Source: Candidatus Woesearchaeota archaeon | GTDB lineage: Archaea; Nanobdellota; Nanobdellia; SCGC-AAA011-G17; JACPIM01 | Assembly (NCBI GenBank): GCA_964513145.1 | Contig: CAZELK010000007.1 | Span: forward strand, 11,960-50,803 | Length of the DNA: 38,844 nucleotides | Direction of reading: 5' to 3' | Part shown: one piece after another, positions 1 through 38,844 of the stretch | How the letters are laid out: each line of letters begins with the position of its first letter | How positions within the stretch are numbered: position 1 is the first letter of the stretch | The notes under the pieces: generated by a model | Told to the model about the DNA's origin: nothing | Seen by the model: only the letters and a program-made list of their open reading frames with translations | Database searches by the model: none | Program-made: the position numbers and the translations under genes

Positions 1-79
1 TATAATGTACTTATTTATAAATATTATGGTCATTATAATGTACTTATTATTTAATCTAATTTAAGGATATTAGGTCAGA

Positions 80-1357
80 CTAATAACCTAAGAGCCATTT
101 CCATAATGGAATATATTTTATTTTTTTATTATTTATTGTTTCTTCTTTTTCTTCATCCCAAGTTATTATAAATAAGTCTTTACATTTAAAATAATCTGCG
201 CATTTAATTAATGATTTTATTTCTCTTTCTTTTGTGTTGTTATTACTTATATCATAAGTTACTTGCATGAGCGATGTTACTTTTTTACCTTTTTTTATTA
301 GAAAATCTATTTTTCCAGCAATATCGGAATAATAAGCTATATCATTATTCCTATTTAAAAGTTCTAGAAAAACTAGGTTTTCCATAAGTTTACTTTTATC
401 CTCGAAATTTTTTAATTGGAAAAAACCGTTATCAATTATATATGGTTTTGGAATAGACTGTTCAGCTTTTATATAAGAATAAGAAAACTTCCGCAATAAA
501 AAAGAAAAGAATGCATCATTAAGATATTCTACATACTTATATAAAACATTTTTTCCTAATTTTATATTCATAGACTTAATAGAATTATAAAACTTATTTA
601 TAGAAAACTCTTTAGAAACTATTAATGAATCTATTAACAATCTCATTACTTTTATGTTTCTTACTTTGGCTCTCTCGATTACATCTTTATATATTGTGAC
701 TTCTAAAATCTCTGAAAGTATTTTCTCTCTTTCTTGTGAAAAAATTATGGTCTCTGGGTAACCCCCATAAACAAAATACTCTCTAAAGGCGTTTACAATA
801 TAACTTTTCTCAGCAGATGATAACTTATTTGTTATTTCTATTTCTTTTGCCCTTAAAAATTCTTTAAAAGAAAATGGAAAAATCTGGTATGTTAAAGTTC
901 TCCCCCTCATGCTTGTTGCAATTTCTTTACTTAACATTTTCGAGGAAGACCCAGTTATATAAACTTTTATTCTGTCATCTAAACAACCCCGGACAAATCT
1001 CTCCCACCCCGAAACAATTTGCACTTCATCTAAAAACAAATAAACTTGCTTAGTCCTATTTAATGGATATAATTCATAAAATACTTCAAGCATTTTATTT
1101 AAATCCTGATAACTTAATGACTCAAAAGAGGGTTTTTCAAGATTTACATAAATTATTTGATCTTTTTTTATGGTTTTTAAAAGATCTGAAATTATTTGAT
1201 ACATTAAATATGTTTTTCCTGCTCTTCGAGGTCCAATTATTGTAACAGCCCTATTTATTGGAATATTTGTTGGTATTTCTATATCCCTATAGATTAAACT
1301 TGGTATTTCTTTTCTATGGAAGTCTTTTATAACTTCAATCCATTTTTCTTTTATCAT
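80..1357 (-). CDS. AAA+ ATPase with C-terminal DUF4143-type domain (COG1373-like)
   Basis: Walker A GPRRAGKT, Walker B FLDEVQ, ITGSSS, YGGYPE and C-terminal IDF motif. Confidence 0.88.
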   Translation of the reverse strand: MIKEKWIEVIKDFHRKEIPSLIYRDIEIPTNIPINRAVTIIGPRRAGKTYLMYQIISDLLKTIKKDQIIYVNLEKPSFESLSYQDLNKMLEVFYELYPLNRTKQVYLFLDEVQIVSGWERFVRGCLDDRIKVYITGSSSKMLSKEIATSMRGRTLTYQIFPFSFKEFLRAKEIEITNKLSSAEKSYIVNAFREYFVYGGYPETIIFSQEREKILSEILEVTIYKDVIERAKVRNIKVMRLLIDSLIVSKEFSINKFYNSIKSMNIKLGKNVLYKYVEYLNDAFFSFLLRKFSYSYIKAEQSIPKPYIIDNGFFQLKNFEDKSKLMENLVFLELLNRNNDIAYYSDIAGKIDFLIKKGKKVTSLMQVTYDISNNNTKEREIKSLIKCADYFKCKDLFIITWDEEKEETINNKKIKYIPLWKWLLGY

Positions 1358-1462
1358 ATTAGTATTATATGTAGTGAAACTATTTATAAATGTTTCTTTC
1401 TATATAATACTAAATTATTTTATTGATTTTTATTATAACTGATTATCATTACCTAGTTGATA

Positions 1463-1681
1463 TTATATTCTTAGTTTCTTAATTTCTGCTAAAATTACAC
1501 TCATGTCAGTTCTAAACTTCAATAATATCAGCATCATTAACACCAAAAATAATGTTGAAATTGTAACTATTAATGTTAGTTGTTTTAAATCAAAATAATT
1601 TATTTGTTTTGTAATAATTGCAATTAATAAACCAATTATATATGTGAAAACTATAACAATTGATGTATTAATATATTGCAA
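1463..1681 (-). CDS. Small two-TM membrane protein, unknown function
   Basis: 72 aa, two hydrophobic stretches, TTG start. Confidence 0.5.
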   Translation of the reverse strand: MQYINTSIVIVFTYIIGLLIAIITKQINYFDLKQLTLIVTISTLFLVLMMLILLKFRTDMSVILAEIKKLRI

Positions 1682-1996
1682 TTTTTTATTATAATTTAAA
1701 TCTAAAATATTCTTTTTTAAATTTTCTGAGATATCCGGCTTTGCACATAAATTGAGTTTTATCTGAAAAACTTCATTTACTTCCGTAAATTTTCCGGACT
1801 TCTCGTAAGATTTTCAAGAAATCCGGAAACCTTCTATAACCAGCTATTAATGACTGATTGATCTACTTTCTAATTAAAATAAAAGATTAAATATTTTAGA
1901 ATCTTACTGGTTTTAAATTAAAAAGAGGTAAATAAATTCACTATAACCAAGACAATAAAAACATCTGTAATTAATTTAACAAGTAATAAAAAAGAT

Positions 1997-3025
1997 TTGT
2001 TAGATTATGATTATGGTAATTATCAATTATGGATGATATTTGGAATTGATAATGGGTTATTAAGTTGTTTCAAAGCAGCAAAAGGTCACAAACAAAAAGT
2101 AATAAAATATAAAGAATATCCGCTTCCTTTAGATTCAAGATTTATTAAAGACTGGTTTAGAACAAGAGATACTAAATTAACCAAAAATTGGATTAAAATC
2201 CCCAATTCTAAAAGAAAAGGTCAGGGTATTTGGTTGCCATTAAAATTTCATAAAGAATTGCCTAAAAAATACAAATTAAAAGATTCTTTCCTAGTTAAAA
2301 GAAATAACAAATACTATATTCATTTTACTATAGAAATAGAAGCTCCTGAACAATACAAGCCTAAAAATGTAATTGGAATAGACTTGGGATTAAAAAATCC
2401 AGTTACTTTGGTTAATATTAATACAAGAAAAACCAAATTTTTAGGCAGAGAACTAAAGCAAGTTAAAGGAAAATATTATTATTTAAGAAAGAAATTAGGT
2501 AAAGAAAAAAAACTAAAACAAATTAAAAAAATAAAAGACAAGGAAAAGAGAAAAGTACATTCTGAGCTGCATAAATTATCTAAACAAATTGTAACTGAAG
2601 CTTATAATAATAAATCAGCAATAGTAATAGGAAAATTAAGTAATTTAAAGAAAAATAAAGGAAGAAAATTTAACAGAAAACTATCTTCATTTTCTTATTA
2701 TAAGTTAACTCAATTATTAGAATATAAATGTAAAAAAAAAGGAGTTCCTTTAATTAAAGTAAATGAAGCATATACAAGTAAAACTTGTCATGTTTGTAAC
2801 ATGATAGGTACAAGAAATAAAAACTGGTTTAAATGTAATAATTGTAAATATGAGGATAATGCAGACAGAAACGCTGCATTCAATATTGGAAAACGGGGTT
2901 TAAGCTATATGCTTGGATCAGGGGCAAATGCTTTTGCCCAGAAGCCTAACCAGATTAGGCAAGCACAAGAACCTTTTAAGAAAAGCCTTGGGAAAAACGA
3001 GGAAATTGTACAAATTTGTAATTAG
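1997..3025 (+). CDS. tnpB: TnpB RNA-guided nuclease with rearranged RuvC-II; start codon uncertain (frame open from 1922)
   Basis: RuvC-I IGIDLG, IVIGKL at the canonical E position, alternative E in NEAYTSK, zinc finger CHVC/CNNC, RuvC-III ADRNAA. Confidence 0.9.
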   Translation: MLDYDYGNYQLWMIFGIDNGLLSCFKAAKGHKQKVIKYKEYPLPLDSRFIKDWFRTRDTKLTKNWIKIPNSKRKGQGIWLPLKFHKELPKKYKLKDSFLVKRNNKYYIHFTIEIEAPEQYKPKNVIGIDLGLKNPVTLVNINTRKTKFLGRELKQVKGKYYYLRKKLGKEKKLKQIKKIKDKEKRKVHSELHKLSKQIVTEAYNNKSAIVIGKLSNLKKNKGRKFNRKLSSFSYYKLTQLLEYKCKKKGVPLIKVNEAYTSKTCHVCNMIGTRNKNWFKCNNCKYEDNADRNAAFNIGKRGLSYMLGSGANAFAQKPNQIRQAQEPFKKSLGKNEEIVQICN

Positions 3026-3056
3026 TATTAAAAAGGATTAATTTATGTGCAAAGCT
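2900..3056 (+). ncRNA. Putative omegaRNA scaffold overlapping the tnpB 3' end (boundaries approximate)
   Basis: Hairpins GGGCAAA/TTTGCCC (2922-2939) and GCCTAA/TTAGGC (2944-2960) followed by CAAGAACC, as at typical tnpB 3' ends. Confidence 0.5.
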
Positions 3057-3068
3057 GAGATATCCCTA

Positions 3069-3260
3069 TTATTCACCAAATGATATGGCCAATAATATTA
3101 AACCCCCTATGATTAATATTACTGAAATAACAGCCAGAGTATATTTTTCTTGAAGAATTGATGGTATTGCCCATGTGATACCTAATACAGTACTTATAAC
3201 TCCAGCCATAGCAAGTAGATTTCTTCTGGTTTTATTCATTATCTCACTAAATAATATCAT
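3069..3260 (-). CDS. Small two-TM membrane protein
   Basis: 63 aa, two hydrophobic helices, ATG start. Confidence 0.55.
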   Translation of the reverse strand: MILFSEIMNKTRRNLLAMAGVISTVLGITWAIPSILQEKYTLAVISVILIIGGLILLAISFGE

Positions 3261-3398
3261 ATATAAAAATTATTATAATACTTTCGTTCTTTTTTTCGGA
3301 AATATTTCGATTAAATCTGGTTTATCCGCAAACTTTTGACTATTAAAGAAAAACATTTTCTTTTAAAATAATATGTCCATTCCAATGTATTATTTTAA

Positions 3399-4307
3399 TT
3401 ATTGAATTTGGGTGGGTCCATATATTTTTGGTCTTTTGTGAGAAATTATTTTTACAAGATTTTTATGCACTAATTTGCTTAATTGCTTGCCAACGCTGCC
3501 TTCTGTAGTTTTCAAAAGCTCGGCTAATTCCTGGGCTGTCCTATTTGAATCCTTTAAAACGATTATTATATTTTCCTCCATTGGACTCAATGTTGTTTCT
3601 TTTACTTTTTCTTCTTTCTTAATCTTTAACAAACTTTGTACATCATTTATTGTTATTTCTTTTTTTCCTTTAAAATTAATACAAATTTTTTCACATGTTT
3701 CAAGAATCATTCTCGGGGTGTAATCTGCTTTTTCTATAATCAGGTTTATTGCTCCTTCTGTAAATGGGCATATCTTACCGCATCTTTTTTTTACCAGATC
3801 GAATGCGTTTTGCTCATTTAATTTAGTTAATTTTATAATTCTAGTACCAACTCTATGCCTGAAACCTTCTGGTATTTCTGGTTCTTGTCCTGGCTGGGCA
3901 AAGACTATACTCTTAATATGATTCTCATCAAAATGAAGCTTTAGTGCGTATCTAAACTCTTCATTTACTGATGCAGATTCATCTAATAATAAAACAGTAT
4001 TTTTTGGGTAATCAGAACCAAATAAGCGCCGGGATAATTTTGTATGATCATTTAGAAAATTTTTTATGCTGAAGTCTTTTTCAATAGTTTCCATATTTAG
4101 GTAAGCTATAAAATGATTTTTGAGATTATTTTCAAGCCATCTTAACAGGCTTGTTTTTCCAGCCCCAGATTCTCCAACTAAAAAACATACATCGCCGCTA
4201 GTTACATAATTTAAAAGCTGTTCTTTTTCTTGCTCAAAGTTTATAACAATTGGGCTTGGCTTTATAAAAAAGGGGTTAGATTTCCACCCATATGAGACGT
4301 ACCACAT
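3399..4307 (-). CDS. AAA ATPase with C-terminal winged-helix domain
   Basis: Walker A GESGAGKT, Walker B LLLDES, C-terminal TAQELAELLKTTEGSVGKQLSKL helix-turn-helix. Confidence 0.8.
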   Translation of the reverse strand: MWYVSYGWKSNPFFIKPSPIVINFEQEKEQLLNYVTSGDVCFLVGESGAGKTSLLRWLENNLKNHFIAYLNMETIEKDFSIKNFLNDHTKLSRRLFGSDYPKNTVLLLDESASVNEEFRYALKLHFDENHIKSIVFAQPGQEPEIPEGFRHRVGTRIIKLTKLNEQNAFDLVKKRCGKICPFTEGAINLIIEKADYTPRMILETCEKICINFKGKKEITINDVQSLLKIKKEEKVKETTLSPMEENIIIVLKDSNRTAQELAELLKTTEGSVGKQLSKLVHKNLVKIISHKRPKIYGPTQIQ

Positions 4308-4424
4308 TTTCTTAAGATATAACTAGGTTGATTAATAAGTATTTTTGTGATAAAACAGCAATAATCAAATAACACCTTATAAACAATAGTTTTAAATATG
4401 ATTTTTTGTAAGATTTTCGAGACT

Positions 4425-4485
4425 TTCGTAAACTTGCTGGACAAAAACTACTGGACAAGACAAAGACCTGCCTGGCACTTATATA
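4425..4485 (+). repeat. Shared promoter-proximal element, copy 1, with TATA box TTATATA (4479-4485)
   Basis: 4440-4473 matches the reverse complement of 8401-8434 at 33/34; 4425-4474 aligns with 17731-17779. Confidence 0.85.
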
Positions 4486-4509
4486 GTTCAAAGTCTTTCA
4501 TCAAAATTT

Positions 4510-5472
4510 ATGAAAAGACTAGCACAAGAAAATAAAGAATCTATCAAAAAATTAGCTAATGAAGGTTTAAGTTTAAGGGAAATTCAGAAAATAACAAAGA
4601 TCCCATTAAGTACTTTACAATATAATTTAAATAAAAATAGTGGTCGAAAAAGAACAAAAGAAATTATAATTCCCGAATCTGATTTTTTAAGGGGTGAAAT
4701 AATTGGCGCTTTTACTGGAGATGGCTGTTATAAATATACAAAGAGAGGTAGGTCTAGAAACCATTTAATTACATTTACATTATCTTTTGAAAAAGATAAA
4801 TAATATTGTGATTATCTTGTATCTTTATTGAAGAAATTTGATCTTAAAGTTAGTGTATATATTAAGAAATTAAAAAATAAACCCACAGCATTTGAAATAA
4901 GAACATATTCTTTAAATTTCATAATCTTTCTTAAGAACTACCTAATATGGGAGAATAAAAAATTATCCATAAACAAAAACTGAAATTCCAAAACTAAAAC
5001 TTATTCTGTTCATTTAAAACAATCTGTGGAAAATTATTCGGAGGAATTTTTGTTGGGGTTCGCAAGAGGATTAATGGATACTGATGGTTTTGTTAGTAAT
5101 AGAGTTGGATGTGGAGTAGTTTCGGAAAGATTAATTGATAATTTAAAAGAGATACTCTCAAAAAATTATATTAAATCTATTATTAAAATAATTAAAAGAC
5201 CACTAAATAGAAGAGATTTGTATTTATTAACAATTGATAAAAGAAATTTAAATAATTATGAACAAAAAATAGGTTTTAGCAATTTAAGAAAAAAGAAAGA
5301 ACTTCTTAAAAAAATATTAAAAATGAGGCCGCCAGGATTTGAACTTTCCCAATTGTTTTTCAATTTCTGGGTCGCAAGGTGGTTTGCTTTTTTTATAAAG
5401 TCCCAAACCTCGAAGTCTAACCAAGTTGGCCCATTAAAGTCTAGCCTACGGCTATATGCTTCGAAACAGTAG
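4510..5472 (+). pseudogene. HTH plus double-motif LAGLIDADG homing endonuclease with two in-frame stops
   Basis: N-terminal HTH (GLSLREIQKITKIPLSTLQY), motifs IIGAFTGDG and FARGLMDTDG in one frame; TAA 4801-4803 and TGA 4981-4983; frame reads antisense through tRNA-Pro. Confidence 0.85.
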
Positions 5473-5484
5473 TTTTAAAGTCCC
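5324..5484 (-). tRNA. tRNA-Pro(UGG) with four introns (3/4, 15/16, 37/38, 52/53)
   Basis: Exons 5484-5482, 5452-5441, 5425-5402, 5380-5367 and 5344-5324 join to a 74-nt cloverleaf with acceptor GGGGCCG/CGGCCTC and anticodon loop TTTGGGA. Each junction folds as a strict or relaxed BHB. One D-stem mismatch. Confidence 0.88.
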
Positions 5485-5605
5485 ATACCTTGCTAACTGA
5501 TACTGACTGCCTCATTATTTTAACCGACCAATCTTATTTATAAATCTATTTATGCTAATTTAAAACAAACAAAAGCTTTATAAGAATATTTAAAAGTAAA
5601 AAAAT

Positions 5606-5815
5606 ATGCCAACTAAGAAAGTCAAATCAGCAGGTAGATTTGGAGCAAGATATGGTAAAAGAGTAAGGCAGAGGGTTGTTGATATAGAAAAAAAGCAAAG
5701 AAAAAAACATGAGTGCCCTTATTGTTATAATCTTGGTGCAAAAAGAATAGCCCCAGGAATATGGTTTTGCAAAAAATGTGACTTAAAGTTCACAGGAAAG
5801 GCCTATGAAATATGA
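5606..5815 (+). CDS. rpl37ae: 50S ribosomal protein L37Ae (eL43)
   Basis: SAGRFGARYG, CPYC...CKKC zinc ribbon. Confidence 0.97.
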   Translation: MPTKKVKSAGRFGARYGKRVRQRVVDIEKKQRKKHECPYCYNLGAKRIAPGIWFCKKCDLKFTGKAYEI

Positions 5816-5949
5816 GTTTATACAAATGTTTTGAATGTGGAAAACAAATAAAAGTTGAACATCTAAAGAAAAAAGTAAGATGCGTTTATTGTGGGAGCAA
5901 AATTCTATACAAGCCCAGACAAACTTCTACAGTTATAAGAGCAAAATGA
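5812..5949 (+). CDS. rpoP: RNA polymerase subunit P (Rpo12); not in the supplied ORF track
   Basis: Manual translation MSLYKCFECGKQIKVEHLKKKVRCVYCGSKILYKPRQTSTVIRAK; ATGA overlaps on both sides; conserved position. Confidence 0.93.
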   Translation: MSLYKCFECGKQIKVEHLKKKVRCVYCGSKILYKPRQTSTVIRAK

Positions 5950-6281
5950 AGAAAGAAACTGAAGAAAAAATAGAACAAATACAATTAGTAGAGCAAAATT
6001 TACAAAATCTTCTTGGGCAGAAACAAACTTTTCAATCACAACTTCTAGAAATAGAAAATGCACTGGAAGAATTAACAAAAAGCAAAGACAAAGTTTACAA
6101 AATTGTAGGTTCTATAATGGTTTTGTCAGAAAGAAGTGATGTGGAAAAATATTTAAATTCTAAAAAGGAAATAATTGAACTTAGAATTAAAAATTTAGAC
6201 AAACAAGAAAACAAATTAAAAGAAAAAGTTAATGAATTTCAACAAGAAATTTTAAAAGAATTAAAAAATAAAGAGGCGTAG
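5946..6281 (+). CDS. pfdB: Prefoldin beta subunit
   Basis: Coiled coil with VYKIVGSIMV hairpin; start at the ATG overlapping the rpoP stop. Confidence 0.92.
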   Translation: MKKETEEKIEQIQLVEQNLQNLLGQKQTFQSQLLEIENALEELTKSKDKVYKIVGSIMVLSERSDVEKYLNSKKEIIELRIKNLDKQENKLKEKVNEFQQEILKELKNKEA

Positions 6282-6282
6282 T

Positions 6283-6534
6283 ATGCCTGATGAAAAATTA
6301 AATGAAATAATCGACATATTATTACAAATTGAAGGTGATTTTAGCATTCCCAAGAACATAAGATTTAGAATTAAGAATGCTATTACTGCCTTGAAAGATG
6401 GTGATCAAAGTATTGGTCTTAAAGTGAATAAGTCATTACAGGAATTAGATGCCTTGGATGAAGAGTCAAATATACCTTCTTTTACAAGAACACAAATATG
6501 GAATGTGGTAAGCTCTTTAGAAGGCATGGTTTAA
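6283..6534 (+). CDS. UPF0147 family protein
   Basis: DFSIPKNIR ... NIPSFTRTQIWNVVSSLE. Confidence 0.88.
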   Translation: MPDEKLNEIIDILLQIEGDFSIPKNIRFRIKNAITALKDGDQSIGLKVNKSLQELDALDEESNIPSFTRTQIWNVVSSLEGMV

Positions 6535-6649
6535 TCTTTTATTTACTATATTTGTTGATACTATACATTCCAGTATTTATTTTTACTTAAATCTCCCAAA
6601 GTATAGAAATATTTATATATCTATTTCAGCATTATTTAAAAAGATTATA

Positions 6650-7048
6650 ATGGTAGTATTTTCAAGAATAAAAAATAAAATCCTGGGTGTGCCTGAAGAG
6701 GATGAACTAATAGATGACTATGTCGAGATAGACACTAAAAAAGATTTTTCTGGTGCAAAAACTAAAATTGTTGTTAAACCATTCATAATCCAAGAATTTA
6801 CTGATATAAAAGAACCCTTAGATGCTTTAAGAGAGGGCTATACAATTGCTTTAGTAAATATTAAAGCACTGAAAGACAAAGATATTGTAGAATTAAAAAG
6901 AGCAGTGACTAAGTTAAAGAAGACTTGTGATGCTATTGAGGGAGATATTGCTGGATTTGGTGATGACTGGATTGTTGTTACGCCTTCATTTGCACATGTT
7001 TACAGGAACACACAAACAGAAGAATTAAGCCCTAATTCTAATGAATAA
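6650..7048 (+). CDS. sepF: Cell division protein SepF
   Basis: LREGYTIALVNI...CDAIEGDIAGFGDDWIVVTP. Confidence 0.9.
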   Translation: MVVFSRIKNKILGVPEEDELIDDYVEIDTKKDFSGAKTKIVVKPFIIQEFTDIKEPLDALREGYTIALVNIKALKDKDIVELKRAVTKLKKTCDAIEGDIAGFGDDWIVVTPSFAHVYRNTQTEELSPNSNE

Positions 7049-7270
7049 TTCTCATTTAAAGTGAAGCTCCCAGTCACAGCCACGTTTTGATTAAACTTTT
7101 TCCAAAAAAGTTTACTGTGTGGCATCCTTTTAAAATAACGTTTTCCGTTAACGCTTTTCTCAAAAGGGTTAGGGTTCTTGGTTCATTGAGTCAGAATAAG
7201 TCTTGTTTTTTCCCAAGGCTTTTTCATAAAAAGGCTTTCCCCAAGCGTTACTTCCTGTCCTTCCGACAGT
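7041..7270 (-). ncRNA. Putative omegaRNA; scaffold ends at 7061, guide from ~7060-7041 (boundaries approximate)
   Basis: Structured region overlapping the tnpB 3' end and finishing at TTCAC; established TnpB architecture. Confidence 0.55.
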
Positions 7271-8365
7271 AGCTTTTTTTAATATATTTAAAGCGGAATT
7301 ATAATCTCTGTTAATGTTTAATCCACAATCACAATTATGTTCTCTATTAAACAACTCTTTTTTAACTATTTTATTACAATTACTGCATTCCTGGGTTGTT
7401 CCTCTCGGGTCTACTTTTATTACTTTAATACCAGCACTTTCAGCCTTGTACTCAAGCATTTGTATAAATTTAAACCATGAAGCATCTGAAATTGATCTTG
7501 ATAAATATTTATTTTGAATCATATTTTGAATTTGTAAATTTTCTACAGCAATTAAATTGTAATTATTTATATAATATCTGCTTAAATTATGCAGAAAATC
7601 ATTTCTTTGGTTTTCTATTTTCTCATGTAATCTGGCAACTTTTAATCTTTGCTTGTTTCTATTATTGCTTCCCTTTTGTTTTTTGGATAATTTTCTTTGT
7701 TCAATCTTTAATTTTTCCAAAGATTTATTCAGAAATTTATGATTTGGAAAATAATTTTCATCACTATCAGAAATGTAATTTGTTAAACCTAAATCTATTC
7801 CAATTTGTTTGTTAATTTTTTGTTTAATTTCTTTTCTATCTATCTCACAAGATAAACAAGCAAACCATTTATTAGAATAATATTTTTTAATCGTGACTTG
7901 TTTTATTTTACCTTTTGATTCTCTATGTGTTCTTATTGGAATTTCTCCTATTTTAGACAAATGCAGCTTATTTAATCTTTTATTAACTTTAATTAATTTA
8001 AAACCAGACTGATTATATGTAATTGACTTAAAGCTATTTTTAGATTTAAATCTTAATCTCCCTGTTTTCTTTCCATTTTTCTTTAATTTTGATAAGGCAC
8101 TTAAATTACTGAATAATCTGTAAGATTCATATTGTAATGTCTTGGAATAAGCCTTGTTTAATTCTTGATAACATATTTTTAGATCAGGGATTATTCCTTG
8201 TATTTGGGATTTATCTATTTCTTTTTGATTATTTAATTCCTGCAATAAGGTATTATAAGTAAATCTGCACAAGTCTATGTGCTCTAATAATATATTCTCC
8301 TGGGTTTTACTGGGATATATTCTGAATTTGAAAGTTCTTTGTATTTTATTCTCTTTTCTCTTCAT
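7169..8365 (-). CDS. tnpB: TnpB RNA-guided nuclease with canonical D-E-D triad
   Basis: N-terminal TFKFRIYP, IGIDLG, IAVENL, CSNC/CDCG zinc finger, RDYNSALN. Confidence 0.95.
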   Translation of the reverse strand: MKRKENKIQRTFKFRIYPSKTQENILLEHIDLCRFTYNTLLQELNNQKEIDKSQIQGIIPDLKICYQELNKAYSKTLQYESYRLFSNLSALSKLKKNGKKTGRLRFKSKNSFKSITYNQSGFKLIKVNKRLNKLHLSKIGEIPIRTHRESKGKIKQVTIKKYYSNKWFACLSCEIDRKEIKQKINKQIGIDLGLTNYISDSDENYFPNHKFLNKSLEKLKIEQRKLSKKQKGSNNRNKQRLKVARLHEKIENQRNDFLHNLSRYYINNYNLIAVENLQIQNMIQNKYLSRSISDASWFKFIQMLEYKAESAGIKVIKVDPRGTTQECSNCNKIVKKELFNREHNCDCGLNINRDYNSALNILKKATVGRTGSNAWGKPFYEKALGKNKTYSDSMNQEP

Positions 8366-8388
8366 AAATTATTAATAAAATAAATTAG

Positions 8389-8434
8389 TATATAAGCCCT
8401 AGGCAGGTCTTTGTCTTGACCAGTAGTTTTTGTC
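8389..8434 (-). repeat. Shared promoter-proximal element, copy 2, with TATA box, upstream of tnpB
   Basis: GACAAAAACTACTGGTCAAGACAAAGACCTGCCT, then CTTATATA 23 nt before the ATG. Confidence 0.85.
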
Positions 8435-8514
8435 TCATACTAATTTATAAAGAGATAAAAAGTTTACAGAAAAACTGTAAATATTATTTTGTATTTTACC
8501 CAACCATAGCAAAG

Positions 8515-8691
8515 CTATGAGGATTTCTCAGGAATTAAACTGGAAGTAACTAAATAGGAAAATAAAAAACCCAAGAAAGCTTCAATAATAGCAAAAATCA
8601 AAAAGGCATTCTTTTTACCTAGGAAAGCCAAAATACTAATATTTGCTAAATTCAATATTATTAAAACCAGTAGTATAATCCATAAAATCAT
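8515..8691 (-). CDS. Small two-TM membrane protein (58 aa, below the track cutoff)
   Basis: Manual translation MILWIILLVLIILNLANISILAFLGKKNAFLIFAIIEAFLGFLFSYLVTSSLIPEKSS. Confidence 0.5.
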   Translation of the reverse strand: MILWIILLVLIILNLANISILAFLGKKNAFLIFAIIEAFLGFLFSYLVTSSLIPEKSS

Positions 8692-8842
8692 TTTAGTAAT
8701 ACCTTCTCTAATATAGCTGAAACAACAGAAATTATTCCCAGGACAATTGAGCCAACCCAGATAAGATTTGGATTATTAAATACAAAACCCAAACCCCTAA
8801 TATTACAAAACCTTTTTAAATTTTATTAATACAGGTTATTTA

Positions 8843-9376
8843 ATGGATGAATTAAAAGACCAAAAATGTCCTATATGCCTGAAAAATACAGCTACATTAA
8901 GGGAAGAAGAAACTGAAGTCCCTTATTTTGGCAAATTATTTGTTCTTTCTATGAAATGCGATAATAATGAATGCAACTATTCAATGTCAGATATTGAATG
9001 TGAAGAAGAAAAAGAACCTGCAAGATATACAATTGAAGTTAATTCTGAAAAAGACATGAATATCAGGGTTGTAAAATCATCTACTGGAGTTGTAAAAATA
9101 CCACAATTAAAAGTTGATATTGAACCTGGCGTAGCTTCTACAGGTTATGTTACAAATATAGAAGGACTATTAGACAGGGTTAAAAAAATAATTGAGGATG
9201 AAAGAGATACTACTGAAGATGATGATATAAAAGACAATGCGAAAAAACTTCTGAAAAAAATCTGGAAAATAAAACTTGGTGATATGCCATTGAAGATAAT
9301 TATAGAAGATGAAACTGGCAACTCAGCTATTATTTCTGACAAAGCTAAAATTGAAAAATTAAAAGTAAAAAAATGA
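8843..9376 (+). CDS. ZPR1 zinc-finger domain protein
   Basis: CPIC...VPYFG...CDNNEC, TNIEGLL, IEDETGNSAI. Confidence 0.93.
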   Translation: MDELKDQKCPICLKNTATLREEETEVPYFGKLFVLSMKCDNNECNYSMSDIECEEEKEPARYTIEVNSEKDMNIRVVKSSTGVVKIPQLKVDIEPGVASTGYVTNIEGLLDRVKKIIEDERDTTEDDDIKDNAKKLLKKIWKIKLGDMPLKIIIEDETGNSAIISDKAKIEKLKVKK

Positions 9377-10041
9377 AAACACTTTTTATTCATGCAAAAA
9401 GCAACGCAGACATTAAACCAGTATTAAAAAAGATCAGATTTAATGGTGTGGTTGGAGTAATTACTACAATACAGTTTCTTGAACAAGTAAACTTTTTTAT
9501 AAAAAGTTTAATCAAAAAAGAGCAAGAAAAATATATTTTTGGCGGACAGGTTTTGGGGTGTAATGTAAATAATGCCTTAAGAATTAATGATGAAGTTGAT
9601 GCTTTTTTATTCATAGGTTCAGGAGATTTTCACCCTATTGGGGCTTTACATAAATTAGGAAAACCAGTTTATATTGCAAATCCCAATACTAATGAATTTA
9701 AATTGCTTGATACAAAAGAGTTTCAAAAATATGAAAAAAGAAAGAAAGCAATGATTTCTAAATTTTTGATGGCTAAGAAAGTCGGGATTTTAGTTTCTAT
9801 TAAACCTGGACAATTTCACCCAAGAGTTTATGCTGGATTAAAAGAAAAAATAAATTTTGCTAACAAGATTAAAAATAAAATTAAAGACAAGGAGAGTTTT
9901 ATCTTTATAGGGGATAACTTTGATTTAAATGAACTGGAAAATTTTAGAGACATTAATGTTTGGATTAATACTGCATGTCCTAGAATTGAAGGAAAGGATT
10001 TATTAAATGCAGAAGAGGTATTAAAAATTTATGAAAAATGA
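9373..10041 (+). CDS. dph2: Short Dph2-family diphthamide synthesis protein
   Basis: GQVLGC, GSGDFH, INTACPRI. Confidence 0.85.
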   Translation: MKTLFIHAKSNADIKPVLKKIRFNGVVGVITTIQFLEQVNFFIKSLIKKEQEKYIFGGQVLGCNVNNALRINDEVDAFLFIGSGDFHPIGALHKLGKPVYIANPNTNEFKLLDTKEFQKYEKRKKAMISKFLMAKKVGILVSIKPGQFHPRVYAGLKEKINFANKIKNKIKDKESFIFIGDNFDLNELENFRDINVWINTACPRIEGKDLLNAEEVLKIYEK

Positions 10042-11533
10042 GAATTTCTTAAAAGAATTAAATGCTTTTATGCAAAGCAAGGGATTTATTTACGGACCTT
10101 TTCCCGAAATTTACAATAATGGTGTAGCTGGATTTTATGCTTATGGACCCTTAGGCAAATTACTAAAAAATAAAGTCGAAGATTCTGTCAGAAGAATGTA
10201 TTTTAGCAATGGCTTTAGAGAATTAGAATGCCCGACTGTTGTACCCGACATTGTTTGGGAGGCTTCGGGACATTTAAAAACCTTCAAAGATAAAATTGTT
10301 GAGTGTGAAAAATGCAAATCTATTTTTAGAGCTGACAAGTTAATTGAAGAATTTACTAATAAAGAAATAGCCGGATTAAATGATAAAGAGATAATAAAAG
10401 AAATTAAAAAAATAAAATGTCCAAACTGCAATAATAATTTGAAAGAAGAAATAAAAGATTACAGTCTGATGATGAAAACAGAAGTTGCAGGAAAATCTTT
10501 CTCATTAAGACCTGAAACTGCCACTGTTACTTATTTGCCATTTAAAAGATTAAACGAATATTTTAGAAAATTGCCTTTTACAGTATTCCAGATTGGAAAA
10601 GCATATAGAAATGAGATAAGTCCAAGACAACATTTATTGAGATGTAGAGAGTTTACACAGGCAGAAGCACAATTATTTATTGACCCGAAGGAGAAAAATA
10701 ATTGGGAAAAATATGGACTTATTAAAAATGAGAAATTACCTTTATACACAAGCCATCAGCAAGAAAAAAATTTGAAGTTAGAAGATATTTCTTTAGAAGA
10801 TGCAATAAAACATAAGCACATTAAATCGAAAGCCTATGCATGGTGTTTATATCTGGCTTACAAACAATTTGTTTCAATGGGTATTCCTAAAGAAATAATA
10901 AGAATCAGGCAACATTTAGAAAATGAAAGGGCTTTTTATGCTGATGATGCATGGGATATTGAGATTAAATTAAATACTTTTGGTTTTACCGAGATGTGTG
11001 GTGTCCATGACAGAACAGATTACGACTTAAAAAAACATTCTGAATTTTCGAAACAAGTTTTGGAAGCAACTCGGGAAGATGGGAGTAAATTCGTTCCACA
11101 TATTTTAGAGATTGCTTTTGGTACAGATAGACCTGTTTTTGCCTTAATGGACAGCTTTTATGAAAAAAAAGATGAAAAAGATGGCAAAAGCATCTTCAAA
11201 TCGCCTTATCATATGGCTCCAATTGATGTGGCTGTTTTTCCTTTAATGAAAAAAGATAATTTACCTGAATTTGCTGAAAAAGTGAAAAAGATGCTTGAAA
11301 AAGAATTTATTGTTGATTATGACGAGTCTGGGAGCATAGGTAAAAGATATTTAAGGGCTGCTGAATCTGGAACACCGTATTGCGTTACTATTGATCATGA
11401 CAGCCTGAAGAATGATGACTGCACAATTAGAGACAGAGATACAGAGAAACAAGTAAGAGTTAAAATAAAAGAATTAAAAAATATTCTTAAAGAATTAATT
11501 AATAATGAAATAAAATTTAAAGAACTTAAGTAA
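10031..11533 (+). CDS. glyS: Glycyl-tRNA synthetase, alpha2 type
   Basis: LRPETA, FRNE-like YRNEISPRQHLLRCREFTQAE, anticodon domain SGSIGKRY. Confidence 0.96.
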   Translation: MKNENFLKELNAFMQSKGFIYGPFPEIYNNGVAGFYAYGPLGKLLKNKVEDSVRRMYFSNGFRELECPTVVPDIVWEASGHLKTFKDKIVECEKCKSIFRADKLIEEFTNKEIAGLNDKEIIKEIKKIKCPNCNNNLKEEIKDYSLMMKTEVAGKSFSLRPETATVTYLPFKRLNEYFRKLPFTVFQIGKAYRNEISPRQHLLRCREFTQAEAQLFIDPKEKNNWEKYGLIKNEKLPLYTSHQQEKNLKLEDISLEDAIKHKHIKSKAYAWCLYLAYKQFVSMGIPKEIIRIRQHLENERAFYADDAWDIEIKLNTFGFTEMCGVHDRTDYDLKKHSEFSKQVLEATREDGSKFVPHILEIAFGTDRPVFALMDSFYEKKDEKDGKSIFKSPYHMAPIDVAVFPLMKKDNLPEFAEKVKKMLEKEFIVDYDESGSIGKRYLRAAESGTPYCVTIDHDSLKNDDCTIRDRDTEKQVRVKIKELKNILKELINNEIKFKELK

Positions 11534-11712
11534 GTTTTCGACTTAAAAATAACATTCTCGGAGATCTTTCGAATTATTCTAGATAAAATTAATAAAGAAA
11601 TGAATAATTATATCTTTATGGTTCAAATAAAAAATATTGACTTGGTATCTATTTTAATTTTGATAATCATGTTTTTATTAATAATCTGGTTTATAAAAAT
11701 GGTGATGCAATA

Positions 11713-11961
11713 ATGACAAAAATAGGTAAACTAATCTACTGGCTTTTTGTAATATTTCTTATTTACTTAATCATCGAATTAACAAGAAAGATTTTGGGCG
11801 GTAGCTTGGGATTTGAAGAACTAGTAACTACTTTACTCGTGGCAAATATAGGTTATTCTTTTTATATAAATACAGAATTAAATTCTAAGATTTCTGAAAT
11901 TAACTCTAAATTATCAGGGCATATTGGTTGGCATAAAGGTCAAACTAATAATCCTAAATAA
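11713..11961 (+). CDS. Small membrane protein
   Basis: 82 aa, two hydrophobic segments, GGTGAT ribosome-binding site upstream. Confidence 0.6.
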   Translation: MTKIGKLIYWLFVIFLIYLIIELTRKILGGSLGFEELVTTLLVANIGYSFYINTELNSKISEINSKLSGHIGWHKGQTNNPK

Positions 11962-11999
11962 GAAAGATTTAAAATTCTATTTCTGATTGAATTATTTAT

Positions 12000-12073
12000 G
12001 GGCTCGTAGTAGAACTGGTTAATACGCTCCCATGGCATGGGAGAAACTTCGGATTCAAATTCCGACGAGTCCA
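12000..12073 (+). tRNA. tRNA-Ala(GGC), intronless
   Basis: Acceptor GGGCTCG/CGAGTCC with G3:U70, anticodon stem CTCCC/GGGAG, loop ATGGCAT. Confidence 0.93.
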
Positions 12074-12340
12074 TTATAATCAAAGAAAAAAGCTTTACCA
12101 AAAAAAATTAAATAAAGAAAATGGAGTGCGCCCCTAAAATGAGACAAATAGATAAGTATATTTGATACTCAAAATTAGGAGATGTACATGATATTATCAA
12201 GAAGAAAATATTTATGTTAAATGATATTCCAGAAATAAGTTATAAAGAAGATTTTTAGCAATTAATCCAATTATCTTAAATGAGATTTAAATAAAATTAA
12301 GGTACTAAAAACTTATAAATATTAAAATCATATTAAACTT

Positions 12341-12586
12341 ATGGAAAATAAAAGAATAATAATAAACCCTGGAATAATGGCTGGAAAACCTGTTATTAAA
12401 GGGACTAGAATTCCTATAGATACGATAGTTAGACTTTTAGCCCAAGGGATGACTCAAGAAGAGATTCTAGATGATTACCCTAATTTAAAAAAAGAAGATA
12501 TAAAAGCAGCTTTAAAATATGTAGCTGATGTAGTTCAAGGCCAAGACGTCTTCCCAATATTAGAAAAAAAGAAAAATTATGCTTAA
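12341..12586 (+). CDS. DUF433 family antitoxin
   Basis: NPGIMAGKPVIKGTRIP...YPNLKKEDIKAAL. Confidence 0.92.
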   Translation: MENKRIIINPGIMAGKPVIKGTRIPIDTIVRLLAQGMTQEEILDDYPNLKKEDIKAALKYVADVVQGQDVFPILEKKKNYA

Positions 12587-12935
12587 ATTTCTTGTAGATG
12601 AAAGTTCTGGTAAAAAATTATATAATTTTCTTAAATTAAATAATATGGATGTTTTATTTGTTGGGGATTTGTTTCCAGAGTCATTAGACTCTGATATTTT
12701 AGAATTTGCTGAAAAAGAAAAAAGAATTTTGATAACTAATGACAAAGATTTTGGAGAACTTATTTTTAGGCTGGGAAAACCAACTATCGGTGTTATTTCT
12801 CTCAGATTAAAGAAAGATTCTCCAGAAAATAAACAAAAGTATATTTTAAATGTAATAACTAATTTTTATAATAAACTCGAAAATAACTTTTTTATTGTAA
12901 CTGAAGAAAAAATTAGGGTTAGAAGTTTAAAATGA
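12579..12935 (+). CDS. DUF5615 PIN-like toxin
   Basis: FLVDES...DSDILEFAEKEKRILITNDKDFGEL; overlaps the DUF433 gene. Confidence 0.88.
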   Translation: MLKFLVDESSGKKLYNFLKLNNMDVLFVGDLFPESLDSDILEFAEKEKRILITNDKDFGELIFRLGKPTIGVISLRLKKDSPENKQKYILNVITNFYNKLENNFFIVTEEKIRVRSLK

Positions 12936-13330
12936 ATGACTGTATTTTTTGCAAAATTGTGAATAAAGAAATTCCTTGCTATAAAATATATGAAGACAAG
13001 GATTTTTTAGCTTTTTTAGACATTAAACCTTTAAACCCAGGTCACACTTTAATTATTCCTAAAAAACATTGTAGATGGGTTTGGGATGTTGATAAGTTTG
13101 GAAATTATTTTGAATTTACAAAAAAAGTTGAAATAGCAATAGAAAAAACACTAAAACCTGAAAGAGTTGTTATTGGTGTTGCTGGCGAGGAAGTTCATCA
13201 TGCTCACGTACATTTAGTACCAAGATTTAAGAATGATGGTCATGGGGGATTTATTATAACTAATAACTTTAAAGAAATTTCTAAAGATGAAATGAATAAA
13301 ATTTCTGAAGAAATTAGAAAAAATATTTAG
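12932..13330 (+). CDS. HIT family hydrolase
   Basis: DCIFCKI, GHTLIIPKKH, HxHxH motif HAHVHL. Confidence 0.95.
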   Translation: MNDCIFCKIVNKEIPCYKIYEDKDFLAFLDIKPLNPGHTLIIPKKHCRWVWDVDKFGNYFEFTKKVEIAIEKTLKPERVVIGVAGEEVHHAHVHLVPRFKNDGHGGFIITNNFKEISKDEMNKISEEIRKNI

Positions 13331-13443
13331 ATTAAGCTTTATATAATCTTATTTATATTAAATTCTTATTCCATAAAATAAGATATACTAAAAGTAAAAT
13401 TAAAAAAACTATTAATATTATATCCAATAAGTTTTTCGTTTTT

Positions 13444-13668
13444 TTATTCATTTTGAACCCAATTTATTGTTTTGTAAATTATTATTGATAATATAATTAT
13501 AATTGCTAATATTATAAATGTTGCTCCTTCAAAACCAAAAATCCCCTTTCTTGATTGCACAAATTCTGTGAATGCCAATATCAAACCAACAAAACTAATA
13601 AAAGCAATTACTAAAGTTGAAATTGAGTTTATAAAATTTAATTTCAAATTTTTTAATTCGTCTTGCAT
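13444..13668 (-). CDS. Small two-TM membrane protein
   Basis: 74 aa, two hydrophobic helices. Confidence 0.55.
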   Translation of the reverse strand: MQDELKNLKLNFINSISTLVIAFISFVGLILAFTEFVQSRKGIFGFEGATFIILAIIIILSIIIYKTINWVQNE

Positions 13669-13847
13669 AATTTAAAAATTAGGTATTTATTATTTAATAT
13701 TTCATTTTAACTATGTAGTAGATCGTAGTATTTTTTGAGAGATTTTCGAGTTTTAGAAAAATATTACGAGAATTGTGAAAAATTTACAACATTAAGTTTA
13801 ACTATAGAAAGTCTTTTATAATATTGATTTGAGAAATTAATGATTAT

Positions 13848-13969
13848 GTCGCCGTAGTTCAGCCTGGCTAGAACACAGACTTTAGGTGTAACTCTCATAT
13901 CCACTTTAGTGAGCTAGGCTGTTGTCGCCAGAGGTTTTTAACCGGCGAATTCAAATCTGGCCGGCGACA
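13848..13969 (+). tRNA. tRNA(CAU), probably elongator Met, with three introns (29/30, 37/38, 53/54)
   Basis: Acceptor GTCGCCG/CGGCGAC; introns 13879-13891, 13900-13915 and 13932-13949 with central helices ACAC/GTGT, CTCA/TGAG and CGCC/GGCG; anticodon CAT 13896-13898. Confidence 0.88.
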
Positions 13970-14004
13970 TTAACCTTAAAAACCCTTTAATTCTAGTTTA
14001 AAGC

Positions 14005-15354
14005 ATGGTTTTAGAGAAATTAAGCAGCTCTTTGAAAGATACATTGAAAAAAGTAGCCAGGGCTATTTTTGTAGATGATAAATTAGTTGATGAATTAATT
14101 AAAGATTTGCAAAGGGCTTTGCTTTCTGCTGATGTAAATGTAAAATTAGTTTTCGATTTAAGCAAGAGAATTAAAGAAAGAATTTTAGATGAAAAAACTC
14201 CTGGAACAATAAGCAAAAAAGAACATTTAATCAATATTGTTTATGAAGAACTAGTTAAATTTTTGGGTGAGAATAAAAGTGAAATTAAATTTCTTAAAAA
14301 ACCTACAAAAATAATGATGATAGGTTTGTTAGGTATGGGAAAAACAACAAATTCCGGAAAATTGGCTAAATATTTTAAAACAAGAGGGAAGAAAGTTGCA
14401 TTAATACAATTGGATGTTTATAGGCCTTCAAGTTTAGAACAACTCCAAGTTCTAGGAAATAGTATTGGTATAGATGTTTATGGTGATGAAAAAGAAAAAA
14501 AGCCATTAAATATTTATAAAAAATTTGAAAATAATTTTAATAAATATGATTTAATTATTGTTGATACTGCTGGAAGACATGCTCTTGATAAAGAATTAAT
14601 AAAAGAAATTGAAGAATTAAATTCTTATATAAAACCAGATGAAAGAATTTTAGTTATTGGCGCTGATATTGGACAAGGAAGCAAGGAACAGGCTGAGCAG
14701 TTTCATAAAAGCTGCAATATAACTGGAATTATAATAACTAAAATGGATGGGACTGCAAAAGGCGGTGGTGCTTTAAGCGGGGCAGCGATTTCCAATGCGC
14801 CAATTAAATTTGTATCTGTGGGGGAAAAAATTGATGATTTGGAAGAATTTAATCCCAAAGGTTTTGTTGGAAGACTATTGGGAATGGGTGATTTAGAAAG
14901 CTTACTTGAAAAAGCACAGCATGCTATTGATGAAGATCAAACAACAAAATTAACCAAAAATTTAATTGAAGGAAACTTTAATTTGGTTGATTTATATGAA
15001 CAAATGAACTCCATGAGAAAATTAGGGCCTTTAAGTAAGGTATTGGATATGATTCCCGGAATAGGTAATTTAGGAATTCCAAAAGACATGCTTGATACAC
15101 AGGAAGGCAAAATAGAAAAATGGAAATTTATTTTAAACTCTATGACAAAAAAAGAATTAGAAGATCCAGATATAATAGATACAAAAAGGATTGATAGAAT
15201 AGCTAAAGGTTCTGGCTGCAGTGCTAATGAAATCAAGGATTTAATAAAACAATATAACCAAAGCAAGAAAGTCATGAAACTAATGAAGGGAACTTCTGAT
15301 CCAAATAAATTAATGAAAAAATTTAAAGGAAAATTGCCTGGATTTATGAAATGA
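14005..15354 (+). CDS. srp54: Signal recognition particle protein SRP54
   Basis: GMGKTT, DTAGRH, TKMDGTAKGGGALS, Met-rich M domain. Confidence 0.97.
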   Translation: MVLEKLSSSLKDTLKKVARAIFVDDKLVDELIKDLQRALLSADVNVKLVFDLSKRIKERILDEKTPGTISKKEHLINIVYEELVKFLGENKSEIKFLKKPTKIMMIGLLGMGKTTNSGKLAKYFKTRGKKVALIQLDVYRPSSLEQLQVLGNSIGIDVYGDEKEKKPLNIYKKFENNFNKYDLIIVDTAGRHALDKELIKEIEELNSYIKPDERILVIGADIGQGSKEQAEQFHKSCNITGIIITKMDGTAKGGGALSGAAISNAPIKFVSVGEKIDDLEEFNPKGFVGRLLGMGDLESLLEKAQHAIDEDQTTKLTKNLIEGNFNLVDLYEQMNSMRKLGPLSKVLDMIPGIGNLGIPKDMLDTQEGKIEKWKFILNSMTKKELEDPDIIDTKRIDRIAKGSGCSANEIKDLIKQYNQSKKVMKLMKGTSDPNKLMKKFKGKLPGFMK

Positions 15355-16001
15355 GAACAAAACTAGCTGTTTTTGACATGGATGGGGTTATATTTTATCA
15401 TCATAATTTTTGGATGGAACTACATAAGGCTTTAGGAACTTTAGAAGAAGGAATTGAGCTTACTAAATTATATGTAAAAGATGATTACCCCAGATTAGTT
15501 AAGGAAGTTATAGGCAGAGTTTGGGCAAATAAACCAGCCAAGCCTTATTTTGATTTAATAAAACAACATAAATATGTAATTGGCGCAGAAAAAACTTTTA
15601 AAGAGCTAAAAGAAAAAAATATTCAAACTATGATTGTTACTTCCGGACCTTATGACCTCGCTTTAAGAGCAAAAAAAGAATTAGATGTTGACTATATTTT
15701 TGCAAATAAATTATTAATTAAAGATGGATTTATTGCAGGAACAACAGACATGGGCTTATGGCCAATAAAAAATGACAACAAAGTTGAACCTTTAGAAGAA
15801 ATTAAATATAAATTAAAAATTGATTATTCAAATATAACTGCAGTTATTCATGATAAAAATGACATAAAATTAGCACAGCATGTAAAAAACAATGGTGGGA
15901 AAGTAATTGGTTTTATGTTTGAGCCTCATCCAGAAGTAGAAGAACACTGCACAAATATTATTAGGTCGAATGATTTAACTGATATATTAAAATATTTTTA
16001 A
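15351..16001 (+). CDS. HAD-superfamily phosphatase (SerB-like)
   Basis: Motif I FDMDGV, motif II VTSG. Confidence 0.8.
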   Translation: MRTKLAVFDMDGVIFYHHNFWMELHKALGTLEEGIELTKLYVKDDYPRLVKEVIGRVWANKPAKPYFDLIKQHKYVIGAEKTFKELKEKNIQTMIVTSGPYDLALRAKKELDVDYIFANKLLIKDGFIAGTTDMGLWPIKNDNKVEPLEEIKYKLKIDYSNITAVIHDKNDIKLAQHVKNNGGKVIGFMFEPHPEVEEHCTNIIRSNDLTDILKYF

Positions 16002-16002
16002 A

Positions 16003-16626
16003 ATGAAAAAAGAAATTTCTAGGGGTGCTGAAGCTGTAATTTATTTAGAAAATAATAACATTATAAAAGAAAGAATAAAAAAATCATATAGATATTCTGA
16101 ATTAGATATTAAATTACGAAAATTTAGGACAAAAAGAGAATTAAATTTGCTAAAAAAAAGTTCTGGAATAATTAATGTACCCAAAGTTATTGGAAACAGT
16201 GAAACTGAGATTTTTATGGAATATATCAAAGGAGAGAAATTAAGCAATATTGTTGACAAGATGAGTTCTAAATATTTAGATAAATATTTTCTAATTATGG
16301 GAGAATATTTAGGAAAATTACATAATAAAGACATAATTCATAATGATTTAACTACAGCCAATATAATCTTATCTAAAAATGAAATTTATTTTATTGATTT
16401 TGGTCTAGGTTTTATATCTAATAAGGTTGAAGATAAGGCCTATGATTTACACATCTTAAGACAAACCTTAAAATCAAGACATTTTAATAAGTTTGAAATG
16501 GCTTTTTTGAAATTTATGAATGGTTATAAAAGTATTAGTATCAATTTTGAACAGATAGAAGAGAGATTAAAGAAGATAGAAATAAGAGGAAGATATAAAA
16601 GGAAAAAGTTAAAGGAAGATTTATAA
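16003..16626 (+). CDS. bud32: KEOPS kinase Bud32
   Basis: RGAEA, HNDLTTAN, IDFGL, VEDKAYDL, RGRY C-terminus. Confidence 0.94.
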   Translation: MKKEISRGAEAVIYLENNNIIKERIKKSYRYSELDIKLRKFRTKRELNLLKKSSGIINVPKVIGNSETEIFMEYIKGEKLSNIVDKMSSKYLDKYFLIMGEYLGKLHNKDIIHNDLTTANIILSKNEIYFIDFGLGFISNKVEDKAYDLHILRQTLKSRHFNKFEMAFLKFMNGYKSISINFEQIEERLKKIEIRGRYKRKKLKEDL

Positions 16627-16660
16627 TAAACTTTTATAAAAGTTTAATCAATAAAATAAT

Positions 16661-17350
16661 TTAGTTGATATATGCTACTAGTTGTTTTCTAAAAGATTGG
16701 CTTCTTTCTTCATCTGTATAATAAAAATCAATAGGATCAAATAACATAGAATTGTCATTTTTTCTAAAGCCAACTGTTAATGAACGAGTATTTCTAATTA
16801 ATAATGTTTTTCCTTCTTTTCTATCGGCTAATTTCTCAAGTTTCTTTCTTGCATTTTTAAGAATATTTTTTGGAGTACCAAAAAGATAGTGAGTAAATAT
16901 ATCTATAGGGAAATCAGCGAGTTCTTGCCATAATTCACTATATACTTTTATAACTCTATCAAATTGTGTTTTAAAAAATTTATATGGATCAACACCCTTT
17001 CCTTCAAATTCTTCTCTTCTTAACATAGTATCTATTGACGCAGCTGCTAACTCCAACATACCCTTATTAGAAATTTCTCCTTCTGTAATTTTAATTTTTT
17101 CTTCTAATTTATGAAAGAACCTTGCAAAGACTAATTGTGATAAAGAATACCTTTCTAGATTAGACGCATAAATTAAACCCCCTCCACAAGGCAAGGAAAT
17201 TGAAATTAGAGAGGTTTCACTATCGATTATTTTTAACTCTAACCCTTTAGATATATTTTCTTTAAATTCCCATTGAATATCAGCAGTTTCTCTTAAAGCA
17301 GCCTCTAAAATTCTTATTCCATCCGCTTTTTCTTCTGGTGATATTTTCAT
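16661..17350 (-). CDS. Hypothetical protein
   Basis: 229-aa ORF, ATGA overlap with the upstream gene; no recognised motif. Confidence 0.65.
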   Translation of the reverse strand: MKISPEEKADGIRILEAALRETADIQWEFKENISKGLELKIIDSETSLISISLPCGGGLIYASNLERYSLSQLVFARFFHKLEEKIKITEGEISNKGMLELAAASIDTMLRREEFEGKGVDPYKFFKTQFDRVIKVYSELWQELADFPIDIFTHYLFGTPKNILKNARKKLEKLADRKEGKTLLIRNTRSLTVGFRKNDNSMLFDPIDFYYTDEERSQSFRKQLVAYIN

Positions 17351-17664
17351 AGTAATCTCTCCAGTTTTTGGGCGAATTCAACAAAACGAAGAACTTCAGT
17401 TTCTCTTAAATCCTTAGTAAATTTTATAACTATTTTCTTTAACGAATTTAAAGAATCTATATCATCTCTAAAACTTTCTTGTAAATGTTTTTTTAAATTA
17501 TTTTTTAATTCAATTAACGTTAAGTCAATGTCTGTACAAGATCCAGTAACTTCTTGGCTCAATCTTGAGTTAAGATTTTCTAGACTCTTCTTTGGATTAA
17601 TCCCTCTTTTGAAATCTTTTAACGAATTTTCTAGTTCTTTATACACTTCTAAAATCTTTATCAT
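17347..17664 (-). CDS. Hypothetical helical protein
   Basis: 105-aa ORF with a TATA-like sequence upstream. Confidence 0.6.
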   Translation of the reverse strand: MIKILEVYKELENSLKDFKRGINPKKSLENLNSRLSQEVTGSCTDIDLTLIELKNNLKKHLQESFRDDIDSLNSLKKIVIKFTKDLRETEVLRFVEFAQKLERLL

Positions 17665-17730
17665 AAATGCTTTAAAAGAAATTTTTGTTTATAAATCTCT
17701 ACTATTCTGTAGTTGGAAAATCTTATATTT

Positions 17731-17779
17731 TTCGTAAACTTGCTGGACAAAAGCACTAGACAGGACAAAGACCAGCCTG
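17731..17779 (+). repeat. Shared element, copy 3, abutting a 5'-truncated LAGLIDADG frame
   Basis: TTCGTAAACTTGCTGGACAAAAGCACTAGACAGGACAAAGACCAGCCTG aligns with 4425-4474. Confidence 0.82.
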
Positions 17780-17780
17780 A

Positions 17781-18356
17781 CGTTTAAATTCTAAACAGCC
17801 AACCATAAATTTTATATTTAATGAATCTGAAAAAGTTAGATGGCTTGCTATAAAAACTTATTTTGACTTTGATGGATGTATATACCCTTCATTTAAATTA
17901 AAAAGAAAAATTGACCGAAAGAAAGATAAGTTTTATTTATATTACCAGGTACAATTTGGGTGTGAAATTAAAATCGCTGAAACTAATCCAAATTTAAATG
18001 ATGAATTAATTATATTATTTAAGACTCTTGGTCTAAATGCAAAGAAGAAGTTCCGAAAAAGAAATTGGAGTGGATTAGAGGGTGTTGGATTTTCTGATCG
18101 AAAAAGCGTATTAAAATTTATAGAATTTGGAAAGCCCATAACTGATATAAAAATTTCTTCTAAAAGTAAACGTTTTGAAAGTTTAAAGAAAATTTATTTA
18201 TTTAGTGCTGTTGAAAAAATTTTGCTTTATAACTTACTTCCAACTTCGTGCACATTTAAAAATTATAAAGACGCCTTAGATTGCAAAACTTATTTAAATA
18301 GAGAATTAGAAAAATTAGTGAGAGATAGCCCTGATAACAGCCCCGTGGAAGTTTAA
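17781..18356 (+). pseudogene. 5'-truncated LAGLIDADG endonuclease (C-terminal domain, no start codon)
   Basis: Open frame from after TGA 17778-17780 to TAA 18354-18356: ...TINFIFNESEKVRWLAIKTYFDFDGCIY...; absent from the ORF track because it has no start codon. Confidence 0.72.
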
Positions 18357-18444
18357 TCTGCGGAATGTAGCGGCCAAGCACATAGCCCTTTGGTCTTTTA
18401 TAGGGAGCAAGGCTTTGACCCAAGTTCGAATCTTGGCGGGGCTA
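18339..18444 (+). tRNA. tRNA-Gln(UUG) with two introns (10/11, 37/38)
   Basis: Acceptor AGCCCCG/CGGGGCT; introns 18349-18365 (CCGT/GCGG) and 18394-18409 (CTTT/GGAG). Confidence 0.9.
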
Positions 18445-18493
18445 CTTTTTTTAATAAAGTTCTTAAACCTATATTAAATTCAATAATTAGTAT

Positions 18494-18596
18494 AGTCCTG
18501 TCGTTCAGCGGTCAAAGATATAAAATCGACTTTGGACACTCGGCTCTGGAAATTGGAGACCCCGAGAGATCGGAGGTTCGAATCCTCCCAGGACTA
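18494..18596 (+). tRNA. tRNA-Gln(CUG) with two introns (21/22, 37/38)
   Basis: Acceptor AGTCCTG/CAGGACT; introns 18516-18533 (GGTC/GACT) and 18550-18560 (CTCT/GGAG, 11 nt). Confidence 0.9.
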
Positions 18597-18986
18597 TTAT
18601 TCTAATTTTATTAATTTGAGATTTTTTATTCTTTCAAAGTGTTTAATATTAAATGTTAATAAACTACAATCATTAACAATACAGCTAGATGCGATAAATA
18701 AATCTCGAAAATCTATAAATGAGCCGTTTTTCTTTAATTCCTTATGAATTAAACTAGCCTTTCGACTTGATAATTCATCAAAATATAAAACATTTACTTT
18801 GCTCCTAAAGATCTCTATTTGGTCTAGATTTGTTTCTCTTAATAATAACTCAAACAATGTTATTGTAGAAATAAATATTTCTGAATTTTCTATTTTATCT
18901 ATAGCAAACTGAGCTCTTCTCTCATTATTTAAAATGCTTATAATTACGTCGCTGTCTAAACATATTTTTTGCCCCAATTTCTCCAC
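18597..18986 (-). CDS. vapC: VapC PIN-domain toxin
   Basis: CLDSDVII, ITLFELL, DFRDLFIA, LLTFNIKHF. Confidence 0.92.
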   Translation of the reverse strand: MEKLGQKICLDSDVIISILNNERRAQFAIDKIENSEIFISTITLFELLLRETNLDQIEIFRSKVNVLYFDELSSRKASLIHKELKKNGSFIDFRDLFIASSCIVNDCSLLTFNIKHFERIKNLKLIKLE

Positions 18987-19201
18987 CCTTTTTTCAAATC
19001 TTTTTCAATCTTCTCCCATTCGTCATCTCTTTTAATTAAACCTAAACAATCTCTTAAATTTTCACCTTTTTTATTATCTTTTTTAATTAAAGATTTCAAT
19101 ACTTCACTAAAGCTGTTTTTACCTTTAATTTCCTTTAACTCTTTATAAATTTCATTTGAAATCATTATTGTTTTTGCCATAGTATTCATATGAATATACA
19201 T
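18956..19201 (-). CDS. vapB: VapB-type antitoxin (true start probably a downstream Met)
   Basis: MAKTIMISNEIYKELKEIKGKNSFSEVL; overlaps vapC. Confidence 0.82.
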   Translation of the reverse strand: MYIHMNTMAKTIMISNEIYKELKEIKGKNSFSEVLKSLIKKDNKKGENLRDCLGLIKRDDEWEKIEKDLKKGWRNWGKKYV

Positions 19202-19266
19202 ATATATAAATATTTCTAATTAGAAATAAAAAGCTTTATTAATCAAATTTATCTTAGAAAAATTTT

Positions 19267-19722
19267 ATGGCAAGGATGTATTCAAGGAAACGGGGAAGGG
19301 CTGGTTCTAAAAGACCAAGCAAAGTAGCCATACAACCCTGGGTAAGATACAAAAGTGAAGAAGTTGACAAGTTAATTATTAAATTATTTAAAAGTGGAAA
19401 TACAATCAGCAAAATTGGCATGATATTAAGGGATACTTATGGCATTCCCAGTGTAAGATATATTACAAAGAACAGGATTGGAAAAATATTAAAAAATAAT
19501 AATTCTGCACCAAAATTACCAGAAGATTTAACTTCCTTAATTAAAAAAGATATCAGACTGGTTAAGCATCTTGACAGCCATAAAAGTGATATGACTGTGC
19601 GGAGGGGCTTACAAATAACTGAAAGCAAAATCAATAAACTTGCTAAATACTATAGAAGAGAGGATGTTCTTCCAAAAGACTGGAAATTTGACAGAAAGAC
19701 AGCCAAGTTATTGATAGAGTAA
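19267..19722 (+). CDS. rps15: 30S ribosomal protein S15 (uS15)
   Basis: MARMYSRKRGRAGS, LPEDL, ESKINKLAKYY. Confidence 0.97.
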   Translation: MARMYSRKRGRAGSKRPSKVAIQPWVRYKSEEVDKLIIKLFKSGNTISKIGMILRDTYGIPSVRYITKNRIGKILKNNNSAPKLPEDLTSLIKKDIRLVKHLDSHKSDMTVRRGLQITESKINKLAKYYRREDVLPKDWKFDRKTAKLLIE

Positions 19723-19770
19723 ATATACTTCTATATTCCCTATATTTTTTTATATTGATTTATTTTTAAA

Positions 19771-21171
19771 TTGAAGATGAATGAGTTTCTTGATTACATA
19801 AAAGAGTGCGCTGATATTTTTAAAGAAAACCTATCTAATGAGCCTGTAAGAATTTTGGGACATTTGGATTGTGATGGCATATGTGCTGGGTCGATTTTGA
19901 TAAAGGCTTTTTATAGAGACAATATAAAAATAGTTTATTCAAGCCATAAGCAAGTTGATGAAAAAGTGATAACTGAAATTAAAAGAGAACCTTATAAAAT
20001 AGTTTTTTTTGTTGATTTTGGATCGAATGTTTTAGAATTTATTGACAAACACCTTAGTGAAAAAATAGTTTTTATATTAGATCATCATAAATTTGAAGAT
20101 AAAGAAACAAAACACTTTAATGTTAACCAAAATAAATTCAAAATTGATGATAATGTAATCTGCGGATCAGGGATTTCTTATTTATTTTCCAAATATTTAA
20201 ATCCGAAAAACAAAGATTCAGCTTATCTGGCTCTTATTGGTTTAATTGGTGATAATCAAGAAAAGGATTTATCTATTTTAAATAAAGCAATTATAAATGA
20301 TGCTCTTGAATCTGGAGAAATTGAAGTTAAAGTCGGGCTAAGCATATTTGGGTCGCAAACAAAACCAATCTATAAATTACTAGAGTATAGCACTGAGATT
20401 TTTGTACCCGGAGTTACTGGAAATGAAGCTGGAGCAAAAGCTTTTTTAGAAAAATTAGGAATTAATATTTTTGACAGTAAAAATGAACCTAGAAAACTTT
20501 TTGATTTAAGCAATGAGGAGATGAATAAATTGATTACAGCAATTATATTGACAAGAATTGGAAATGAAGCTGACCCTGAAAATATTTTTGGCAATATTTA
20601 TACACTTAAAAATGAAGACAACGGATTTCCAACAAAGGATGTTAAAGAGTTTTCTACTTTATTAAATGCCTGCGGAAGACTTAATAAAACTTCTTTGGGT
20701 GTAGGAACCTGTCTTAATGACAGAAAAATAAAACAAATGGCTTTTGATTTATTAAAAGATTACAAGAGCGAGATAATAAATAGCCTGAACTGGGTTTATG
20801 ATAACAGGGGAAAAGAAGCTATTATTGAAAAAGAAAAATTAATAATAATAAACGCACAAAAAAACATAAGGGATACTCTTATCGGGACTATAAACTCTAT
20901 TTTAACAAGGTCAGGATTATATAAAAATGGCACTTTAGTTATCTCAATGGCTTATACACCAGACAACAACATCAAAATAAGTTTAAGAAATGTTGACAAT
21001 GGTTTTATAGATTTAAGTGTGTTTATTAAAGATTTATGCATTAAGTTTGGCGGAATTGGCGGTGGACACCCCAATGCTGCTGGCGGCAATATACCAATCA
21101 ATAAAGAAAAAGAATTTCTTGATGAAGTTAATTTAAGCATAAACAGGCTGGAATTAAACCATAATATTTAA
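19771..21171 (+). CDS. RecJ-like DHH phosphoesterase
   Basis: HLDCDG, FVDFG, LDHH, GGGHPNAAG; conserved rps15-DHH-rps3ae order. Confidence 0.9.
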   Translation: MKMNEFLDYIKECADIFKENLSNEPVRILGHLDCDGICAGSILIKAFYRDNIKIVYSSHKQVDEKVITEIKREPYKIVFFVDFGSNVLEFIDKHLSEKIVFILDHHKFEDKETKHFNVNQNKFKIDDNVICGSGISYLFSKYLNPKNKDSAYLALIGLIGDNQEKDLSILNKAIINDALESGEIEVKVGLSIFGSQTKPIYKLLEYSTEIFVPGVTGNEAGAKAFLEKLGINIFDSKNEPRKLFDLSNEEMNKLITAIILTRIGNEADPENIFGNIYTLKNEDNGFPTKDVKEFSTLLNACGRLNKTSLGVGTCLNDRKIKQMAFDLLKDYKSEIINSLNWVYDNRGKEAIIEKEKLIIINAQKNIRDTLIGTINSILTRSGLYKNGTLVISMAYTPDNNIKISLRNVDNGFIDLSVFIKDLCIKFGGIGGGHPNAAGGNIPINKEKEFLDEVNLSINRLELNHNI

Positions 21172-21204
21172 ATAGGGACTGGATTTTTAAAAAATTTACT
21201 TAAT

Positions 21205-21762
21205 ATGGCAAAATCAAAAGAAATAAAGAAACACTGGATACCAGTTATAGCTACAAAGGAATTTGGAAATATGGAAATAGCTGAGATACCCTATTCTGAA
21301 CCTAAGACATTAATTGGGCGGGTTCTAAAAATTAATCTTTATTTATTAACCAATGACTCGAGGAAACAAAATGCAGAGGTTTCTTTTAAAATTATTAATT
21401 TTGATAGCAAAACTGCAACTACAGAACTGGTTGGCTATAAAATATTAAATGCTTACATAAAAAGAGTAATAAGAAAAGGCAAAGAAAAAGCAGATGATTC
21501 TTTTGTATGTGAAAGCAATGATAAAATAAAAATTAAAATAAAACCTTTTTTTATAACTAAAAATAAAACTAAAGATTCTATCTTGACTAGATTAAGAATG
21601 GAAACCAGGAAAATAGTAACTGAATATAGCAAAACAATTGATTTTGAAAAGTTAGTCAGGGAAACTACAAGCAATTCTTTACAAAGAAATTTAAAACAAG
21701 AACTAAAAAAAATTTATCCATTAATTTTGTTTGAATTAAGGGAAGTTGTAAGAACGAAATAA
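21205..21762 (+). CDS. rps3ae: 30S ribosomal protein S3Ae (eS1)
   Basis: KKHWIPVIA, LIGRV, KKIYPL. Confidence 0.92.
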   Translation: MAKSKEIKKHWIPVIATKEFGNMEIAEIPYSEPKTLIGRVLKINLYLLTNDSRKQNAEVSFKIINFDSKTATTELVGYKILNAYIKRVIRKGKEKADDSFVCESNDKIKIKIKPFFITKNKTKDSILTRLRMETRKIVTEYSKTIDFEKLVRETTSNSLQRNLKQELKKIYPLILFELREVVRTK

Positions 21763-21792
21763 AAACCTTTTAATAAAATATTTACCAAAAAT

Positions 21793-22359
21793 TTAAGGTC
21801 GCATCCAACGACATTCATAATAAGTAACATCGCCTTCTGCATCAACTATTGCAAGCATCAATCTCTTTCTTGTAGAATGTGCAACTCTATTTTTTGCTGA
21901 GAATTCATACCAAGTTAGTATTTCTCCTTCATTTGCCGGGTAAACTATCCATTTTGCATGGTCATCTCCTGGCTTAATACCACGATCATAAACCCTGAAA
22001 TCAGCACCAAATTTTAATGCTGTTTTTACTATATACCCCCTTGATCTTAAATCCCTAAAAACACAATACCTTATCCAAAACTTTGGCTCTATCTGTCTTG
22101 CTTTTCTTAAAAACTGATCATATGTAACAGGTTTCTTTTTTCCGTCAAAAACATCCAATTTTTTCTTTTCTAACAAGTATAGTGCTTCAACTAAAGAATA
22201 TGAAACTTTGCTTTCTTTTAATTCCCCTACTCTACTTTGCTCATATAATTCTTTACTTAATGGGTCTTCAGAATAAACGCTTTCGCGGGCGAAAATTGCC
22301 TTAATTTTTTCTTCTGGTTTTATTTCCTTTACTTCTTTTGTATCTGTTTTAGTTGCCAT
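21793..22359 (-). CDS. endA: tRNA-intron endonuclease, catalytic alpha-type subunit
   Basis: SLVEALYL, KFGADFRVY (Tyr), DDHAKW (His), RVAHSTRK (Lys), GDVTYY. Confidence 0.95.
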   Translation of the reverse strand: MATKTDTKEVKEIKPEEKIKAIFARESVYSEDPLSKELYEQSRVGELKESKVSYSLVEALYLLEKKKLDVFDGKKKPVTYDQFLRKARQIEPKFWIRYCVFRDLRSRGYIVKTALKFGADFRVYDRGIKPGDDHAKWIVYPANEGEILTWYEFSAKNRVAHSTRKRLMLAIVDAEGDVTYYECRWMRP

Positions 22360-22412
22360 TGTATTATCTTGAAAACGAAAAGTTATTTAAAAAGCTTTTC
22401 TATTGTATATTT

Positions 22413-23303
22413 ATGAAAATAACTTTTTTAGGTACTGGTTCTATGATGCCTACTGCAACTAGAAATCATAGCTCTATTCTGTTTAATTATAAGGAAGAAA
22501 ATATATTGATTGACTGCGGGGAAGGGACACAAAAGCAATTCAGAATTGCAGGATTAAATCCCTTAAAAATAACCAAGATTTTGATTACTCACTGGCATGG
22601 AGACCATATACTTGGCTTACCAGGATTATTGCAAAATTTATATAAAAATGGCTACAATAAGGTTTTAGAAATTTATGGCCCTAAAGGAAGCAAGAAATTT
22701 TTTGAAAATATGTTTAAATGGTTTTATGTTGATTTAAGATTAAATTTTAAAGTCAAGGAAATTAACGAGGGAATATTTTTTGAAAACCAAGATTTTGTTT
22801 TAAAATGCACTAAACTAAATCATGGGATACCTTGCCTGGGGTATTCTTTTATTGAAAAAGAAAGAAGAAAAATTGACATTAATTATCTAAAAAAATTTAA
22901 TTTAAAAAATCATCCGATAATAAAAGAATTACAAAAAGGAAAAGACATTACCTGGGAAGGCAAAAAAATCAAAAATAAACTGGCTACAAAAATTGTCAAA
23001 GGCAAAAAGGTTAGTTTTATTTTAGATACTGGATTTACCAAGAACATTATTAATTTGGTAAAGGACTCGGATGTTTTAGTGTGTGAATCAACACATTCTG
23101 ATGAACTAGTTGAGAAAGCCAAAGAATACGGACACTTAACAACAAAACAAGCAGCGAAAATAGCAAAGGATTCCAAAGTAAAAGAATTGATATTAACTCA
23201 TTTTAGCCAAAGGTATAAAGAAACTGATGACTTATTAAAACAAGCTAAAAGCGTTTTTAAAAATACTAAAGCAGCCAATGATTTTGACTGGTTTGAAATT
23301 TAA
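22413..23303 (+). CDS. rnz: Ribonuclease Z
   Basis: MKITFLGTG start at 22413, THWHGDH, exosite, LTHFSQRY. Confidence 0.96.
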   Translation: MKITFLGTGSMMPTATRNHSSILFNYKEENILIDCGEGTQKQFRIAGLNPLKITKILITHWHGDHILGLPGLLQNLYKNGYNKVLEIYGPKGSKKFFENMFKWFYVDLRLNFKVKEINEGIFFENQDFVLKCTKLNHGIPCLGYSFIEKERRKIDINYLKKFNLKNHPIIKELQKGKDITWEGKKIKNKLATKIVKGKKVSFILDTGFTKNIINLVKDSDVLVCESTHSDELVEKAKEYGHLTTKQAAKIAKDSKVKELILTHFSQRYKETDDLLKQAKSVFKNTKAANDFDWFEI

Positions 23304-23309
23304 ATATAA

Positions 23310-23576
23310 ATGAATACTAAATTAAAAAATGAATTAAGAAGAATTTTTAACAAACATGATCTTATTGAAATTTATGAAAATGAAAAAATTAATTTTGATG
23401 AATATGATCCAGAGATTAAATTAATTTTAAAAAAATTCAAAAATAATATGCCTTTAGCAATTTTTACTGATGAGCTACATAAAATATTTATAAAAATGTT
23501 TGATGAGCGGATTGCCGGGCCAAAATCCAGATACAAAAATCTTGCAAAAGAAGTATATAATTTATTGATTCAGTAA
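23310..23576 (+). CDS. Hypothetical protein, possibly DUF1871-like
   Basis: FDEYDPEI motif, helical, 88 aa. Confidence 0.6.
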   Translation: MNTKLKNELRRIFNKHDLIEIYENEKINFDEYDPEIKLILKKFKNNMPLAIFTDELHKIFIKMFDERIAGPKSRYKNLAKEVYNLLIQ

Positions 23577-23590
23577 CTTAAACTTAATTA

Positions 23591-23827
23591 TTATAAGTTC
23601 CATGAATATAGCATTTCTCTTGCCAAACCAACCCTGTATTTTGTTAACTCATGAATTTCATCTCTTTTTTCTTCTGAGACTCCTAATTTTTTCAATGCAT
23701 TGAGAAAATTATAATAGGAATACCCCAAGGATTTATCATCTCCATCAGGTGGAAATTGTTCTGCTCTTTTTAAAGCCACTAAAAAATCTATTATATCATC
23801 AAGACGATAATCTTTAGTTATTTTCAT
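23591..23827 (-). CDS. Hypothetical 78-aa protein, copy 2
   Basis: Identical to 23890-24126; own RBS GGTGATGGGAG. Confidence 0.7.
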   Translation of the reverse strand: MKITKDYRLDDIIDFLVALKRAEQFPPDGDDKSLGYSYYNFLNALKKLGVSEEKRDEIHELTKYRVGLAREMLYSWNL

Positions 23828-23889
23828 GTTTCTCCCATCACCAATTTTTTGAAGAAAATATTTATTTTTTGACTTTTTAAACTTAATTA

Positions 23890-24126
23890 TTATAAGTTCC
23901 ATGAATATAGCATTTCTCTTGCCAAACCAACCCTGTATTTTGTTAACTCATGAATTTCATCTCTTTTTTCTTCTGAGACTCCTAATTTTTTCAATGCATT
24001 GAGAAAATTATAATAGGAATACCCCAAGGATTTATCATCTCCATCAGGTGGAAATTGTTCTGCTCTTTTTAAAGCCACTAAAAAATCTATTATATCATCA
24101 AGACGATAATCTTTAGTTATTTTCAT
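23890..24126 (-). CDS. Hypothetical 78-aa protein, copy 1, downstream of tfb
   Basis: RBS GGTGATAGGAG before the ATG. Confidence 0.72.
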   Translation of the reverse strand: MKITKDYRLDDIIDFLVALKRAEQFPPDGDDKSLGYSYYNFLNALKKLGVSEEKRDEIHELTKYRVGLAREMLYSWNL

Positions 24127-24160
24127 GTTTCTCCTATCACCAATTTTTTGAAGAAAATAT

Positions 24161-25669
24161 TTATTTTTTGACTTTTTTTACTTTATCTTTGAGCTTTAAT
24201 TTCGTAAGCAATTCTTTATACCTGTTTCTTATTGTTACTTCTGTTACTCCAGCAATATCAGCAACTTCTCTCTGAGTTCTTTTTTCATTGTTTATCAAAG
24301 CTGCGACATATAATGAAGCAGCTGCAATACCTGTCGGACCTCTTCCTGAAGTCAATTCAGAATTATCAGCCATTTCCAGAATTTCGACTGCCTTTGACTG
24401 GGTTTCTGCTGATAATTTTAATGCTGAGGAAAATCTAGGTATATATTCAACTGGATTACTTGGCAAAATTCTAATTCCCAATTCTCTTGTTACAAACCTA
24501 TAAGTTCTGCCAATTTCTTTTTTATCTATGCCTGAAGCTTCCCCTAATTCATCCAAAGTTCTTGGGACTTCATGTCTTCTGCAAGCAGCATATAATGCTC
24601 CAGCAACTACTGACTCCATTGACCTACCACGAACTAGACCTCTTTGAACTGCTAAAGTATAAATTCTTGCAGATTCTTCTTCAACTGCTTTTGGTAATTT
24701 TAAGTATGAAGCGACTCTTTTTAATTCAGCTAAAGCTAGTTTTAAATTTCTTTCAATAGCTGTTGAGATTCTATACTGCCATTTTCTTAATCTAAAATAT
24801 TTATTTCTGCCTTTTCCAGATAATTTGAAAATATCTCCTTTTTGACCTACATCTGTTCCTAATCCACGATCAAACTTTGTATTATGAAGATAAATGAAAC
24901 CATGGCCACCAACGAAATTTTCATACCCTGGAACTGTCAGATCGTATGCATAACCTGTTACAGCTAATTTGGTTATATTCGTTATTTTTAAAAAAACAAA
25001 CTCTTGGTTTTTAATTTCAATTTTTTTAATTAATGTTAATGTATTTGAATTTTCTATTTCTTGTTCAATTGATGTAAATGAGTTTTTATTAAATAAATTA
25101 TCCTTGGGACAAACAATTAAATCATTTAAGTTTAAATCTTCGACTCTTTTTGGGATAAATTCATTATTTTTTATTGTAAATATGCTATGGTTTCCTGTAA
25201 CTTTAACATTTCTTCCCTCTTCTAATTTTAATTCATAAAGTTCTTTTATTGGATGCCTAGAAACTTCACTTATTCTTCTAAAATTAATTGCTTTATTTTT
25301 ATCAAAAGATATACACTCTAAATTTTCATCGTTAATATTGGTTACTTCTAAATTTGCTTCTTTAATTAATTTTGAACCTTTTTTATTTATTAAACAATCT
25401 ACAAATTCTCCAATTGTAATTGTTTTAATTTCATCATTTTCTTTTATTATAATAGGTTGATCTGAACCTAAAGAATAAGTCATAGGAGCACCTGTTCTTC
25501 TTCTAGAATCAGCCTGGTCATGATCAAATTCACGCCATTCCTGGGAAAAATCAATCATTCTTTCTTCTAAAACAAGACCACAGTCTTTACAAATAACTTC
25601 GCCTTTTTCCTTATTAAGAATTAAATTTATGCCTCCGCAATCTAGGCATTTTTTTACAAATTCTGGCAT
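24161..25669 (-). CDS. tfb: Transcription initiation factor IIB with an intein
   Basis: Zinc ribbon CLDC/CKDC, EWREF, cyclin repeats GRSMESV and GRGPTGIAAA. Confidence 0.96.
   Translation of the reverse strand: MPEFVKKCLDCGGINLILNKEKGEVICKDCGLVLEERMIDFSQEWREFDHDQADSRRRTGAPMTYSLGSDQPIIIKENDEIKTITIGEFVDCLINKKGSKLIKEANLEVTNINDENLECISFDKNKAINFRRISEVSRHPIKELYELKLEEGRNVKVTGNHSIFTIKNNEFIPKRVEDLNLNDLIVCPKDNLFNKNSFTSIEQEIENSNTLTLIKKIEIKNQEFVFLKITNITKLAVTGYAYDLTVPGYENFVGGHGFIYLHNTKFDRGLGTDVGQKGDIFKLSGKGRNKYFRLRKWQYRISTAIERNLKLALAELKRVASYLKLPKAVEEESARIYTLAVQRGLVRGRSMESVVAGALYAACRRHEVPRTLDELGEASGIDKKEIGRTYRFVTRELGIRILPSNPVEYIPRFSSALKLSAETQSKAVEILEMADNSELTSGRGPTGIAAASLYVAALINNEKRTQREVADIAGVTEVTIRNRYKELLTKLKLKDKVKKVKK
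24881..25474 (-). mobile_element. 198-aa Ser-initiated mini-intein in TFB
   Basis: MTY|SLGSDQPIII...VTGNHSIF...YDLTVPGYENF...LHN|T; no LAGLIDADG motifs. Confidence 0.93.
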
Positions 25670-25790
25670 TTTATCCCCCGATAAACTATAAGTTAAATTT
25701 TATTATGATAAGATTTATAAATAAAATGCGTTCCCACTATATAAATGTTTCTATAGCTTTTATTGTAACTTTATAGGTATAAAATTAGAA

Positions 25791-26174
25791 TTATTTTTTG
25801 TCCATAAGAATTGCATTAATGGTGCCTTCCTGGCCTGGTCTTGAGGTTATCCTAGCAATTCCTTTTTCTGTTTTTATTAAAGCACCTCTTGTCATTATAT
25901 TTCTTCTGACAAAATGCCTGTTAGCCGGGTTTTCTGTAATTGTGATTATTTTTAATTTTTCAAATTTTTTTGTTTTTGGGTCAAAGACATTCGCCATATT
26001 ATGAGCAAGAAGTTTTACCTTTAAATGTCCACCTTTTGATCTCTCTTGTTTAAGATGTTTTTCAGCTAAACTTGTTAATGATGGAAGATTACCTTTGTGT
26101 TTTAATTTTTTAACTACTGATTTATATTTTCCACCAGTAACTTTTCTGTTTGATCTGAATTGTGAAATTGCCAT
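25791..26174 (-). CDS. rps8e: 30S ribosomal protein S8e
   Basis: RKVTGGK, ENPANRHFVRRNIMTRGA, TSRPGQEG. Confidence 0.97.
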   Translation of the reverse strand: MAISQFRSNRKVTGGKYKSVVKKLKHKGNLPSLTSLAEKHLKQERSKGGHLKVKLLAHNMANVFDPKTKKFEKLKIITITENPANRHFVRRNIMTRGALIKTEKGIARITSRPGQEGTINAILMDKK

Positions 26175-26293
26175 TTAATTTTTTCTGATTTGTTGGGTAT
26201 AAAAATATTTTGTTTTTTATATTATTTAATTTGAAACACAAACTTTATATAGTCTCTTTAAGAAAGACTAACTATCTTTATGGGGGTTATTAC

Positions 26294-26518
26294 ATGGAAT
26301 CAGACAGACCACTAGATGCCTTAAATAATGCTAGGGGCAAGAGAATTATGGTTGAGTTAAAGAATGGGAAACAACTTATAGGAAAACTCAAGGCATTTGA
26401 TATTCATATTAATGTTGTTTTAGAAGATGTAGAAGAAAGAGTGGATGGAAATTTAAAAAGAAAAATAGGGACTGCTTTTCTTCGAGGCGATACTATAATC
26501 TTAATAACTCCAGAATAA
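26294..26518 (+). CDS. Sm-like (Lsm) protein
   Basis: [23 protein letters not shown]; adjacent to rpl37e. Confidence 0.95.
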
Positions 26519-26519
26519 A

Positions 26520-26732
26520 ATGTCAAAAGGAACCCCTTCTCAAGGAAAAAAAGCCAGAGCAAAACTACATTACAAATGTAGAAGGTGCGGAAGAAATTCT
26601 TACCATAAAAAAACAAGCATATGCAGTAACTGCGGCTATGGAAAGACTTCTAAATTAAGAAAATATTCCTGGCAAAAAAAACATTATTTAACCAGGTTAA
26701 ATAAAGTTAAAAGAAATAACAAAATAAAATAA
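26520..26732 (+). CDS. rpl37e: 50S ribosomal protein L37e
   Basis: [15 protein letters not shown]...CSNCGYG. Confidence 0.97.
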
Positions 26733-26781
26733 TTTTTGAAAACATAATTTTTTTAAACTATTAATTTAGTCATATTTATGT

Positions 26782-26945
26782 GCGGGGATGCCGGAGCGGT
26801 CAAATGTAATGCTTTATTACAGACTTAACGGGCTAGAGATTACCCTAGTAATCGGCTATGCTAAGGGATCAGCCATGCTTAGGCTATCTGATAGAAGAAA
26901 CCTAGTGGCTCAGTGCCTACGGAGGTTCGAACCCTCTTCCCCGCA
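26782..26945 (+). tRNA. tRNA-Leu(UAG) with introns at 21/22, 30/31 (tandem pair or one 40-nt intron) and 37/38
   Basis: Acceptor GCGGGGA/TCCCCGC, long variable arm; introns 26804-26827, 26837-26859 plus 26860-26876, and 26884-26899; anticodon TAG 26880-26882. Confidence 0.88.
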
Positions 26946-26948
26946 ATA

Positions 26949-29753
26949 TTAAAAAATCCGAATTTTTTTATAAGATGATTCATAGGCTTTAACTGCTTTT
27001 TTAGAATTATTCAATAATCTTTTTAATGTATTATATGTACTTGGAGATTTATTTTTATCTATTTGGTTTAAAATTTCTATAATTACCTTTACAAGCTTTA
27101 CCTGAACTTCATTTTCTAAAAAGTCAATTTTACCAAATGCGCCGTTTATAATCTGGACAGCAACATACTCATTTATCTTTGATAGCTTAATTAATACTTC
27201 TTTTGTAAACTGTCTACCTTCTTCTGTTAATAATGATTTACGTTTGTTTCGAATAAATATTGCATAAAGTGCTCTTTGAGAATTAGTCTGCTCAATTTTA
27301 AATGATGGGGATTTTTCTACTTTTTTTATTATTTCTAATGCATCATCGCTTTCATTTGATCCCAATACACTTAAAAAAGATTCATAATGAACGAGATTTT
27401 TTTCAGCTTGTTCTTGTTCGTTTTGAATTATATTTAATTTATCTTTTGCAGATGTTCTTAAATATAAACTAAAAGCGGCTATTTTGTCTGTAAACTTTTC
27501 AGAAAGTAAATACTGTTCTTTAATTAAATCATAGATATCTTTTGTATCTAATCTCGTCAATAACCCGAGACACAAATTTTTTATTTGTCTGTTTTTTATA
27601 TTTACTAATTCTTTTTGTATAAAATTTCCGTTAACTTTTTTGTTTTTGTATTCGCTATAGATATTAATGAGCTCTTTTTTATATCTGACTGCTATTGATT
27701 TTAGTATCTTTTCTTTTACTTCATACAATTGCTGATATTTGTGCTGATATTTTAAATTTTCAACTGACTGGGTAATTGATAATATTAAAGAACCAACTTT
27801 GCTTACTAATTCTTTATTATTAAGAATATTAAAAAACAAGTCAATAAATTCTAATCCAGTATTTGCTTTTTTATCTTTTAAAAGTTTAAGTTTTTCCTGT
27901 TCAGCTATTTTATAGAAAGCAATATATTTATTTATTATATCTGGGTCCAAGTTTACTTGTGTATATAATTCTTTCAGGCTTTGTTTATAATTTACTTTGC
28001 CATAAAAAGAATAATCTCTGTTTAAAGATATAATCTCTGGCTTAATTACATTTTTAAAAATAAGCCTTGTTTTATACCTGTTAATTCGCTTGATTAATGA
28101 TTTAATTATATTTCCATTTTTATCAATTAAAGCAATATCAAATGGAAATTCCCATGGCTTTTTTCCTTTAATTTTCTTTTGCGAGATATCAATAACAAGT
28201 TTTTTTGATTTGTAGTTTGTTTTTACATCAACTATTGGGAAATTAGTTTGTTTTAACCATGTTGCAGCCATTTTCTGGAATTTCATTTTAGAAACTTTCT
28301 CCATAGATTCAACCCATTGTTTTCTTGAGGCGTTACTATGCCTGAAAGTTCTATGGTACAAATCTAAAGCTCTTACAAACAACTCTCTGCCCATTAACTG
28401 CTGGACCATACGAATAAATTCAGGTGCCTTAACATATGTAACGTCAGTTATTAAATCGTCTGGTGTATTGAAACCGTCTGGCTCAATTGGCATAGCTAAT
28501 GCGCTTGAGTCTTTATCAAAAGTACCACCCGGGACTATTAATGTTAAAACTCTCTGCAGTCTTTCGTAATCTTTGCCAGTCATTTCAGATAAGTATTCTG
28601 TTTCTATATGGACTGTAACTGCTTCGTTTAACCATATTTCAAATGGACTTTTGCCAGTAACTTCTGAACCATTTAAGTTATGATAAAATTCATGGACTTT
28701 TACATTAATCATGTATTCAAATGCTGTGTCAGTCATTTCTTTGAATGGGAGTAATCTGTTTGCTGTAATTGTTGTATTCCCTACATTTTCCATACCTCCG
28801 AAATTCGAGTTTTGCATTCCAATTTCTCGATAAACTGTGCCAGTATATTTATAACCGAATTTTAAGCTTGAGGCTAAATCTTTTATTTCTTTTCTTATTT
28901 CCAATAAATCTCCTTTATTTTTCTTTAGATATTCTCTTTTATGTATTAAAGAATAGATTTTGTTTTTTGTATCAAGATTATTATATTTTTCTGAACCAGT
29001 AAATAAATGAATCCACATTATACCATTAAATAAGATGTCCAATGCTCTTTCTGCCTGATCTTTATCTGAATTTAATGGCGCTAATATTTCTAAATTAAAT
29101 ATTGCTCCATCTGGATATTCGAATTCTCTTACAAATGTTGAATATGTGCCTACACCCAAAAAAAATAAATATGGGGTCATCGGGGTTTTTGTATTTGAAT
29201 AAACTATTTTATCTCTTCCATTGCCAGCTGATTTTCTTGGCTCAATAACATCGCCATTTGTGATTATATTTGTATATCTGCTATCTGCTGTTATTGTTGT
29301 TATGTAAGTGCATTTAGCAGTCATGTCATCAATACAAGGAACTATTCTCTGAAAGCCCCATTGCTGGCATTGCGTTATTTGCTGAGGGGGGCAATTTTTT
29401 GGGGTTTCATCATAATATAATCCTTCGAGAATGTTTTTTGTTGGCCTGCAGATTGTTTCTGTATAAATTATAAATTCTGTATTTTTAGGTATTGATTTTT
29501 TAAATTTAATAAATATTTTATTTTCTGATTTTTTATATTCGTGATCTAAATCACATAAATTACAGCTTATTTTTAACAAGTCCAAGTTATTTGCATTTAA
29601 TTCTAGTTCATCTAAATTCTTTAAGGATTTTAATCTTAAACTTGACCTGACTTTTGTATATGCATCATAAACATCAAAATCCAAATCCATATGAATTACT
29701 TTAACTATTAAATCCTTAAAATCTTCAGGGTAATATTTGAATTCTCTTTTCAT
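26949..29753 (-). CDS. pepN: M1-family aminopeptidase N
   Basis: GGMEN, HEFYH-x18-E (WLNEA), TQCQQWGFQRI. Confidence 0.93.
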   Translation of the reverse strand: MKREFKYYPEDFKDLIVKVIHMDLDFDVYDAYTKVRSSLRLKSLKNLDELELNANNLDLLKISCNLCDLDHEYKKSENKIFIKFKKSIPKNTEFIIYTETICRPTKNILEGLYYDETPKNCPPQQITQCQQWGFQRIVPCIDDMTAKCTYITTITADSRYTNIITNGDVIEPRKSAGNGRDKIVYSNTKTPMTPYLFFLGVGTYSTFVREFEYPDGAIFNLEILAPLNSDKDQAERALDILFNGIMWIHLFTGSEKYNNLDTKNKIYSLIHKREYLKKNKGDLLEIRKEIKDLASSLKFGYKYTGTVYREIGMQNSNFGGMENVGNTTITANRLLPFKEMTDTAFEYMINVKVHEFYHNLNGSEVTGKSPFEIWLNEAVTVHIETEYLSEMTGKDYERLQRVLTLIVPGGTFDKDSSALAMPIEPDGFNTPDDLITDVTYVKAPEFIRMVQQLMGRELFVRALDLYHRTFRHSNASRKQWVESMEKVSKMKFQKMAATWLKQTNFPIVDVKTNYKSKKLVIDISQKKIKGKKPWEFPFDIALIDKNGNIIKSLIKRINRYKTRLIFKNVIKPEIISLNRDYSFYGKVNYKQSLKELYTQVNLDPDIINKYIAFYKIAEQEKLKLLKDKKANTGLEFIDLFFNILNNKELVSKVGSLILSITQSVENLKYQHKYQQLYEVKEKILKSIAVRYKKELINIYSEYKNKKVNGNFIQKELVNIKNRQIKNLCLGLLTRLDTKDIYDLIKEQYLLSEKFTDKIAAFSLYLRTSAKDKLNIIQNEQEQAEKNLVHYESFLSVLGSNESDDALEIIKKVEKSPSFKIEQTNSQRALYAIFIRNKRKSLLTEEGRQFTKEVLIKLSKINEYVAVQIINGAFGKIDFLENEVQVKLVKVIIEILNQIDKNKSPSTYNTLKRLLNNSKKAVKAYESSYKKIRIF

Positions 29754-29756
29754 CTT

Positions 29757-30260
29757 TTAGGTTTTCTTTCTCTCATCTTGGCTATTTCTTATTATGAGAT
29801 TAATATTCTTAAAAAATATCTCAGCATTTTTTAAACTTTCTTCTGCTGGTTCGAAATTTGCTTGTGGCAATTTTTTATATGTAAAACTGCCTCTTTTTGA
29901 TTTTTCTTTTACAAATATCCCAAGAAGAGCCTCTGCTTTTATAACTATAGACTTATATATTTTTAATAAATCTAAATCGATTTCGCCTGATAAAGCTAAT
30001 TTCTCGAATTCATCAAGTGTTTTTTTATGCTCTTCTGGCGGACTAGTAATTATCTCTTTATTCTCTAGAATTGCTTTTGCTGAATAAAATATACAATAAT
30101 AAGAAATACTAATTACATTGCTAAAGAAGGTTGAATCCTCTTTTAACTCAAATTCTATTTTTAATTTATTATCATTGGAAATTTTAAATATCGCTTTTGC
30201 TAATTCAAGCTCATTTTTTGCTCTTTCAAGATATAATATTTCTTTACCCTCTGAACCCAT
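29757..30260 (-). CDS. HEPN domain protein (toxin)
   Basis: YLERAKNEL, SYYCIFYSAKAIL; overlaps the MNT gene. Confidence 0.85.
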   Translation of the reverse strand: MGSEGKEILYLERAKNELELAKAIFKISNDNKLKIEFELKEDSTFFSNVISISYYCIFYSAKAILENKEIITSPPEEHKKTLDEFEKLALSGEIDLDLLKIYKSIVIKAEALLGIFVKEKSKRGSFTYKKLPQANFEPAEESLKNAEIFFKNINLIIRNSQDERKKT

Positions 30261-30861
30261 TTTTATTAGCCTCTTTTAGCAAACTATAAAAAATTTCATG
30301 ATTATAAAATAATTTGTGTTCTTTGAAAATCTGCTTACCAAGATTTTCTTCACTTCTTAATAACATTTTAATAAAATCTTCAAAGGTTATATAATGATCA
30401 TCTATTTTTGATGCAAAATTTAATTTTACCTCATTTACATATGGTTTTATCTGCTTCTCCCTATCTTTATTTTCAATAAGAAAGCAAATATCCAAATCAG
30501 ATTCATTTGTTTGCTTTTGTTTTGCATAGCTCCCAAATACTATAAGAGAATATGTTTTTACCTTTATTATATCGATTAAATCTGATATTATATCCATTTT
30601 TGGAAAATTAATACTATCTTGATTATCTAAATACTGTAAAAATTGAATAGTTAGCTGGTTCTTTAAATTTAACTTGTAAAGATTAATATTAGCTTTCTTT
30701 TTTTTATTTAGGATTTTTTTATCAACTAGCTCATTTACTGCATTAAAGACCCATGTTTTGGTATTTTTCCTTAGTGATTTCATAATCTCAGAAACAGCTA
30801 ACTCTACAAATATGTCTGTTTTCCAAGCCTTCAAAATACCCAGTTTTTTATTTGAAATCAT
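30244..30861 (-). CDS. Minimal nucleotidyltransferase (MNT) antitoxin with N-terminal HTH
   Basis: FGSYA...SDLDI motif. Confidence 0.88.
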   Translation of the reverse strand: MISNKKLGILKAWKTDIFVELAVSEIMKSLRKNTKTWVFNAVNELVDKKILNKKKKANINLYKLNLKNQLTIQFLQYLDNQDSINFPKMDIISDLIDIIKVKTYSLIVFGSYAKQKQTNESDLDICFLIENKDREKQIKPYVNEVKLNFASKIDDHYITFEDFIKMLLRSEENLGKQIFKEHKLFYNHEIFYSLLKEANKNGFRG

Positions 30862-30930
30862 AAGAATAAATATATATTACTTATTTAAATAATTATCGTT
30901 ACTTTTATAAATAATATTGCTTTTGGATAA

Positions 30931-31752
30931 CTATTTTAAATTTTCTATTTTCTTTGTTAAAAATACCTTAAATACGTTATTTATTATTAAAAATACAAAT
31001 AGTGATATCATTAAAATAATTATTGAATTCTTATTTATTCTAGCTATCCAGATAAATAAAGTGGATGAAATAAACGTTGCTAATAAAAAATGAACAAAGG
31101 TTTTTGATATTTTTTTATACTCTTTTTTTAATAATTTAAATGAATCCCTGATACTATTTTTATTTGACCATATTAAAAGACAAATATAAATATAATAAAT
31201 AGCCAAAATCAACAAAGATAATAATAAGATTATAATAAGTTCTTTTGCATTAAAATAATTTTTAAACCAAAAATCTAAAATAAATGGTCTTGCCCTTATT
31301 ATTGTTTTTGATGTTAAAAAAAATAAAATAACTCCAAATGGAATGCTCAAAATAATAAATTTCTTTAAATAAGTTTTATAATTTTTTAATTTTAAATTAG
31401 TTATCAATAAATTCCAGCTTATTGACTGCGAGATTATATATATTAAAAATGAAATTGAAAATAAGATTATAAGCCAAAATATAATATTATTAGCCATCTG
31501 GGAAATTATGCTTAAATTTGAATTCAAGTCATTATAATTTGCAATAGAGGCATTATTTTGCAAAACTGAACCAATATTGTTTAAATTTTCTGTAAAACTT
31601 TGTATAGTCTGGTAATAAATTTTTACTTTTGCAAAAATATATTTTGTCAACAATAAAACTAAAATTAAAGAAATGTAATTTATTATGACAGCTACTGACA
31701 AGTGTTTTAAATTAAAATATTTCATATTAAGGAAGGGTTCCTTTGGCAACAT
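30931..31752 (-). CDS. Polytopic membrane protein
   Basis: About six hydrophobic helices; overlaps the upstream gene. Confidence 0.75.
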   Translation of the reverse strand: MLPKEPFLNMKYFNLKHLSVAVIINYISLILVLLLTKYIFAKVKIYYQTIQSFTENLNNIGSVLQNNASIANYNDLNSNLSIISQMANNIIFWLIILFSISFLIYIISQSISWNLLITNLKLKNYKTYLKKFIILSIPFGVILFFLTSKTIIRARPFILDFWFKNYFNAKELIIILLLSLLILAIYYIYICLLIWSNKNSIRDSFKLLKKEYKKISKTFVHFLLATFISSTLFIWIARINKNSIIILMISLFVFLIINNVFKVFLTKKIENLK

Positions 31753-34700
31753 TTATTAATTTATCAATTTCTGCGTTTGGTAATGTTTCATATCCTGTAG
31801 AGGTACTGTATTCTAATCTCGTTATAGATGGCTGTCTATATATTAGAATAATGTCTTGTATACCATCTTGCCAGTTATTATTTTTTAATAGATTAATTAA
31901 ATTCTCAAATAAACCTGGAGTAGTACTGAACTTACTTACTTGCTCAAATTTAGAACCATCATTTGAAGCTTCCCAGTGATCTGAAACAAATTGCAAATAC
32001 AAACTAGCACCCGTTGTTTCTGTCAAAATTATTATTTCTGATTTTTGCGCTATAGTAGCAGCTGGTGCGGATGGTGGAGTTGTTGTTGCAGTTGGTGGGA
32101 CTGTTGTAGTTGGAGGAGCGGAACTTGCAGCTATATTTAGCCATCTTTTATCTTTAATTGCATCTTCAATCTCATCCTTAATCTCCTGTATAAATATATT
32201 TTTATCTGTTTTTGCTTTTTCTAATTCTTTTAATAAATCATTTATATCTGAATGTGTTTTTGAATCTAGACCTTTGTCTGTAGCATAAAAGTCCAATATT
32301 ATTTTTAATGCTTCAATTTGAATAAGCCTTGTATCTTTTAATGCCTCTAATTTTGCCAACTCAGCCAAGTAAGAATTATAATTTTTATTATATTTTAAAA
32401 TTAAAAGTGCGACAAGATAATTGTATTTGCCTTCATCCAATAATAGTTTGAATTTTGCATCCTTTAGCAATAAGGATTTAGTTTCTGAAACATCATCTTC
32501 TTTAAATGCCTCTTCTTTTAATCCAGCTACTTTAGCCATCTCTCTTCCTAATTTTTCTGCAGCTCCAAAAGATTTAATTGTTTTTTCAATTTCATCATTC
32601 AGCAAAGGAGCAAATGGTCTGCATGTGCCTGTACAACATGATCTTATTCCAATATCCCCAGTTCCTTCTCCAAGAGCCCGGCTTAATAATGGGCCTTCAG
32701 ATTTTATATTGAATTCAGCCAGGACTGCACCATCAATACATTTTTCATAAACATGGCATAAGTTTGCATTTTGATTTTGTTCGCAACTGTCTTTGAATAC
32801 TTTTGACTGAATTTCCGGATATTTTTCCAGATTTGCATGTTCCCAGCATTTTCCTATTGTGTTTCCTTTTTCATCAACACCGCATTCCCCTATAATGAAC
32901 CATTCTTTTTCTTTTGGATTTCCTAAACCCAAATATGGACTACTGAAAGAACATCTTCTTTCAACAGCTGCTGAAGGAACAAAGCCAGCACTGTAGCTGG
33001 ATAAAGAGCTTTGCTGAGAAGGAATACATTCAGAAGCTTTTGTAATTTTTGAAGCTAAATTATCTGCAATGTAAGTGTTTGCAATTTGGTTAATTCCAAA
33101 ACTTGATGAAACTGTTTTTCCAAAGCCGCACTGCACTTTTCCATTTAGATTTATACAAATCTCCTGATAACCACGAGGAGCTATATAGTCTTTACTTTCA
33201 TCTGCAAATTCCCCAGATTTTAGAGATCCCTGGGAAATTAAAAAATCCTTCAATCCTTGCGATTTTAAAAATACCTGGTAATTAATTATCTGGTTTTCTT
33301 CTCTTGGGGTTCCTGCATAAATATGATAAAATACATTGTATCTTGATGCTCCCAATGTTGGGCTATAATCATGTTCTTCAAATATAGCACTAAACTGAGG
33401 GGGGTCTTCTGGTTTTGCAAGTTCAGATAATTTACCTAAATTAGGGAATGCTCCCCCAATTGCAGATCTGCATAATTCAGCACCTATCTGGTCTGTTGTT
33501 TTTCCCCTGTATGAAGCAAAAATTGTTGTTGCATAGCTGTTTGTGAAATAATCAACTGTCTTTTTTAAGCCTTCAACTCTTGGCTTCATGTTCAAATAAT
33601 CAGAAGCACTGCCACCAGATATTTTTTTTGTCAGAAAATTCAATACTCCGCCGCGACTATTTAACAAAGTCATTACTTCTTTCCAGATTATTTCGCACAT
33701 AAATATAGAACGTATTTTATCACATATTCCAACTGCCTTGTCATCTGCTTTTGCTGTTATTAAACAAGCTTTGTAAGCCTGCAGATAAGACCTAATATTT
33801 TTTAATGAAGCTAAAACTCCTGTGATGCAAATTGGAACTGCAACATCGCCACCAAATCCTACGAAATTAGGAGCACATAAAACAAATGAACCTATTAATC
33901 CTGACTGAATTACATTATCATCTGGAACTTCATAAAGCCCGCCAAGATCACATCTTGAAGCAGGACAAATAACTGGGTCACAGGCATTATACATTAATTT
34001 GCACTGGACTGGACCAAGAACTTCTTCACATTTTAATTCATTAATTCTTAATTTTTTAGTTGTATCTATTTTATACGGCTCTCCGAATAAATCTATATTT
34101 GAAAAACCTCTTTTTTGAGCAGGACCAATTCTGCCTTGAATAAATACTCTTTCTACTTCCAAATAAACTCTTGAACTGCCTGAATTTTTTGTAGCTGTAT
34201 CTATTCGTTTATCATTTTCTTCCTTTGGGTTGCTTATTAAATCTATATTTCCAATTCCCCTATAAACTTCTACACGGTCATTTTCATAGTAGGATATATA
34301 ATATGCTCCAGCTGCTTCGCCGTGCTTTACTTTCCATTCTTTTTCATATTGCTGTTTTAAAACTGGAGAAGCATAAAATTGCTGCTCACTTTTTATTGGG
34401 ATAACAACTATATTTCTTCCCTGGTCATCTTTTAATATCTGTATATTTTCCCTTGCTTCAGTAGACAATCCTCTTTCAGTAGATTCGATTTTTTCTGTTG
34501 ATGGGTTATAAATATAAGGCTTTCCTTCTGAATCATAAATTACTGTATTTTGAATTAAGTCACATTCATTTTTTTCTTTATTTTCTATGTAATAATATTG
34601 TGGCGGTCCTTCTTTAATATTTATAAAAATCTCATTATGTTTAGTAGTTGGAGAATCATAGAAAAATTTGTTGGATTTATCTTTTAATTTTACAAACCCA

Positions 34701-36490
34701 CCTTTTTCATTACAAGTTTTACTATCTTTATCTGCAGATAATCCACTCTTACTAAGAACATCGCCAGCAGTTAAAGTTGGTGTAACTGGAGCTTGCGAGC
34801 CAAGACCATAACCAAATATAAAATTATAAATTGTGAAAACTGCTGTTGTTATCAAACATATTTTTGTCCATGTTTCAACAACTGATTCTAATTTATCTAT
34901 TGTCTTTGTTAATCTGTCAATTAATTCCTGGGTTTTATTTATTTGTTCAGATATGCTTTTTGTAGAAAATTTAACAGGTCTTTTTTCTATTGGTATATTT
35001 AATGCAAACTGTGTTTCTGTTACACCTCTTTTTGCGCCTGACAATATTGTTATTTCAACACTTTTTTGAGTTTCTATACTTTCTAATTGAATAGTCTGGC
35101 TGCAGAATTTTGAAGGAAGGGTATCTAAGATTACTTCTCCCGGCAGTACAGTTTCTTCAAACAAGTATTTTCTATCCAGATTTCTTAAATACAATGGCGT
35201 AGTCTTTGTTGTACATTTTCCATCTAAGGTTTTATCTGGATGAGTTATCAAAACATTACCACCGCGAACACTTTCTAAAAAACATCTATTTTGTTTTGCT
35301 AAGCTTGTACACTCTGTCAACTCTTTTGAGTCTATTATATCCTTTCCTTCTTCAATTGTAGTTTTTCCAGGTTTGCCACCCACTTTAAAATTAGCAACTG
35401 GTTTTTTTCCAGTATTAATTTCCTTAACTTCAAAATCGCCCCAATCTGATTTTAATTTATTAAAAGATAATATATTAAATTTGGAATTTATTTTGCTTGT
35501 AAAGGCAGTGTATCCTTTTTCAATATCAGAAGATTTTCCAGTTTGTAAATAAACTTCTTCGCCAGTACCTATTTTTGTCAATTTAATATAACTTGGGTTT
35601 GTAATAACAATTTCACTAACACTCCAATCTAGAATTTTTGTGCCTTTAACTAAAGTATGATCTAAATTATCTATTGATATAACTGCATTTGGCTGGATTT
35701 TGTCTATAATTTTATTTAATCTTATTCTTACCTGATTTTCTGGCAGACTAGAACCTGGAACTAAACTTACTACAGCAGAATCCTGGCCTAAAGAAGATGT
35801 TGCTGTAGAAATAATTTTACCTTCACTATCATAAATTGTAAAAATAGCACTTTTTGAACTAACCTGCCTTAAAGCAATATGACCCTTACCACCAAACAGA
35901 TCATACTTCTGGTCTGTTATAATCTTAGATAAATCAACTACTGGTGTTTCATCCAATGTTATTGTCTGAGCACCGCCAATTAAATCAGAATTTATATCTG
36001 CTTCATATTCAATTCGCGCCTTTAGATTGACTGATATTTTATCAGGAACTTTATGCTCTTTTTCAATTTTTTTCAGTCTTAGTTCAATATACCCTATATC
36101 TGACCAAGACCAAACTTTCGGCTCATAATAACGGACTCCTGCTGTAGATGACTTATTTCCAGTTACTTCTGTTATTGAAACTCTCTGGATTCTTGGCAAT
36201 TCTGTAGAAGCAGTAGGAGTTGCTGAAAGAAAAGCAAAAACAGGTATACTTTGCTCTTCCAATACTGATGAAACTAAAACTGTTGGTTCATATCTGTTAA
36301 CTAAGATATTAACATTTGTAAACTGCCCTTCTGTAAATGACTCATCAGGAACTTCAGCTGAGAATAAACCACCTGTTTCTTCCTTGCCGACTTCTTTTGT
36401 TTCTGTTTGCGCCAATGTAAATGGCATGCTGACTAACAAAAATATTAAACTAAATACAATTAATTTATTTAAATTCCGGCTTTGGTACAT
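31727..36490 (-). CDS. Very large (1587 aa) secreted or membrane-anchored Cys-rich protein
   Basis: N-terminal signal peptide, internal TM segment, many Cys, Pro/Thr/Ala linker near the C-terminus. Confidence 0.85.
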   Translation of the reverse strand: MYQSRNLNKLIVFSLIFLLVSMPFTLAQTETKEVGKEETGGLFSAEVPDESFTEGQFTNVNILVNRYEPTVLVSSVLEEQSIPVFAFLSATPTASTELPRIQRVSITEVTGNKSSTAGVRYYEPKVWSWSDIGYIELRLKKIEKEHKVPDKISVNLKARIEYEADINSDLIGGAQTITLDETPVVDLSKIITDQKYDLFGGKGHIALRQVSSKSAIFTIYDSEGKIISTATSSLGQDSAVVSLVPGSSLPENQVRIRLNKIIDKIQPNAVISIDNLDHTLVKGTKILDWSVSEIVITNPSYIKLTKIGTGEEVYLQTGKSSDIEKGYTAFTSKINSKFNILSFNKLKSDWGDFEVKEINTGKKPVANFKVGGKPGKTTIEEGKDIIDSKELTECTSLAKQNRCFLESVRGGNVLITHPDKTLDGKCTTKTTPLYLRNLDRKYLFEETVLPGEVILDTLPSKFCSQTIQLESIETQKSVEITILSGAKRGVTETQFALNIPIEKRPVKFSTKSISEQINKTQELIDRLTKTIDKLESVVETWTKICLITTAVFTIYNFIFGYGLGSQAPVTPTLTAGDVLSKSGLSADKDSKTCNEKGGFVKLKDKSNKFFYDSPTTKHNEIFINIKEGPPQYYYIENKEKNECDLIQNTVIYDSEGKPYIYNPSTEKIESTERGLSTEARENIQILKDDQGRNIVVIPIKSEQQFYASPVLKQQYEKEWKVKHGEAAGAYYISYYENDRVEVYRGIGNIDLISNPKEENDKRIDTATKNSGSSRVYLEVERVFIQGRIGPAQKRGFSNIDLFGEPYKIDTTKKLRINELKCEEVLGPVQCKLMYNACDPVICPASRCDLGGLYEVPDDNVIQSGLIGSFVLCAPNFVGFGGDVAVPICITGVLASLKNIRSYLQAYKACLITAKADDKAVGICDKIRSIFMCEIIWKEVMTLLNSRGGVLNFLTKKISGGSASDYLNMKPRVEGLKKTVDYFTNSYATTIFASYRGKTTDQIGAELCRSAIGGAFPNLGKLSELAKPEDPPQFSAIFEEHDYSPTLGASRYNVFYHIYAGTPREENQIINYQVFLKSQGLKDFLISQGSLKSGEFADESKDYIAPRGYQEICINLNGKVQCGFGKTVSSSFGINQIANTYIADNLASKITKASECIPSQQSSLSSYSAGFVPSAAVERRCSFSSPYLGLGNPKEKEWFIIGECGVDEKGNTIGKCWEHANLEKYPEIQSKVFKDSCEQNQNANLCHVYEKCIDGAVLAEFNIKSEGPLLSRALGEGTGDIGIRSCCTGTCRPFAPLLNDEIEKTIKSFGAAEKLGREMAKVAGLKEEAFKEDDVSETKSLLLKDAKFKLLLDEGKYNYLVALLILKYNKNYNSYLAELAKLEALKDTRLIQIEALKIILDFYATDKGLDSKTHSDINDLLKELEKAKTDKNIFIQEIKDEIEDAIKDKRWLNIAASSAPPTTTVPPTATTTPPSAPAATIAQKSEIIILTETTGASLYLQFVSDHWEASNDGSKFEQVSKFSTTPGLFENLINLLKNNNWQDGIQDIILIYRQPSITRLEYSTSTGYETLPNAEIDKLINVAKGTLP

Positions 36491-38414
36491 TTTTATTTCC
36501 TAATGCTTTGCTTATTTCTGATAATCTTGTCGGCTTTCCAACATAAGGTATGTGGAAGATTATTTTATTTTTCTCCAAATCATCTCGGGAGATTTCAAAT
36601 TCAAATTCAGCATATCCTGAAATTATTTTATTCACAGTTGTTGCGGGTATTACTGTTTTAACACATTTCTTTTCAGTTTGAGGTATTATTCCAGACAAAA
36701 TTCCTTGCTTTGGGACATCAAAACAATTTTCTATTACTTGTTCATTAATTGTTAATCCTTCCGGATAATTAGAAATTAAATATGTTATTGCCTTATATTT
36801 TCCTGAAATTAATTTTATTTTTTTAGTATCTGGGTAAATAAGAGTTTCATAATGTTCTTTTTCTTCTTCTGACAATTGTATATAGACTTGCTCATCTTTG
36901 TCTATTTTTCCAGAACCAGCTCTTTCTATTAACACATCAACATTTAAATTTTTATAAGGCTCTAAAAATAATGTTGTTGTGAAACTTTCCAATGTTGATG
37001 CTGTCTGCTTTGAGAAATGATAATTATCTTTTGAAGCTATTAAGGCCCCGTTCAAACACTGGGGGTATTTTTGGACCAAAATAGCTTCATTTAGGGAATT
37101 TAATTTTGTTTTTCCAATATCGCACTGATTGCTTATGCATTTGTATTTAATATCTACATTATCTAAATTCTTTCCATTAATATCTTTTGTAAAAACAGTT
37201 ATTTCATTTTTTCTTGTATCGCATATTCTTGTATCAAGTTCCGGAGTTGATCTTGTCAAAGTTGCTGCTTTTCTAGGCTCATTATTATCTATAATTACCT
37301 GGACTGCGAACTGAAAAGTATAGCCATCTTTATTTAAAATTACTAAAACTGGATATTTAGTATCATAAATAAAATGATAAGTGCTTATACAAGCGAAAGA
37401 TTCTGCTATTCCCCTTAATGGACCCAATTTTTCAGTAACAGACTGTGCTTTTAACAAGCTTCCTTCCCTTGGATTTATGTCCAAATTCAAAGGCCAGTTT
37501 TCAGAATACAAAAAGTTTACATCCAGATTTTGATCTTTTAAATTTGGACCAAGAACAAAATAATTATTTTCACTATTTGTCAAGCCGAAATTTGTTCCCT
37601 GCACTTTTAAAGCCTGTATATTATTTGAAATTATTTTTTTAAGATTTGATTCAACATCATGTACATTCCATATTGGGGGGATACAATCATCTGTTGAACC
37701 TGAGTAAGGGATTTCACTATAAGTTATCAACATAGTCAATGTTTTATGCTCAAGATCATTGTTTGAATTCAAATTTTCAAATATTTTCTTTGCTGAGGTG
37801 TATAGATCATATAGGGGGGAATTTATTTTTTGAGAGAATTTATTTATTTTAAATTCAAAATCTTTTGTTTTTATATTTAAAGGAAAATCTAATGAAATCT
37901 TAACTTCATTTTCATTTAATTCAGAACTAACTTTTAAATCGCCTTGTATGATTTCAAAGTCCTGGAAACCTTCAAAATTATTTAAACAACTGTTCAGATC
38001 GTTTTCTATATAATTTGATATTTGAAATTCAATGTCACTTTCTGTAGGCATCTGGGTTTTTTGAATTTTATTTGGCTGTTCATAGAACCAATAAGCAACA
38101 TTGTTATTTCCATATATTGTTAAAGCGTTTGAAATTAAATTCAACTGATCTGATGGAAACGGGTCTCTAGGTATTGTTGTGTAGCCGCCTTGCTGACCTA
38201 TAATTTTCAAGGCTTTTTCACCAGACTCTTTCAAGCATGACAAAACAAATGTGTTTATTGGCTTTATTTTCTCAGGAATTATTATATTCTCTTCTAACTC
38301 TTTGTTTAAAATTACTTTTAAAACATAATCTTTTGCATAAAAAGCAGTTACAACTGTTGCTAATGCTATCAAACCTATAATTACATAAACTGTAATTTGA
38401 CCTCTTTTTGTCAT
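36465..38414 (-). CDS. 649-aa surface protein with class III (pilin-like) signal peptide
   Basis: MTKRG|QITVYVIIGLIAL. Confidence 0.82.
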   Translation of the reverse strand: MTKRGQITVYVIIGLIALATVVTAFYAKDYVLKVILNKELEENIIIPEKIKPINTFVLSCLKESGEKALKIIGQQGGYTTIPRDPFPSDQLNLISNALTIYGNNNVAYWFYEQPNKIQKTQMPTESDIEFQISNYIENDLNSCLNNFEGFQDFEIIQGDLKVSSELNENEVKISLDFPLNIKTKDFEFKINKFSQKINSPLYDLYTSAKKIFENLNSNNDLEHKTLTMLITYSEIPYSGSTDDCIPPIWNVHDVESNLKKIISNNIQALKVQGTNFGLTNSENNYFVLGPNLKDQNLDVNFLYSENWPLNLDINPREGSLLKAQSVTEKLGPLRGIAESFACISTYHFIYDTKYPVLVILNKDGYTFQFAVQVIIDNNEPRKAATLTRSTPELDTRICDTRKNEITVFTKDINGKNLDNVDIKYKCISNQCDIGKTKLNSLNEAILVQKYPQCLNGALIASKDNYHFSKQTASTLESFTTTLFLEPYKNLNVDVLIERAGSGKIDKDEQVYIQLSEEEKEHYETLIYPDTKKIKLISGKYKAITYLISNYPEGLTINEQVIENCFDVPKQGILSGIIPQTEKKCVKTVIPATTVNKIISGYAEFEFEISRDDLEKNKIIFHIPYVGKPTRLSEISKALGNKNVPKPEFK

Positions 38415-38542
38415 CTTTTCTTATTTAATTTTTCTTTTAATAAATCGTTAATTATCTGCTGAATTGTTTTTTCTTCCATAGCACACACTACCTTTAATTT
38501 CTTATGAACTTCAGGCTCTATTTCTATATTTACTCTTCCCAT
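38411..38542 (-). CDS. 43-aa ribbon-helix-helix-like DNA-binding protein; not in the ORF track
   Basis: Manual translation MGRVNIEIEPEVHKKLKVVCAMEEKTIQQIINDLLKEKLNKKR; ATGA overlap with the next gene. Confidence 0.75.
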   Translation of the reverse strand: MGRVNIEIEPEVHKKLKVVCAMEEKTIQQIINDLLKEKLNKKR

Positions 38543-38790
38543 TTATAAGTTAACTAAGTAATATTATAAAACTTAGTTATATAACTAATAACTTTTGAGT
38601 ATTTAAATATTGAGTTTTAAGAGAAATATAAAAATTCTAAAGTTCATATAAAGTTATGGTCGGTTTAGAGTTATTTGGAATAATACTAGTAATTTTATCT
38701 ATTATTTACTCAATTTATAAGAAAAATAATGGTATTGTGTTTGCATTAATAATTACATTATTCTCATTATTGCATTTATTCTATTTAGTA

Positions 38791-38844
38791 ATGACGTCCT
38801 CCACGCCATGAATGGCGTGGTTTCCAACAGAAGCATTAATCACT
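38791..38844 (-). mobile_element. Right end of a further IS200/IS605-family element that extends beyond the window
   Basis: Hairpin CCACGCCAT-GA-ATGGCGTGG (38801-38820); minus strand reads GGAAACCACGCC...GGCGTGGAGGACGTCA, a typical tnpB right end. Confidence 0.75.

Follow-up and report, generated by a model that had tools for sequence, protein, structure and literature searches.

The element and its tnpB gene

Between positions 1737 and 3056 of the window, by which we mean the whole 38,844-nucleotide stretch of DNA that was analysed, lies an element of 1,320 bp with tnpB as its sole gene, bounded by terminal inverted repeats (TIRs) of 17 nt and flanked by a target-site duplication (TSD) of 9 bp; the repeat scan and the reading frames bear out an earlier note on this DNA, which had described such a unit. 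In the inverted-repeat scan 16 nt of the two arms are perfectly complementary (1738-1753 against 3040-3055), and with the terminal bases included the TIRs, both on the plus strand, read GGCTTTGCACATAAATT (1737-1753) and AATTTATGTGCAAAGCT (3040-3056) and match at 16/17 positions; written inverted, the ends are GGCTTTGCACATAAATT and ...GCAAAGCT. Elements from several archaeal phyla and from some bacteria share the left TIR without a difference. The TSD, GAGATATCC, is perfect (1728-1736, with no strand assigned, and 3057-3065), and the exact direct repeat extends to 11 nt (CTGAGATATCC, 1726-1736 and 3055-3065) the final two bases of the right end (CT) being by chance identical to the left flank. 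The true length of 9 bp is fixed by other copies, since those of a congeneric genome (G013) and further members of the family sharing these ends, hereafter the end family, also show 9 bp. Contigs of the source metagenome that hold other insertions part from the window copy exactly at 3055-3057, which confirms the right boundary. Chance was rejected as an explanation of the observation. No IS605-type right terminus (TCAC/TCAA) was found inside the element, as had also been claimed, and IS605-type relatives do have one.

The left non-coding region (1754-1939, plus strand) contains a hairpin (1791-1808 with 1812-1829), an AT-rich, TATA-like stretch and the motif GAGGT just before the frame; in homologous copies this region resembles a promoter cassette and may act as one. 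The tnpB frame (1922-3025, plus strand) is open across 367 codons, its stop codon lies 31 nt from the element end, and its product is of the TnpB2, or RuvC-II-rearranged, type with a CxxC...CxxC zinc finger. Homologues begin with MKKEIKLTK, whereas the window copy has neither ATG, GTG nor TTG at that position; there is no ATG in the frame, and the earliest standard start codon is a TTG at 1997. Since this start is missing and the element is the only copy in the source genome (G000), the window copy may be decaying.

The putative catalytic residues and those of the zinc finger are nevertheless all intact. With residues counted from 1940, the RuvC residues D148 and D309 are invariant in the window TnpB and its homologues, the canonical RuvC-II glutamate is replaced by Gly231 in 18/18 homologues, and Glu276, 45 residues further on and just after beta-5, is likewise invariant. 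This combination of a glycine in RuvC-II and a later conserved glutamate matches the active TnpB2/RIIr class (PMC10530073, PMC10691335), and activity of the rearranged site has been demonstrated for TvTnpB and Fanzors (PMC10530073). The Pfam models Cas12f1-like_TNB (PF07282, 8.8e-23) and OrfB_IS605 (PF01385) and the NCBIfam model guided_TnpB (1.5e-57, 195.7 bits against a cut-off of 100) match the protein, its PDB matches are Cas12f and TnpB, and an AlphaFold model (pLDDT 81.7) has Cas12f, ISFba1 TnpB, Fanzor2 and ISDra2 TnpB as top Foldseek matches. By its WED-REC-RuvC-zinc-finger sequence and predicted fold, the protein is thus assigned to the TnpB family.

Related copies and the transposon shell

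TnpB is the ancestor of Cas12, and its spread is usually attributed to IS605 and IS607 elements, which excise scarlessly. The copies related to the window element are independent insertions of another kind of unit: three in G013, at 76-78% amino-acid identity, have the same ends and differing 9-bp TSDs (TTTAAGAAG/CTTCTTAAA, TTAATAACT and GATTTATAT), and metagenomic copies at 65-79% identity also share the ends and differ in their 9-bp TSDs, so that the search for such copies proposed in the earlier note was successful. The same layout is retained in homologues at just 32-37% identity. In a tree of the proteins, repeat-type TnpBs are interspersed with IS605-type ones, but by the AU test the repeat type could still form one clade (p = 0.075).

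The ends are not confined to tnpB. In a scan of the genome collection they flank, together with 9-bp TSDs, DDE_Tnp_1 transposases at L020 and L086, the transposase with matching ends that had been sought, and further DDE_Tnp_1 transposases linked to these ends are found at L046 and G013-L215. Again with 9-bp TSDs, they bound a restriction-modification gene as the only cargo at L045 and are also carried by MITEs of 165-198 bp that have nothing in common with the window element beyond the ends; L110, the sole TnpB-related MITE found, arose by deletion from an L025-type TnpB element. A solo right end, whose 31 nt match the end of the element from the tnpB stop codon onwards, is located elsewhere in the source genome (C2:30410-30440).

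For the end-linked transposases, the best NCBIfam model is that of the IS5 family (NF033579), at 124 bits and below the cut-off of 140, and tblastn with them matched only IS5-family transposases, IS903 itself not being among the matches. Their nearest annotated relatives are of the ISAba10 family, with about 22% identity. ISAba10 has the ends GGCTTTGTTGCATAAAT and a 9-bp TSD; the end family resembles it in its GGCTTTG...ATAAAT ends, in the TSD length and in a DDE_Tnp_1 transposase frame that enters the right TIR, and differs from it in the low identity and sub-threshold score of the archaeal transposases and in their N-terminal SWIM finger. The ends of IS903 are presumably likewise GGCTTTG...ATAAAT, with a 9-bp TSD. 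Unlike IS903 and ISAba10, the end family often carries cargo, such as TnpB, the restriction-modification gene and others. The same ends around DDE_Tnp_1 transposases, together with the resemblance to the ends and 9-bp TSD of ISAba10, and with TIRs that start with GGC, show on sequence grounds that the shell is IS903-like (IS5 family) and belongs neither to IS605 nor to IS1595. The DDE-type, IS903-like shell claimed in the earlier note therefore stands, and its alternative, the ISPna2 group of IS1595, does not: the TSD is 9 bp in every copy, the linked transposases are DDE_Tnp_1, and no IS1595 model is among the matches, whereas that family has 8-bp TSDs and DDE_Tnp_IS1595. IS200/IS605 elements, IS1341 included, lack TIRs and TSDs, have subterminal hairpins and insert 3' of a tetra- or pentanucleotide (PMC13565253), and membership of that group was rejected in view of the 17-nt TIRs, the 9-bp TSD and the missing TCAC/TCAA terminus.

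The element itself carries no Y1 gene, and tblastn of three family transposases against 80 metagenomic TnpB loci gave no match in cis. The source genome encodes a transposase homologue of 410 aa with an intact frame (contig 4, 4597-5829), around which a search found no family ends; its reading as a pseudogene was rejected, the three stops falling past the natural C-terminus. In G013 the homologue has 345 aa and one family end, and a search for the left end of this locus found none.

Pairings of this sort are in part known. In 2023 Altae-Tran et al. (PMC10691335) described TnpB branches associated with DDE transposases, DDE-1 to DDE-6, as well as solo TnpBs bounded by the same inverted repeats, and the window element falls into their DDE-associated or solo class by its shared TIRs and a 3' end near the transposon end. 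As in those branches, tnpB lies between symmetrical TIRs of a DDE transposon with its 3' end less than 250 bp from the element end, solo copies presumably depend on a transposase supplied in trans, and the partner belongs to the IS5 family. The DDE partners named in a review are ISL2, IS630 and IS1031 (PMC13565253), which also discusses why TnpB-DDE pairings are rare in prokaryotes. In contrast to ISL2 and IS1031 (TSDs of 2-3 bp) and IS630 (TA), the partner here is like the IS903 group (GGCTTTG..., 9-bp TSD), and the hosts are DPANN and other archaea.

The predicted omega RNA and the right terminal repeat

A putative structured omega RNA, conserved in an alignment of 13 sequences, overlaps the 3' end of tnpB and would end at the element boundary. 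Stem 1 of its plus-strand scaffold (2897-2919; 2897-2905 with 2911-2919) has nine pairs that are 100% paired in the 13 sequences, with compensatory changes at two of these pairs. Stem 2 follows (2922-2939; 2922-2927 with 2934-2939), its loop G2930-U2933 being the 5' strand of a putative pseudoknot, and then stem 3 (2944-2960; 2944-2949 with 2955-2960), with compensatory changes in 6/6 pairs and an insert of varying length. The 5' arm of the last stem is an invariant GCACA (2963-2967, plus strand), which pairs with UGUGC at 3046-3050 inside the right TIR; the stem was recovered both by RNAalifold and by a single-sequence fold, and L025 has GCGCAU with AUGUGC in the same place. The last-stem pairs never vary, so there is no covariation there. 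Over the scaffold as a whole 96.4% of cells in the 13 sequences are paired and 10 pairs show compensatory changes, a result equalled in 0/500 shuffles. A search of the entire window against Rfam gave no family at the gathering threshold, and one of 1700-3120 at E up to 5 gave only chance-level matches.

The right TIR would thus have a dual role: its bases 3046-3050 belong to the last stem, as its 3' arm, and 3052-3055 (AAGC) to the pseudoknot, as its 3' strand. The pairs 2930-2933 with 3052-3055 are kept in 13/13 sequences, and L139 displays a double change from G-C to A-U. The stem-2 loop follows the end (end/loop) in L139 (..AAGUU/ACUU), L025 (AAAGCA/UUGCUUU) and L156 (AGAACC/GGUUCU), and helices between loop and end measure 4-6.5 bp for cognate partners and mostly 2-4 bp across different end types. 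In the window subfamily the pseudoknot is short (4-5 bp), and its covariation consists of one double change in the close family and two distant homologues; an automated pseudoknot finder chose other helices in the window, L139, L147 and L160, and the pairings reported here were assigned by position and then tested. These data support the earlier suggestion that the omega RNA runs through the right TIR, both by the place of the TIR in the last stem and pseudoknot and by the loop partner that changes in L139, L025 and L156 as the end changes.

In Y1/IS605-type relatives, including L147 with its immediately upstream Y1 TnpA, the equivalent pseudoknot strand is the terminus GTTCAC, GGTCAA (GTCAA) or GGTCAC, and it stops at the element boundary, where conservation ceases. 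The pseudoknot strand being the boundary terminus in these relatives, the guide should start at the TSD here, in line with the proposal of the earlier note, and by this homology positions 3057-3076 (plus strand), i.e. the right TSD (3057-3065) and flank, are the predicted guide segment.

Mobile insertion cassettes and MITEs carry IS ends and a TSD around a passenger gene, with no transposase. The window element differs from them in that the RNA of the passenger appears to be structurally fused to the IS end, and the cargo would therefore not be a neutral load. With IS200/IS605/IS1341-type systems, including TvTnpB (PMC10530073), it shares a homologous nuclease with rearranged RuvC-II (33-38% identity to the IS605-type relatives sampled) and the layout of the omega RNA, in which three stems and a terminal hairpin are combined with a pseudoknot next to the guide; for prokaryotic omega RNA scaffolds a 3'-end pseudoknot has been described (PMC13565253). 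Unlike them, it has no Y1 transposase, subterminal hairpin ends or TCAC/TCAA terminus, having TIRs and a 9-bp TSD instead, and the predicted pseudoknot strand is the terminus of a DDE TIR. Fanzor1 also brings a TnpB-family nuclease into cut-and-paste elements with TIRs and TSDs (Mariner, hAT, MuDR and others) and has an RNA that overlaps the right end (PMC3627910, PMC10432273, PMC13565253). In contrast, the 3' pseudoknot has disappeared from the Fanzor1 RNA, whose scaffold takes in a short, specific 3' duplication (PMC13565253), whereas the window family keeps the pseudoknot, and its non-specific 9-bp TSD would be part of the guide.

Proposed mechanism, rival readings and insertion site

Based on these observations, we hypothesize, with a probability of roughly 0.7, that the element is non-autonomous and derives from an IS5-family, IS903-like transposon with 17-nt GGCTTTG... 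ends and a 9-bp TSD, its sole cargo being a TnpB2-type RNA-guided nuclease and the omega RNA of that nuclease. It would be mobilised in trans, most likely by the SWIM and DDE_Tnp_1 transposase of the end family, of which the source genome has an intact homologue. Transcription of the omega RNA would proceed from the 3' end of tnpB across the right TIR, the inner half of which would close the last scaffold stem while its last bases would form the pseudoknot directly 5' of the guide, the latter being the 9-bp TSD plus the right flank. As the DDE TIR would double as the guide-adjacent part of the RNA, each transposition would reprogram the guide to the TSD and flank. The ribonucleoprotein could then cut the unoccupied site, where the match is full and the left flank precedes it, and would spare the occupied one, because the left junction matches 9 nt only and the right junction has the TIR in front of it; through recombinational repair, cleavage of empty sites would help the element to persist or to spread.

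The TIRs would be irrelevant to TnpB if a tnpB element of the IS1341/IS605 type had simply landed in an IS903-like MITE and brought its own ends and guide along. MITEs with the same ends do exist, as does the 31-nt solo right end, and it is quite plausible that tnpB was first captured in this way; as an account of the present element, nesting is nevertheless highly improbable, for there is no internal IS605-type right terminus, the 31 nt after the stop codon form the last stem and pseudoknot strand, and the stem-2 loop complements the TIR terminus and changes with it. Moreover, the MITEs resemble the element in the ends only, L110 derives from a TnpB element, and the layout persists in the most distant homologues, so the view in the earlier note that this is not an IS605 element nested in a MITE has held. 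A scaffold ending before the TIR would make the TIR itself (AAUUUAUGUGCAAAGCU) a fixed guide, with which the ribonucleoprotein would bind or cut the ends of sibling transposons, for example in regulation or competition. The TIR does lie directly after the last variable hairpin, many elements of the community carry these ends, and exapted TnpBs with regulatory roles are known (PMC10691335). We consider a fixed guide improbable, as the TIR takes part in two conserved pairings, those of the last stem and of the pseudoknot, which reproduce the hairpin-plus-pseudoknot terminus of IS605-type RNAs, where the guide begins after the pseudoknot strand; a shared motif before the TIR of different elements, a possible TAM, was looked for and none was found, and the catalytic residues agree with those of TnpB2 enzymes that are active.

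The trans-mobilised, TIR-built arrangement may on the other hand be no longer at work in this genome, whatever the family does elsewhere. The single copy, the missing standard start codon where homologues have ATG, the transposase homologue of the source genome without family ends, and the lack of an empty allele or polymorphism in four metagenome runs would suit a shell and nuclease that are dead; the open frame of 367 codons with intact catalytic and zinc-finger residues, the perfect TSD, the 16/17 match of the ends and the intactness of all RNA helices speak against it, and translation might still be possible from the TTG at 1997 or from a non-standard start. A relic is thus possible, though we doubt it. 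This reading bears on present activity only and is compatible with the mechanism proposed above.

The window stretch is present in five groundwater DNA runs, and no RNA run is listed among those that contain it. Neither an empty allele nor a polymorphism was found in contigs of four metagenome runs, and no empty allele in the congeneric genomes G011-G013, where the neighbouring ORC-like gene is conserved and the adjacent region is not syntenic; the empty allele that the earlier note had hoped for was thus not recovered from either source. A single contig joining 1729 to 3008 (run X3, 21-nt side) was not trusted, the predicted empty junction being 1736/3066.

The left flank has the TATA-box-like hexamer TTTAAA (1716-1721, plus strand), 12 nt upstream of the TSD. 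TATAAA, TTTAAA or TAAAAA occurs at -21 to -16 from the left end in 11/11 copies of the TnpB element with a readable left flank, and 18 other archaeal members of the end family have the box at the same position and on one side only. The 5 nt upstream of the TSD are T-rich in 7/11 copies and share no strict motif, and for this reason no TAM is established. As a tentative and rather unlikely extension, the family may integrate downstream of TATA boxes with constant spacing and in a fixed orientation (TSD at +13 to +21 from the box start), and its TnpB copies, with their TIR-rebuilt omega RNA, may home to empty promoters. Integration would then probably read a promoter bound by TBP and TFB, as yeast Ty3 reads TFIIIB; oriented insertion would set a T-rich, TAM-like flank beside the TSD, so that TnpB could home to empty promoters, and read-through from the element might keep the displaced host gene expressed.

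The main text of PMC10691335 gives no account of a TIR serving as last stem or pseudoknot of an omega RNA, nor of TATA-proximal insertion, and in the literature, as far as its text was accessible, no description was found of an IS903-like partner, of an end used as scaffold or of a constant 12-bp spacing between an archaeal TATA box and the insertion downstream of it. If true, the one-sided TATA placement would represent a promoter-targeted integration system in archaea, of which we found no description in the literature. The proposed arrangement bears on how an RNA-guided homing nuclease can serve a DDE transposon with a long, non-specific TSD, and would be a prokaryotic counterpart of the Fanzor1 type in which the pseudoknot is retained. 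Compact TnpB2 enzymes of 350 aa whose scaffold end is defined are candidates for genome editing as well. The host of the window element is a tiny groundwater archaeon.

The tnpB element and its transposon shell

The 1,320-bp unit at 1737-3056 is a real mobile element that makes a 9-bp target duplication. A repeat finder placed its ends at 1737-1753 (GGCTTTGCACATAAATT) and 3040-3056 (AATTTATGTGCAAAGCT), with complementary 16-nt arms free of mismatches (1738-1753 and 3040-3055), and the duplication GAGATATCC is present on both sides (1728-1736 and 3057-3065), in agreement with the earlier note; the exact direct repeat across the element measures 11 nt, because the final CT of the right end equals the left flank by chance. 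The sole gene is tnpB (open frame 1922-3025), whose product matches Cas12f1-like_TNB (8.8e-23) and OrfB_IS605 in Pfam and guided_TnpB in NCBIfam (195.7 bits). The source genome assembly spans 0.98 Mb (GC 28-30%, completeness 98.8%), and the sequencing runs that contain it are groundwater metagenomes. Copies with different duplications, which the earlier note had proposed to look for, do exist: a congeneric genome (G013) harbors three, with 76-78% protein identity, ends identical to those of the window copy and one 9-bp duplication each (CTTCTTAAA, TTAATAACT and GATTTATAT), and further metagenomic copies at 65-79% identity have the same ends. The duplication of locus L134 matches at 8 of 9 positions, and that of L140 is 9 bp long, next to a left end 2 nt shorter. 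Across the copies the left end starts with GGC or a near variant and the right end finishes in ...AGCT (...AAGUU in the repeat of locus L139). Contigs that stem from other insertions in the source metagenome have this right end in common and depart from the window sequence at 3055-3057. In one run (X4), word depth at the scaffold core (2874-2940) is ~319, against roughly 8-10 in the flanks, and therefore many related elements of other organisms are present in the groundwater community.

When one genome per species was scanned for the 16-mer, the full 17-mer turned up in many MAGs of archaea (Woesearchaeota, Nanoarchaeota, Micrarchaeota, Hadarchaeota and Thermoplasmata) and in some bacterial ones (a Binatia MAG, Planctomycetaceae and Chloroflexia). 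Several kinds of element are bounded by such paired ends and 9-bp duplications, besides MITEs of 165-198 bp. A 5.3-kb Thermoplasmata element (L020:1703-7003; perfect duplication TACTTTAAT) encodes a 402-aa DDE_Tnp_1 transposase, whose frame continues through the right repeat, together with unrelated cargo (an FG-GAP repeat protein and two unknown genes), and a Planctomycetaceae copy (L086) carries a DDE_Tnp_1 transposase interrupted by IS3. The sole cargo of a 3.2-kb Hadarchaeota element with family ends (L045:2717-5901; perfect 9-bp duplication CTCCAGATG) is a 981-aa Eco57I/MmeI-type restriction-modification gene; the shell accepts differing selfish cargos. The best NCBIfam model for the end-linked transposases is the IS5-family NF033579, at 124 bits and below its cut-off of 140, and their matches in a plasmid collection are IS5-family transposases only, at 20-27% identity; a direct reading of one of them, ISAba10, showed ends GGCTTTGTTGCATAAAT flanked by a 9-bp duplication. 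Since the ends flank transposases that score and match as IS5, and in view of the ends and duplication of ISAba10, the shell is an IS5-family, IS903-like transposon, as the earlier note had guessed, and a DDE transposase within the same ends, which it had advised seeking, is found in L020 and L086. The IS1595 assignment that it had offered as an alternative is unsupported and was rejected, given the IS5-family scores and the 9-bp duplication.

A tblastn search with three family transposases against 80 metagenomic TnpB loci revealed no transposase in cis in any TnpB element, and from the sequences we infer, as the natural reading, that these elements are mobilized in trans. The congeneric genome G013 encodes a 345-aa family transposase accompanied by a family right end. 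On contig 4 of the source genome (4597-5829) an intact 410-aa SWIM+DDE_Tnp_1 homologue, 41-46% identical to the end-linked transposases, is found with no recognisable family ends around the gene; it may supply the transposase in trans or, alternatively, have been domesticated.

The right repeat and the guide-RNA scaffold

From 2891 to the right terminus, 13 sequences have a common structure with abundant covariation, composed of stem 1 (2897-2905/2911-2919), stem 2 (2922-2927/2934-2939), stem 3 (2944-2949/2955-2960) and a last stem in which an invariant GCACA (2963-2967) pairs with UGUGC (3046-3050) within the right repeat, enclosing a variable hairpin. In this alignment 96.4% of the cells are paired and ten pairs display compensatory changes. 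The observed pairing was not approached in any of 500 shuffles or in any slid register, and the same helices are obtained from a single-sequence fold. The stem-2 loop (G2930-U2933) can pair with the terminal bases of the right repeat (A3052-C3055), with all four pairs present in 13 of 13 sequences, and L139, the only copy with a repeat terminus ...AAGUU, is also the only one with a loop ACUU, a double change from G-C to A-U. A Micrarchaeota homologue at 37% identity (L025) shares the repeat of the window copy except for its terminus, AAAGCA; its loop is UUGCUUU and its last stem GCGCAU/AUGUGC. Locus L156 (32% identity; 40% over the best-matching segment) has a different repeat, GGCTCTTGTGC..., and a duplication AAGGCTAAC, with a loop GGUUCU opposite a terminus AGAACC and the entire terminal hairpin within the repeat. 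Relatives at 33-38% identity are devoid of these repeats, one of them with a Y1 TnpA directly upstream; they form the same stems, their loop is complementary to a GTTCAC, GGTCAA, GGTCAC or AGTCAC terminus, and conservation between related copies ends after that terminus. When loops and termini were compared in a matrix, cognate pairs gave the longest helices (4-6.5 bp) and unrelated termini mostly 2-4 bp.

In prokaryotic omega RNAs, the guide RNAs of TnpB, the 3' end of the scaffold forms a pseudoknot adjoining the guide (PMC13565253), and related guide mechanisms were proposed for DDE-associated TnpBs because the 3' end lies <250 bp from the transposon end (PMC10691335). The most economical reading of our comparisons is that the scaffold would end at 3056 and the guide begin at 3057, consisting of duplication plus flank; the comparative evidence of stem, pseudoknot and matching loop changes argues for this route through the right repeat, which the earlier note had put forward. 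An RNP guided by GAGAUAUCCCUAUUAUUCAC would find a full match at the unoccupied site, preceded by the left flank ...TTTCT. Once the site is occupied, its match would shrink to 9 nt at the left junction, and the match at the right junction would have the repeat in front of it. T-rich sequence occupies the 5 nt ahead of the duplication, with TTT in 7 of 11 copies and no strict motif. The empty allele was not found in the source-metagenome contigs or in the congeneric genomes G011-G013. In two congeneric genomes (L226:1280-1460 and L227:1290-1450) about eight copies of a motif (A)TGTAAGTA(T), which may represent origin-recognition-type repeats, adjoin an ORC/Cdc6-like gene, the neighbor of the element in the window.

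According to a competing explanation, an IS605-type tnpB element became nested in a MITE of the end family, the repeats being unrelated to TnpB. We consider this very improbable: nothing like an IS605 terminus occurs inside the element, where the earlier note had likewise found no TCAC/TCAA-type right end, the 31 nt past the tnpB stop codon belong to the RNA fold, and the MITEs and the element have only their ends in common. The only TnpB-related MITE is a 198-bp internal deletion of an L025-type Micrarchaeota element (L110:5704-5901) that keeps the first tnpB codons and the 3' part of the scaffold. Separately, contig 2 of the source genome (30409-30440) has an isolated right end of 31 nt whose sequence equals that of window 3025-3055. 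It lies within the promoter of a RadA/KaiC-like ATPase gene, its flank is TATA-like, and it was probably left behind by another element of the family.

Position relative to TATA boxes

Among the TnpB elements, each of the 11 whose left flank could be read (from the window, L010, L013, L014 and the range L133-L144) has a TATA-box-like hexamer (TATAAA, TTTAAA, TAAAAA or TATATA; 1716-1721 in the window) at exactly -21 to -16 relative to the left end, which leaves 12 nt between its start and the duplication, and their right flanks show no mirror motif. A box at this position, again restricted to one side, accompanies 18 further archaeal elements with family ends, including MITEs, the restriction-modification element and transposase-bearing elements, some of them in genomes of about 50% GC (further loci L016, L020, L033, L037, L045, L056, L058, L080, L085, L095, L109, L110, L118, L132 and L215); no TATA-like box was seen at bacterial end-family copies. 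TnpB elements invariably carry the box at the end that lies upstream of tnpB; L020 and the G013 transposase locus carry it at the end that lies downstream of their transposase gene. Seven of the 12 TnpB copies (L010, L013, L134, L136, L139, L143 and L158) are followed by a same-strand host gene starting 3-65 nt past the right end, among them FEN-1 flap endonuclease-, FKBP-type isomerase- and helicase-like genes, as judged from N-terminal sequences only. The end family is thus located between promoter and gene start. This placement suggests that integration of the archaeal end family is promoter-targeted and oriented, and the host genes, separated from their own TATA box, may rely on read-through from the element.

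DDE-transposase-associated TnpBs, each bounded by inverted terminal repeats, are already known from 2023, as are solo TnpBs inside the same ends (PMC10691335), and the partners listed in a review of 2026 are ISL2, IS630 and IS1031 (PMC13565253). In the literature text searched, we found no description of an IS903-like partner with a 9-bp duplication, of a DDE repeat that doubles as pseudoknot strand and terminal stem while the loop changes to match, or of TATA-proximal oriented insertion of such elements.

The nuclease

The canonical RuvC-II glutamate position is occupied by glycine in 18 of 18 aligned homologues (AIVIGKL in the window, aligning to mEdL of AsCas12f), among which Asp148, Asp309, four zinc-finger cysteines and Glu276, 45 residues past Gly231, are invariant. 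In an AlphaFold model (pLDDT 81.7), whose top structural matches are Cas12f, ISFba1 TnpB, Fanzor2 and ISDra2 TnpB, strand beta-4 ends at Gly231, Glu276 follows beta-5 and residues 330-361 are disordered. Alignment and model indicate that the active site has the TnpB2/RIIr arrangement, with the putative replacement glutamate about 45 residues off; this arrangement is active in TvTnpB and Fanzors (PMC10530073) and has been described for the large RIIr-5 branch (PMC10691335). The window tnpB may be impaired, since no ATG, GTG or TTG stands at the start position of its homologues (MKKEIKLTK...) and no standard start codon occurs before TTG 1997. A TAA at 1919-1921 precedes the open frame.

A second, unrelated tnpB of canonical type, with the VENL glutamate present, is found at 7169-8368 on the minus strand, preceded by the motif ...ACTGGTCAAGACAAAGACCTGCCTAG...CTTATA. 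The G013 copies contain, in their left regions, a repeated cassette similar to this motif (TTCACTGGACAAA...GGACCTGCCTAG...CTTATAA), and so a promoter cassette appears to be common to different selfish genes.

Follow-up and report, generated by a model that had tools for sequence, protein, structure and literature searches.

Free-standing LAGLIDADG endonuclease genes docked at tRNA genes in a Woesearchaeota archaeon, and their bearing on tRNA introns

What brings two endonuclease genes to the ends of tRNA genes that carry introns, and do the endonucleases account for the introns? The question is raised by a 38,844-nucleotide stretch of contig CAZELK010000007.1 (hereafter the window) from a Candidatus Woesearchaeota archaeon, in which one LAGLIDADG gene converges on tRNA-Pro(UGG) and a second runs co-directionally into tRNA-Gln(UUG). 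An earlier note on this DNA, made from the letters alone, had described both adjacencies, and the tRNA structures are confirmed here. It went on to propose a form of collaborative homing: tRNA alleles without the intron are cut and are converted to the intron-bearing form, which is itself immune, and repeated cycles pile up introns. Below we separate two components of this proposal, namely the tie between endonuclease and tRNA gene, and the supposed drive towards intron gain.

Two decayed endonuclease genes

The first gene is a pseudogene at 4510–5325 (forward strand) whose frame encodes an HTH followed by two LAGLIDADG_3 domains (Pfam PF14528 is matched over two stretches, with E 2.9e-13 and a score of 50.3 bits, the cutoff being 22.5); it belongs to a free-standing clade docked at tRNA-Pro. 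Its lesions were placed by alignment with intact homologues of 259–282 amino acids, to which it is about 50% identical. An in-frame TAA nonsense codon (4801–4803, +) falls in a column occupied by Q, K, E or D in 10 homologues, and an in-frame insertion of ∼36 nt, or 12 codons (4960–4995, +, edges good to a few nt), is found in no homologue and contains an in-frame TGA (4981–4983, +). The insertion was considered as a mini-intron and rejected: no bulge-helix-bulge (BHB) motif excises it and keeps the conserved residues. Both catalytic Asp motifs are kept, GDG and TDG being invariant in alignments of 11 and of 20 sequences that include the window copy.

The frame has no stop codon of its own and continues antisense through tRNA-Pro to position 5472. 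Codon 272 overlaps the last 2 nt of the tRNA, and the two genes converge 3′ end to 3′ end; the endonuclease gene is nevertheless free-standing, lying antisense to and outside the tRNA gene, and its homologues are stand-alone ORFs. A model of the same-genus homologue P0004 from genome G003, used in place of the broken window copy, has a pLDDT of 92.3 and is predicted to adopt the two-domain alpha-beta-beta-alpha-beta-beta-alpha saddle fold of LAGLIDADG endonucleases: its top Foldseek matches are I-DmoI, PI-PfuI and I-SceI, and I-DmoI is the best match in the PDB (TM 0.76–0.79).

The second locus (17781–18356, +) holds a start-less remnant, the C-terminal two thirds of another LAGLIDADG_3 gene. 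Its frame is open, with no ATG, GTG or TTG before 18222, and it aligns only to residues ∼110–300 of two LAGLIDADG_3 proteins of ∼300 amino acids (48–50% identity); the N-terminal third is therefore missing. By itself the remnant scores below the PF14528 threshold (E 0.25), and its full-length homologue P0026 carries the domain. It runs in the same direction as tRNA-Gln(UUG), with an overlap of 18 nt at the 5′ end of the tRNA gene. No sequence similarity is detectable between the two endonuclease proteins.

Neither locus retains an intact reading frame, in agreement with the earlier description of both as decayed: the first is interrupted by the TAA, the TGA and the 12-codon insertion, and the second lacks ∼110 N-terminal residues along with its start codon. 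By tblastn no close paralogue of either was detected in the genome. A profile search of the genome added a single distant LAGLIDADG match, probably an intein, within a frame of 878 codons on contig C2.

Alignment with the regions upstream of tRNA-Pro in the congeneric genomes G002 and G003 reveals a promoter-like box at 4372–4392 (+). In those genomes it precedes tRNA-Pro; here it lies beside an AAA-ATPase gene, and the gene that comes next is the first endonuclease gene, not tRNA-Pro. A second, inverted copy is found upstream of tRNA-Pro, at about 5530–5548. Compared with its relatives, the window carries the tRNA–endonuclease pair inverted relative to the flanks. A different element, with a TATA-like box, stands ahead of the first endonuclease gene (4424–4488, +), and a second copy (17726–17782, +) abuts the truncation point of the endonuclease remnant at tRNA-Gln. 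A 55-nt sequence common to the upstream regions of both loci was entertained as a split-tRNA half or a homing site, and was rejected on finding that it is this promoter-proximal element, present in 12 copies in the genome and also placed ahead of a tnpB gene (7169–8365, −) and other genes.

Introns of the docked tRNAs

The Rfam scan of the window gave no match, not even to an intron-less tRNA-Ala that ARAGORN detects; tRNAs were therefore read by hand, by scripted ARAGORN and by comparison with relatives. tRNA-Pro(UGG) (5324–5484, −) consists of five exons (5484–5482, 5452–5441, 5425–5402, 5380–5367 and 5344–5324) and four introns, all on the reverse strand. Taking a 4-bp central helix with two 3-nt bulges at each exon–intron pair as the BHB criterion, a script called strict BHBs for the 29-nt first intron (5481–5453, position 3/4) and the 21-nt third intron (5401–5381, the canonical position 37/38, a textbook case). 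The other two were judged from a reading of the sequence: the 15-nt D-loop intron (5440–5426) has the 4-bp helix and two 3-nt bulges without an inner helix, and the fourth, of ∼22 nt in the T-arm (5366–5345, position 52/53, edges ±1–2 nt), forms a relaxed BHB whose central helix has only 3 bp. An alternative in which the first intron would span 58 nt, from acceptor-like sequence upstream at 5512, was dropped in favor of the 29-nt intron because G002 shares the exon structure that the latter gives and the BHB there is strict.

Removal of the introns restores a canonical tRNA-Pro, with the D-stem pair 12–23 mismatched both in this genome and in G002. The spliced sequence is that of G002 tRNA-Pro, the sole difference being one extra T in the G002 D-loop, and only one tRNA-Pro(UGG) was found in this 98.8%-complete genome. 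G002 has an intron at the same 3/4 position in which central-helix pairing is maintained through base changes; the D-loop intron is absent from G002 and is matched by a 17-nt intron at the same place in G008; and the third intron is nearly identical to one in G008, a genome with no endonuclease at this site. Introns at the T-arm site occur in G002, G008, G005 and G007, which have no endonuclease there, and in G003 and locus L003, which do, with direct sequence homology established for the G002/G003 pair only.

At the second locus, tRNA-Gln(UUG) (18339–18444, +) has two introns, at 18349–18365 (D-stem, 10/11) and 18394–18409 (37/38). Next to it stands tRNA-Gln(CUG) (18494–18596, +), also with two introns, which no endonuclease gene touches and which serves as an internal control.

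If endonucleases spread intron-bearing alleles, then adjacency and intron number should go together. The comparison, run on the tRNA-Pro(UGG) genes of relatives, shows no association, which is the outcome that the earlier note had itself named as refuting its proposal. Ten of the 17 endonuclease-adjacent genes have no intron, and stand beside apparently intact endonuclease genes; five have one, one has two, and four introns occur only in the window. Six relatives in which no endonuclease adjoins tRNA-Pro carry 2, 3, 2, 2, 2 and 2. Within the genus the numbers are four here, where the endonuclease gene is broken, two in G002, which has none, and one in G003, where the gene is intact.

The same holds elsewhere. 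tRNA-Gln(UUG) has two introns here as against three in G001 and one in G003, both of which lack the endonuclease at this site; the untouched tRNA-Gln(CUG) has two here, none in G001 and one each in G002 and G003, and so varies by two introns among congeners with no endonuclease involved. A bacterial clade of the first family docks at tRNA-Ser genes with no introns at all. Across the genomes compared, the co-occurrence of endonuclease and intron that defines collaborative homing was not found.

What the intron-gain proposal can still call upon is the tie itself, which is real (see below), the T-arm intron on the endonuclease side of tRNA-Pro in the window, in L001 and in L003 (and in L012 by unaided reading), and displaced tRNA 3′ segments at L002, L012 and L017, which show that pieces of the tRNA can move together with the cassette. 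Yet this T-arm intron, the nearest to the endonuclease, is homologous in G002 (without the gene) and G003 (with it), and was therefore not brought in by the endonuclease; T-arm introns are present in 4 of 11 convergently docked tRNA-Pro genes versus 4 of 6 endonuclease-free ones; and the introns in the D-loop and at 3/4 and 37/38 lie far from the endonuclease side. We now regard endonuclease-driven accumulation of introns as very unlikely.

The small BHB introns of tRNA-Pro and tRNA-Gln instead appear, from these comparisons of sequence, to be a trait of this archaeal lineage whose turnover is independent of the endonuclease genes. That turnover is considerable, congeners differing by 0–4 introns, and given its independence from the endonuclease some other process must drive it. 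For the origin of the many introns in archaeal tRNAs this is a useful negative: when one and the same gene is compared among relatives, the number of its introns shows no dependence on the endonuclease.

Docking at tRNA genes is a family rule

The other half of the proposal fared better. All 17 close homologues of the first endonuclease lie at tRNA-Pro(UGG), 11 convergently and 6 co-directionally. Sister and further clades of this family are found at tRNA-Gly, Ala, Glu, Asp and Cys, and the bacterial relatives (Omnitrophota, CPR and Planctomycetes) lie 2–20 nt upstream of tRNA-Ser; members of the second family are found at tRNA-Gln, Ile or Pro. A fresh, blind sample of 20 further loci, picked by protein score alone, placed 20 of 20 at Gly, Glu or Ala tRNAs. 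Among the assessable free-standing homologues about 40 of 43 have a tRNA end between −100 and +37 nt from the endonuclease stop codon, in loci of ∼6.7 kb that usually hold one tRNA each; all 20 loci of the fresh sample agree with this spacing, and in most loci the endonuclease frame itself overlaps the tRNA. The exceptions to the free-standing state are L026, L039 and L040, which are intein-like, and L031, where the ORF is inside a tRNA gene. Adjacency of endonuclease and tRNA is thus a rule of the family, and not chance.

Moreover, tRNA identity follows the endonuclease tree: 7 label changes suffice, compared with a mean of 19.3 after shuffling, and none of 200 shuffles was as low. The Pro clade is supported at 95 by SH-aLRT, and all members of the co-directional type fall in one subclade nested within it. 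The functional tie that the earlier note suspected is therefore borne out, and by clade-specific docking in archaea and bacteria is stronger than could be seen from one stretch of DNA; it is the drive towards intron gain that fails. We found no paper in the literature describing such tRNA-docked LAGLIDADG endonuclease genes.

The distribution of these genes is patchy. Of 240 genomes in the order, only 7, from 5 families, have the close Pro type, and 18 have the second family; among the 30 best matches about 7 contain in-frame stops. Within the genus the gene is present in two of four genomes. What separates G003 from G002 is one inserted gene of about 860 nt, 17–20 nt 3′ of tRNA-Pro, and the endonucleases of G000 and G003 are 53% identical as against 64–90% for six flanking proteins. 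The combination of patchiness, decay and presence/absence reads as the signature of a selfish element.

A constant position, an HTH domain and a Pro clade always found in the same conserved neighborhood, between tRNA-Pro and the gene for L37ae, could also describe a domesticated protein: a tRNA-linked DNA-binding factor on a LAGLIDADG scaffold (as in WhiA), vertically inherited for some host function. Such a protein should not, however, be confined to 7 of 240 genomes of the order or missing from two of four congeners, nor should its gene so often bear nonsense codons; its catalytic Asp residues are retained, and in this genome it is broken with no second copy. We consider domestication highly improbable.

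A few loci show a further feature. In L002, L012 and L017 a displaced copy of the 3′ third of the tRNA lies across the endonuclease gene from the tRNA itself, as expected of an insertion that duplicates or replaces that segment. Displaced tRNA-Pro fragments are known from only 3–4 of about 60 loci (these three and possibly L020); none lies beyond the endonuclease gene in the window, and none was seen in the 20 fresh loci. Direct repeats of this kind are also what integrative elements leave when they target tRNA 3′ ends (PMC3293823), so that the endonuclease genes might be cargo of integrase-type elements and their adjacency to tRNAs only a by-product. Against this, G002 and G003 differ by an indel of one gene, the endonuclease frame overlaps the tRNA in most loci, the window has no tRNA repeat upstream of the endonuclease gene, and a scan of three flanking proteins of the window, one AAA ATPase and two TnpB, matched no Pfam integrase domain. 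We give the cargo explanation almost no credence.

Probable homing into tRNA gene ends, and its relation to known systems

The explanation that we think probable is that these are patchy, often decayed selfish endonucleases homing into the spacer at the end of a tRNA gene, for which the tRNA gene provides a conserved landmark. The two loci of the window would then be decaying copies of two unrelated free-standing LAGLIDADG families, one docked on Pro(UGG) and the other on Gln(UUG), with the 3′ end of the endonuclease frame touching or overlapping one tRNA end. The enzyme would recognize the end of the tRNA gene together with a short trailer or leader; genomes without the endonuclease gene would be cut, and the gene copied into the spacer during repair, the tRNA gene being both the landmark that is recognized and one of the two homology arms, and itself left undestroyed. 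Once fixed, the gene would decay, by nonsense codon, insertion or truncation as in this window. The end of the tRNA gene may accordingly be a cleavage or homing site, and the family may still be mobile.

Several observations sit less easily with homing. In nearly all loci it is with its 3′ end that the endonuclease gene faces the tRNA, an orientation that homing alone leaves unaccounted for. L37ae, too, is a constant neighbor of the Pro clade, and prolonged vertical inheritance within a conserved tRNA-Pro/L37ae spacer, accompanied by many losses, would produce a good part of the same picture. Remnants of tRNA are rare and absent from this window, and simple homing does not explain the inverted tRNA–endonuclease pair found here.

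Does homing also move tRNA alleles? In a weaker form of the original proposal the endonuclease spreads whichever tRNA allele is linked to it, shuffling introns either way with no net gain. The docked tRNA-Pro of G003 lacks the 3/4 intron, and its acceptor, anticodon and T stems are unlike those of G000, G002 and other family members; L002 and L017 contain 3′ remnants of a different allele. These cases are few, however; the mature tRNA-Pro of the window matches that of the endonuclease-free G002 but for the D-loop T, and the subclade that unites the endonucleases of the window, L001 and L002 is not mirrored in their tRNA alleles. Allele shuffling is a possibility that we lean against. A broader claim seems to us similarly tentative: that free-standing LAGLIDADG endonucleases are a widespread tRNA-docked selfish class in small-genome archaea and in bacteria, with one tRNA identity per clade, whose homing takes with it all or part of the tRNA allele to which they are linked. 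They would then be vectors by which tRNA alleles, fragments and introns pass between lineages, either way, and would give rise to duplicated or displaced pieces of tRNA.

Should tRNA ends prove to be the homing sites of whole clades of LAGLIDADG endonucleases, then tRNA genes would be targeted by homing endonucleases besides integrases. Genome context would reveal which tRNA each clade is specific for (Pro, Gly, Ala, Glu, Gln, Ile, Ser), and the enzymes would form a natural panel whose targets can be predicted. There would also be one concrete source of displaced tRNA fragments and allele replacements in archaea.

Integrase-mediated insertion into archaeal tRNA genes, with a change of intron content through the arriving element, is discussed by Sugahara et al. 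2012 (PMC3293823), who cite Randau and Soll for the idea that introns protect tRNA genes from mobile elements; the paper makes no mention of LAGLIDADG or homing endonucleases. As in that system (PMC3293823), tRNA genes here are landing sites and a few loci contain displaced tRNA 3′ fragments; unlike it, the unit is a single endonuclease gene, flanked in the window by three scanned proteins without an integrase domain.

In protein architecture the closest parallels are I-DmoI and other monomeric archaeal rRNA-intron endonucleases, which likewise have two LAGLIDADG_3 domains in one chain and both Asp motifs, and which the predicted fold resembles at the TM values given above. The genes described here differ in that they are free-standing and not within an rRNA intron, possess an extra N-terminal three-helix HTH, and are docked outside the tRNA gene; the window copy, in addition, is broken.

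Collaborative homing is known from cyanophage S-PM2, where the free-standing endonuclease gene F-CphI lies beside an ORF-less intron of psbA. The likeness is that a free-standing endonuclease adjoins an intron-containing gene; the difference is that co-occurrence of endonuclease and intron, looked for here, was not found. Free-standing endonucleases in tRNA gene regions are also known from phages, T4 SegB and the T5 tRNA-region nickases being cases of ‘intronless homing’: GIY-YIG or HNH enzymes thought to promote inheritance of their own neighborhood. With these the present genes share a free-standing position beside tRNA genes. They differ in being LAGLIDADG genes that reside in the cellular genomes of DPANN archaea, Omnitrophota, CPR and Planctomycetes, with a single tRNA identity for each clade and the endonuclease frame joined to the tRNA end.

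Two decayed endonuclease genes and their tRNAs

The endonuclease gene at 4510-5325 (+) of the window (C7:11960-50803 of a 0.98-Mb genome, ∼28% G+C and 98.8% complete) codes for an HTH at the N-terminus, followed by two LAGLIDADG_3 domains (PF14528, 50.3 bits, E 2.9e-13). Its 23 homologues are mostly 259-282 aa long and ∼37-56% identical, the closest coming from records labelled Woesearchaeota, Nanoarchaeota or Pacearchaeota; aligned with them, the locus retains both motif Asp residues. Two in-frame stops interrupt it: a TAA at 4801-4803 (+), in a column otherwise occupied by Q, K, E or D, and a TGA at 4981-4983 (+), inside a 12-codon insertion seen in no aligned homologue. The AlphaFold model of P0004, the intact homologue from the congeneric genome G003, comprises a three-helix HTH and two alpha-beta-beta-alpha-beta-beta-alpha domains (pLDDT 92.3), its best PDB matches being I-DmoI (TM 0.76-0.79), PI-PfuI and I-SceI. 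These domains, the retained Asp residues, the fold of P0004 and the two stops identify the locus as a genuine double-motif LAGLIDADG endonuclease gene turned pseudogene. The frame has no stop of its own: codon 272 covers the last two bases of tRNA-Pro(UGG) and reading continues antisense through the tRNA to 5472.

The tRNA-Pro(UGG) gene (5484-5324, −) consists of five exons separated by four introns: 29 nt at position 3/4, 15 nt in the D-loop, 21 nt at 37/38 and 22 nt in the T-arm. A bulge-helix-bulge (BHB) script returned strict motifs at the 29-nt and 21-nt introns; in the D-loop intron both bulges and the central helix are present, and the BHB of the T-arm intron is relaxed. Once spliced, the tRNA equals the mature sequence of the congener G002 (which has the 3/4 and T-arm introns only) save for one D-loop T. 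No second tRNA-Pro(UGG) was found in the 98.8%-complete genome. The leader and the start of intron 1 (5453-5518, −) resemble, at a local score of 32 (shuffle maximum 27), the stretch 5375-5452 (−), which runs from the end of the D-loop intron across the anticodon into the beginning of the 37/38 intron; the first six bases are identical in three of the four introns. Such resemblance, weak in G002 and G004, suggests that part of the anticodon/intron region was duplicated to give the 3/4 intron.

At the second locus (17781-18356, +) a frame of 191 codons is open, with no start codon before 18222, and aligns with residues ∼110-300 of two ∼300-aa LAGLIDADG_3 proteins (48-50% identity); a search for sequence similarity to the protein of the first locus found none. 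The frame shares 18 nt with the 5′ end of tRNA-Gln(UUG) (18339-18444, +), a gene interrupted by introns at 10/11 and 37/38. An earlier note had observed that both decayed LAGLIDADG loci run into intron-rich tRNAs, convergently at tRNA-Pro with its four introns and co-directionally at tRNA-Gln(UUG). From the readings of the two loci both parts of that observation are therefore correct.

The remnant forms, together with two minus-strand genes (229 and 105 aa; 16661-17664), a block of ∼1.7 kb between a Bud32-like kinase gene and tRNA-Gln(UUG); the block is wholly absent from G003, and the congener G001 has the 229-aa gene alone. Across the whole window an Rfam scan at gathering thresholds returned no family; ARAGORN finds an intron-less tRNA-Ala at 11999-12074.

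Adjacency to tRNA genes across the family

Our homologue scan, using one genome per species, yielded 46 loci. In all 16 close homologues, as in the window, the gene ends at tRNA-Pro(UGG), 11 of these 17 genes being convergent with the tRNA (that of the window among them) and six co-directional. For more distantly related archaeal homologues the tRNA at the gene's end is Gly, Asp, Cys or Gln, and bacterial relatives (Omnitrophota, CPR and Planctomycetes) either overlap tRNA-Ser or lie 2-20 nt upstream of it. Members of the second locus's family adjoin tRNA-Gln, with more distant ones beside tRNA-Ile(GAU) or tRNA-Pro. The C-terminal peptides of several homologues are translated antisense T-arm. 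The exceptions are three long frames with intein-like matches, one contig end, one broken copy whose distance to tRNA-Ser is 161 nt, one gene with the tRNA at its 5′ end, and one locus from an uncultured archaeon (L031). For a blind sample, 20 additional LAGLIDADG loci were picked from genomes of the window's order by protein score alone; every one ends at a tRNA gene (Gly in most cases, besides Glu and Ala). The tRNA identity follows the clades of a maximum-likelihood tree (7 label changes; shuffled mean 19.3, with 0 of 200 shuffles as low); the Pro clade has an SH-aLRT of 95, and the co-directional Pro type is one subclade nested in it. The adjacency of endonuclease and tRNA is real and general.

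At L031 (2900-3760) the LAGLIDADG ORF lies within a tRNA gene, the acceptor and D-arm just upstream of its ATG and the T-arm and 3′ acceptor directly after its stop; the arrangement would amount to a ∼750-nt tRNA intron bearing an endonuclease.

Intron number with and without the endonuclease

The earlier note had further proposed that the endonuclease drives tRNA intron gain. The counts give this no support: among 17 docked tRNA-Pro(UGG) genes (those abutted or overlapped by an endonuclease gene) ten have no intron, five have one, one has two, and that of the window has four, whereas six endonuclease-free genes from the same family or order (G002, G008, G028, G010, G005 and G007) have 2, 3, 2, 2, 2 and 2. 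The expected excess of introns in docked tRNAs is thus not seen, there being no association of adjacency with intron number for tRNA-Pro(UGG). Within the genus the gene has four introns beside the broken endonuclease, two where there is none and one beside the intact copy. The endonuclease-free gene of G008 has a 37/38 intron nearly identical to that of the window, plus D-loop and T-arm introns. The T-arm intron, the nearest to the endonuclease, is alignable between G002 and G003, and 4 of the 11 convergent docked genes have such an intron, as do 4 of the 6 endonuclease-free genes. For tRNA-Gln(UUG) the window has two introns, G001 three and G003 one, the last two without an endonuclease there; the neighbouring tRNA-Gln(CUG), untouched by any endonuclease, has two in the window, none in G001 and one each in G002 and G003. 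Intron number therefore does not follow the endonuclease: it is a fast-changing trait of the tRNAs of this lineage. Because intact endonuclease genes adjoin intron-less tRNAs, an intron is unnecessary for their coexistence. A weaker form of the proposal, in which the endonuclease would carry along whichever tRNA allele is linked to it, in either direction, may hold; the docked tRNA-Pro allele of G003, which has fewer introns than those of its congeners and departs from them in three stems, fits it.

Insertion, decay and relation to known elements

Of 240 genomes in the order, 7 (from five families) contain the close Pro type and 18 the second family; in-frame stops occur in roughly a quarter of the top endonuclease matches. 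Within the genus the Pro-type gene is intact in G003 and broken in the window's genome, with no copy detected in either G001 or G002. The broken and intact endonucleases are only 53% identical, six flanking proteins 64-90%. Comparison of G003 with G002 reveals a clean single-gene insertion of ∼860 nt, 17-20 nt 3′ of the tRNA; the pre-existing tRNA trailer supplies the final codons of the endonuclease. Displaced copies of the tRNA 3′ third lie just upstream of the endonuclease promoter at three loci (L002, L012 and L017); none was found in the window or at the 20 fresh loci. The window's endonuclease gene at tRNA-Pro is most likely a decayed member of a homing endonuclease family with tRNA gene ends as putative targets.

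At L017 (2690-2985) three successive, nested antisense copies of a tRNA-Gly 3′ end, increasingly degenerate, precede the endonuclease gene and come from an allele other than that of the functional tRNA-Gly adjoining the gene's 3′ end; the array resembles scars left by repeated insertion. At L012 (2791-2975) an insertion of ∼160 nt interrupts the T-loop of the displaced tRNA-Pro 3′ fragment that precedes the endonuclease gene.

The ancestral order, judged from relatives, is AAA-ATPase (−), tRNA-Pro (+), L37ae (+), and L37ae adjoins all 16 of 16 Pro-type loci. In the convergent type the endonuclease sits between tRNA and L37ae, in the co-directional type upstream of the tRNA. Compared with G002 and G003, the window's pair of tRNA and endonuclease is inverted relative to both flanks, and mutually inverted copies of the tRNA-Pro promoter box flank it (4372-4392, +, beside the AAA gene; about 5530-5548, −). 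In G001 (L048, C25:1-330) tRNA-Pro is absent from the usual site ahead of L37ae: unrelated sequence, richer in G+C, begins exactly at the expected start of the tRNA trailer, and the contig ends 290 nt upstream. In G008 (L051, C1:2700-3390) two small genes, by eye antitoxin-like and PIN-type toxin-like, occupy the position of the window's endonuclease, upstream of the three-intron tRNA-Pro.

A conserved element of ∼35 nt with an internal direct repeat (4424-4478, 8401-8450 (−) and 17726-17782 in the window; 12 copies in the genome) is separated by 5 nt from a downstream TATA-like box and by 23-30 nt from the ATG. Both LAGLIDADG genes, one tnpB gene and nine other genes have it upstream, and it may serve selfish genes as a common operator or promoter.

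A full-text literature search found no paper on archaeal or bacterial tRNA genes with free-standing LAGLIDADG genes docked on them, and a paper on CPR rRNA insertions leaves tRNA unmentioned. Sugahara et al. 2012 (PMC3293823), in whose text neither ‘LAGLIDADG’ nor ‘homing’ occurs, describe integrase-borne elements at tRNA genes, and intron gain via such elements.

Follow-up and report, generated by a model that had tools for sequence, protein, structure and literature searches.

The locus described here raises the question of whether a 161-nt interval that escapes common tRNA finders is a tRNA-Pro(UGG) gene interrupted by as many as four introns. It lies in the window, i.e., the whole stretch of 38,844 nt that was analysed, on contig C7 of a genome assembly (977 kb in 18 contigs, 98.8% complete) from a Candidatus Woesearchaeota archaeon. 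Our analysis favours, with a probability of about 0.88, the reading that the locus is the single functional tRNA-Pro(UGG) gene of a ~1-Mb, 28% G+C Woesearchaeota-like archaeon and that it contains four introns spliced by EndA.

Gene structure and tRNA identity

Removal of inserts of 29, 15, 21, and 22 nt after tRNA positions 3, 15, 37, and 52 (minus strand, 5484..5324) left a 74-mer that was identified by ARAGORN as tRNA-Pro(tgg). The gene and its flanks include the following features:

5537..5544, minus strand: TATA-like box TTTATAAA, 53-60 nt upstream of tRNA position 1 (read from sequence)
5485..5513, minus strand: G+C-rich 5' leader of ~29 nt (BHB geometry and MFE fold)
5482..5484, minus strand: exon 1, GGG, positions 1-3
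5453..5481, minus strand: intron 1, 29 nt, between positions 3/4
5441..5452, minus strand: exon 2, positions 4-15
5426..5440, minus strand: intron 2, 15 nt, in the D-loop between positions 15/16
5402..5425, minus strand: exon 3, positions 16-37, including the anticodon TGG
5381..5401, minus strand: intron 3, 21 nt, at the canonical site 37/38
5367..5380, minus strand: exon 4, positions 38-52
5345..5366, minus strand: intron 4, 22 nt, in the T-stem between positions 52/53
5324..5344, minus strand: exon 5, positions 53-73, with discriminator A; CCA not encoded
5319..5323, minus strand: run of five T immediately past the discriminator (read from sequence)

Introns account for 87 of the 161 nt (54%), which bears out an earlier statement that more than half of the gene is intron; the exons (3, 12, 24, 14, and 21 nt) make up the other 74. 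The unspliced gene thus consists of five G+C-rich pieces alternating with four A/T-rich inserts, and the G+C content of the spliced exons is 59.7% versus 28% in the window and the genome. The five exons follow one another in linear order on a single strand and span 161 nt, so that the gene is neither split nor permuted.

The cloverleaf of the spliced form contains 20 of 21 stem pairs and all eight scored conserved bases. A C12-A23 mismatch and two G-U pairs occur in the D-stem of the mature form, and the D-stem of a congener is built likewise. The proline identity elements for archaeal ProRS are G35, G36, A73, and the G1-C72 pair, and the predicted spliced sequence possesses all of them. The TATA-like box at 5537..5544 is a putative promoter element. 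Since the spacing between TATA box and transcript start in archaea is usually ~26 nt, transcription would begin near position 5513; the T run at 5319..5323 is a likely transcription stop.

Splice motifs of the four introns

All helices quoted for the four inserts in a preliminary description of this DNA are present in the sequence. The strict bulge-helix-bulge (BHB) form, with two 3-nt bulges, a 4-bp central helix, and both flanking helices (hBHBh'), was found in intron 3 (TTTG/CAAA; CTTT/AAAG), whose exon helix is the anticodon stem; the label of a textbook BHB for the 37/38 intron is therefore justified. Intron 1 also forms an hBHBh' motif, with a central helix of 4 bp (TATG/CATA), an intron helix of 4 bp (CTTT/GAAG), and an exon helix h of 2 bp. 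Its central helix is made up of the last three leader bases and G1, paired to CATA in the intron. Since the 5' leader is needed for this helix, the cut at intron 1 would have to precede removal of the leader by RNase P.

Introns 2 and 4 are relaxed motifs, forms of which occur in other archaea (PMC5829648). The central helix of intron 2, GGCT/GGCC (4 bp, one of them G-U), mimics the D-stem; its flanking helices are nearly absent, and the 5' cut site sits within an 11-nt loop. Intron 4 has a central helix of 3 bp (CCC/GGG) next to an A-A mismatch and an intron helix of 5 bp (AATTG/CAATT). The correct product requires the CCC/GGG register, while the register of the MFE fold, CCCA/UGGG, would leave two extra nucleotides. 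This register conflict is the main structural caveat of the analysis.

In all 35 introns of the Pro genes, irrespective of site (24 genomes), the predicted 5' cut precedes an A, falling between G and A or between T and A (G and A in 33 of 35). The 5' bulge reads RGA, i.e., GGA or AGA, in 33/35, and many introns begin with ACTTT. Among the 42 introns of 26 tRNA genes parsed in the genome under study, the 5' cut falls between G and A in 17 and between a purine and A in 24, whereas GA makes up 5% of dinucleotides. In most of these 42 introns the 3' bulge is rich in A, and the bias towards a cut between G and A is strongest in the Pro genes (33/35).

Detection by standard tools and chance controls

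Standard scanners had been expected to miss this gene, and the two that were run did so. The four-intron Pro locus was reported neither by ARAGORN, with or without the -i option, on the window and the genome, nor by the Rfam model RF00005 on the same sequences at the gathering score and at E<=10. No tRNA was called by ARAGORN in the unspliced 161 nt.

The gene was recovered by a motif-constrained search, anchored solely on an intact T-loop and 3' acceptor strand. Jumps of 11-140 nt were allowed where BHB geometry was present (a 4-nt central helix with at least three pairs, plus flanking pairs), and a cloverleaf was then demanded. The best solution was exactly the four-intron parse with 20/21 pairs and 8/8 conserved bases. 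When the 257 nt upstream of the T-loop/3' acceptor were shuffled (n=20), 19 of 20 shuffles gave no cloverleaf with up to four BHB-type introns; the single shuffle that yielded a parse reached 19 pairs and 6/8 conserved bases at best, compared to 20 and 8 in the real sequence. Among the parses obtained from 289 T-loop-like anchors genome-wide, the false ones stayed at 19 pairs, with low G+C content and lower scores. An attempt to use G+C islands as a finder of tRNA loci returned ~1000 regions and was dropped.

Orthologous genes in related genomes

Orthologues were collected by searching relatives from the same order with the locus and members of the same family with the neighbouring gene rpl37ae. 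This gave 24 cleanly parsed Pro(UGG) genes from the order: seven without introns, five with one, 10 with two, and two (in genomes G008 and G009) with three. Among these relatives and the window genome, four introns occur in the latter only. A 25th orthologue, from G030, is a one-intron gene that was read by eye and is kept outside the 24. The introns of the orthologues occupy the same or neighbouring sites, namely 3/4, the D-loop, 37/38, and 52/53 or 53/54, with one each at 33/34 and 12/13. In the seven intronless relatives the exon sequence is near-identical, and the usual position of the gene is directly upstream of rpl37ae. No Pro gene was found by 3'-end pattern in the congener G001, whose contig starts 322 nt upstream of rpl37ae.

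The individual sites differ in how widely they are shared. Site 3/4 is occupied in eight other genomes and so is site 37/38; intron 3 matches the intron of G008 at 19 of 21 positions. The exact 52/53 intron is common only to the window gene and G008, where site, length, and geometry are equal. Site 53/54, the next one along, is occupied in nine relatives, and the perfect 4-bp helix found there covaries with the T-stem. Five relatives possess D-arm introns, mostly 5 nt further on, and site 15/16 is used in the window genome only.

Compensatory changes were observed in the central helices at sites 53/54 (CCCA/TGGG, TCCC/GGGA, CTCA/TGAG, TCCA/TGGA, and TCTC/GAGA) and 3/4 (TATG/CATA, TACG/CGTA, GATG/CATT, and AATG/CATT). 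Evidence from covariation comes from these two sites and is weak for 52/53, with two copies; the 15/16 intron is represented by a single copy.

The congener G002 provides the closest comparison. Its exons equal those of the window gene except that the D-loop is longer by a single T, and it has only the 3/4 and 53/54 introns. Since introns 2 and 3 are absent from this gene, its uninterrupted D-loop and anticodon loop correspond to the predicted junctions. The exons are identical while the introns common to both genes have diverged, which points to purifying selection on the exons, that is, on the presumed spliced product.

The 5' leader

The leader begins with GAGGCAGTCAG, which can form a helix with the 3' acceptor/T-stem strand, and the MFE fold joins the leader to the 3' end. 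In the window gene this duplex has an energy of -17.7 kcal/mol, and 1% of shuffles were as good. A G+C-rich leader of 20-30 nt precedes every Pro gene with a 3/4 intron (n=9: the window gene, L008, L017, L006, L027, L028, L033, L034, and L036). The 5' ends of these leaders resemble the 5' strand of the acceptor stem (GAGGCAG, GGGGTTA, GAGGCTG, GGGTTGG, and similar). Pairing between leader and 3' end amounts to -7 to -19 kcal/mol in genes with the 3/4 intron versus about -1 to -4 kcal/mol in most genes without it, and is better than in composition-matched shuffles in only five of the nine genes with this intron. The leader copy might have been left behind by a duplication, or it might form a helix specific to the precursor.

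Search for further proline tRNA genes

Further proline tRNA genes were sought in several ways. With the spliced tRNA as BLAST query, the sole hits in the genome were generic T-loops and, at this locus, the four larger exons, exon 1 with its 3 nt being too short to register. A genome scan for anticodon arms found the Pro(UGG) arm at this locus only. The absence of another tRNA-Pro(UGG) from the genome, named in the preliminary description as a point to check, is thus supported by both searches; it applies to a genome of 98.8% completeness and, as far as the census of tRNA genes is concerned, to genes with intact T-loops, so that a heavily broken Pro gene could escape.

Genes for Pro(GGG) and Pro(CGG) were not found in the census, which was anchored on intact T-loops and 3' acceptor strands and misses genes with introns in either element. 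Two other candidates were rejected: a Pro(GGG)-like anticodon arm at C12:9013 lies antisense to the end of a short coding frame, and the "TGG" candidate at C2:79411 results from wrong parsing of a tRNA-Gly(GCC).

Splicing machinery

The tRNA-splicing endonuclease had been said to be encoded in the window, and it was located there:

21793..22359, minus strand: tRNA-splicing endonuclease EndA, 188 aa (Pfam PF02778 and PF01974)

This is the only EndA homologue in the genome according to family and protein searches. Residues 42-188 align without gaps to the alpha4 EndA of M. jannaschii (1A79), the best PDB match; an insert of six residues present in the alpha subunit of N. equitans is missing from the protein. 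The closest relatives of this protein in public genomes belong to MAGs named Candidatus Woesearchaeota or Nanoarchaeota. Judged from its sequence, EndA is predicted to be of the plain alpha4 type: one gene, both domains, and no beta subunit. Enzymes of this type, composed of four identical alpha subunits, have been described as strict for canonical motifs, and cleavage of relaxed motifs has been linked to inserted loops (PMC5829648).

The ligase RtcB is also present, on contig C6. Its match falls into two parts ~1.4 kb apart (C6:75368-75541 and C6:76969-78150, plus strand). Profile positions 1-44 lie in a frame with TAG and positions 49-426 inside an 879-aa open frame, which suggests an intein or other insertion in the ligase gene.

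Proposed processing and alternative explanations

In the proposed pathway, transcription directed by the TATA box ~55 nt upstream would produce a ~190-nt precursor with a 29-nt leader. Each intron would fold locally into a BHB or relaxed BHB, and EndA, encoded 16 kb away in the window, would cut both bulges of each motif. The five exons would be ligated by RtcB, and RNase P would remove the leader after the cut at intron 1. CCA would be added post-transcriptionally, since none is encoded. We infer transcription, cleavage at the exact bonds, the order of the steps, and the ability of a plain EndA to handle both relaxed motifs.

The weakest members of the four-intron structure are the relaxed introns 2 and 4, and one may ask whether fewer than four inserts are excised, the 15-nt D-loop or 22-nt T-stem insert being retained or cut elsewhere. 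With a D-loop of 25 nt, or with two surplus bases in the T-arm, no normal tRNA would result; moreover, the D-arm sequence of G002 occurs without the insert, and the 52/53 intron recurs in G008 with equal length and geometry. A variant of the same idea is a three-intron gene in which the leader sequence GAGGCAG serves as the 5' acceptor strand and is followed by one 76-nt intron. The leader does pair well with the 3' acceptor strand, and a parse of this kind starting in the leader exists (19 pairs, six conserved bases), the sole one obtained with fewer than four introns. It was rejected, as it loses the conserved GG of the D-loop and scores lower, and the leader copy mismatches the acceptor in relatives (A2-C71 in G059), whereas GGG joined to GCTG pairs perfectly. 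We regard excision of fewer than four inserts, in either form, as improbable.

Even less probable is a decaying pseudogene, with proline codons read by another tRNA. The gene adjoins a homing-endonuclease gene in fragments, its orientation towards rpl37ae is the reverse of that in relatives, and four introns together with a weak D-stem might suggest decay. Against this stand the intact stems, conserved bases, and all four splice motifs, the TATA box and T-run in place, the failure to find another Pro(UGG) gene, and the preservation of exons, but not of common introns, between this gene and that of G002. Finally, the A/T-rich inserts might be promoter-like, and other tRNA introns of this genome hold a hairpin-plus-tail repeat resembling local promoter sequence; the exons could then be transcribed separately and joined in trans, as in the split tRNAs of Nanoarchaeum. 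Inserts of 15-29 nt are too short for a promoter plus leader, the five exons are colinear within 161 nt, and each motif forms in cis, which makes trans joining the least credible of these alternatives and highly improbable. For the four-intron tRNA-Pro(UGG) gene, the spliced cloverleaf, the shuffle control, the orthologues, covariation, and the presence of EndA and RtcB agree, and all four inserts were confirmed at the positions initially proposed.

Comparison with known systems

Three introns per tRNA had been given in the preliminary description as the usual reported maximum. This is indeed the figure in reviews and in the tRNAscan-SE 2.0 paper (PMC4390854, PMC8450103), but it is outdated by later work. 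Four-intron tRNA genes have been tabulated for Freyarchaeia and Atabeyarchaeia (Supplementary Data 4 of Valentin-Alvarado et al., 2024, Nat Commun; PMC11291895), among them Arg(TCT) and Ile2(CAT) in Freyarchaeia, and up to five intervening sequences per gene, at ~2.2 per gene, have been reported for Asgard archaea (bioRxiv 10.64898/2026.10.13.758758). The Pro(UGG) gene is therefore a well-supported four-intron tRNA, not a record. It resembles the genes of these Asgard lineages (Freyarchaeia and Atabeyarchaeia) in possessing several small EndA-type introns at non-canonical sites, including the D-arm and T-arm, and many of those genes are missed by annotators as well. In contrast to them, it belongs to a DPANN archaeon with a ~1-Mb genome, a single plain alpha-type EndA, and at least 1.6 introns per tRNA gene as compared to ~2.2.

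Features shared with the Thermoproteales are colinear exons, short BHB or relaxed introns at numerous positions, and the recurrence of related introns at more than one site. For these, as quoted from Sugahara (2007/2008) in PMC8450103 and PMC4390854, the stated maximum is three introns per gene, with 1.54 per gene in Pyrobaculum calidifontis. The EndA of Thermoproteales is an (alpha-beta)2 enzyme with a Crenarchaea-specific loop, whereas that of the window genome is a single alpha-type protein. Three-intron nuclear tRNA genes are known from the red alga Cyanidioschyzon merolae, where one gene may hold ectopic BHB introns at 37/38 as well as in both the D-arm and the T-arm, and where splicing intermediates were demonstrated by RT-PCR (PMC3728597). 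This system differs in residing in a eukaryotic nucleus, in having at most three introns per gene, and in that some of its genes are also permuted.

Disrupted tRNA genes have been described from DPANN archaea (Fujishima, 2011, PMC3239211; Kaneta, 2018, PMC5829648). Kaneta (2018) reported marked tRNA disruption and incomplete predicted tRNA sets in DPANN members with alpha4-type EndA and urged manual curation (PMC5829648); the Pro(UGG) gene is of the hidden kind predicted there. The same study ties disruption to an inserted L3 loop, while the EndA examined here displays no insertion relative to that of M. jannaschii, as compared over residues 42-188 only. We found no catalogue of multi-intron tRNAs of Woesearchaeota in the searchable literature.

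An essential decoder of a near-minimal archaeon is thus invisible to ARAGORN and the Rfam tRNA model. Since the Pro(UGG) gene was missed by both, "missing tRNAs" in DPANN are in part, at least, an annotation artefact. With this locus, tRNA genes carrying more than three introns, on record for Asgard archaea, are extended to DPANN, and the range from zero to four introns in one gene across 24 relatives forms a compact natural series in which gain, loss, and sliding of introns can be studied. The gene also makes a puzzle more acute: the sole EndA looks like a strict alpha4 enzyme, yet would have to process relaxed motifs and one motif built partly from the 5' leader.

One speculative explanation is that the Pro(UGG) gene in this Woesearchaeota family reflects introns that are still being gained and lost under the action of a lineage-specific system. 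The idea draws on the cut before A in all 35 introns, many of which begin with ACTTT, on the relaxed motifs that an apparently plain alpha4 EndA would have to remove, and on the dedicated G+C-rich leader that accompanies the 3/4 intron, provides half of its splice helix, and includes a surrogate acceptor strand able to pair with the 3' end; we advance it tentatively, as doubtful. If these features reflected sequence-aided recognition or insertion, and not shared descent, they would bear on how tRNA introns arrive and on the range of substrates handled in the absence of known specificity loops.

Other tRNA genes and genomic neighbourhood

In the whole genome, ARAGORN reported eight tRNAs, or 15 with the intron option, and RF00005 gave 18 hits above threshold, many of them 88-139 nt long. 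The anchored census comprised 26 genes with 42 introns: three genes without introns, 10 with one, nine with two, two with three, and two with four. The spliced forms of all 26 were called by ARAGORN. The resulting 1.6 introns per gene is a lower bound, because genes with T-loop introns are missed.

The second four-intron gene lies outside the window, and five further tRNA genes were found within it:

C5:30086-30251, minus strand: initiator tRNA-Met, four introns, outside the window
11999-12074, plus strand: tRNA-Ala(GGC), intronless, with G3-U70
13848-13969, plus strand: tRNA(CAU), three introns
18339-18444, plus strand: tRNA-Gln(UUG), two introns
18494-18596, plus strand: tRNA-Gln(CUG), two introns
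26782-26945, plus strand: tRNA-Leu(UAG), three introns

The introns of initiator tRNA-Met comprise 29, 21, 14, and 27 nt at sites 7/8, 28/29, 37/38, and 43/44. Its spliced form, with 21/21 stem pairs, A1-U72, and three G-C pairs in the anticodon stem, was called tRNA-Met by ARAGORN. The intronless tRNA-Ala(GGC) was called by ARAGORN and scored below threshold in Rfam.

A LAGLIDADG homing-endonuclease gene (4510-5320, plus strand), broken into at least two frames, abuts the 3' end of the tRNA-Pro gene. Its recognizable parts are as follows:

4510-4803, plus strand: HTH part of the endonuclease
5026-5320, plus strand: LAGLIDADG_3 domain of the endonuclease

An intact-looking homologue of this endonuclease is located between tRNA-Pro and rpl37ae in the congener G003, and the block of tRNA and endonuclease is inverted relative to rpl37ae in the window genome. 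Beyond the second fragment its frame stays open and crosses most of the tRNA gene in antisense orientation, which gives a 148-aa ORF (5026-5472, plus strand). Software for protein-gene prediction would probably report this ORF and thereby hide the tRNA.

A hairpin-plus-tail motif, approximately AAGCTTTT-AGA-AAAAGCTT-AAGCAAAA, recurs in many tRNA introns of this genome and in some protein-gene spacers. It was located at these sites:

C11:25339-25477: hairpin-plus-tail site
C2:50100-50223: hairpin-plus-tail site
C2:34370-34488: hairpin-plus-tail site
C5:64614-64745: hairpin-plus-tail site
C2:79430 region: hairpin-plus-tail site
C2:97394 region: hairpin-plus-tail site

Intron 3 of the Pro gene, with CTTT..AAAG followed by CAAACC, looks like a shortened form of this motif.

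Follow-up and report, generated by a model that had tools for sequence, protein, structure and literature searches.

Does the 40-nt insert that separates nt 30 from nt 31 in a tRNA-Leu(UAG) gene represent two introns stacked at one site, or one intron with a repeat inside it? The question is raised by a gene in the window, i.e., the whole 38,844-nt stretch of Candidatus Woesearchaeota DNA analyzed here, which belongs to a genome (G000) of 0.98 Mb with 28% GC and 98.8% completeness. An earlier note on this DNA had read the insert as an intron placed at the splice junction of another intron. We dissected the gene into the following parts.

26782-26945, + strand: tRNA-Leu(UAG) gene of 164 nt (84 nt once spliced; CCA not encoded), from hand parse, Rfam and ARAGORN.
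26782-26803, + strand: first exon, from hand parse and script check.
26804-26827, + strand: D-loop intron of 24 nt, a strict bulge-helix-bulge (BHB) motif in the BHB enumerator (central helix GGUC/GACU, 7-bp h').
26828-26836, + strand: exon nt 21-30, with GGCU (nt 25-28) as the 5' strand that both units use for the central helix; A29, G30 and the first intron base form the 5' bulge.
26837-26859, + strand: unit A, 23 nt, the ancestral 30/31 intron, with a bulge base, a 6-bp hairpin, the helix strand GGCU and AU before the cut.
26860-26876, + strand: unit B, 17 nt, composed of X and Y, an in-register repeat of the junction.
26860-26866, + strand: X, 7 nt that repeat nt 31-37 of the anticodon loop with AAG in place of UAG, 6/7 identical to 26877-26883.
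26867-26876, + strand: Y, the second 3' half-motif, with AUC, the helix strand AGCC and AU before the cut; 4/4 Watson-Crick with exon GGCU.
26877-26883, + strand: Z, a 7-nt micro-exon (nt 31-37) with the working anticodon UAG, from hand parse and script check.
26884-26899, + strand: canonical 37/38 intron, 16 nt, helix strand GAAG with A opposite U34; pairing is 3/4 for the UAG loop, 2/4 for the AAG copy.
26900-26945, + strand: 3' exon (nt 38-73), comprising the class II variable arm, T arm, acceptor strand and discriminator.

Removal of the three inserts in silico gave an 84-nt product with a normal cloverleaf, which ARAGORN called tRNA-Leu(tag). The insert at 26837-26876 thus lies between nt 30 and 31 of tRNA-Leu(UAG), as the earlier note had placed it, and the elements named there were all present (the exon GGCU; the 6-bp hairpin, GGCU and AU|G of unit A; AGCC and AU|G of unit B). 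What that note had missed is the AAG anticodon-loop copy at the start of unit B. When X was joined to the flanking exons in silico, the product was called tRNA-Leu(aag) by ARAGORN. In unspliced form the gene at 26782-26945 was missed by ARAGORN, and with the Rfam tRNA model it scored 23.7 bits, under the gathering score of 29 bits; two inserts (27 and 65 nt) stayed unaligned.

A BHB consists of a 4-bp central helix with two 3-nt bulges on opposite strands, and the cut falls after the second base of the bulge. The geometry used here agrees with PMC5829648. An exhaustive BHB enumerator applied to the insert returned a 23-nt and a 40-nt solution, each with a 4/4 central helix. In the 40-nt solution, exon GGCU pairs with AGCC near the end of the insert and h' measures 4 bp; this is the whole-insert excision motif (GGCU/AGCC core with a GAU/AUC helix) that had been proposed for one-step removal. 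In the 23-nt solution, the exon strand takes as its partner the GGCU at the end of unit A, and h' measures 6 bp. Since GGCU can pair with itself through two G·U pairs, unit A is a complete BHB in its own right, a point left implicit in the earlier note. The exon-exon helix h is only 1 bp in the BHBs of the insert, which corresponds to an HBh'-type motif. With unit A gone, unit B alone keeps the central helix and has no h' of its own. The proposed division into two units with one 5' cut and separate 3' half-motifs was confirmed, both RGCY strands varying in a pair-preserving manner among the genes termed type 1 below. The bulges and central helix of a BHB tRNA intron were found both in the 40-nt solution and in unit A alone, and splicing restored the cloverleaf. 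A nested (twintron-like) intron was not recognized, since the units abut and share the 5' cut and the outer 40-nt motif forms without prior removal of an inner one.

Comparison with related genomes revealed the same two-part insert in G001, G002 and G003 of the same genus and in G008, a member of another genus of the family. Farther members of the order (G004, G056, G032) carry single 30/31 introns that resemble unit A by eye, a different single 30/31 intron is present in G027, G010, G006 and G013, and no intron was found at the 30/31 site of G009. The anticodon stem of G006 has other bases, and these are matched by a changed intron strand (GGUC/GACU), a covariation that supports the 30/31 helix as a real splicing element. 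The Leu(CAA) and Leu(UAA) genes of G000 likewise bear 30/31 introns with perfect helices. Given the single unit-A-like introns at the same site across the order, unit A is an old 30/31 intron of the Leu tRNA genes in this Woesearchaeota-type order; the arms of its hairpin covary through compensatory changes across the type 1 variants. Unit B, by the same comparison, was added; it occurs in the genus of the window, in G008 and in related metagenomic lineages.

The makeup of unit B points to its source. X differs from the micro-exon solely at position 34, and unit B ends in the same succession of AUC, RGCY and two bases as unit A. Alignment of the last 10 nt of A plus the first 7 nt of B with the last 10 nt of B plus the micro-exon gave 71-94% identity across variants; in one variant the two 17-mers differ at position 34 only. 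A short-word BLAST of the genome for further copies of unit A, unit B, the D-loop intron and the canonical intron returned self matches only, so the similar copies elsewhere in the genome that would mark a transposed or mobile tRNA intron were not seen. Unit B is thus a 17-nt in-register repeat of the intron/exon junction and, by our reading, no intron from elsewhere. Because the repeat spans the end of intron A and exon nt 31-37, it would have brought with it both the second 3' half-motif and the AAG copy of the loop. Unit B may have arisen either by a tandem duplication of 17 nt with a later change from U to A, or by recombination between AAG and UAG paralogues; such paralogues share the 30/31 intron, which is, e.g., near-identical in both genes of G032.

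How far does this repeat account for the insert, compared with an independent intron or mere chance? The earlier note had taken unit B for an independent intron that landed recently at the splice junction of A and is removed separately. This model could call on the two complete 3' motifs on one 5' cut, on closely spaced archaeal tRNA introns with ordered removal, which are known (PMC8450103), and on alleles with A alone, and of the single-unit relatives it predicted, those with a unit-A-like intron alone at 30/31 were indeed recovered (G004, G056, G032 and others). Unit B alone, however, was never found, has no other copy in the genome, would be left without an h' helix of its own after removal of A, and repeats the adjacent junction (last 10 nt of A) together with the anticodon loop of the exon (nt 31-37). 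Nor is the layout the recent snapshot of intron accumulation it was taken for: it is old and stable, being present in all four genomes of the genus, in a second genus and altogether in 14 variants from genomes and metagenomes. We consider an independent origin of unit B quite improbable. Still less can be said for a plain single 40-nt intron whose inner second motif and loop-like 7-mer arose by chance. It is true that a 6/7 loop match occurred in 3.9% of shuffles of the insert, and that BHB pairs with a common 5' cut also arise by chance in other genes of G000 at a lax threshold (h' of at least 3), for which reason double BHBs of this kind were discarded as a rare signal. Yet interior-shuffled inserts produced an internal 4/4 helix strand with an h' of at least 6 bp, as in the complete internal BHB, in just 0.18% of cases (at least 4 bp in 1.4%). 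As BHB pairs occur by chance at lax settings, the real weight of the double motif lies in its conservation: both 3' motifs were retained in every insert-bearing orthologue, and the 14 distinct type 1 variants kept both motif and loop copy with compensatory changes, which makes a chance origin hardly credible. The reading that we hold to be reasonably probable is that of one composite BHB intron at position 30/31 of a working tRNA-Leu(UAG) gene, in which A is the old intron, B a repeat of its junction, and distal pairing leads to removal of all 40 nt in one step.

To follow the two-loop layout beyond the genus, a search pattern that demanded both loops was run on 240 genomes of the order and on metagenomes. 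It retrieved 8 tRNA genes from the 240 genomes and 76 metagenomic contigs, many of which were simple repeats. Pooling of the genome loci and metagenomes left 32 distinct real two-loop genes, namely 14 of type 1 (including the window) and 18 of type 2 (including G152 and G158). Many type 1 organisms were represented in groundwater and sediment samples. The invariance of the loops in the metagenome set follows from the pattern, which required both loops to be intact. Searches made without the requirement for a spare loop yielded no decayed spare-loop copies and returned known genomes only (5 and 2, a small sample). In our reading, type 1 comprises UAG genes with an AAG copy in the 30/31 intron, in which both the 30/31 and the 37/38 helices would favor UAG, and type 2 comprises AAG genes with a UAG copy in the 37/38 intron of the same two-loop layout.

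This reading draws on the pairing of two short helices. In type 1 genes, the A strand (AGCU, GGCU or AGCC) and the B strand (GGCU, GGCC or AGCC) all pair 4/4 with exon GGCU, and the 37/38 helix strand is GAAG or UAAG. In type 2 genes, the distal (B) strand always has a central mismatch against exon GGCU. The base of the canonical intron opposite position 34 is A in 14/14 type 1 genes, complementing U34 of the UAG loop, and U in 17/18 type 2 genes, complementing A34 of the AAG copy; a split this strict looks like specialization to one product. Constrained folding of short fragments taken by themselves, apart from the tRNA body and protein, gave nearly isoenergetic proximal and distal pairings for type 1 (ddG -4.5 to +3.1 kcal/mol) and favored the proximal pairing by 1.5-7 kcal/mol for type 2. 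When the anticodon stem was closed through X, i.e., on the AAG loop, type 1 genes formed no in-register helix; type 2 genes formed a near-textbook in-register BHB with a 4-bp helix and a 3-nt AA|A bulge, the pairing of Y with the canonical intron serving as h'. A few bases in two short helices thus seem to decide which anticodon each lineage obtains from the same two-loop gene. The gene of the window is better described as a real and conserved two-anticodon-loop gene that is locked to UAG in this lineage. The evidence for the two-loop gene is wholly computational.

Some individual loci deserve mention. L081, a type 2 gene on a metagenome contig, has a canonical-intron strand that is type-1-like and pairs 4/4 with the UAG loop; it may represent a hybrid state or an intermediate between the two routings. 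We discarded G144 as an independent type 1 lineage of another family, given that the acceptor stem of its native Leu genes is a different one and that CAA, AAG and UAG each have a gene of their own there. The contig that carries the type 1 gene assigned to it (L034 / L158, G144:C77) is 3.4 kb long and probably mis-binned. At the D-loop site, the intron of the window is absent in G001-G003 and G008, and unrelated inserts of 22-44 nt were seen in various type 1 and type 2 variants (compared: L002-L005, L034, L126, L147, L149, L036, L112, L115). With the closest relatives empty and other variants carrying unrelated inserts, the sequences suggest repeated gain or turnover at this one site of tRNA-Leu.

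From the anatomy, its conservation and the repeat, all of which are observed directly, we infer which cuts are actually made in the gene of the window and in what order. In the folding ensemble of G000, exon GGCU paired with the distal strand with a probability of 0.68 and with the proximal strand with a probability of 0.05, and the constrained energies were -13.3 and -11.3 kcal/mol, respectively. In the distal conformer of G000, the AAG copy and the first bases of Y pair with the 5' half of unit A, so that a long hairpin results; in most type 1 variants, the whole-insert conformer pairs X with the middle of unit A. In the proposed route, the splicing endonuclease would cut the shared 5' bulge after G30. 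With exon GGCU paired to distal AGCC, the second cut would fall after unit B, and the whole 40 nt, including the AAG copy, would leave in one step. RtcB ligase would then join G30 to G31 of the UAG loop. Alternatively, pairing with the proximal GGCU would free unit A alone, and B would then need a second, weaker cut. After A-only removal, B is a loop-type substrate whose required fold lies 4-6 kcal/mol above the free minimum. Since B lacks an h' at that stage and its fold is costly by this amount, the model favors one-step removal of the 40 nt in the gene of the window. A route of this kind alone is, on the other hand, at odds with the compensatory changes by which type 1 genes keep the complete BHB of unit A, which one-step removal does not need. 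As the two 3' choices are nearly isoenergetic across type 1, A-only cutting probably occurs as well, and the conservation of the unit A motif in type 1 lineages suggests tolerance of such cuts, whether they belong to a two-step route or lead into an AAG product.

The enzymes for such a route are encoded in G000, with a sole splicing endonuclease gene located in the window:

21793-22359, - strand: EndA, 188 aa, with matches to PF01974 and PF02778.

A second EndA subunit was not found in G000 even at E <= 10. The closest solved chains of EndA are 1a79 and 3iey_A, i.e., the M. jannaschii alpha4 enzyme and the N. equitans alpha subunit. Alpha4-type EndAs with an extra L3 loop have been reported in several DPANN lineages with disrupted tRNA genes (PMC5829648), and the single EndA of G000 fits these enzymes by analogy: in both cases, EndA is short and encoded by one gene, and the tRNA genes are heavily disrupted, the likeness being drawn here from size and context. 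EndA stands head to head, with an overlap of a few bases, with a metallo-beta-lactamase gene (22353-23303, + strand) that shows a weak tRNase Z domain match; two tRNA-processing genes would thereby adjoin in a genome rich in non-canonical introns. An RtcB ligase is also encoded in G000 (G000:C6:75368-78150). Its Pfam profile was matched in two pieces about 1.4 kb apart, the larger one in an 879-aa open frame, and a TAG stop was recorded inside the match of the smaller piece. The gap could be an intein, another insertion or a split gene.

Standard finders gave no usable tRNA census of G000, with 15 genes found by ARAGORN (introns allowed), 24 by the Rfam tRNA model and 18 by a T-arm/acceptor-anchored scan; the inventory was therefore restricted to Leu genes. 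As just 15-24 genes were found in a 98.8% complete genome, many of its tRNA genes must be split or carry interruptions in their acceptor or T arms. The tRNA-Leu(UAA) gene (G000:C6 ~53370-53640) has, by eye, apparently four interruptions (D loop, 30/31, 37/38 and T loop). Elsewhere in the window, two neighboring tRNA-like Rfam matches (~18356-18444 and 18494-18596, + strand), one of them sub-threshold, are both longer than a plain tRNA, and an uninterrupted tRNA-Ala(GGC) occupies 11999-12074 (+ strand).

The AAG copy raises the further question of whether the gene supplies a second isoacceptor. Although A34 tRNA genes have been called very rare (PMC11066159), the Leu gene inventory revealed stand-alone tRNA-Leu(AAG) genes at the following loci:

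Same family as the window genome: L063 (G012) and L067 (G009).
Other genomes: L075 (G032), L077 (G041), L027 (G040), L032/L033 (G123/G124), L166 (G144), L030 (G039) and L026 (G059).

Most of these genes have a 30/31 intron, and those tested fold as tRNA-Leu(aag) after in-silico splicing. A separate UAG gene accompanies the AAG gene in G012, G009, G032, G041, G040 and G123, and in G144 as well. In this Woesearchaeota-type order, A34 tRNA-Leu(AAG) genes are hence common and, as a rule, coexist with a separate UAG gene. In the window's genus, the Leu genes detectable in each of the four genomes number only three: the two-loop gene, CAA and UAA. G158 (100% complete; sample L183-L191) has a single AAG-favoring type 2 gene for the whole CUN box. 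A TadA-like deaminase was not found: G000, G012 and G041 have no deaminase-fold gene, and those of G009, G032 and G158 are ComEB/dCMP-deaminase-like.

Could the gene of the window make both tRNA-Leu(UAG) and tRNA-Leu(AAG) by choice of the 3' motif at 30/31? On the AAG route, a cut after A would link the body to the AAG loop, and one long 37/38 intron made up of Y, the UAG loop and the canonical intron would then leave. Several observations are consistent with two products. The gene contains the two loops, and either product folds as tRNA-Leu, the one of the AAG route being a good tRNA-Leu by ARAGORN. The Leu gene inventory found no separate AAG gene in the four genomes of the genus, whose sister genera have one, and CUU is the most used CUN codon; in G158, where the CUN box has a lone two-loop gene, CUU and CUA are both in use (CUA at 8.6 per 1000 codons). 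The BHB of unit A, kept through compensatory changes, and the near-equal energies of the two 3' choices would also suit a dual product. Against this, the helix that type 1 would need at the AAG loop has no more than 2/4 or 3/4 pairs and an A·A mismatch at position 34, no in-register helix forms, and the base opposite position 34 separates the types as if each were specialized to one product; the motifs favor one product per lineage. G004 and G006, moreover, apparently have UAG without AAG, so that UAG-only decoding seems viable in the family. Pairing of Y with the canonical intron (5-6 bp) was seen in 12/14 type 1 variants, with a double change in G000, but shuffles reached the observed Y:I3 helix length in ~19% of cases on average for type 1, which is not significant (32% for type 2), and the pairing was dropped as proof of a type 1 AAG route. 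On balance, we regard a dual product of the window gene as unlikely. We are equally doubtful of the general form of the idea, in which one gene with two tandem anticodon loops yields two Leu isoacceptors by alternative BHB splicing, their ratio being set by lineage-specific tuning of the two 4-bp helices. If true, it would amount to cis alternative splicing of a tRNA, with anticodons changed or shared without gene duplication. The composite intron with UAG as its product remains our preferred reading.

Several BHB introns per tRNA gene, their ordered removal and a body shared in trans are already known. For the tri-split tRNA-Gly of Caldivirga maquilingensis, Fujishima et al. are said to have described in 2009 how one body is joined to alternative anticodon pieces via BHB-type junctions, both isoacceptors being made. 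The gene of the window is alike in that one body can be combined with alternative anticodon-bearing pieces through such junctions. It is unlike in that the Caldivirga pieces are separate transcripts joined in trans, with both tRNAs reportedly made in one organism, whereas here all pieces lie in cis within one 164-nt gene, so that no trans-joining of the tri-split type was found, and the motifs suggest mainly one loop per lineage. One tRNA body with two anticodons in trans is likewise given for tri-split tRNAs in PMC4090602, which cites that work. Genes with several introns, neighbors among which need ordered removal, occur in Thermoproteales and Thaumarchaeota and were described for tRNAscan-SE 2.0 (PMC8450103). 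They share with our case protein-spliced BHB introns at non-canonical sites, several per gene, but here two 3' motifs act on a single 5' cut at one site, and the second unit is a junction repeat with an anticodon loop copy that can leave with the first in one cut. As tRNA genes with as many as five intervening sequences have been described in archaea (Asgard), the four splicing units counted in this tRNA by the earlier note are not a record. Intron transposition among Thermoproteales tRNA genes (Fujishima et al. 2010, as summarized in PMC4090602) also accounts for how archaeal tRNA genes gain introns; there, near-identical introns occupy other sites or genes, whereas A and B have no second copy in the genome. 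In a literature search, neither two-loop tRNA genes nor a tRNA-Leu(AAG) in DPANN proved to have been described. The same search found no account of two 3' motifs on a single 5' cut, an intron with an anticodon loop copy, one layout resolved to different anticodons by lineage, or frequent A34 Leu tRNAs in an archaeal order.

For annotation, the locus is a caution: standard tools miss the gene, and a motif-driven intron caller could pick either loop, with the result that a wrong anticodon would be reported. The tRNA introns of archaea tend to be regarded as passive inserts. Tracing part of an intron to a repeat of its own splice junction offers a concrete route of intron growth that works without a mobile element. 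The two-loop gene, in turn, suggests a way for a tRNA to switch isoacceptors, and possibly to serve as both, without passing through a dead-gene stage.
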